From: a virus | Taxonomy: Duplodnaviria; Caudoviricetes | Strand: one strand, 5' to 3' | Length of the DNA: 30,577 nt | Virus record (IMG/VR): IMGVR_UViG_3300016665_000137 | Location: 1 to 30,577 of that record | The notes under the pieces: model-generated | Database searches by the model: none | The model's input: only the letters and a program-made list of their open reading frames with translations | What the model was told of the DNA's origin: nothing | Made by a program: the position numbers and the translations under genes | Shown here: positions 1 through 30,577 of the stretch, one piece after another | Numbering within the stretch: position 1 is the first letter of the stretch | How the letters are laid out: the number at the start of each line of letters is the position of its first letter

Positions 1-1237
1 TAACAGCACCAGCAGAAAGCGCCGCTGTTACCGTACCAATAACAGGAATTGCCATACCTGTATAATGGTTCGGCGAAAGCCTAAATTGTGCTGATACAGT
101 TCCACCGGCAAAGACTGTTGAAATCCTAAGCCGATAATAACGGAATGGCAGTGATGCACAAAGTTGTCTTACCACACCCGCACCAATCGTTTGAGCAGAG
201 GTCACCGGAGATGGTGTCGAGTTATCCGGTGGAATCAAAATTTGAGCGTTCCAGTTCACATTGTCATTGGAACCTTCCCAAATAACCTGTCCACTTGTGA
301 TCCCTGCACCACCAACAATTTGCATGGCGATAGACTTGTACCCAGTGACATCATAAGACGCACTTGTTCCTGTCATCAGGTTAATTCCAGCGGCAGAAAA
401 AGACCCGCTTGTGATGTGCAATTCTTTTCCGATAATCTGAGAATCATCAGAAGTAACGACCCGAAGAGTAGATCCAGAGCTTAGTCCCGCACCATAGTTA
501 AGTGATCTTCCACCGCTGTCAACAAGTTGCCTGTTAGGAATGGCAGGATCAACCACTGTTTGCGAGTAGGTAGTGAAAAGCTGAATAGTGCCAGCACCAA
601 ATCCCGTTGCTGATCTTGCCCTGATAAATCTGAAATTTATTGCGCCCGTGTAGGTGTTTGTTGTTCCGCCAGAAATTGAAAATGCGCTAGTTAAAATAGC
701 TTGCGGATCATTTACTTGATAAACATAAATTGTGTTCCAGTTTACAGCGTTGTTTGATCCTTCAAAGATCAAGAAACCCGTTGCGGAGGCAGATGCCACA
801 ACCTGTGTGGTGAAGGATTTGTAAGGAGGCACTTCAACATAAGCTGAACCATCAAAGTATGTATTACCCGGCGCACCTTGAAGTGGGCCTGTCATAATAC
901 CATAAGCAATGATTGATGGTGGAGCAGAGTTAACATTGATTGATCCTGTTACATTTTGAATAAATGATGCGTCATCATAAATGACTTGAAGAACATCCCC
1001 CGAACTCATCGAAGAGGTATCAAAGTTAAGATAAAGTTTTGTCCCACTGGCAAATACACCACCAAGATTTGCTCCCCCTGATGTGGAAAATATGATTGGA
1101 TTTCCTGCCGCTGAGGTGTTGATAACAGCATACAAATTTTCTTGAACAAATCCGGGATATGGGGAGAAATCAATTTCACCTATTGTTGGTGCTCCGGGTG
1201 AAAAAACCCAATTTCCCGCTGGCATTGTAATTTTCAT
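1..1237 (-). CDS. Tail fibre / receptor-binding structural protein, partial (runs off left edge, >=412 aa; absent from ORF track)
   Basis: Manual translation from ATG 1237 (AGGA RBS): MKITMPAGNWVFSPG...; no stop seen to position 1. S/T/G-rich beta sequence with two related units (FEGSNNAVNW...FRFIRAR and WEGSNDNVNW...FRYYRLR). Follows the other tail genes. Confidence 0.7.
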   Translation of the reverse strand, partial: MKITMPAGNWVFSPGAPTIGEIDFSPYPGFVQENLYAVINTSAAGNPIIFSTSGGANLGGVFASGTKLYLNFDTSSMSSGDVLQVIYDDASFIQNVTGSINVNSAPPSIIAYGIMTGPLQGAPGNTYFDGSAYVEVPPYKSFTTQVVASASATGFLIFEGSNNAVNWNTIYVYQVNDPQAILTSAFSISGGTTNTYTGAINFRFIRARSATGFGAGTIQLFTTYSQTVVDPAIPNRQLVDSGGRSLNYGAGLSSGSTLRVVTSDDSQIIGKELHITSGSFSAAGINLMTGTSASYDVTGYKSIAMQIVGGAGITSGQVIWEGSNDNVNWNAQILIPPDNSTPSPVTSAQTIGAGVVRQLCASLPFRYYRLRISTVFAGGTVSAQFRLSPNHYTGMAIPVIGTVTAALSAGAV

Positions 1238-1246
1238 ATTGTCGTC

Positions 1247-1618
1247 CTATCCAAAAATGATTGCCAATGCGATTGCATACGGCCCTGCTTGATAATCCAC
1301 GGTTTTAGTACCTGAATCACCCTTGATTGTTAAAAAATTATCGGTGGATTGATATGTCACCGTATCTGAAATTGACCCGGCAACTGGATTTGTTCCAGTG
1401 GGTACTGCAATCGTACCAAACGCATATCCGGCGCCGCTCGGAGTCACGCTAAAATCAATGGTATCTGTAATGGCATTTCCAGTAATGAGCACCGAACCGT
1501 CTACCGATGTCAGAGTCAAAACATCGCTTGGGCTTCCGGCAGTAGGCGAGGATCCAGCCGGAGTTTGAATTGTTGTGAAGCTCGAAGCCTGGAGGCGGTT
1601 TGTTGTAAACTGGCTCAT
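1247..1618 (-). CDS. Small tail-fibre-like structural protein with two ~45-aa repeats
   Basis: ATG 1618 overlaps the upstream TGA (ATGA). Repeats FTTIQTPAGSSPTAGSPSDVLTLTS... and FGTIAVPTGTNPVAGSISDTVTYQS...; ends AIALAIIFG. Confidence 0.65.
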   Translation of the reverse strand: MSQFTTNRLQASSFTTIQTPAGSSPTAGSPSDVLTLTSVDGSVLITGNAITDTIDFSVTPSGAGYAFGTIAVPTGTNPVAGSISDTVTYQSTDNFLTIKGDSGTKTVDYQAGPYAIALAIIFG

Positions 1619-1962
1619 TGCAATCCTTTCGCAGTCACCCAAATCTCAATGGCACCTGTTCCACTAATCCTGGTATAAGCCACCCGGAGCAATGGCATTG
1701 GGGCCTGGTTGATTTCAATACCAATTTGGTCTGCGGATCCAGAAGCAACCGGGGAGGTCAAAAGCCTAATGTCCTGCCAGGTGAGCCCCCCGTCCCCGGA
1801 TCCTTGAATTGCAAAGGTGCCCGTGGGATTCCCAGTGAACTTCAACACAAAGTAAATGTTGTCCAGGTATTGAACATTGACCGATGGCCCAAAGTAATTG
1901 GCCCCCATGGATCCGCCCGTTGCAATTCTGTTTGGATATAACGCCGCTTTACCCTGTCCCAT
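1615..1962 (-). CDS. Small beta-sandwich virion protein (putative tail/receptor-binding accessory)
   Basis: 115-aa ORF in the late operon; motif IQGSGDGGLTW...PLLRVAYT resembles the repeated units in the 1..1237 protein. Confidence 0.6.
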   Translation of the reverse strand: MGQGKAALYPNRIATGGSMGANYFGPSVNVQYLDNIYFVLKFTGNPTGTFAIQGSGDGGLTWQDIRLLTSPVASGSADQIGIEINQAPMPLLRVAYTRISGTGAIEIWVTAKGLQ

Positions 1963-1976
1963 GTCTTTATCCTACC

Positions 1977-4853
1977 TTATGCCTCTTTCCCGGCACTAAT
2001 CTTTTTTAGTCCGGTTTCGCTCCGGCCCGCAATCTCCATTTTTTGCATGGCTCCCGAGGTGGGTTTAATCCCCCCAGGCTCCTTCTGCATAGTTGGAGCC
2101 CCAAAGGTGGCCTGATTCATGGCGATAGATTGTTGGTTCAAGCTGTTAATAAGGGGCTGTTCAAGGAACACCGAGAGCCCAATCTTTGTCCGATACGGCA
2201 ATTCTTTACCGTCCGCCATGTGATCCGTGAGTTTATCAATAACCTCAGATTGCATTTGCTGAAGGAGTTGGGGATATACCACCCGCAAGGTTTCCATCTC
2301 CTCCGGCATAATCATGCCGGTTTTGATTTTTTTAATAACATTGGTGGGTTGCTTGATTGTCTTATAGTAACGGTTGAACTTTTCAAGCTCGGATTTAGAT
2401 GGCTTGTAAGTAGGTGACAACACCCTGGAGCTAACAGGCTTGGGAGCCTTGGAATTTAGAAACGATGCCGCCGTGAGCATCTTTTGTTGCACCGAGAATG
2501 CGGTTTTAGGCGCTACCTCATAAAGTCCCGCCGTGGATTTCTCAAGCATCCCATGAGCCTCAATCGGGTTGCTCACCGTCTTGTTAATCTTATCCATGAG
2601 GTCATGGTATTCCTTCTCGTCGAGAGTCTGAGGAACACCACGAGTCACAGCAAGCATTGCCTTTTCCATTTTGGATTTGCTGAATACTTCAGCCGCACCC
2701 GCTTTTACTGACCGCTCTGTTTTGTTGGCATAATCGGCAACCTTTTTCAGCATGGTTGTCCTGGGAGCATCTTTGATAGAAATGTCAATTCCTCCAAATC
2801 CTGCTTTAATCATCGCATCTCTTGCGGTTGTATAGGCGGCCTCGATTGGATCTTTCAAAAACGCCATCCATCCAAGAGTCGGAGCGGTTTTGGATGGGTT
2901 GATTGGATCCGGAAATGCTTCCATGTATGTTTTAGCGGCATCAAGAGTTTTTTGTTCCGCCTCAGTAAACATGGAGTTTTTTAGCTCCGGTTGCATTTTC
3001 CCGTAATCTTTCAGGAATTTATTCACATTGAGAATGTTATCTTTGTATTCGGCCATTTGAGCCTTTTGATAACCTTTCACAATGTTCCATTCTTCCGGGA
3101 AATCTCTTTCGAAAAACTCTAAAAATTTACTGTTTTCTTTTTGAAACAATTTATCCGCAAGTTTGTCGGCATTGAATCCGGCTTCATCACGGATCATGCG
3201 AAGAAAATTGATCGGGCTCCCCAGGCGCTTTTTGCCCATGATTGCCGCAAGTCGGCCATATTTAGAAGCTGTTTGAGCAAACTCCCGACGAGCTTCTTTA
3301 TATGCCCCCAACAAAAATTTTTGATCTGCTTTACCGAATTGTCGGCGAACCGTGCTTTCGTAAAGGCGTTCCAATTTCGCTTTCAAATATTCGGCGATTC
3401 GAGCGCCGTTCATATCATTGGCTGTAGCCATTTTTCTGGCATCGTTGCCAAGGTATTTGATTTGTAAAACCAAATCCTCCATGTTGGTCATGCGCTCAAG
3501 CCTTGTGGCGAGCTGTTGCCCGTATTCTGGCATCAAACCTTGTCGAATTTCTGGGATCCTTGAAATATTACGAATGACCTGTTTTACCGACCGCTCATTC
3601 AATGGAATGGCGCTTTCAGTAAGCCCTAATTCTTTAAATTTACTTGAATAGCTATCAACCGCCGCATCCGCTTTGGCAAACAGGGAGTCCACGAGCTTTT
3701 GCCCAACCTGGGCTTTGCTATCGGTAATTCCAGTTTCAACAATTCCTTCAATTCTTTGTTGTACTGTTTTTAATGCATTTAGAATTGATTGCTTTTCTGC
3801 TTGCCCAATGGGGGATGCCGAATCCGAAAGGATTTGCCACATTTTTTGAACACCATCATTGGCGCTCACTTGACCAGGAAACACCGGAACGCCAAGAGTT
3901 TGACCGGCTTCTTCAATTTGAGCCGCATGATCCTTGAGTTGGCGAAGCCCTTCAATAATAGTTTTCTTTTCTTGAGGATTGTCAAAATTTGCCGCTTTAA
4001 CTGCATCCTCAAATGTGGCCACGGGTTTACCCATGGATTCCAAATAGTCGGCACCGGTTTTAACCACCGCTTGACCAGGCTTTTGAATGAGCCCGAGACC
4101 CCCATGGAAAATGGCACCCAATCCACCCCCGAGCAGGGTGGAAAGACCCACATTGGGAAGGAAATGCTCACCAAGGGCTTCCGGATCCCCCAGTGCATCC
4201 TCGGAGATTTGATTGCCGACACCGTAAAGCGCCCCTTCGGTAGCCAGGCCCATGGCCCCTGCCGTACCCTTTACAAGCGCATTAGCGGCCCGTGGAGAGG
4301 TTTGGGCCAATCCTGAAGCCAATCCCGCCACCCGTGGAGCAACGGCCTCTGTGACCGCCTGGGAAGCCTTGGAAGCCATTACCACAGGATTAAGCATTTC
4401 AGCCGCAGTCAATCCCTTGGCCGCAGTTGCCGCCGCCGCCGCTCCAGCCGCCGCCGCCCCTGCTTGTTCAGCCGCCACCGGCGCACTAGCGCCTTGTGTA
4501 AGAATCAAGGGAGCCAAAATACCTGCCGCAGTCCCCAGGCCCGCCGCTACAGGGTGGGCTTCTTTAATAAGCGCCTGTTCTTCTGGCGTGGTGATCCCGA
4601 GCTTGTTTTCAATTTGGCGGCTAAGACCAAATGTAGCAGTCCCAAGCCCTTCTTCGGCAAATGCCCTGAGAGCCCCCAGGTTGCTTTCCCGTTCCGTTCT
4701 CAGATTGATTTCATGCTGAATTTCCTCGTTTGGAGGAATGACAAAACCCTGGGCAAGAGCATCCTGAAGGCCCTCTTTAGGAACGGTATAAAACTGACCG
4801 TCCTCGCCTTTAACTGTAATCACCGGGTTTTGGAAATCGGGAATCTCTTTCAT
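1977..4853 (-). CDS. Large internal virion / DNA ejection protein (958 aa)
   Basis: Third large helical ORF after the nozzle gene. Ala/Gly-rich hydrophobic N-terminal third; ATGA-coupled to the upstream gene; podovirus synteny. Confidence 0.65.
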   Translation of the reverse strand: MKEIPDFQNPVITVKGEDGQFYTVPKEGLQDALAQGFVIPPNEEIQHEINLRTERESNLGALRAFAEEGLGTATFGLSRQIENKLGITTPEEQALIKEAHPVAAGLGTAAGILAPLILTQGASAPVAAEQAGAAAAGAAAAATAAKGLTAAEMLNPVVMASKASQAVTEAVAPRVAGLASGLAQTSPRAANALVKGTAGAMGLATEGALYGVGNQISEDALGDPEALGEHFLPNVGLSTLLGGGLGAIFHGGLGLIQKPGQAVVKTGADYLESMGKPVATFEDAVKAANFDNPQEKKTIIEGLRQLKDHAAQIEEAGQTLGVPVFPGQVSANDGVQKMWQILSDSASPIGQAEKQSILNALKTVQQRIEGIVETGITDSKAQVGQKLVDSLFAKADAAVDSYSSKFKELGLTESAIPLNERSVKQVIRNISRIPEIRQGLMPEYGQQLATRLERMTNMEDLVLQIKYLGNDARKMATANDMNGARIAEYLKAKLERLYESTVRRQFGKADQKFLLGAYKEARREFAQTASKYGRLAAIMGKKRLGSPINFLRMIRDEAGFNADKLADKLFQKENSKFLEFFERDFPEEWNIVKGYQKAQMAEYKDNILNVNKFLKDYGKMQPELKNSMFTEAEQKTLDAAKTYMEAFPDPINPSKTAPTLGWMAFLKDPIEAAYTTARDAMIKAGFGGIDISIKDAPRTTMLKKVADYANKTERSVKAGAAEVFSKSKMEKAMLAVTRGVPQTLDEKEYHDLMDKINKTVSNPIEAHGMLEKSTAGLYEVAPKTAFSVQQKMLTAASFLNSKAPKPVSSRVLSPTYKPSKSELEKFNRYYKTIKQPTNVIKKIKTGMIMPEEMETLRVVYPQLLQQMQSEVIDKLTDHMADGKELPYRTKIGLSVFLEQPLINSLNQQSIAMNQATFGAPTMQKEPGGIKPTSGAMQKMEIAGRSETGLKKISAGKEA

Positions 4854-7800
4854 TTGTTCAACATTAACCCTTGTTGTGGAGCCATAAAACCATCAGTTTT
4901 TTGTGGCCTTGCTTTTGGCCTAATGCCTTCAACCTTCAATTTGTTATCGAGATTATTATTAATGATTTCCTGCAATGTGTCCAGTTTAGCAAACATATTT
5001 GCATTCAAACTAGCCAATTCAGTCACATCCTTTGGAGCCACCATTTCAATTCTCTTGGCATCACTTTCAGACATGGTGCCTGGCCCGGTCACGGCATCTT
5101 TGAGTTTACCAATCAATACCGCACCCAAAGATTGCGCCACCGTAGAAGCATCGCTTGGAGTCAATTCCCGTCCCACTTGTGTCCGGATTTGTCTCAACCT
5201 GTTCACAATTGCCGTAATATCATCGGCATTGGCTTTAATTTCACGAATCTTAGTTGCGGCTTGATCTCCGCTCGCCAATCCCGCTCCGTTAATAAACCGC
5301 TTTCTCGTATCTTCAGGCAAAAGCTGAATTTCTTCTGGTGAAAGAGTTGCTCCTTTTGCGGCTTGGTTGGTGAGATATTCGCCCGCCGCCTTCTTTTTGT
5401 AAGAATCTTGAAGGGTAATCTTTTGAAGCTCAAGATCATTCGACAATTTAGCCGCCGCCTGTTGAACTTCAATGCTCTTTGTCGTCATGGCAAACTGGTT
5501 GATTTGATTCTGAACCTTTTGAAGAGCATCAGCCTTAGCCGCCGCAAGAGCGGTTTCATGGCGCTTATGCTTATTCAAAAGCATATTGTAAGCTGAATTT
5601 CTGTTTTCCTTTTGAGCATCAATGTCCGAATCAATGGCCTTGTTAATAATGTCCAAGGCATAGTTCTTGGCCCCAGGCCCCATAAGGCCTTGACCAATAC
5701 CACCCAGGGCAACCGAAAGCCCCGCCATGATTTTGTTACCCGTGCTCATATTTGACCAATATTTGCCCGGATCGATCTTGTTTTGTTCAAACAATTTCTG
5801 AGCTTCATCATCGGCCTGGACAATGTAATCATTCATTTCCTTTTGCCGTTGATCAGCCTCTAAAAGCTGTTTGTCCATCTCGGCTTTTGCTAGGGCTTCT
5901 TCTGTTTTAATCCTTTGATTAAACGCATCCACACGGCCCTGCATTTGGGCAAATTGCTTTCCATACAAGTCCATTCCTGTTGGCATTACGGCTTCAGGAG
6001 TAACAACGGTTGCCTGCGCTTGTGGGGTGGCGGGCTGTTTAGTTTTTGGCTGTTCTGCAACCGCCTGTGAAGGCATCGAGCTTTCTCCCTCGGGCAATGC
6101 CGACAAATCAAACGGGGTGGAAGCGGGCATATACCTTGGAGCAGTTTGTTGAAGCTCCTGCCTGTTCATTGCGGCCAATCTTTGATTTGTTTCTTCCGGG
6201 CTTAGAGCCGGAGTTGGGGACAAATTCACAGGAATGCTACTGTAGCTCGGAGCAATCATTTCAGATTCGAGAGAATCCGGAATGTTTGAGCGCCCGATAT
6301 TTACCGGGATGGATTCATCCATGCCACCAAAATCCTGATCTCCAGTTGCCAAATCAGTCCGCCCGCCGTCAAAAAGTTTAGGCATAGCAGAAATCTTTTC
6401 AAGCATGGCTTTAGAAATACCCTTTTTAGGCACCGTGAACTTGGATCCGTCTGGGTGCAATACCTGGTAATGATCTTCAGCATCCTTGATGATTCGATAG
6501 CTCATGTTTTTTCCTTCTCCGACCTTCCCACCGTGAGCAAAACGATCTGCTCCACGAGTTTTAAGCCTTCTTTTGGCTTCTTCAAATCTTCCTTGACCCC
6601 TGAGATTGATCAGAGCCTCGGGAGAGTTGCTTTCCACCAGACCACGCTCGGGATGAAATCTGATAACATTTTCATCAAAATCCCTGAGCCGTTGCATATT
6701 CTCCGGAGACAGGTTTTTGCTTTGTGCAATGTAATCAAAAATCTCCCCGGTGTTTGGATCTCTCAATCTTGTGGCATATTCGGTGCCTGTATCAAGGGCA
6801 ATCCTGGGTTGTGAGTATTCAGTCAATGGAGGAGTAATCTTGCGAATTTCTCCTGCCTTTTTCCCGGTCTGCACAAGCTCGGGTTGAACCATTACTCCTT
6901 CAGGGGTTTCGATAAATTTGATCGGAGTCATCCGAGCGCCGTAGCCCGGATCCGTATATTGTGGCCGCCCGAGCACTGGAAGCCCTGCCCGCCTTCTGAG
7001 CGGGTTTTCAAGAGCCATGGGCTGAATCTCTTCTTGGATCTGTTTGGCGGCACCCTGGCGGCTCTCGCCGCTTGCGGTTTTAAGGGCACCGGCTCTCCGG
7101 GAGCCTTCGTCCATCCATTCCTGGAAGTCGCCCATTTTCATGTTTTTAGGCCCAACAATAATGTGGGCGGGCTCATGAACCATTGCCTGGATACCCTGTT
7201 GGGATTCAAGTTGCCCCGATCTCCAGTCCGGCTTGGCTCCTGCTTTTTGAGTCTTGGAGCGATAAAATGTCTCACCACGCTCTGTGGTTGTAGATGGAGA
7301 CACCTCATAATCTTTGGAAGCCTTGATTTGCTTTTTGGTGAGCCTTGGAAGACCTTCAGCAATCCGCTCCGCATTGATTTCTTCCAGTGTCATGAATTTG
7401 CCACCGGCTTCTACTATCGGCGCATTGAATTTTCTTGTGGTGTACTGATTAAATGCCTTGGCTTGCTGTTTATAGGCTTCTGATCCAGGTTTCGGCTCCC
7501 CGGATACGCCCATTATTTCAGTTTGAGCTTCCCGGCCTTTTCTAAGTTGGGCCACGGGAGGCAATTCTCTTTCAGCAACCGGCACCATTTCGCCCGATGG
7601 TTTGGCCTCTGGAGCCATTGCCCGTGCTTCTTTCATAAGCACTTGCTTTTGAGACATAAGCTCCGCAATTTGCTTTTCCAATTCTTTAATCCGGTCAAAA
7701 TGTCCCATTGAGGATTTAATGTCCGCACCGATGGCACCCATTTCATTAGAAAGGATCCTGGGTGCCGCTTCCAGGGCTTCCCGTCCAACCGCCGCCAAGC

Positions 7801-8212
7801 CCTTACCGATAGCTTTAGCCGGAGCCGTAACCATGCCTGGGGAGATAAAGTCGATTGGGCTGATAGTATCTTCCACGGGAGGGAGCTTTCCTTGAACCTC
7901 GGGTTGTCCAGGGTAAGGCTTCACGCCCGCCGCAAACCTCATGTCCATGGGAGTCCGGGCCGCCTGAGCTTCTTGCATTAGACGCATAGAACGCTCGTTT
8001 CGCTGTTCTGGAGTCATCGCCGCAAGCTCACCCTTGGTGGCATACATCTCGGGTGGCATATCGATTGCGCCGCCCTTGGCATACCCATCCATGGTACGGA
8101 TCTTTTCCAACATGGCTTCAGACAAGCCTTTTTTGGGCACCGTAAAGGTAGATCCATCGGGGTGTTTGATTTGGAAGAACTTGTCAGTTTGATTTAGTAC
8201 CTTGTAGCTCAT
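4850..8212 (-). CDS. Internal virion / ejection protein (1120 aa): duplicated N-terminal module, HExxH metallopeptidase-like region, probable second start at 6505
   Basis: Synteny; aa 1-48 repeated at aa 570-617; HEPAH at aa 346-350; C-terminal half coiled-coil with a Gly-rich hydrophobic segment (IMAGLSVALGGIGQGLMG). Confidence 0.65.
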   Translation of the reverse strand: MSYKVLNQTDKFFQIKHPDGSTFTVPKKGLSEAMLEKIRTMDGYAKGGAIDMPPEMYATKGELAAMTPEQRNERSMRLMQEAQAARTPMDMRFAAGVKPYPGQPEVQGKLPPVEDTISPIDFISPGMVTAPAKAIGKGLAAVGREALEAAPRILSNEMGAIGADIKSSMGHFDRIKELEKQIAELMSQKQVLMKEARAMAPEAKPSGEMVPVAERELPPVAQLRKGREAQTEIMGVSGEPKPGSEAYKQQAKAFNQYTTRKFNAPIVEAGGKFMTLEEINAERIAEGLPRLTKKQIKASKDYEVSPSTTTERGETFYRSKTQKAGAKPDWRSGQLESQQGIQAMVHEPAHIIVGPKNMKMGDFQEWMDEGSRRAGALKTASGESRQGAAKQIQEEIQPMALENPLRRRAGLPVLGRPQYTDPGYGARMTPIKFIETPEGVMVQPELVQTGKKAGEIRKITPPLTEYSQPRIALDTGTEYATRLRDPNTGEIFDYIAQSKNLSPENMQRLRDFDENVIRFHPERGLVESNSPEALINLRGQGRFEEAKRRLKTRGADRFAHGGKVGEGKNMSYRIIKDAEDHYQVLHPDGSKFTVPKKGISKAMLEKISAMPKLFDGGRTDLATGDQDFGGMDESIPVNIGRSNIPDSLESEMIAPSYSSIPVNLSPTPALSPEETNQRLAAMNRQELQQTAPRYMPASTPFDLSALPEGESSMPSQAVAEQPKTKQPATPQAQATVVTPEAVMPTGMDLYGKQFAQMQGRVDAFNQRIKTEEALAKAEMDKQLLEADQRQKEMNDYIVQADDEAQKLFEQNKIDPGKYWSNMSTGNKIMAGLSVALGGIGQGLMGPGAKNYALDIINKAIDSDIDAQKENRNSAYNMLLNKHKRHETALAAAKADALQKVQNQINQFAMTTKSIEVQQAAAKLSNDLELQKITLQDSYKKKAAGEYLTNQAAKGATLSPEEIQLLPEDTRKRFINGAGLASGDQAATKIREIKANADDITAIVNRLRQIRTQVGRELTPSDASTVAQSLGAVLIGKLKDAVTGPGTMSESDAKRIEMVAPKDVTELASLNANMFAKLDTLQEIINNNLDNKLKVEGIRPKARPQKTDGFMAPQQGLMLNK

Positions 8213-8231
8213 AGGTGCCCCTACAGTTTAC

Positions 8232-9377
8232 TTATTTTGGCCGCCATTTGCCCATTTTATATTTCAAATCTTCGAGCTTTTCTTGAATCTCCTTGTGAGC
8301 ATCCATAAGCTCTTGAAGGTCAGATTTTTTCTTGCTCGATTCTTTGATATGCTTGAGGAATTCGATCATTTTTTCTTTGTCGCCCGATTTGGTACGGGGA
8401 ACAACAATCGAATCCCGGCGAAGGTCAGCAACCACGGTATCATTACGCTCATCGTCGCCAGGGTGTTTAGCCTTGCCGGGCACCTTCATGACGGATCCGT
8501 CAGAATTGACAACCTTCTCACCAGGAGACACCCGAACAGTCCGGAATTCAGGATCCCCAGAATAATCCGCAGGGGTTGCTTCATCCACCTGGCCACCTTC
8601 GGCCAATTGAGGAGTATTGCCACCAAACAGGCTCATGCGTGGGCTCGATTGGCCCCTACCCATCAAACCAAATGTCCCGCCAGCTCCTGCGCTACTACCT
8701 CCGCCGCCGCCACCAAACAGGCTTCCGCCGCTAGTAATGGATGCCGCACCAAGACCGGCTCCCGCCTGAAGCAATCCACCCATGAGCGCATTCGCTCCGG
8801 CCACATTCTGAGCTTCCACACCGGCATTGATCTTTTGAGCATTCCAATAGTTCTCAAGAGCCGCATTTTGTTGTGCCTGGCTAAGTTGGCCAAATGTCCC
8901 AAGGGTGCCCACATTTGCCCCCTGTTGGCTAATATCCAATTGCCTTTGAGCCTGGAGAGCCTGGTTGAGCAATTGTTGTTTTTGCATTTGCTCCTGGAGC
9001 CGCAGTTGAGCGCCCTGGCCCGCCAATGCCTGTTGCTGTTGGGATCCAATAAGCGCCGCCGCACGAGCCGCCTGAGCCGGATTCATTCCACGCTGAGATG
9101 CAATTGCCCCAATTTGGCCCTTCAAGGCATTCTCGGATGCTTCCTTGAGTTGCATTTGAGCCAATGATGGCCCGGTACCTTCGGCTTGCTCCATGAGCTT
9201 CTGAGCCAAGGTTTTTTGCATTTCCCCTGCACCGGCACCGGCATTCAGAGATCCAATAGCCGCCTTTTGAGCCTCATCAATACCCTTGGAATAATCCACC
9301 TTGTCCAGTTGCATCGGTTGCGCCTGAAATGTGTTTTTAGACCCGAGCAAATCCTGTAAAAAACCACCAAGACCCAT
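8232..9377 (-). CDS. Internal virion / DNA ejection (pilot-like) protein (381 aa)
   Basis: Directly downstream of the nozzle gene; Gln/Ala-rich coiled coil, Gly-rich hydrophobic segment, GGAG RBS. Confidence 0.65.
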   Translation of the reverse strand: MGLGGFLQDLLGSKNTFQAQPMQLDKVDYSKGIDEAQKAAIGSLNAGAGAGEMQKTLAQKLMEQAEGTGPSLAQMQLKEASENALKGQIGAIASQRGMNPAQAARAAALIGSQQQQALAGQGAQLRLQEQMQKQQLLNQALQAQRQLDISQQGANVGTLGTFGQLSQAQQNAALENYWNAQKINAGVEAQNVAGANALMGGLLQAGAGLGAASITSGGSLFGGGGGGSSAGAGGTFGLMGRGQSSPRMSLFGGNTPQLAEGGQVDEATPADYSGDPEFRTVRVSPGEKVVNSDGSVMKVPGKAKHPGDDERNDTVVADLRRDSIVVPRTKSGDKEKMIEFLKHIKESSKKKSDLQELMDAHKEIQEKLEDLKYKMGKWRPK

Positions 9378-9386
9378 AATCTCTCC

Positions 9387-12314
9387 TTAACTAAAAGTCC
9401 TTGCAGACCCCATTTTATTAAGCCCTTGTTTAATGCCCACTTCAATAGCTAATCCGGAAAGTTGATAGCCTTCTCCCACGGTATCAGATTGAGAATCATA
9501 GAAAGTAAACTGAATGGCTTCGCACTTCTGCCGTGGTACCTGGTAGCGGAATTGATAAAGCGGGTAATTGCCACCGTACACTACCTCAGATCCGTATGGG
9601 CTCACATCTCCATAGTTTGGCACATTCATCAAAGAGTAAGCATCCACAACAACCGATGAAGCCTCATAAGGATTAAAGTCATACGCCACCGACATGACCA
9701 ATTTGTGTTTAGACGCATAATTTCCAATTACAAGGGCTTTGTAAATGCGCTGAAATCCTTCAAATTGTGCGAGCGAAAACCACGAGGTGACAATTTTCAT
9801 TACGATTGGCGATCCATTATCCGAATAGCCTTCATTTTCTAACCACACCTTTCCATCGGTGCGAATATAAACATATTTGTCCCGCCAGTTAGTAGCATCA
9901 AAAAGGTATTTGTGGTTGGTGAATGTAGACCATTGGCCCACCAGGTAATCGTAAACAAGCACTACACCATTATCGAGCGCAAACCGTACCTGATTTCTGT
10001 TCGACATGAGGGTTGCCGAGTAAATGGTGTTAGAATTCCATGCCTCAACATCCTTGCCAATGTATTCAATGTTCAAGCCCCTGTTGAGAAGATAAATTCC
10101 CTTATTGGATTTATACATAAGGCCCAATGGCATAGAAACTACCGATGATGAGTCCACGCAACCGCCATCGGTTGTAATAAGTTGAGGCTCACCGTAATCA
10201 TTTTGGGCTCCAGTAGCGTCAGGGCCTTCGCCGATCATGTAAAAAATGGCGTTTTCTTTAAAGAATACCACCTTGTCATCAAGGGCGGTAATGGCAGTAA
10301 TCCTGCCGCCTCTACGATCAATTTCAAAAGCCTGTTGATCATAAAATTCTACGGGCAGGTTTGCTGAGATTGCTTTGGAGTAATTGTAAGCATACGGATT
10401 TTCTGCGGGCACATAGAAGATCCGGCCACGAACATTGGTGATCAAATTGGTAGATTCCGATTGGGTGTTGTCCATTACCCCACCCGTTGTGTAAAGGAGC
10501 GGGCGGCCTACCAAACTAACATCGGACACATTATCAACAAAGGTCACCGTATCCACCGTGGTATCGTTGTAGGTAGGATTCGTTACATAGCTAGATACTT
10601 GGTAAAAAATTGAGCCGTTTACGGTTGTGCGATACACCACACACTGAACCGGGCTTCGGGATCCTTTCTTTTCGGTCAAACGAAGGGTTGGAATGGTCAG
10701 GGTGTTCTGTTTGTTGTTCCCCGTGCTAACGAATGTGACCGGCACCGAGGTTGTGGAGCGATGGATTTGACCAAAGTTGTCGAACCATTCATAGGTGACA
10801 ATGTATTGGCGGGATCCTGCTTCCATGTTTCCAGTCCCGGTTTCCGCCACAGTAAAATTCTCAGGATAGTAATTGAAAGAATGCTCAACAAAGGACACCC
10901 CATCATACATTTGTATGATTCCACCGGTAACATGAAGATTGTTAGCCAGTTGCGAATCCTGGAATGAGTTATCGTTGTTAAATGTAATCATGGCATCGGA
11001 CACACCGGTTTGCGTGTAGACCGTACCTGATACAGCATCAAGCAAATCCTTTTTGGTGATGGCAAAATGATAATTCAGGCCATCATTTGTAATCATATTG
11101 GCCAACATATTATTGACCACCGTTCCACCTGCCAATTGGTGAGCTACCTTGGCAACCACCACGCCGGATCCATTGGCCAAAAAGATAGTTGGCTGAAGGG
11201 CGGAGTCATAAACCGTGGCAACATACTTGATGCCTGAAAAAATAAATGCTTTTGAGCACAAAGATACCGAGCGAAGGAATACTCCGGTGCCAGAAACCGT
11301 TCCGCCAATGGTAATGTCGGATTTGCGAATCAGGTTGTTATATGTAGCCGCCGCCGTTTGCGTGTAATACAGGGTGCCGGATCCATTATTCATCACACCA
11401 GTGATGTTTTTAATGTTAGCCACGGTTTCAACCGAGGTTGGTGCCAACACCTGCACCAACGCATAGCTCCGGATCAGATATTTCACCGCCGTTCCGTTGT
11501 AATAACCTACGATGGCATTGTTGGAAGCATCTCCAAAGATTGTGATGCATCCATTGGCATTCTCGCCAGAGATTGTGGTTGTCGAGGAAGCCTGGAGGAA
11601 CGCATTGAGATATAATACGCCGATCGACGAGGCATTGGTATTGAACGCAACAAATGCCCGGTCACCGATGGCACAAGCATCAAAATTTGGGTTGGTTGTG
11701 CTTGGAGCGCCAATTTCAATCGCCGCAAGAGGTGCCGATGGATTCAATACCGGAATCGGAACGCATCGAATACGCTGAAGTACAGAATCATAGAAGAACA
11801 GCAATACATATTGCCCGCAAACCACGGGCTTCACCTTTGATGCGTTAATGTTCAGCAAAGCATCATTGACCACGATTTGATCCGTGGATTCATCCACACA
11901 AGTATATCTAGATCCGCCCCTGGAATCATCCCAGGTATAAACCTCAAGCCCCGAAGGATGAACCACCGAGTCCGCATTGGTCTGTTGGTAGGTATTCCGA
12001 ATGACCGGGCTTGAAGTCATGGCAATGACATTCAAAGCGCCCTTGTTAGTCATGGAATCAAGAGATGGAGCATAGGAATAAGCGGTTGTTCCATCATACA
12101 CCAACAATTCTTCTTGGAATGTAGTCACGGAATTGCCGGTTGTAAGATTGCCGCCGAGCTGTTGATAGCCGTTTCTTTTAATCACCTTCCCTATTTTGGT
12201 AAGAAGTCCATTTTCCAAAGACAAGAGCTTCCCCGGAACGACTTGCTTGTCGTCTGTTTTGGTGTCCACACCACCGAGGAAGCTAATGTTAAATTTTTGC
12301 TTTTGTAGAGGCAT
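9387..12314 (-). CDS. Tail nozzle / tail tubular protein B-like (975 aa)
   Basis: N-terminus FLGGVDTKTD...LENG...KRNG; beta-propeller-like repeats (GGRITAITALDDKVVFFKENAIFY; VLVYDYLVGQWS); position before the ejection genes. Confidence 0.75.
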   Translation of the reverse strand: MPLQKQKFNISFLGGVDTKTDDKQVVPGKLLSLENGLLTKIGKVIKRNGYQQLGGNLTTGNSVTTFQEELLVYDGTTAYSYAPSLDSMTNKGALNVIAMTSSPVIRNTYQQTNADSVVHPSGLEVYTWDDSRGGSRYTCVDESTDQIVVNDALLNINASKVKPVVCGQYVLLFFYDSVLQRIRCVPIPVLNPSAPLAAIEIGAPSTTNPNFDACAIGDRAFVAFNTNASSIGVLYLNAFLQASSTTTISGENANGCITIFGDASNNAIVGYYNGTAVKYLIRSYALVQVLAPTSVETVANIKNITGVMNNGSGTLYYTQTAAATYNNLIRKSDITIGGTVSGTGVFLRSVSLCSKAFIFSGIKYVATVYDSALQPTIFLANGSGVVVAKVAHQLAGGTVVNNMLANMITNDGLNYHFAITKKDLLDAVSGTVYTQTGVSDAMITFNNDNSFQDSQLANNLHVTGGIIQMYDGVSFVEHSFNYYPENFTVAETGTGNMEAGSRQYIVTYEWFDNFGQIHRSTTSVPVTFVSTGNNKQNTLTIPTLRLTEKKGSRSPVQCVVYRTTVNGSIFYQVSSYVTNPTYNDTTVDTVTFVDNVSDVSLVGRPLLYTTGGVMDNTQSESTNLITNVRGRIFYVPAENPYAYNYSKAISANLPVEFYDQQAFEIDRRGGRITAITALDDKVVFFKENAIFYMIGEGPDATGAQNDYGEPQLITTDGGCVDSSSVVSMPLGLMYKSNKGIYLLNRGLNIEYIGKDVEAWNSNTIYSATLMSNRNQVRFALDNGVVLVYDYLVGQWSTFTNHKYLFDATNWRDKYVYIRTDGKVWLENEGYSDNGSPIVMKIVTSWFSLAQFEGFQRIYKALVIGNYASKHKLVMSVAYDFNPYEASSVVVDAYSLMNVPNYGDVSPYGSEVVYGGNYPLYQFRYQVPRQKCEAIQFTFYDSQSDTVGEGYQLSGLAIEVGIKQGLNKMGSARTFS

Positions 12315-12316
12315 GA

Positions 12317-12649
12317 TTATGGAGAGTTGATAAATTCAACGCCAACGCAATAGATGGATCCACTTGTACTTTCTAATGTTGAACTTGACCATGATACGCT
12401 TTGGCTCGGCCCGACATAAAAAGCAAACCCCCCAAAAGCGGCGGCGGTACCTGTTTGTACCATTACTTGTCTACCGCCAATGGTAAAAGTTATATTACCA
12501 CTTGTTGTAACCTTACCTAATTGTACAACCGCATATCCTGTTGATGGAGCAGTATATAAAGTTCCAGAACTTGTTAAACCGCCACCAAATGCCCCGTTTA
12601 CAGCGCCGTTTACTTTTAAAGTTGTTCCTGTGACGACCGTTGTAGCCAT
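12317..12649 (-). CDS. Small beta-rich tail/fibre-associated protein
   Basis: 110 aa, T/G/S-rich, LYTAPS motif, AGGAG RBS, follows the fibre gene. Confidence 0.6.
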   Translation of the reverse strand: MATTVVTGTTLKVNGAVNGAFGGGLTSSGTLYTAPSTGYAVVQLGKVTTSGNITFTIGGRQVMVQTGTAAAFGGFAFYVGPSQSVSWSSSTLESTSGSIYCVGVEFINSP

Positions 12650-12661
12650 AATTTATCTCCT

Positions 12662-13972
12662 TTAAGCCTTAATGTAATAAATACGAATATGGGCATCAGT
12701 TGCACCCGTATTCATAGATGTTAACAAATCCCATCGAATGACAGAACCCGCCGAAATGTTAGTAACAGACAGAACCGGCTTGGTCACCCCAGCCTGGGAA
12801 GCAACCAATGATCCTGAATCAGTATATGCACCCGTTCTTGTGCGAAGAGTAATCGTGCCAGTTGCTGGAGTTGCAAGACCCGATGGCACCGTATAGGTGA
12901 AGCTATTTGTGGTGAATCCGGTGACCGTAAAGGTGCCGTTGTAGCCCGCAGGAGTAGCGCCCGCAATCGTGATAGAATCACCCGTAACAAATCCATGCCC
13001 GTTCAAAGCCACCGTTGCAACCGTTCCAGAGCTTGTAAGAGCACCCGCCGAAAGGGTTGTGGTAGCGGCAATTTTGCCAGTAGTTGAGAAGATTGTGGCC
13101 CAGGATCCGCTTGGGCTTGTCTTATACTTCAGATCAAATTCGGTTGTTCCGGTTGTCCCGTTGGTGGCCGTGTAAATCCAAATGCCTGTAATGGTCAGGT
13201 TGTATGGAGCAAAAAATGTCGAATCAATATCGTTTTGAGGATAGCTCAATGCCGCATAAGCACCATTCAATTCCCATGCGTGTTCGCCAGACACCACGCT
13301 TGCCGTAAGCTGGTTGGATACAATCTTGATGCTCGTGCCATCTACTGTCCACGGAGCGGCAATATTTCCGCCAGAGTCCAAAGTCATGAAGCTCTGTGAT
13401 GCCGGAAGAGCTACAGGCAAAGTTAAATCAATGTTAGTAGCCATTGAGTTTGAAGCATTCAAACCCACATAAAATGCACCCGCAGAAGGAAACCGAACTT
13501 TTACCGATCCCACATCCAGGGTTGCATTCACATTGTTGGAACGCCAAAAGGTAAATGTGTTGGCAAGGGAAGTGTAAAATACCGATGCTGTAGATGTAGC
13601 GTAATCTCCACCAATCCCCCCAATTGAGGTAGCGTTAAGAGCGCCGCCAATCGTCAATTGAACCTGGGCACCTGCACCGCTATTCCAGTAAAGATTGCCG
13701 TTCACATTGTAAAGGCACCCGAGATCTGTTCCCAATGACAACACCGAAGGATTCGAGGCAAACCGAACGCTTCTCAGGGTTGTTGCGTTATAGCTGTTAA
13801 AGGTCAAATCACCGTTGATGTTAATGCCAGATGATGGAATCTGAACGCCATTTCCTGAAGTATGATTGTGCGAGTCTACGGTTGAGAGAGCCGTATTGAT
13901 GTCACTTGCCCATTGCGGCCCTGGAGTTGTGGATACCGTTGGGAGGGATAAATTCATGTTTGGAGTTGCCAT
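12662..13972 (-). CDS. Tail fibre / spike protein (436 aa)
   Basis: N-terminal TPNMNLSLP...GPQWASDINTALSTVDSHNH attachment-type segment; T/S/G-rich beta sequence; located in the tail module. Confidence 0.7.
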   Translation of the reverse strand: MATPNMNLSLPTVSTTPGPQWASDINTALSTVDSHNHTSGNGVQIPSSGININGDLTFNSYNATTLRSVRFASNPSVLSLGTDLGCLYNVNGNLYWNSGAGAQVQLTIGGALNATSIGGIGGDYATSTASVFYTSLANTFTFWRSNNVNATLDVGSVKVRFPSAGAFYVGLNASNSMATNIDLTLPVALPASQSFMTLDSGGNIAAPWTVDGTSIKIVSNQLTASVVSGEHAWELNGAYAALSYPQNDIDSTFFAPYNLTITGIWIYTATNGTTGTTEFDLKYKTSPSGSWATIFSTTGKIAATTTLSAGALTSSGTVATVALNGHGFVTGDSITIAGATPAGYNGTFTVTGFTTNSFTYTVPSGLATPATGTITLRTRTGAYTDSGSLVASQAGVTKPVLSVTNISAGSVIRWDLLTSMNTGATDAHIRIYYIKA

Positions 13973-13981
13973 CTAATTCTC

Positions 13982-14293
13982 CTAAAAAAAGTATATATCC
14001 ACTGTGACTGCTGAATCAGAGTTTATCACAATGTTTCTCGTTGGTGTTGGATTTGAGTCCTGTTTATCGTAAAAATTCCCGGCTCCCCGCTTCCGCACCA
14101 CAATCCACCCGATGGGAGCCCGCCCGAGCTTATGATCCACAATGTTATCCCCCACATTCAACGCCACTTTGGATACAATGTTGTAATCCAGAATCACTGA
14201 GGTCAACACCGAATTGAATCCATCGGCCACATTATCCTGGAGCCGGTTTAGTTCAGTATTCGAGGCATTGAAGGTTTTGAACTTGCCAAGCAC
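13982..14293 (-). CDS. Small tail structural protein
   Basis: 103 aa (GTG start), VDHKLGRAPIGWIVV motif, between adaptor and fibre genes. Confidence 0.6.
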   Translation of the reverse strand: MLGKFKTFNASNTELNRLQDNVADGFNSVLTSVILDYNIVSKVALNVGDNIVDHKLGRAPIGWIVVRKRGAGNFYDKQDSNPTPTRNIVINSDSAVTVDIYFF

Positions 14294-15025
14294 TTAGAAA
14301 ACCCCCCAGGCTCCAGAATACGGGTAGAAGCTGTTGGAAGATTGGGCATCGGCCACCGTGCCAGGCATCCCGGCATCACGATTTTGAGCCATGGCCTGGA
14401 TCCTCTGAAGGAGCGCCTGTTTTTGTGCCATGAGCACCGATACATCCGATTCTTCTTTCTGAAGCATCTTGATGGCGGCATCCACAATGATGTATTCCGT
14501 CCATCCGGACACCCCCTGAACCTGATCGGAGTCGGCGGAGAGGGTTGTCATTGTCGGAACATAGAAAATCCGAATAGTTTGGTTGATTTGAGGGAGCGGA
14601 ACAAGCCAGAGTTGGTCACCTTGGATCCGATAGCGCAGGTTAGTAATACCAAAATAAAGCTGAGTATTCGGTACAGCAAATTTGTTGCGCTCCGCAAATG
14701 GGAATTCCTTTAGAGTCCACCAGGCATTGTTTGCCACCGGGCTCGATACCTGCACATCCACGCCAAGCACCTTGTAGCAATCGGCAGGTAGGTTGAAAAA
14801 CTGATTCACTCCATCAGTGTTGATATAGTAGGGGCTTGCGACGAAATAGTTCTCGCCGTAAGCCCCCACCAGAATGTCGTAAAGCTCAAAGTAAGATTGG
14901 TTAATAAACGAATTCAGCGCCGAATCAGTAATGAACGCATTGGTGTAATCACCGCTTTGGTTCTTCATGTCGGCTCGTTCCCGAGCCGCATTCCTTAATT
15001 CCGCCAATGTCATCGTCGTTGCCAT
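14294..15025 (-). CDS. Head-tail adaptor / tail tubular protein A-like
   Basis: TLAELRNAARERADM...LNSFINQSYFELYD helical start, central beta region (LPADCYKV), helical end; synteny. Confidence 0.75.
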   Translation of the reverse strand: MATTMTLAELRNAARERADMKNQSGDYTNAFITDSALNSFINQSYFELYDILVGAYGENYFVASPYYINTDGVNQFFNLPADCYKVLGVDVQVSSPVANNAWWTLKEFPFAERNKFAVPNTQLYFGITNLRYRIQGDQLWLVPLPQINQTIRIFYVPTMTTLSADSDQVQGVSGWTEYIIVDAAIKMLQKEESDVSVLMAQKQALLQRIQAMAQNRDAGMPGTVADAQSSNSFYPYSGAWGVF

Positions 15026-15041
15026 TCTTACTTATCCTTCC

Positions 15042-15314
15042 TTACTCTTCTTCGCCTTCTTCTTCCTCGCCAATGTGCTCCCCTTCTTTGTGGGGTTGGG
15101 AGTCGAAGTAATTAAATGCCGCTTCGAGAGCCTCTGCAAGCAACACTTTGTCCTTCTTTGCAATTGCGTCCAGAACATCCTGGGCAATCTCGTACTCTTC
15201 ACCGGATTCGGAAGCCTCTTCCATCTCTTCCATCTCCGGCATTTCCTTCTCCATTGGCTTTTTAGAGCCAATTTTCGCCATAATAATGGCGGCCAAGGGT
15301 TTCTTTGGTTTCAT
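15042..15314 (-). CDS. Acidic small hypothetical protein (head module)
   Basis: AGGTGG precedes ATG 15314 (track starts at GTG 15323); basic N-terminus, Glu-rich body and tail. Confidence 0.6.
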   Translation of the reverse strand: MKPKKPLAAIIMAKIGSKKPMEKEMPEMEEMEEASESGEEYEIAQDVLDAIAKKDKVLLAEALEAAFNYFDSQPHKEGEHIGEEEEGEEE

Positions 15315-15326
15315 GTTAGCCACCTA

Positions 15327-15743
15327 TTAAGGAGCAACAGAATCACCAAAGATGAATTGGAAGTATCCAATTTCACCAGAGGCAGGATCCGTAGCAGTAC
15401 CTGCGGCATTCATCACGATTTGGATGGAAGCCTGGGAGTTGCTGGAGGTGTTATCCGCTTTGATATACATACCAGGAGCGGCAGGAGCCGAAGCACCAGA
15501 GTTGAGAACAACACCAGCACTCAAGAGCTTCACATAGCTATCTTTTTGAAGAGATACGCCAGAGCCCGATCCGAATACAAAAGTATAAGTTCCTGCGCTG
15601 TTACGAGTAACAGACAGAACCCCTTTGGAGTTAGAAGCGGAGAGCGTAGGCGCTCCGGTTGCTCCAAAAGCTACTTTTGCATAGATCGAGGTGACCCGCT
15701 TTTCCTGAGTCAGTTGGAATTGATTGTTATACCGATTTGCCAT
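15327..15743 (-). CDS. Putative capsid decoration / head fibre protein
   Basis: AGAAGGA RBS before ATG 15743; beta-rich 138 aa immediately after the capsid gene. Confidence 0.55.
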   Translation of the reverse strand: MANRYNNQFQLTQEKRVTSIYAKVAFGATGAPTLSASNSKGVLSVTRNSAGTYTFVFGSGSGVSLQKDSYVKLLSAGVVLNSGASAPAAPGMYIKADNTSSNSQASIQIVMNAAGTATDPASGEIGYFQFIFGDSVAP

Positions 15744-15807
15744 TTTGTTTTCCTTCTGTGGACTAGCCACATGGGCGGTTTAATTTTGTGCTATGCCCCC
15801 ATCACAC

Positions 15808-15845
15808 AAAATAAGGCTCCCCCATGCAGTACACGAGGGAGCCCT
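15808..15845 (-). terminator. Hairpin after the major capsid gene (weak intrinsic terminator or stabiliser)
   Basis: AGGGCTCCCTCGTGT-ACT-GCATGGGGGAGCCTT: 15-bp stem with G-U pairs, followed by ATTTT. Confidence 0.6.
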
Positions 15846-15852
15846 GATTTAA

Positions 15853-17091
15853 TTAGGCAGAGAGTTTGATAACGCCGTTGTATGCAGGAGCAGAGCAAAC
15901 GAGGTTAGCATAGTAACCAACACGAAGCTCGGCGGCATCGGCGTTAGACACCCGGAGAACTTCCAGACCTTCTGCACCGTAGGTGAGGATCTGAGGAGCA
16001 TCGCCGAGGGAGATGAGCTTCCAAGTATCCATTTGGAGAGCATATCCGAGGTATGCAGGACAGTTACGATCCTGGAGTACCTTCACGGTCATGCCGCTCA
16101 TTTGGATTTCGAGAGCCTTGAAGCCCACTACAGCACGGTAATCCTTACCCATTTCAGCCGCAAGCTCAACAATCTGAGCCTTAGAGCCGAGCGCCTTTTG
16201 GAGCGCCACATAGGAGTTAGGGTTGGTGATGAAGTAATCAGGAGCGCCATCGTTGATAGCGATCTGGGCCAGGAAATCCTGAAGCCCTTCTTCGATAGAC
16301 TGATTGGAGGCATCCTTGCGGTTGCCGGCCAAACGGACGCTATCAACAGAACGATCAACGCCATACCAGTTGTCACCGGCAGTAGGAGCCGTGAACGGCA
16401 ACCAACCGGAAAGTCCGGAGATTTTGGCATTGTTATCGCCCTGAACGAGCAGGAAGTCGTTTCCTACCCATCCAGAAGGAGTACCGGCAACGCCACCCAG
16501 AGTAGCGGAAACGGTCACAGTCCCGCCGGAACGGTCAACAGAGATAACATATCCAAGAGCGGCACGAGGAGTACCACCGTCAGTTGCGTTAGCCTGGAGA
16601 ACCATGCCGATTTCAAACTGAACCACATCGAGAGCATTCGACAGGGTGATAACACCCGAGGTGATGCTTCCGATGTTACCGATTGAACCGGTGCCGGAAC
16701 GGAAAAGGGCAGAGCCGAGAGAGTTTTTGATTGAACGGATAGCACCGTCAACCTGAACTTTAGCGGCATTGATGAACGCTTGCTTGTCGGTACGAGCCGA
16801 AAGCAAGGTCTTGTTGTCCAGGGTAGCAAGCGAGTAATCGCTCGCCAGAGTCACCAGGAATTCCCGGAAAGAAGGGGAGGTCTGGTTGTTCTGAGCGGTC
16901 GAGAATGTGCTCGAACGGCCCTGAGAAACACCAATCTGAACGGGTTGCGGGTAGTATTTACCACCGGCATCGGTCATCTTGGGCATCATTGCGAGGGTTG
17001 GGTTGGTCTTATATACTTCGTTCAGAACTTTCTGATCGTCGTACAGTTCTTTCAACACCGGGTTAAGCGATGTTAAGTCAATATTAGCCAT
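15853..17091 (-). CDS. Major capsid protein
   Basis: 412 aa, AAGGAG RBS, order portal-scaffold-capsid, N-terminal LKELY, C-terminal RVGYYANLVCSAPAYNGVI consistent with an HK97-fold end. Confidence 0.85.
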   Translation of the reverse strand: MANIDLTSLNPVLKELYDDQKVLNEVYKTNPTLAMMPKMTDAGGKYYPQPVQIGVSQGRSSTFSTAQNNQTSPSFREFLVTLASDYSLATLDNKTLLSARTDKQAFINAAKVQVDGAIRSIKNSLGSALFRSGTGSIGNIGSITSGVITLSNALDVVQFEIGMVLQANATDGGTPRAALGYVISVDRSGGTVTVSATLGGVAGTPSGWVGNDFLLVQGDNNAKISGLSGWLPFTAPTAGDNWYGVDRSVDSVRLAGNRKDASNQSIEEGLQDFLAQIAINDGAPDYFITNPNSYVALQKALGSKAQIVELAAEMGKDYRAVVGFKALEIQMSGMTVKVLQDRNCPAYLGYALQMDTWKLISLGDAPQILTYGAEGLEVLRVSNADAAELRVGYYANLVCSAPAYNGVIKLSA

Positions 17092-17213
17092 GATTTATCT
17101 CCTTTATGAGTAATGGCGGATTAAAGAAAAAAATTACCTGTTTTCTCTGATCTCATACTCAGCGGACGAATAATCACTGCAAAAGCAAAAAGATTGCTTG
17201 ATTAAAGTTTAAT

Positions 17214-18059
17214 CTATTTACTTAAAAGCGCAAGAGCATTTCTTATACGCTCCTCATCGGTCTTAGGAGCCTTTTTATCCTTAGCGGGGGTTTGGGCGTG
17301 GAGTTGGCTCGAAAGAGTCTTAGGCGGCGTTTTAGGCGCTACAGGAGCCCCTAGCTTTTTCTTCCCAATGTTGGTCTTAACAACCACATCCAGGAGCTTT
17401 TCAACCTCGCCGAGCATCTCACGGGCCACATCGTCAATCTGAAGCACTTCCCCGGTGCGGTTGTAGTGATCATTGATCTTATTAAAAATGTTGTCCTGCA
17501 TATCCAAAGCAGTCAGGGCATCAAAGTCAGGATTCTTGGAAAGGTGAGTTTTGATTGCCTCAATAGCCTGGGCATTGGTCTTTTGAGATTCCTGCTCAAG
17601 CATCTTGGCCTCATACTCGGCCTTTTGGCGGCGCTCTGCTTCCAGTTGGGCTTCCAAGGCTCGAACCTTCTCTTCCACACCCTTGATCATGAGATCCGGG
17701 GTTGGCTTCTGGTCATTTAAAAGGAATTGGGCGGCATCCTCATAGCTATAACCAAATGCTTCCAGAGCCTTGAGGGGGTTTTTTGCTTCCTTGATGGCTT
17801 GTTGCTGTTCACGCCACTTGGCCACTTCCGCCTTCTCTGCTTCGATCCGGGCCATTTCTTTTTTAAGCTCTGCTTCCTTAGCGGATAGGGCTTTACGCTC
17901 CCGATTCAGGGCCGAGAACCGCTTAGAGAACGATTCCTGGGAGGTTGGATCCGCCTTGCCATCGGGCTTGGCTTCCGATGCGGGAGCCTGGGGATCTGAT
18001 TGTGTCGATTCAACGGCGTGGTTCACCACGGCTTCCATTGCTTGTGCTTCAGTATTCAT
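17214..18059 (-). CDS. Capsid scaffolding protein
   Basis: 281 aa charged coiled coil, disordered N-terminus, C-terminal PKTLS...EERIRNALALL helix; between portal and capsid. Confidence 0.8.
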   Translation of the reverse strand: MNTEAQAMEAVVNHAVESTQSDPQAPASEAKPDGKADPTSQESFSKRFSALNRERKALSAKEAELKKEMARIEAEKAEVAKWREQQQAIKEAKNPLKALEAFGYSYEDAAQFLLNDQKPTPDLMIKGVEEKVRALEAQLEAERRQKAEYEAKMLEQESQKTNAQAIEAIKTHLSKNPDFDALTALDMQDNIFNKINDHYNRTGEVLQIDDVAREMLGEVEKLLDVVVKTNIGKKKLGAPVAPKTPPKTLSSQLHAQTPAKDKKAPKTDEERIRNALALLSK

Positions 18060-18068
18060 GCTTATTCC

Positions 18069-19970
18069 TCAAGTCCCCTGTGGCATTAACGCAGAAACGG
18101 GAGGGGGCTGGGCCACGCCTTGCGCTACTTCTGGCATTGCTCCACCCATTCCCGGCATAGCAGGAGGGGCGGGAGGCATTGCCATTTGTATCAATTGTTT
18201 GGTTTGGTCATTAAATTGACGGAGCATTTCAAGGCGCTCCTCTGTGACCTTGGATACCTTGGCGAACGCATAGTAATCCAGGAAAAGCTCCTGGGCCAAT
18301 GCGAGATCATCCTCGGGCTCCGGTGATGTATATTCACCTTCATAAATGATCTTCTCATAAACATTGTGAAGGTAATCTTCCTTAGCGTTTTGGAGATTCT
18401 CAAGCGCTTCGAGATCCGGGAAATCCAAGAGCCTCCGGCCCATGCGAGGGTTAATTAGGCCCGCTTGCATATATTCCTGAATAGTCTGGAGTCGGCCTTC
18501 TGGATCCGATGGGAGCGAGGAGACCGGGAACATCTTGAGAATGTAATCCTGCTCGGAGATGTCATTTTCGGCAAAATCAATCTCCTCTACCATGCGTTTG
18601 TTTTCGGCCTTCACCTTGAGGGAGCCATGTTCCTTCACAATGTCCCGAGCGCAATCAATAATCAGGAAAGCGCAATCCAGGACATATTGCTCGTCGGCCT
18701 TCCCAAATGTCATGAAACGCTCGGTTTCAATATTGGAATAGGTGCGGAGAGCCTTCCCGGAGTCTAGGCCCATGGGCTTCTGGGAGCTTGCGGAAAGTTG
18801 GGAGATCCCGAACATCTCATAGGCTTCATTTTTAACAGCCTGAAGCCGGGCATAAATTTCAGGCTGAACGATGGGCGGCACCAGGTATTGGGGCGGCTCA
18901 TCCGAGTTGATGATGGTACCAAGCTCGTTGTTGATGTGCTCTTTAACGATCTTTGAGCCATTCTTGAGCCACACCTTGAAGGTGGATCCGAGATCCAGTG
19001 AGCGGCTAATCCGCCACATGATTTTGTTTACTTCAAGCTGGAGCCCTTGGATCTGCTCGGCCCCGCCCTGCGCCCAATAGCCTTCGGTGCGCTCATTGAA
19101 TGGGAGCTTGGCGAATGGGAAGAATGGCTTTTCCCACTCCTCATCGAACAGGCAAGCCCCGTTGATAACGATGCAATGGCGGCCATCCCCGGCATCCGGG
19201 CCAGAGGGGAGGTGCCAGGCTTCCACGATCATCAGTTGGTCAGAGGTGGCAGAATAAAGCCCCACCGAGTCCAGGGTGGCGCTTGAAGCGGATTTAATCT
19301 TGTCGGCCTGGTCAGGGTAACAATCAATCAAAACATCCCGGTCAACCAGATCCACCTGCATGATTTGGCGAGGAGCCCCGTTCAGGGATTCGATCCAGTC
19401 CGTATAGATCCGGCGAGGATTCACCCGCTCAATACATGGGCGGCCATCCTTCGGGAATACTTTGGCCATGCCATCCCCGAACACAATAGAATCCACCACA
19501 TTCTTTTTGCGAACATGGGTGTAGAACTTGTTTTCGTAGAAGATCCCGTCCACGAACTTTTCGAGATTCTTACCCTGCTTCTGTAGCTTGTAGGAGCCCC
19601 CAGAGGTAACGAACATGGGCTTGGGCCTGTTCTTACAAATCTTGCTTGTAAGGGTGTCAGTAGCCGATTGAACCACATTGTAGGTCACCCGAGTCCGAAC
19701 ATTGTTTGAAAGGTCGGAAATCTTGGTGGATGAGAACCCGGTCACACCAAGGAGATCCTGATTGCCATAGAGCCGGTTGGATACCGAATACTGGAATTGC
19801 CGTTGCTTCTCTTTAGAGAATTCCGACATGATCTTGAGAGTCGAAATCACGGCATCCGGGAGATCAGACGCATCGGAGAGCCACCACCTTTTACCCGTCC
19901 CGGAGTCAGTCTCCAGGTATTTTTTCTTCCCGTTCTCAGCAAAAGATTTGTAGTCGATGCGTTTGGCCAT
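18069..19970 (-). CDS. Portal protein
   Basis: 633 aa downstream of terL; NVVQS, ERVNP, IVEAWH, FGISQLS...SGKALR motifs; Pro/Met-rich tail. Confidence 0.85.
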   Translation of the reverse strand: MAKRIDYKSFAENGKKKYLETDSGTGKRWWLSDASDLPDAVISTLKIMSEFSKEKQRQFQYSVSNRLYGNQDLLGVTGFSSTKISDLSNNVRTRVTYNVVQSATDTLTSKICKNRPKPMFVTSGGSYKLQKQGKNLEKFVDGIFYENKFYTHVRKKNVVDSIVFGDGMAKVFPKDGRPCIERVNPRRIYTDWIESLNGAPRQIMQVDLVDRDVLIDCYPDQADKIKSASSATLDSVGLYSATSDQLMIVEAWHLPSGPDAGDGRHCIVINGACLFDEEWEKPFFPFAKLPFNERTEGYWAQGGAEQIQGLQLEVNKIMWRISRSLDLGSTFKVWLKNGSKIVKEHINNELGTIINSDEPPQYLVPPIVQPEIYARLQAVKNEAYEMFGISQLSASSQKPMGLDSGKALRTYSNIETERFMTFGKADEQYVLDCAFLIIDCARDIVKEHGSLKVKAENKRMVEEIDFAENDISEQDYILKMFPVSSLPSDPEGRLQTIQEYMQAGLINPRMGRRLLDFPDLEALENLQNAKEDYLHNVYEKIIYEGEYTSPEPEDDLALAQELFLDYYAFAKVSKVTEERLEMLRQFNDQTKQLIQMAMPPAPPAMPGMGGAMPEVAQGVAQPPPVSALMPQGT

Positions 19971-19973
19971 GGC

Positions 19974-20261
19974 TTATTCCTTCCTTGCCGCTTTCCGATC
20001 ATCCAGAATGTTGTCGAAATGATCAGTTGCGGCGAACAGCAAAATATCATCCGGTGGCATATCAAGGTTTGGGGTTTCCAAATAGCTAGCCGTTTTATCG
20101 GTTTGATATTTGATTCCCCTGGCAGACCGTGGCTTATCCCCGAATTCCAATTCCAGATTATCCCACTTTATTCGTTTTATTCCATACTTTTCGCAAATCT
20201 TCGATAATTGCTTAATTTTGATGAATTCACTCGTTTTTCTGCGCTTTATTGTCTTTTCCAT
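19974..20261 (-). CDS. Hypothetical protein between terL and portal
   Basis: 95 aa, tightly packed, GAGG RBS. Confidence 0.6.
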   Translation of the reverse strand: MEKTIKRRKTSEFIKIKQLSKICEKYGIKRIKWDNLELEFGDKPRSARGIKYQTDKTASYLETPNLDMPPDDILLFAATDHFDNILDDRKAARKE

Positions 20262-20263
20262 GC

Positions 20264-21679
20264 TTAAACCTCTCCAAATAGGTCAAAATGTTCTTTTTGT
20301 TCTCTCGATTGTTTGTCCAAAATGTTCTGAAACATAGCTTCTTCTTCAGCCTTAAACCATTCGGCGCTGTTCTTTTGAGGCACGAGCGCCTGGGCAGTGT
20401 ACGGCCTACTCATAAGGAAATAGCGGAGCATATCGTAGGCATCATCACCCGAGTTGGGGTTTCCGTCCACGGCATCTTCCTTAATCACATCCTCGATGCG
20501 GTTGGGATCCGTCTGCATCCGGGAGAGGGTGTCGAATGTCACCGGGCAGGAGTTGAAGATAAAGAGCCTCGGGAGCTTGTTAGGCTTATCGGCCCATGCC
20601 AGGTATTGGCGCACTTGGTTTGCTCCCTGCACCCGATCTGTGATGGCCTTGGAGAGCACGAGCCCTGCATCCAGAAATTCCTCGGCAATGGTGGGCGGGA
20701 TCCCGGAGCGGGTAACGCCCTTCACGGCCCAACAATCAAGCCCGGCAATGATCCGCTCCAGGCGCTCTGTGTCCGGGTAGCTCTTTAGCTTCTCGATAAA
20801 TTGATCCACCCGGAGCTTGGCCTGGATTAGCTCTCGGTAGAGGTAAATGTTCCCATCCTCATCGATGGCGAACCACCCAAAGGCGGCGGGGTGATTAAAC
20901 CCGAAATCATAGGAGCCGTACCTGGGCCAATGCTCGGGGATGGTGAATGGCTTGATGAAATGCACATCTCGGTTGATCTCCGTGAAGAATTGACCGGCAA
21001 AGATGTCCCAATCCCCATACCGAAACGCCCGGCGCATGGCCTCATTGGGCTCGGTTTCGAGCCTGTAGATGTAGTCCGGATCGTTCTCGATGAGAGCCTG
21101 GTTGTCATCCACCAGGGAGCGGACAAAGGCATAATCACTCGGGCGCTCCCGCTCCATGAATCTGCGCTCCACAAATAGCCGCTTTAGCCAGGCATGTCCA
21201 ATGCCTCCAGGGTTGCCCGTCATGATAGCCCGTGGCTTGATCCCAGGCATCGAGGAACGATTGGATCCAAGCAGGGTGCGGAACATGGCTTCCGTCCATT
21301 GCCCGGCCTCGTCGATGGCAAGATCATGAAATTCTCGCCCCTGGTAATGGTCTACATCGGCCTGGGAAGCGCAATGGCAGAATTGCAGGGTGGATCCATT
21401 GGGAAGGCTTAGGAGCTTCTTGGATTCATTCCAGTATTGGCGGAGTTGGGGGTAAGCCGTGAAGATTGGCCGAATGTGGTTGGCTTCGAGCTCTGGGTAG
21501 GTTTTACGGAAGATGGCCCCCGTGCTGTTCGGGTACTGAAAGCGCCTCATAAGCATGATCGAGCGGAGCCCATGGGATTTCCCGCCGCCTCTGGCCCCAC
21601 CGAAGAATGTCACCGGATACTCCTCAATGGCCTCGGCAAACTCAATCTGCTTAGGCTGAAGGGCAATCCTAATCTCCAT
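20264..21679 (-). CDS. terL: Terminase large subunit
   Basis: Walker A GGARGGGKS, Walker B LAIDEA, TGNPGG coupling motif, nuclease YDFGFNHP and DDAYDMLRY. AGGTGG precedes ATG 21679 (track uses GTG 21685). Confidence 0.95.
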   Translation of the reverse strand: MEIRIALQPKQIEFAEAIEEYPVTFFGGARGGGKSHGLRSIMLMRRFQYPNSTGAIFRKTYPELEANHIRPIFTAYPQLRQYWNESKKLLSLPNGSTLQFCHCASQADVDHYQGREFHDLAIDEAGQWTEAMFRTLLGSNRSSMPGIKPRAIMTGNPGGIGHAWLKRLFVERRFMERERPSDYAFVRSLVDDNQALIENDPDYIYRLETEPNEAMRRAFRYGDWDIFAGQFFTEINRDVHFIKPFTIPEHWPRYGSYDFGFNHPAAFGWFAIDEDGNIYLYRELIQAKLRVDQFIEKLKSYPDTERLERIIAGLDCWAVKGVTRSGIPPTIAEEFLDAGLVLSKAITDRVQGANQVRQYLAWADKPNKLPRLFIFNSCPVTFDTLSRMQTDPNRIEDVIKEDAVDGNPNSGDDAYDMLRYFLMSRPYTAQALVPQKNSAEWFKAEEEAMFQNILDKQSREQKEHFDLFGEV

Positions 21680-21914
21680 TGCCACCTTTCAACGCTTCAC
21701 GGGCACGATCCTCGAAATCGTCAATCTCTCCGGGCCAGCATCCTTTTTGCGCTTTTATTTCTGGCATCATTTTATTGAGGCCAAACTCCAACGCCGCCCG
21801 ATAACGGGCGTTTTCGGCTTTCAGGTTTGCAATAACCATCAAGGCGGCATCTAATTCGATTTGAAGATTTTCTGGAGTAAACATCAAACTACACTCTGGA
21901 CATTGCGTGTGCAT
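21669..21914 (-). CDS. Hypothetical protein (CxxC plus short coiled coil) between terS and terL
   Basis: 81 aa overlapping both neighbours, AGGAG RBS. Confidence 0.55.
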   Translation of the reverse strand: MHTQCPECSLMFTPENLQIELDAALMVIANLKAENARYRAALEFGLNKMMPEIKAQKGCWPGEIDDFEDRAREALKGGNGD

Positions 21915-22288
21915 TACTCCTGCCCTTTCTTAGAAACATAGTTCTCAATGATGACCCGAGTAGTTGTCTCTCCAGAATGATCCACTTGCTCTTTCACCTT
22001 GCCCACCACCCGCTCCAATACCTTCAGGAGCGTATCGAGGTCACCCTTCTTCCGGGCCTGGATGAGCCCGTGCAATAGAAACTCCTCAAGAAATGACAGC
22101 TTGAGTCCCTTGAGCGCTTCCATTTCGTCGCTAGGCTGGTTGGCAATAACCTCAATCATCCGGGCCACTGTCTCAGCCGTGAGCTTTTTAGCGGCCTTTA
22201 CAACCGGATTATGGGCCTGTCCGCCCAATGGATTGAGCACCTGCCCTTTCTGAATATTCCGACCGCCTGTTTTTATTCCCTTAGCCAT
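21914..22288 (-). CDS. terS: Terminase small subunit (putative)
   Basis: KGIKTGGR and QKGQVLNPLGG N-terminal motifs, LERVVGKVKEQVDHSG end; upstream of terL. Confidence 0.75.
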   Translation of the reverse strand: MAKGIKTGGRNIQKGQVLNPLGGQAHNPVVKAAKKLTAETVARMIEVIANQPSDEMEALKGLKLSFLEEFLLHGLIQARKKGDLDTLLKVLERVVGKVKEQVDHSGETTTRVIIENYVSKKGQE

Positions 22289-22316
22289 ATTGCTATCGCA
22301 TTAATATCGTATTGTT

Positions 22317-22481
22317 TTACTCTTCCTTGACCTCAAATGACAAAACCAACCCTTTTAGTTGGGCAAGGATCAGCATTGCCTGAGCTTCAGATTCTGGAAC
22401 CTCAAGAGTCACCTTCCATCCACCGGTAGAGTCCGTGCTCATTCGGTGAACGGATCCCTCAAACTTGAAGGATTGGCTCAT
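22317..22481 (-). CDS. Small hypothetical protein (54 aa, below track cut-off)
   Basis: MSQSFKFEGSVHRMSTDSTGGWKVTLEVPESEAQAMLILAQLKGLVLSFEVKEE; GGAG RBS and ATGA overlap. Confidence 0.65.
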   Translation of the reverse strand: MSQSFKFEGSVHRMSTDSTGGWKVTLEVPESEAQAMLILAQLKGLVLSFEVKEE

Positions 22482-22756
22482 TCGGTCTCCACCGTGAAGC
22501 TCGAGATTTGAGAATATGGGAAATGGCGCTGAACACCGTTCTTGAAATACAGCACCAGGCCGATGGAATTGGCTACTACATCCTCGATGCCAAGGACATG
22601 GTAATCGGAGTCGAGAGCGGAGTTGAGCCCCTTGGATTTTGAGTCCTGAATGGCTCTCAGGAATTTGCCGTTGGGGTGTATCACCTGGACACCGTTCTCA
22701 CGGGTAAACACAATGTGGGTAATACGGGATTTGGTTGCTTTTGCTTCTTTGGTCAT
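22478..22756 (-). CDS. Hypothetical protein
   Basis: 92 aa, AAGGAG RBS, in operon. Confidence 0.65.
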   Translation of the reverse strand: MTKEAKATKSRITHIVFTRENGVQVIHPNGKFLRAIQDSKSKGLNSALDSDYHVLGIEDVVANSIGLVLYFKNGVQRHFPYSQISSFTVETE

Positions 22757-22765
22757 GGGGGCTCC

Positions 22766-23182
22766 TTACATTCTATATGGGTTAAAATCGAAAATACGAT
22801 GCTTGGTTGAAATTTCATTGAGTACGGGAGTCCAATGCGACACCTCGAAGGATCCGGTAATCCCAAGGGCCTCGAATAGCTTCCGGGCAATGCCCAGGCG
22901 CTGGTACTCCGGGCGTACATACAAATAATGAACCACGGGCGCATCCGGGAAAGGCTCGGCAATGATATACCCGTAAATGGTAAAATCCTCATCTCCTGCA
23001 ATTTTGCAGACCGTGGTGGGCCTCAGCATGATGGCATTGGCAATCAGGGGGTGGAATTTCATGAAGGTTTGCTTCTTCATGCGCTTGGCGAAATAGCTTG
23101 TGGCCTGATAATTGTTGAGCCAGGAATCGAAGATAAAATCTTCATCGGATGGCACTTTGTCACGAATTTGAACTAAACTCAT
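22766..23182 (-). CDS. GNAT-family acetyltransferase
   Basis: Acetyl-CoA-binding motif A, HYLYVRPEYQRLGIARKL, preceded by the IYGYII strand. Confidence 0.85.
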   Translation of the reverse strand: MSLVQIRDKVPSDEDFIFDSWLNNYQATSYFAKRMKKQTFMKFHPLIANAIMLRPTTVCKIAGDEDFTIYGYIIAEPFPDAPVVHYLYVRPEYQRLGIARKLFEALGITGSFEVSHWTPVLNEISTKHRIFDFNPYRM

Positions 23183-23215
23183 ACGATTAAGATCAAATTA
23201 GCGCACTTTTGCGAT

Positions 23216-23250
23216 TTTTCAAAAGTTTTATTTTCAGATACGATTCTGAA
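23216..23250 (+). promoter_or_regulatory. Candidate promoter for the tRNA-like gene, with an overlapping inverted repeat
   Basis: TTTTCA-N17-TACGAT; the -10 sits inside TTCAGA-N6-TCTGAA (23233-23250), 7 nt before G1. Confidence 0.45.
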
Positions 23251-23251
23251 A

Positions 23252-23334
23252 GGGTTTTTAGCTTAATTGGGAGAGCGCCGAACGAGTCATGAACCGTTCA
23301 GGAGGTGTTGGTTCGAATCCAGCATTACCCGCCA
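23252..23334 (+). tRNA. Atypical tRNA / tRNA-like RNA (enlarged anticodon arm; CAT in loop, identity uncertain)
   Basis: U8A9, D arm GCTT-AATTGGGA-GAGC, T arm GTTGG-TTCGAAT-CCAGC, encoded CCA. Acceptor GGGTTTT/ATTACCC has two U-U mismatches; anticodon arm is 25 nt. Confidence 0.7.
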
Positions 23335-23372
23335 AAAAAAATCCCCGCCTTCGGCTCCATGCTTCCAGCGGG
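23334..23372 (-). terminator. Intrinsic terminator for the 102-aa gene
   Basis: CCCCGC...GCGGGG stem followed by a T-run on the minus strand. Confidence 0.65.
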
Positions 23373-23402
23373 GTTGTGGTGTGCGGACGGACAAATTTTG
23401 GA

Positions 23403-23711
23403 TTATCGCTCGATGGCTCCGTCGATAATTTCCATAAGATTATCACAATATACATCTTCTATTTTGGCAACGGTATTCCAGCCTGGGTTTTTGGCATTCC
23501 GGCGAAGATTCATTTTGCCAAGCTCTACGGTATAGGTATCGGCGGGAGTCAGGGTAACAATCACATGGCCCTTGAACTTGAGCCCGTTGACCTGGAACAT
23601 CACGCCATTGGTCTGGACTACAAATTTCTTAGCGCCCCAGGCCATGAGAGCGGAGCGATCTGCATACTGGATTTGGGAGATGATGGTTTTGGCGATTTCG
23701 TGGTTAGTCAT
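23403..23711 (-). CDS. Phage hypothetical protein in a self-contained cassette
   Basis: 102 aa, AAGGA RBS, own promoter and terminator. Confidence 0.8.
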   Translation of the reverse strand: MTNHEIAKTIISQIQYADRSALMAWGAKKFVVQTNGVMFQVNGLKFKGHVIVTLTPADTYTVELGKMNLRRNAKNPGWNTVAKIEDVYCDNLMEIIDGAIER

Positions 23712-23714
23712 TGT

Positions 23715-23781
23715 TTAGTCCTTTAGGGCCGCACCGTGCCGCCCATGAACACATAATATTGCTCCAGCGATAAAAGATCAA
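23715..23781 (-). promoter_or_regulatory. Sigma70-like promoter + operator + 5' hairpin + RBS cassette (copy 1)
   Basis: TTGATC-N17-TATTAT; palindrome TATTGCTCCAGCGATA 23757-23772; hairpin GGGCGGCACGGTGCGGCCC; AAGGACTAA. Confidence 0.75.
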
Positions 23782-23814
23782 CAAGAAAATGGCCCCACCG
23801 ATATTTTTTTGCCC

Positions 23815-24513
23815 TCAATACAAAGGGTGGAATATTGGCGTTTTCCCGGAGTCCACAATCACGATGCATCCGAGTTGGGGTTTTACCCGATTATACTTCT
23901 CGTATTTGAAAGCGAATGCCTCTGGATCAATCAGGCACCCGGCATTTGCGGCCCACATCCGGGCTCCCCCGTTGTTCTGAATCCAGGAAATCCCGGCGTG
24001 GCTGTGGAGATGGCCTATAACCGTGCTAATTTGCCCGTCAAGCGCCGCATTTCGGTGACCCGCTACCCCACTATACCCCATGCCGTGAATCGCTCTAAAA
24101 GGAAATTTGAGCGAATGGAAGCGCCACTCCTCCCGGTACACCCAGGATGCGGGGATTTTGAAAATGTCATGGTAGGTCTTGAGTAAATGGCTCGGGATTT
24201 GTGCGTCCATGGCTTTCTTGAGCCATCGGATCCCGTGGTTGGAGATGCACACCCGCATTTTGGGGAATGCCCCGGCCCAGGCTTTGATGCGCTCCCTGGC
24301 AATCTCGAATTCATTCACGATCGAATGCGGAGCATCCGGATCTTTCGGGTAAGCGGAGCCGTGGAAGTTGTCGATCTCGTCGCCGACATTCACCACATTC
24401 TCGGCAGGGATCCGATACTCTTTCGCCAGGGCTCGGCAAAATTCTAACGCCCGTTTGTTTTCGTACGGAATTTGTAGGTCGCTAATAACCAACACCGGGC
24501 GCTTTGTATCCAC
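23815..24513 (-). CDS. Calcineurin-like metallophosphoesterase
   Basis: Motifs SDLQ, GDEID, SNHG, IHG, GHLH in the canonical order. Confidence 0.9.
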   Translation of the reverse strand: MDTKRPVLVISDLQIPYENKRALEFCRALAKEYRIPAENVVNVGDEIDNFHGSAYPKDPDAPHSIVNEFEIARERIKAWAGAFPKMRVCISNHGIRWLKKAMDAQIPSHLLKTYHDIFKIPASWVYREEWRFHSLKFPFRAIHGMGYSGVAGHRNAALDGQISTVIGHLHSHAGISWIQNNGGARMWAANAGCLIDPEAFAFKYEKYNRVKPQLGCIVIVDSGKTPIFHPLY

Positions 24514-24574
24514 GGAATTAAATTACACGGTACTTTTTGCCTATCGTCAATCGAATTAGTGTTACCCTTGTTTC
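24514..24574. promoter_or_regulatory. Divergent promoters, probably giving leaderless transcripts
   Basis: Minus: TTGACG-N17-TGTAAT, 8 nt before GTG 24513. Plus: TGnTACCCT, 6 nt before ATG 24575. No SD on either side. Confidence 0.5.
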
Positions 24575-24913
24575 ATGAGTCGGAAAACCCTTGTTGTGCC
24601 GATCGTCGGTAAGGATTGGAAAGTCAAATTTCTATCGGACAAGCAATACACCAAGCTCATCGGCACTGATAGCCGGGCAATCTGCGATTGCGAAGAGAAG
24701 GTGATGTATTTCAACCTGGAGTTTTTGAATGATGTGACGGTACGCCACGAGGTGACCCACGCTTATGCCTCTGAAACATCCTTTACCGTGCTTCAGCTAA
24801 CCGAGGAGCAATGGGAGGAATGGGCTTGTGAGCTTTTTGGAAAGTATGGGCCAGAAATGCTCGCCATCAGCGAATTCATCCTGGCCCATGGGATGCGGAA
24901 ATTAAAACGGTGA
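24575..24913 (+). CDS. Small zincin-like metallopeptidase
   Basis: TVRHEVTHAY (HExxH) with a downstream EEWAC helix supplying a likely third ligand. Confidence 0.8.
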   Translation: MSRKTLVVPIVGKDWKVKFLSDKQYTKLIGTDSRAICDCEEKVMYFNLEFLNDVTVRHEVTHAYASETSFTVLQLTEEQWEEWACELFGKYGPEMLAISEFILAHGMRKLKR

Positions 24914-25048
24914 TTCCTTGGCAGTGGCCTTGGCGATTTCTTTGAACATGAAATAAGCCTTAGCCGCCCAAAATCCTTTCATGAATTGCTCGGGCAAAGT
25001 TGCAATCGCAGTCCAGGCCCCGACAATCACGCAGTACAGGAATCTCAT
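24902..25048 (-). CDS. Small hydrophobic hypothetical protein (48 aa)
   Basis: MRFLYCVIVGAWTAIATLPEQFMKGFWAAKAYFMFKEIAKATAKESPF; ATGA overlap with the upstream gene. Confidence 0.4.
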   Translation of the reverse strand: MRFLYCVIVGAWTAIATLPEQFMKGFWAAKAYFMFKEIAKATAKESPF

Positions 25049-25197
25049 TTTTTCTTCGCCTTGGCCGGAGCCTTTTTGCCGCCACGAGCCGTGGTGAGCG
25101 CAATGGCAACCGCTTGTTTGAGCTTCTTGCCGGATTTAACTTCGGTGCGAATATTTTGCGAAATGGTTTTTTGGCTTGAGCCTTTTTTCAATGGCAT
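25045..25197 (-). CDS. Small basic phage protein (MPLKKG...QAVAIAL type, 50 aa)
   Basis: AGGGGG RBS before ATG 25197; MPLKKGSSQKTISQNIRTEVKSGKKLKQAVAIAL is a pattern I recognise from phage genomes. Confidence 0.75.
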   Translation of the reverse strand: MPLKKGSSQKTISQNIRTEVKSGKKLKQAVAIALTTARGGKKAPAKAKKK

Positions 25198-25207
25198 GGT
25201 GTCCCCC

Positions 25208-25459
25208 TTAGTAGCAGTTGGTTTGTACCGAATTCCCAATCCGGTAGCTAGTGCAGTGTACGGAATTACCCTTGGAATCATATCCAGAGCCGTAAACCGA
25301 ATTTCCCATTTTGTAGGTGTTGTAGTTGTAGGTTGTTCCGGTGTTGTAATCCTGCCCGTAGGTGTATTGGCTATTCCCCACCTGGTAGGTGTTTTCATAA
25401 TACCCGTAAGCAAACGCTCCCGGAGCAACAAACAGCAACAATGCAATCATGGTTTTCAT
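25208..25459 (-). CDS. Small secreted/periplasmic protein
   Basis: Signal peptide MKTMIALLLFVAPGAFA; three Y-x-x-GNS repeats; C-terminal Cys pair; ATGA overlap with the XRE gene. Confidence 0.75.
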   Translation of the reverse strand: MKTMIALLLFVAPGAFAYGYYENTYQVGNSQYTYGQDYNTGTTYNYNTYKMGNSVYGSGYDSKGNSVHCTSYRIGNSVQTNCY

Positions 25460-25686
25460 CGTGTTTTTCTTTCTGGCCACAAAAGGCCGATTAGTTTTCC
25501 TGGATCGATGTGAAACGCCGCCGCCAAATTGCGGAGATGCTCCACGGCTTGTAGGTCACCCGTCTTTTCCAAATAGGAAATGTGACCCTGGGAGATCCCG
25601 GATAGTTCTGAAAGCTCGTCCTGGGTGAGCCCCGCTTCCTTGCGTAAATTTCTGAGCCGAAGCCCTACTTTTTCATCCATGACCAA
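25456..25686 (-). CDS. XRE-family helix-turn-helix regulator
   Basis: GLRLRNLRKEAGLTQDELSELSGISQGHISYLEK. Confidence 0.9.
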   Translation of the reverse strand: MVMDEKVGLRLRNLRKEAGLTQDELSELSGISQGHISYLEKTGDLQAVEHLRNLAAAFHIDPGKLIGLLWPERKTR

Positions 25687-25692
25687 ATGCTA

Positions 25693-25923
25693 TCAGTTAT
25701 GTATCGGTGTGTCAATATCGTTGTGGCGATTTGGAAATTCGGTAGTCCAGAGATCGAAATCCCGATCCAGATAGCCATACCATTCCGGAATTTTTAGGCT
25801 CAATTGGCGCTTCACGGCCACGCCGCAGGAAAGGCACCGGAACGCATAAAACTGGTGATCGGTTTTACTTCGAGCCGTTACAAATCCCGAGTCATGGCAC
25901 ATTTGGCACCGTAAGCCTGTCAT
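25693..25923 (-). CDS. Small zinc-finger protein
   Basis: CQMCHDSGF...FRCLSC; ATGA-coupled to the replication genes. Confidence 0.7.
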   Translation of the reverse strand: MTGLRCQMCHDSGFVTARSKTDHQFYAFRCLSCGVAVKRQLSLKIPEWYGYLDRDFDLWTTEFPNRHNDIDTPIHN

Positions 25924-26465
25924 AGCTTTTCAATCGCTCCCCTGATTAAATCCAATGCTTTCCCCTTCACTGTACCATCCGGGAGCATATTGGGGAAATC
26001 CTGGGGGGTTGCGATAGTGCCGTTCATGGATTTCTTTTTCAGGGTGATGGCCAAATCCCGAATCTGTGCATTCAGGATCCCTTTGGTTTCTTCGGTAAGC
26101 TCCGAGCAGACCGTGCGCCAACCACCCATGCGCTGAACGCATTCCCACCCGATTTCCCCGATGTGGCCCCGTGCGGCCTCGGCCTGGTAGGATCCGAATT
26201 TGGAAACCGCCGCAATCACCCTGGACGCAATGTCCCGGCCATCGTCGGCATCATCCGTGGTTGGCATCATGGCCTCCCGAATGTCCGAAGGCATCGGGAA
26301 ATGCTTTTGCTTTTTCACCCAGGTACGCATGACCGTCATGACCGATTGAGCCGGGAGATCCTCCAGGGCATCGACCATCATCACGAGAGCCTGGGGGCTT
26401 AGTTGCTTGCCGTAAATCATCGCCAGTTGCCCGTACAGCGCAATAAGCTCTTGCTTGGTTTTCAT
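25920..26465 (-). CDS. Replication accessory protein (helicase loader/inhibitor-like)
   Basis: LEDLP...KHFPMPSDIRE and VQRMGGW motifs; directly downstream of the initiator, in the lambda P position. Confidence 0.65.
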   Translation of the reverse strand: MKTKQELIALYGQLAMIYGKQLSPQALVMMVDALEDLPAQSVMTVMRTWVKKQKHFPMPSDIREAMMPTTDDADDGRDIASRVIAAVSKFGSYQAEAARGHIGEIGWECVQRMGGWRTVCSELTEETKGILNAQIRDLAITLKKKSMNGTIATPQDFPNMLPDGTVKGKALDLIRGAIEKL

Positions 26466-27280
26466 GATTGGCTCCTCCGATTCAAAATCTCCAAAGCACC
26501 TTCCACGGCATTCTGGGTTGTTTGTGTTTTTTCAAATTCCCGCACCTGGGTTGCCGTGACCGCCACGCCCCGTTGCCATTGGGTGTGCAGGGATTCCGCT
26601 TGCGAGAGGCAAAGCCCAATCGGGTGTTGGTTGCGAAGATAAAACCCGTCATTGTGGCTCAAGTAAAATCTTACCACCTCGATGGCGGCCTCCCCGAGCC
26701 TACGGCCAAGGGCGGCACATTGCGAGTTGGTTGTGGCATTGCGGATTGGCTCGACCCCATAGCGCCCTCGGTAGGCTTCCCGATAAGCCTCCCAAATCGT
26801 GCTTCCAACACCGGGCCGAGAGGGGGCGTTTTCGACCCCCTCGGGAATATATATATTCTTACTTCTTACTTCTTCCTTCTTACTTCTCTCTTCTCTCTTC
26901 TTACTTCTCCCGGCACTTTGCACAATTTTTGCTTCTCTTTTGCCACCCCGTGTTTCCTGATATTTCAACCAGTTACGCATAAGGAACACCCTGTTTCTCG
27001 GTTGTTTCTCGTCTGTTTCGCAAATGAGATCCGAGCGAGAAACGGACGAGATACAGGCGAGCAATCGGTCAATTCTCGTCGGTTTCATGTTCATTGCTCG
27101 TGCGATTCTCTCGACCGGAATGGACGCTCGACCACGGGTTTCTGGATCCTCAAAACGGGAGATTAATTCCATGAGCACATAGAACAAGGCCACGGCCTCG
27201 TACTCTTTCTGAACTAAAAGGTCACCTATTAGCTGACCCTCATGAGCGGAGTTGTAATGCTTAAACCAAGATAACGACAT
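26462..27280 (-). CDS. Phage replication initiator (replisome organiser / O-like)
   Basis: N-terminal WFKH; central low-complexity linker encoded by 7-bp repeats; C-terminal WEAY...RYGVEPIRNA domain; AGGGGG RBS. Confidence 0.75.
   Translation of the reverse strand: MSLSWFKHYNSAHEGQLIGDLLVQKEYEAVALFYVLMELISRFEDPETRGRASIPVERIARAMNMKPTRIDRLLACISSVSRSDLICETDEKQPRNRVFLMRNWLKYQETRGGKREAKIVQSAGRSKKREERSKKEEVRSKNIYIPEGVENAPSRPGVGSTIWEAYREAYRGRYGVEPIRNATTNSQCAALGRRLGEAAIEVVRFYLSHNDGFYLRNQHPIGLCLSQAESLHTQWQRGVAVTATQVREFEKTQTTQNAVEGALEILNRRSQS
26845..26911. repeat. Tandem 7-bp repeats plus AT palindrome (candidate replication origin)
   Basis: TTCTTAC TTCTTAC TTCTTCC TTCTTAC TTCTCTC TTCTCTC TTCTTAC TTCTCCC (26856-26911); GAATATATATATTC at 26845-26858. 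Confidence 0.7.
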
Positions 27281-27343
27281 AAAGCCCCCTTCAATGATGA
27301 TACTGCGGTTGATGATTTAGGGGATTTTTGCTACTTTTTAGGT

Positions 27344-27432
27344 AAGCAGAGATCCCACGCTTTCTGCGATCCCGATAGAGTTGACGCTCGAATTCGGGAA
27401 CACGGCCAGGCACACCCTGGCCTTTTCTTTTT
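27344..27432 (+). ncRNA. Candidate antisense RNA over the rep leader (three hairpins)
   Basis: Promoter TTGATG-N17-TACTTT with TGn (27309-27337); stems GCAGAGA/TTTCTGC and TCCCGA..GAG-TTGACG-CTC..TCGGGA; terminator GGCCAGG-CACAC-CCTGGCC-TTTTCTTTTT. Confidence 0.65.
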
Positions 27433-27436
27433 GTCC

Positions 27437-27449
27437 GGCAGAATCTGCC
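27437..27449. promoter_or_regulatory. Palindrome, possible operator in a candidate rep promoter
   Basis: GGCAGA-A-TCTGCC just downstream of a minus-strand TTGCAA; the -10 is poor. Confidence 0.35.
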
Positions 27450-27462
27450 TATTTGCAAGCGC

Positions 27463-27504
27463 AAAAAAAATGGCGCCTGGGGAATAACCTAAACCCAAGC
27501 GCCA
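27463..27504 (-). terminator. Intrinsic terminator downstream of rusA
   Basis: TGGCGCTTGGG...CCCAGGCGCCA 11-bp stem followed by TTTTTTTT. Confidence 0.85.
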
Positions 27505-27526
27505 CTAAGGACTAACTACGATGAAC
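27463..27526 (-). ncRNA. Candidate trans-acting sRNA (~64 nt) with an anti-SD/anti-AUG 5' arm
   Basis: TTGATA-N17-TAATCT (27561-27533); 5' arm GTTCATCGTAGTTAGTCCTTAG; terminator hairpin plus T8. Confidence 0.6.
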
Positions 27527-27535
27527 ACCTAAAGA

Positions 27536-27922
27536 TTACAGTTTTTTGACATAAATATCAATAAAACCTTCATTCGGCGCATAAAATTTGCGGCAAGATA
27601 GCATCACAATCTGTGCATCATCCTGCCAAAAAACGCCATTTAGCCCGTCAAAAAGCCCTTTTACGAGGTTGTCCAAATCGGGCTTTACAAAAGGCTCGGA
27701 GCGCCGCACCGAACCGGGCTTCTTGAGGTTGAACATCACCATCACCTCAAGCGGGCCATCCAGGGGCTCCAGGTTGTTTAGCCTGGCATGGTGCCGGGCC
27801 ATGGTCTTAACAGCATTCTCGAAAGCCCTGGTTGCCGCCGGTGTATATACCCGCCCACGAGCCACCCTGGGCCGCCCCTTTGGGATTGGGTTAAGGCTCA
27901 TTCGCATTTTAATCACGCACAT
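27536..27922 (-). CDS. rusA: RusA-family Holliday junction resolvase
   Basis: PIPKGRPR, YTP, KPDLDNLVKGLFDGLNGVFWQDDAQIV catalytic motif. Confidence 0.93.
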   Translation of the reverse strand: MCVIKMRMSLNPIPKGRPRVARGRVYTPAATRAFENAVKTMARHHARLNNLEPLDGPLEVMVMFNLKKPGSVRRSEPFVKPDLDNLVKGLFDGLNGVFWQDDAQIVMLSCRKFYAPNEGFIDIYVKKL

Positions 27923-28076
27923 TCTCCTTCAGCCATTTGATGATTAGGAGCTGTATCATCAAAGAGCGTGACACACCCATTGAGATCCTGAGCTTATCAA
28001 AGCTCTCGAAAAGCTCCTGATCCATGGAGATTGACACAATCTTTGAACTTTTTTCATTTGTTGATTCTTTTTCCAT
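27909..28076 (-). CDS. Ribbon-helix-helix (CopG/Arc-like) regulator, 55 aa, below track cut-off
   Basis: MEKESTNEKSSKIVSISMDQELFESFDKLRISMGVSRSLMIQLLIIKWLKENVRD: alternating beta strand, helix, GVSRS turn, helix. Confidence 0.8.
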   Translation of the reverse strand: MEKESTNEKSSKIVSISMDQELFESFDKLRISMGVSRSLMIQLLIIKWLKENVRD

Positions 28077-28082
28077 GGATTC

Positions 28083-28111
28083 AATTTAATGGCTTTTAAT
28101 AATTTTCACAA
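28083..28111 (-). promoter_or_regulatory. Leftward promoter (leaderless RHH mRNA)
   Basis: TTGTGA-N17-TAAATT, 6 nt before ATG 28076, no SD. Confidence 0.6.
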
Positions 28112-28125
28112 GCCATGCATTTTTT

Positions 28126-28193
28126 TATTGCTCCAGCAATATTTTGTGTTAGATTCAATTCATGGGCAGGACGATCCGGCCCGGAAGGACTAA
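28126..28193 (+). promoter_or_regulatory. Rightward early promoter + operator + 5' hairpin + RBS cassette (copy 2)
   Basis: Palindrome TATTGCT-CC-AGCAATA over TTGCTC-N16-TAGATT (TGn); hairpin GGGCAGGACGATCCGGCCC; AAGGACTAA. Confidence 0.75.
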
Positions 28194-28197
28194 GAAA

Positions 28198-28404
28198 ATG
28201 TATACCAACAAAAACAACGAAACTTTCTCTCTGAACCAAATTGTAAAAGGTCGAGTCTGCGGACATTTTGTTATCATCGGATTTGCTACCGATCTCGATC
28301 CAAAAGAAGTTTACGCTTATCTCAAAGCCTATAACCCTGAAACTGGCGCAGTGGCTCGTGGTCAATTGGCGCTCTCTGTTGAAGATATTAAATACGCAAT
28401 TTAA
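28198..28404 (+). CDS. Early hypothetical protein (68 aa; possible in-frame leaderless start at 28162)
   Basis: AAGGA RBS before ATG 28198. Confidence 0.7.
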   Translation: MYTNKNNETFSLNQIVKGRVCGHFVIIGFATDLDPKEVYAYLKAYNPETGAVARGQLALSVEDIKYAI

Positions 28405-28463
28405 TTAAATCAATAATCCCCGCCCTGGGCAATTACCTGGGGCGGGAAAAAAAGGACTAACAA

Positions 28464-28700
28464 ATGATTACCTGCAAACGATGCGATTCCCCAAACATGA
28501 GAAAAGTATACGGCATGAAAGATTCAGCCTTCGGAGAGTTTTGGTATTCAATCCGTGAAGATTATCAAACCCACATTGCCCAGGATTTTAAACTGGCATA
28601 CCCGGCCACTGCCGCAAAAAAACATTCTTTCAGAGATTTAGGTCATGTGGCCAATTCTTGTGAAGAATGCGGATTTTCCGTCAATAAAAAATATCTTTGA
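28464..28700 (+). CDS. Early protein with split CxxC...CxxC
   Basis: CKRC at the N-terminus, CEEC near the C-terminus; AAGGA RBS. Confidence 0.7.
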   Translation: MITCKRCDSPNMRKVYGMKDSAFGEFWYSIREDYQTHIAQDFKLAYPATAAKKHSFRDLGHVANSCEECGFSVNKKYL

Positions 28701-28726
28701 TTTTACCCGCCTTTAAGGAGACACCG

Positions 28727-28936
28727 ATGAAAACTCAAATCAAAATCAAACCGTTCAATGGCCGCTTCGATTTCTTTATTTCTATCAATGACCGTGTGGT
28801 TCATTGCGAAATCTTCAAAACCATCGAGGAAGCGGAATCCAACGCCGAACGCCTGGTGGAGCTTGCCAAGAATCTCAAGACCCAGGCCGAAGCCCTTGAA
28901 ACAAAGCTCAATGCAATGCTTGGGGGTGGCCAATGA
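28727..28936 (+). CDS. Early hypothetical protein
   Basis: TAAGGAG RBS before ATG 28727; C-terminal coiled coil. Confidence 0.7.
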   Translation: MKTQIKIKPFNGRFDFFISINDRVVHCEIFKTIEEAESNAERLVELAKNLKTQAEALETKLNAMLGGGQ

Positions 28937-29142
28937 CATCCAAGGACAAAGCAAAACTAATTGACCTTGCAATTGAGGCCCTGAAAAAGCAGTACCCCAA
29001 ATCAGGTGAGCCACTGAAGATCAATAAGCCCCGCCGCTTCACGGATCCGAACGATCAAATGGATTATGAGTATTGGCAGGACATGAAAGCCCTTGGCGAT
29101 TATACGGGCACACCCTGGGGCGGAAAATATGACACGATTTAA
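28933..29142 (+). CDS. Early hypothetical protein
   Basis: 69 aa, ATGA overlap, GGTGG RBS. Confidence 0.6.
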
Positions 29143-29191
29143 TTTGCATTACTGCGCCAATAATGGCACAACAATAAACAAGGAGAAACAC

Positions 29192-30121
29192 ATGAACACA
29201 ACAAACACTCAAATCACAACCGTAACCGCCGCAAATCCTCAGTTGCCCGTCTACAATCAAGACCGGGTTGAGCTTATCAAGCGCACCGTTGCCCAGGGCG
29301 CTACCAATGACGAATTGGCGCTCTTTATCGAGCAATGCAAGCGCACCGGCCTGGATCCAATTACTCGCCAGATTTATTTTATTAAAGATAAATCCGGCAA
29401 GGTACAAATTCAGACCTCAATCGATGGCTTCCGCTTGGTTGCCGAACGCTCGGGCCAATACGAAGGCCAAACCGCCCCAATGTGGTGTGGCACCGATGGC
29501 GTTTGGAAGGATGTTTGGCTTGCCAAATTCCCTCCTGCCGCCTGTAAGGTTGGCGTGTATAAGAAGGGCTTCCGGGAGGCATTGACCGCCGTTGCGCTGT
29601 TCGACGAATACGCTCAACGCAATTTCAAAGGCGAGCTTAGTTTTATGTGGCAGAAAATGCCCGCCCTCATGATTAGCAAGGTGGCCGAGAGCCTGGCGCT
29701 CCGCAAGGCATTTGCAAACGATCTCTCCGGGCTTTACACCCAAGAAGAAATGGCCCAGGCCAATCAGACCACCGAAACCTACCAGGCCGCCAGCACGGAG
29801 CCGACAACGCTCACCCATGTTGCCACCGTGACCGCTCGGGTTGCTCCCGAACAACCATGGCTCGATGATGGCGCTCCCGCTCCGACCGATGGGCCATATC
29901 GCTTCAAGCAAGGCAAGCACAAGGGCCGCACGATGGAAGAAGTAGGCGAACAGGTTGTCCGTGGTTGGTTTGAATACTGGCAAAAACAGAAGGCTGAAGG
30001 CAAACACCTCTCGGGCTTGCTCCTTCAGGATTTTGAACGGGCCGATGAATACCTGGCCTATTGCGAAGGTGAACACCCTGTTCAGGATGCTACCGACAAC
30101 AACGAAGATGTACCGTTTTAA
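29192..30121 (+). CDS. bet: Bet/RecT-family single-strand annealing recombinase
   Basis: [71 protein letters not shown]...SGLYTQEEM; AAGGAG before ATG 29192. Confidence 0.92.
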
Positions 30122-30172
30122 ATAACACTAACCGCCGCCCTGCCTTCGGGTGGGGCGGCAATAGGGGGAAAA

Positions 30173-30397
30173 ATGGCAATCATTAAATACTTTGATCAGG
30201 ACAGTAAGGGCCGGGTTTTTAACGATGAAACGGGCCGTTATATTTATTGCGATTGTTGCACCGATGAGATTGCAACCACCACAATTAGAAAGGCCGATGG
30301 ATGGCAACCGCTTTGCAATGCTTGCAATGAGGAGTTGGCCCAACACGAGCCGAGTTGCTTGATTTATATTTGCACTTGCACAAGGAGCGGAGCATGA
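30173..30397 (+). CDS. Cys-rich early hypothetical protein
   Basis: CDCC, CNAC and CTC; AGGGGG RBS. Confidence 0.65.
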   Translation: MAIIKYFDQDSKGRVFNDETGRYIYCDCCTDEIATTTIRKADGWQPLCNACNEELAQHEPSCLIYICTCTRSGA

Positions 30398-30570
30398 ACA
30401 GAAGATCAGTTGAAAAAGAAATAGAGCGCATTAACCGAAAGCTGAGATCGACGGATCCAGAAGAATACCTGGATGAAGAGTATCGGGAACAATACGAGAC
30501 CAGGCTTTACAATTTGGAACGCATCTTATCTAAGATTGAAGATTTCGAGGACGACAATGAGCGATTTTAA
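30394..30570 (+). CDS. Small highly charged hypothetical protein
   Basis: GGAG RBS, ATGA overlap at 30394; 58 aa, E/D/R-rich. Confidence 0.6.
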   Translation: MNRRSVEKEIERINRKLRSTDPEEYLDEEYREQYETRLYNLERILSKIEDFEDDNERF

Positions 30571-30577
30571 TGAATAC

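What the first reader, a model, noticed from the sequence alone, without database searches (positions are those of the whole stretch)
27463..27561. Candidate phage sRNA whose 5' arm is antisense to the translation-start sites of five early genes
Seen: a minus-strand promoter in the end of rusA (TTGATA-N17-TAATCT), an unpaired arm GUUCAUCGUAGUUAGUCCUUAG, then an 11-bp terminator with U8. The complement of this region, CTAAGGACTAACTACGATGAACAC, is a composite of early start regions. AAGGACTAA occurs exactly at three RBSs (23723-23715, 28185-28193, and 28452-28461 as a 10-mer). TAAGGA...CGATGAA matches the 28727 gene, and AAGGA...ATGAACAC matches bet. I did not see ACTAA after the SD in late-gene RBSs. 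Inference: a multi-target RNA silencer with co-evolved RBS 'barcodes' that shuts off the early/recombination programme in lysogeny or at the early-to-late switch, layered on the shared operator. This is the best candidate for an undescribed system here.
Basis: partly seen in the sequence, partly recalled or inferred. Interest (0 to 1): 0.85.

Follow-up and report, generated by a model that had tools for sequence, protein, structure and literature searches.

The report
Phage RNA mirroring early-gene start tags
An uncultured freshwater phage carries a conserved stretch, predicted to make a 64-base RNA, whose open end is the mirror image of a ribosome-landing tag shared by several early genes, so it likely turns those genes down as a group; neither the RNA nor its effect has been observed.

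Summary
AAGGACTAA occurs four times in the 30.6-kb phage: at three early ribosome-binding sites and, inverted, in a 22-nt unpaired arm between a weak sigma-70-like promoter and an 11-bp hairpin with U8. Four of the five proposed targets are the four best-pairing of 42 starts after accessibility correction; 28198 ranks 13th. Shuffles keeping the anti-SD and anti-AUG reach the early bias in 5 of 1000. A syntenic relative with 52-59% protein identity keeps promoter, arm and a different terminator. A second relative uses another tag at five starts and carries that tag's 11-13-nt complement beside a hairpin. The RBS-remnant reading is disfavoured. Cluster K1 mycobacteriophages, whose start-associated sequences are unexplained, hold an inverted copy in a hairpin loop where late transcription begins, but Pixie, TM4 and AnnaSerena lack one. 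No transcript, repression or host is shown, and the promoter's conservation is partly forced by rusA codons. This scan noted the same design before on other DNA (20 findings). Verdict: likely multi-target antisense RNA; new variant of a known kind.

The parts
27556..27561 (-). Predicted -35 hexamer TTGATA, inside rusA (codons Ile-Asp-Ile)
   Evidence: Sequence; TTGACA in L015; coding context
27533..27538 (-). Predicted -10 hexamer TAATCT; its TAA is the rusA stop codon
   Evidence: Sequence; TAACCT in L015 and in runs X2, X9, X12, X19; 3 of 6 consensus, not listed
27505..27526 (-). Unpaired 22-nt arm: GUUCAU (anti-start codon) and UUAGUCCUU (anti-AAGGACUAA); predicted +1 at 27526
   Evidence: Fold; 27506-27526 unchanged in 3 of 3 covering contigs; 16 of 22 identical in L015
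27463..27504 (-). Intrinsic-terminator-like hairpin (11 bp, 12-nt loop) with U8; would also end the RHH-rusA transcript
   Evidence: z -4.9; replaced by a different hairpin plus U-run in L015, z -2.4
27536..27922 (-). rusA, RusA-like Holliday junction resolvase, host gene of the predicted promoter
   Evidence: PF05866 E 7e-26; phrog_140
27909..28076 (-). Ribbon-helix-helix protein, candidate binder of the shared operator (inferred)
   Evidence: PF01402 E 6.5e-7
28127..28142 (.). Palindromic operator-like site over the rightward early promoter; second copy at 23758 (2 mismatches); none at the RNA's promoter with up to 4 mismatches
28185..28200 (+). Tagged RBS and start of gene 28198; weak predicted target (rank 13 of 42 after accessibility)
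28452..28468 (+). Tagged RBS and start of gene 28464; best predicted target (10 contiguous pairs plus start-codon helix, -17.2 kcal/mol)
28714..28731 (+). RBS and start of gene 28727; predicted target (-16.6); in two related contigs this gene is preceded by the full tag or its C-to-T variant
29180..29199 (+). RBS and start of the RecT/Bet-like recombinase; predicted target (-16.2)
23706..23723 (-). Tagged RBS and start of gene 23711, in a detached cassette with operator, promoter and leader hairpin; predicted target (-15.7)
27404..27432 (+). Convergent plus-strand terminator that would stop plus-strand transcription before the arm; ends a second candidate RNA
   Evidence: kept in L015

Best explanation
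The segment is likely the gene for a 64-nt trans-acting antisense RNA (predicted 27526 to 27463, minus strand) whose unpaired 5' arm is predicted to pair across the Shine-Dalgarno region and start codon of several early mRNAs and would block their translation as a group. Shown by sequence and computation: the arm is complementary to a tag found at three early starts, it ranks four early starts first, and promoter, arm and terminator are kept in relatives. Inferred: host RNA polymerase starts at a promoter overlapping the rusA stop (or the RNA is the 3' end of the RHH-rusA message); the RNA carries no operator, so it would build up with time and act as a delayed brake on the operator-controlled early and recombination genes; pairing of 14-18 bases in two helices would work without Hfq. 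Timing is most likely the early-to-later switch, by analogy with cluster K1 mycobacteriophages; that step is inference.
For: Early starts pair better than others: mean -13.97 against -9.79 kcal/mol, 8 against 34 starts, Mann-Whitney p 0.002; 0 of 1000 full shuffles and 5 of 1000 shuffles keeping CAU and UCCUU reach that difference. With accessibility the top four of 42 are 28464, 29192, 23711, 28727. Chance of the 9-mer complement in a 22-nt arm is 6e-5. L015 keeps TTGACA-17-TAACCT, the 6-nt gap, GTTCAT at the predicted +1, a pyrimidine arm and a different hairpin with G-U pairs and U-run on the same strand. Near relatives vary at 8 of 74 positions in 27527-27600 but 1 of 64 in the RNA, Fisher p 0.037. 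Gene 28727 is preceded by the full tag in run X2 and by a wobble-compatible variant in run X9, one contig each. L204 has AAAGGAACC at five starts and an 11-13-nt exact complement after the bet stop; 1 of 1000 shuffles keeping UCCUUU matches it; each arm prefers its own phage's starts. The tag before ATG is rare in five Bdellovibrionota genomes: 3 hits against 10 for the reversed control, while AAGGAGAAA gives 47 against 7.
Against: No transcript or repression data. The -10 is 3 of 6; both hexamers sit on RusA codons and the stop codon, so their conservation is partly forced. Start 28198 ranks 13th, and the early-versus-other test weakens to p 0.029 with accessibility. Without accessibility a tail-region start (1618) ranks second. 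Sixteen other places in the genome score better than the best target in a tile scan; the targets lie in the top 0.6-1.2% of 10,182 tiles. Only one distant homologue of the locus was found and its targets are off the contig. The L204 element has no clear promoter or U-run, lies elsewhere, and folds better on the other strand (-44.3 against -39.4). Hfq was not found in 101 genomes of the likely host phylum. The tagged phages Pixie, TM4 and AnnaSerena have no inverted copy in the stretches read.
Confidence: 0.62

Rival explanations
1. The segment is only the terminator of the RHH-rusA operon; the arm is a spacer whose likeness to start sites is chance or a weak generic anti-SD.
For: The hairpin follows the rusA stop directly; promoter hexamers are explained by coding; anti-SD plus hairpin units with a generic SD also occur in unrelated loci L102 and L105.
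Against: 9-mer match chance 6e-5 per arm; early bias survives shuffles keeping the anti-SD and anti-AUG (5 of 1000); the arm is better kept than the terminator in L015.
Confidence: 0.13
2. The segment is the RBS remnant of a deleted plus-strand early cassette (hairpin, tag, ATG AAC ACC TAA), the hairpin now serving as rusA terminator. It could also be the origin of a working antisense RNA.
For: Real early cassettes also read hairpin, tag, ATG; early genes are shuffled among relatives.
Against: No operator or plus-strand promoter upstream, and a plus-strand terminator at 27404-27432. The third codon varies in X9 and X19. In L015 the opposite-strand frame is 56 codons and the SD reads AAAGAA, a loss for an RBS but a wobble-tolerated change for an antisense arm. 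A dead remnant would not keep GTTCAT at 52-59% protein identity.
Confidence: 0.1
3. The tag is the binding site of a phage or host RNA-binding protein, and the extra copy is a sense-strand decoy or DNA site, not an antisense arm.
For: Pope et al. leave RNA or protein binder open (PMC3203893); three tagged actinophages have no inverted copy; the L204 copy folds better on the tag-sense strand; AAGGA resembles the CsrA site (recalled).
Against: Here U8, G-U pairs and promoter all point to the antisense strand, in the window and in L015. The arm also mirrors ATGAA, which two targets without the tag share.
Confidence: 0.09
4. The unit is a leader attenuator for the downstream replication operon: the arm is a boxA-like or antisense-controlled site that sets read-through of the hairpin into rep.
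For: It points toward rep, 183 nt further on; a convergent structured RNA is conserved in the rep leader; L015's TTTGTTCTTTG resembles boxA (recalled consensus).
Against: The arm stays unpaired and offers no antiterminator in the folds; the window's arm departs from boxA; it does not explain the match to early starts.
Confidence: 0.06

Closest known systems
C4 antisense RNA of phages P1 and P7 (PMC5320573, passages)
   Same: Phage-encoded trans-acting RNA that pairs at ribosome-binding sites of phage mRNA; specificity changes by a few paired changes in RNA and target.
   Different: C4 is about 77 nt with three stem-loops, cut by RNase P, and uses two loops on one operon. This RNA is predicted to have a linear 5' arm, its own terminator and targets in separate genes; no Rfam match.
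Start-associated sequences (SAS/ESAS) of cluster K mycobacteriophages and cluster EF Microbacterium phages (PMC3203893 section 15 part 1 of 2; PMC7302621 passages; PMC11373665 passages and section 19)
   Same: Extended SD tag before non-structural genes, conserved beyond 16S pairing, some with an operator-bearing promoter upstream, and one inverted copy in K1 phages.
   Different: Different sequence and host group, 9 against 13 bp, 3 against 10-18 copies. The papers assign no function and, in the parts read, do not propose the inverted copy as an RNA. In K1 it lies in a hairpin loop of a longer leader.
Hfq-dependent phage sRNAs PreS/LPR1 (lambda) and VpdS (10.1101/2024.10.31.621285, passages)
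   Same: Small phage RNA with an unpaired seed complementary to a motif shared by many targets.
   Different: PreS acts mainly on host mRNAs through Hfq; here predicted targets are the phage's own early genes and Hfq was not found in 101 genomes of the likely host phylum.
Lambda OOP RNA (passage) and P22 Sar (recalled)
   Same: Short antisense RNA from its own promoter beside replication genes.
   Different: Those are cis-encoded and fully complementary to one target; this arm overlaps no target.

Membership tests
C4 antisense RNA | Match to the Rfam C4 models / three stem-loop fold | tested here: not met
   No Rfam match in the region at E up to 5; single hairpin
C4 antisense RNA | RNase P processing from a longer precursor | not testable with these tools
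   No RNA data
C4 antisense RNA | Pairing that covers the RBS of phage mRNA in trans | tested here: inconclusive
   Predicted for four starts; not measured
SAS-type start tags | Repeated motif at the RBS position, limited to non-structural genes | tested here: met
   3 of 6 early and 0 of 8 other AAGGA starts; 5 starts in L204
SAS-type start tags | Conservation beyond the bases that pair with 16S rRNA and rarity in the host | tested here: met
   CTAA follows the SD core; 3 hits against 10 control in five genomes of the likely host phylum; the host is inferred
SAS-type start tags | The 13-bp consensus of cluster K and 11-19 copies | tested here: not met
   Different 9-mer, three copies; an analogue, not a member
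Hfq-dependent trans-acting sRNA | Unstructured seed plus intrinsic terminator with U-tail | tested here: met
   L015
Hfq-dependent trans-acting sRNA | Hfq in the host and bound to the RNA | tested here: inconclusive
   0 of 101 genomes of the likely host phylum, controls positive in 5 of 14; host not established; binding not testable
Cis-encoded antisense RNA (OOP, Sar) | Transcribed opposite its target with full complementarity | tested here: not met
   Targets lie 0.7-3.8 kb away with partial pairing

The most novel reading that the evidence does not exclude
Unrelated phages have repeatedly evolved an RNA-only master switch: early genes carry a private extended Shine-Dalgarno tag, and one phage RNA that mirrors the tag silences the set, tag and mirror changing together. 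The unexplained SAS of cluster K1 mycobacteriophages are such address labels, read by the hairpin loop at the start of their late transcript.
Probability: 0.4. Interest if true: 0.85.

Novelty: new variant of a known kind. Interest (0 to 1): 0.66.

Why it matters
If true, phages can switch off a scattered, freely shuffled set of early genes with one small RNA that reads a tag in their start sites, apparently without host Hfq. It would also give a direct test of a question open since 2011 and still called ill-defined in 2024 (PMC3203893, PMC11373665): what the start-associated sequences of cluster K phages do. Adephagia on Mycobacterium smegmatis is a laboratory system in which the parallel element can be mutated. 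A short tag-and-mirror pair is also a compact tool for controlling several genes at once.

Tried and rejected
Exact arm pattern in viral contigs: 0 hits. Promoter-plus-GTTCAT pattern: 32 stretches, none with neighbouring rusA, arm and terminator, treated as chance. Early-leader pattern: 31 stretches, only L204's contig relevant. RusA searches gave 3, 80 and 80 loci, rep searches, Bet 30; only L015 was syntenic for the unit. A generic arm-plus-terminator scan of 19 chosen loci found the window, L015 and six weaker hits not pursued. A repeated-tag scan of 175 sequences of 6 kb or more found repeated 9-mers in 38; inverted copies next to a hairpin of -20 kcal/mol or better in the window, L204, L102, L105, L112 (a normal gene start) and L139 (not examined). 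Portal protein against named phages: no match. Sequencing runs: no RNA holder listed; X19 is marked probably DNA, depth 2, and is not used as expression evidence. The plus-strand TTGACA at 27546 is lost in X9 and X19, so it was dropped as a promoter. The loop of the second RNA shows no preference for early starts. A phage-encoded Hfq-like helper was looked for: the Atlas gave no family for proteins 22756 or 28198, and a single-sequence fold of 22756 had not finished, so this stays open. Rfam: nothing for the region, L015 or three cluster K loci. Earlier notes by place and by sequence: none.

Full report
Setting. The window is a whole 30,577-nt virus record with capsid, portal and terminase genes on the minus strand, a replication block (rep, a 181-aa partner), rusA and a ribbon-helix-helix gene, and a divergent rightward block of small genes with a RecT/Bet recombinase (24 and 20 of the ORFs were scanned). 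It is held in freshwater, aquaculture and soil runs (four laid, four). The host is only inferred: the one GTDB hit for the rep N-terminal family is a Pseudobdellovibrionaceae MAG, and 5 of 401 genomes of that phylum hold a rep relative. No integrase was among the proteins scanned; a 33,905-nt contig carries the same rep, so part of the genome may be missing.

Observation. The predicted RNA runs 27526 to 27463 on the minus strand: 22 unpaired bases, an 11-bp stem with a 12-nt loop, U8; z -4.9. The consensus scan lists neither element, because the -10 is 3 of 6 and the loop exceeds its limit. No Rfam family matches. AAGGACTAA has four hits where 0.25 are expected; the chance of its complement in a 22-nt arm is 6e-5. 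The sharing of the tag among starts is less surprising on its own: some 4-mer follows AAGGA three times in 4% of column shuffles, and two of the three cassettes share operator and leader hairpin.

Target ranking. I curated 42 starts from the ORF lists and called eight early by position: the seven rightward genes and gene 23711, which has the second operator copy. Mean duplex energy is -13.97 against -9.79 kcal/mol (p 0.002); 0 of 1000 full shuffles and 5 of 1000 shuffles that keep CAU and UCCUU reach the difference; 19 of 1000 of the latter reach the early mean. With accessibility the top four are 28464, 29192, 23711 and 28727; 28198 is 13th; p is 0.029. Against this, start 1618 ranks second before correction, and 16 other places in the genome outscore the best target in a scan of 10,182 tiles. 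The leaders of the tagged genes fold into a hairpin that leaves the tag open or weakly paired.

Near relatives. In three of three contigs covering it (runs X9, X12, X19), 27506-27526 is unchanged, while 27505, 27527, 27528, 27535 and 27548 vary; 1 of 64 positions in the RNA against 8 of 74 upstream, p 0.037. For X2, six of seven differences are listed, none in the RNA; the seventh is not shown. Gene 28727 lacks ACTAA in the window, but in X2 it follows other DNA that ends in the full tag, and in X9, where gene 28464 is skipped, it follows the C-to-T variant, which would pair by G-U (one contig each, X9 at depth 2.9, so either could be an assembly artefact).

A syntenic distant relative. L015 (RusA 59%, rep 52%, partners 53-54%) keeps TTGACA, 17 nt, TAACCT, 6 nt, then GTTCAT, a pyrimidine arm and a hairpin of different sequence with G-U pairs and a U-run on the same strand. 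Conservation begins at the predicted +1. The hexamers sit on Ile-Asp-Ile/Met codons and the stop codon, so they are not independent evidence. Read as a plus-strand RBS, L015 has lost the SD core and opens a 56-codon frame instead of three codons; read as an antisense arm, the C-to-U change still pairs. This and the convergent terminator at 27404-27432 disfavour the remnant reading. L015's early genes are off its 2.4-kb contig, so its targets are unknown; its arm scores -17.2 and -17.1 on two L204 starts and -8.9 to -13.7 on the window's five.

A relative with another tag. L204 (Bet 56%) has very similar leader hairpins but AAAGGAACC at five starts, and one inverted copy just after the bet stop, complementary over 11-13 nt to each. 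Its arm scores -18.9 to -23.6 on its own five starts and -10.0 to -15.1 on the window's; the window's arm scores -12.2 to -17.2 at home and -7.3 to -16.0 on L204. One of 1000 shuffles keeping UCCUUU matches it; its rep start also scores -18.8. The copy lies in a hairpin loop, lacks a clear promoter and U-run, and the other strand folds better, so it is a parallel, not a proven homologue.

The SAS parallel. Pope et al. describe a 13-bp tag before non-structural genes of cluster K mycobacteriophages, note one inverted copy in four K1 phages, and leave an RNA or protein reader open (PMC3203893; passages; section 15 part 1 of 2). In the right parts of Anaya and Adephagia I find 16 sense copies and one inverted copy each; on the transcribed strand it is the loop of a long hairpin. 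The region is shared by 169 phage records. Of 12 aligned (nine picked from 40 listed hits to span identity, plus Anaya, Adephagia, Pixie), five carry the anti-SAS loop, three a degenerate pyrimidine loop, four none. Among the five the loop is invariant and 2 of 15 pairs show two-sided change. Adephagia RNA-seq places the start of late transcription in this gene 92-93 gap, and the paper still calls the SAS role ill-defined; it also finds SAS-bearing gp39 Hfq-like by fold (PMC11373665; passages; section 19). Against generality: TM4 (26-52.8 kb) has 10 tags and no inverted copy, Pixie (28-61.1 kb) 18 and none, AnnaSerena (whole) 10 and none (PMC7302621 passages). Figures and supplements of these papers were not seen and may bear on whether the leader RNA was noticed.

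Mechanism. Most likely (0.62) a small RNA is made from the rusA end, pairs in two helices over tag and start codon, and blocks ribosome loading on early and recombination messages. It has no operator, so it would act as a second, slower layer after the protein repressor. Hfq was not found in 101 genomes of the likely host phylum; a phage-encoded helper was not identified. The tag is rare before ATG in five such genomes, which fits a phage-private label. Transcription, repression and timing are all inferred. Rivals: plain terminator 0.13, RBS remnant 0.10, protein-binding tag with decoy 0.09, rep attenuator 0.06.

Comparison and novelty. It works like P1/P7 C4 and like seed-based sRNAs such as PreS (PMC5320573 passages; 10.1101/2024.10.31.621285 passages) but fails membership of C4 and of cis-antisense RNAs. 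Seven literature searches (listings only, apart from the five papers named) showed no description of a phage RNA aimed at a tag shared by its own early genes; subscription journals are mostly outside that library. The scan's own notes list 20 findings with these words in other genomes, eight shown, unchecked; I had reached the SAS comparison before that look-up. CsrA, boxA and Sar are recalled, not from calls. Verdict: new variant of a known kind, interest 0.66.

Noticed in passing
window 27346-27432 (+): Second candidate RNA facing the first: three hairpins ending in a terminator, z -4.3, possible promoter TTGATG-18-TACTTT near 27310-27340, kept in L015. It lies opposite the rep leader, like a plasmid counter-transcribed RNA.
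   Followed up: partly
window 23252-23334 (+): tRNA-like gene with a four-base anticodon call (catg), on the strand opposite its neighbours.
   Followed up: no
window 23403-23790 (-): A detached early-type cassette (operator, promoter, leader hairpin, tag, 102-aa gene, hairpin with T-run) sits among packaging-side genes.
   Followed up: partly
L277 30560-30810 (Adephagia gene 92-93 gap) and L276, L279-L288: Conserved SigA-like promoter and multi-hairpin leader across cluster K phages, no Rfam match in three tested; its second loop is anti-SAS in K1 and changes in other groups.
   Followed up: partly
L102 590-650 (+) and L105 7700-7765 (+): Generic anti-SD TTCTCCTTT followed by a hairpin and T-run, with no start codon on the other strand, just before an early operon whose starts use AAAGGAGAA.
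   Followed up: partly
window 22478-22756 (-): 92-aa protein whose C-terminus looks by eye like an Sm2 motif; no Pfam, PHROG or Atlas family; fold not obtained.
   Followed up: partly
window 28198-28404 (+): 68-aa early protein whose Atlas model resembles small beta-barrel proteins (DUF3104, PWWP, YodC rows), all under the naming bar.
   Followed up: partly
window 27453-27458 (-): TTGCAA just after the terminator is kept in L015 without a recognisable -10; how rep is transcribed is unresolved.
   Followed up: no
L204 6880-7000 and 8735-8745: Repeated GTTTTGACA/TGTCAAAAC sites at early promoters, a likely operator different from the window's.
   Followed up: no
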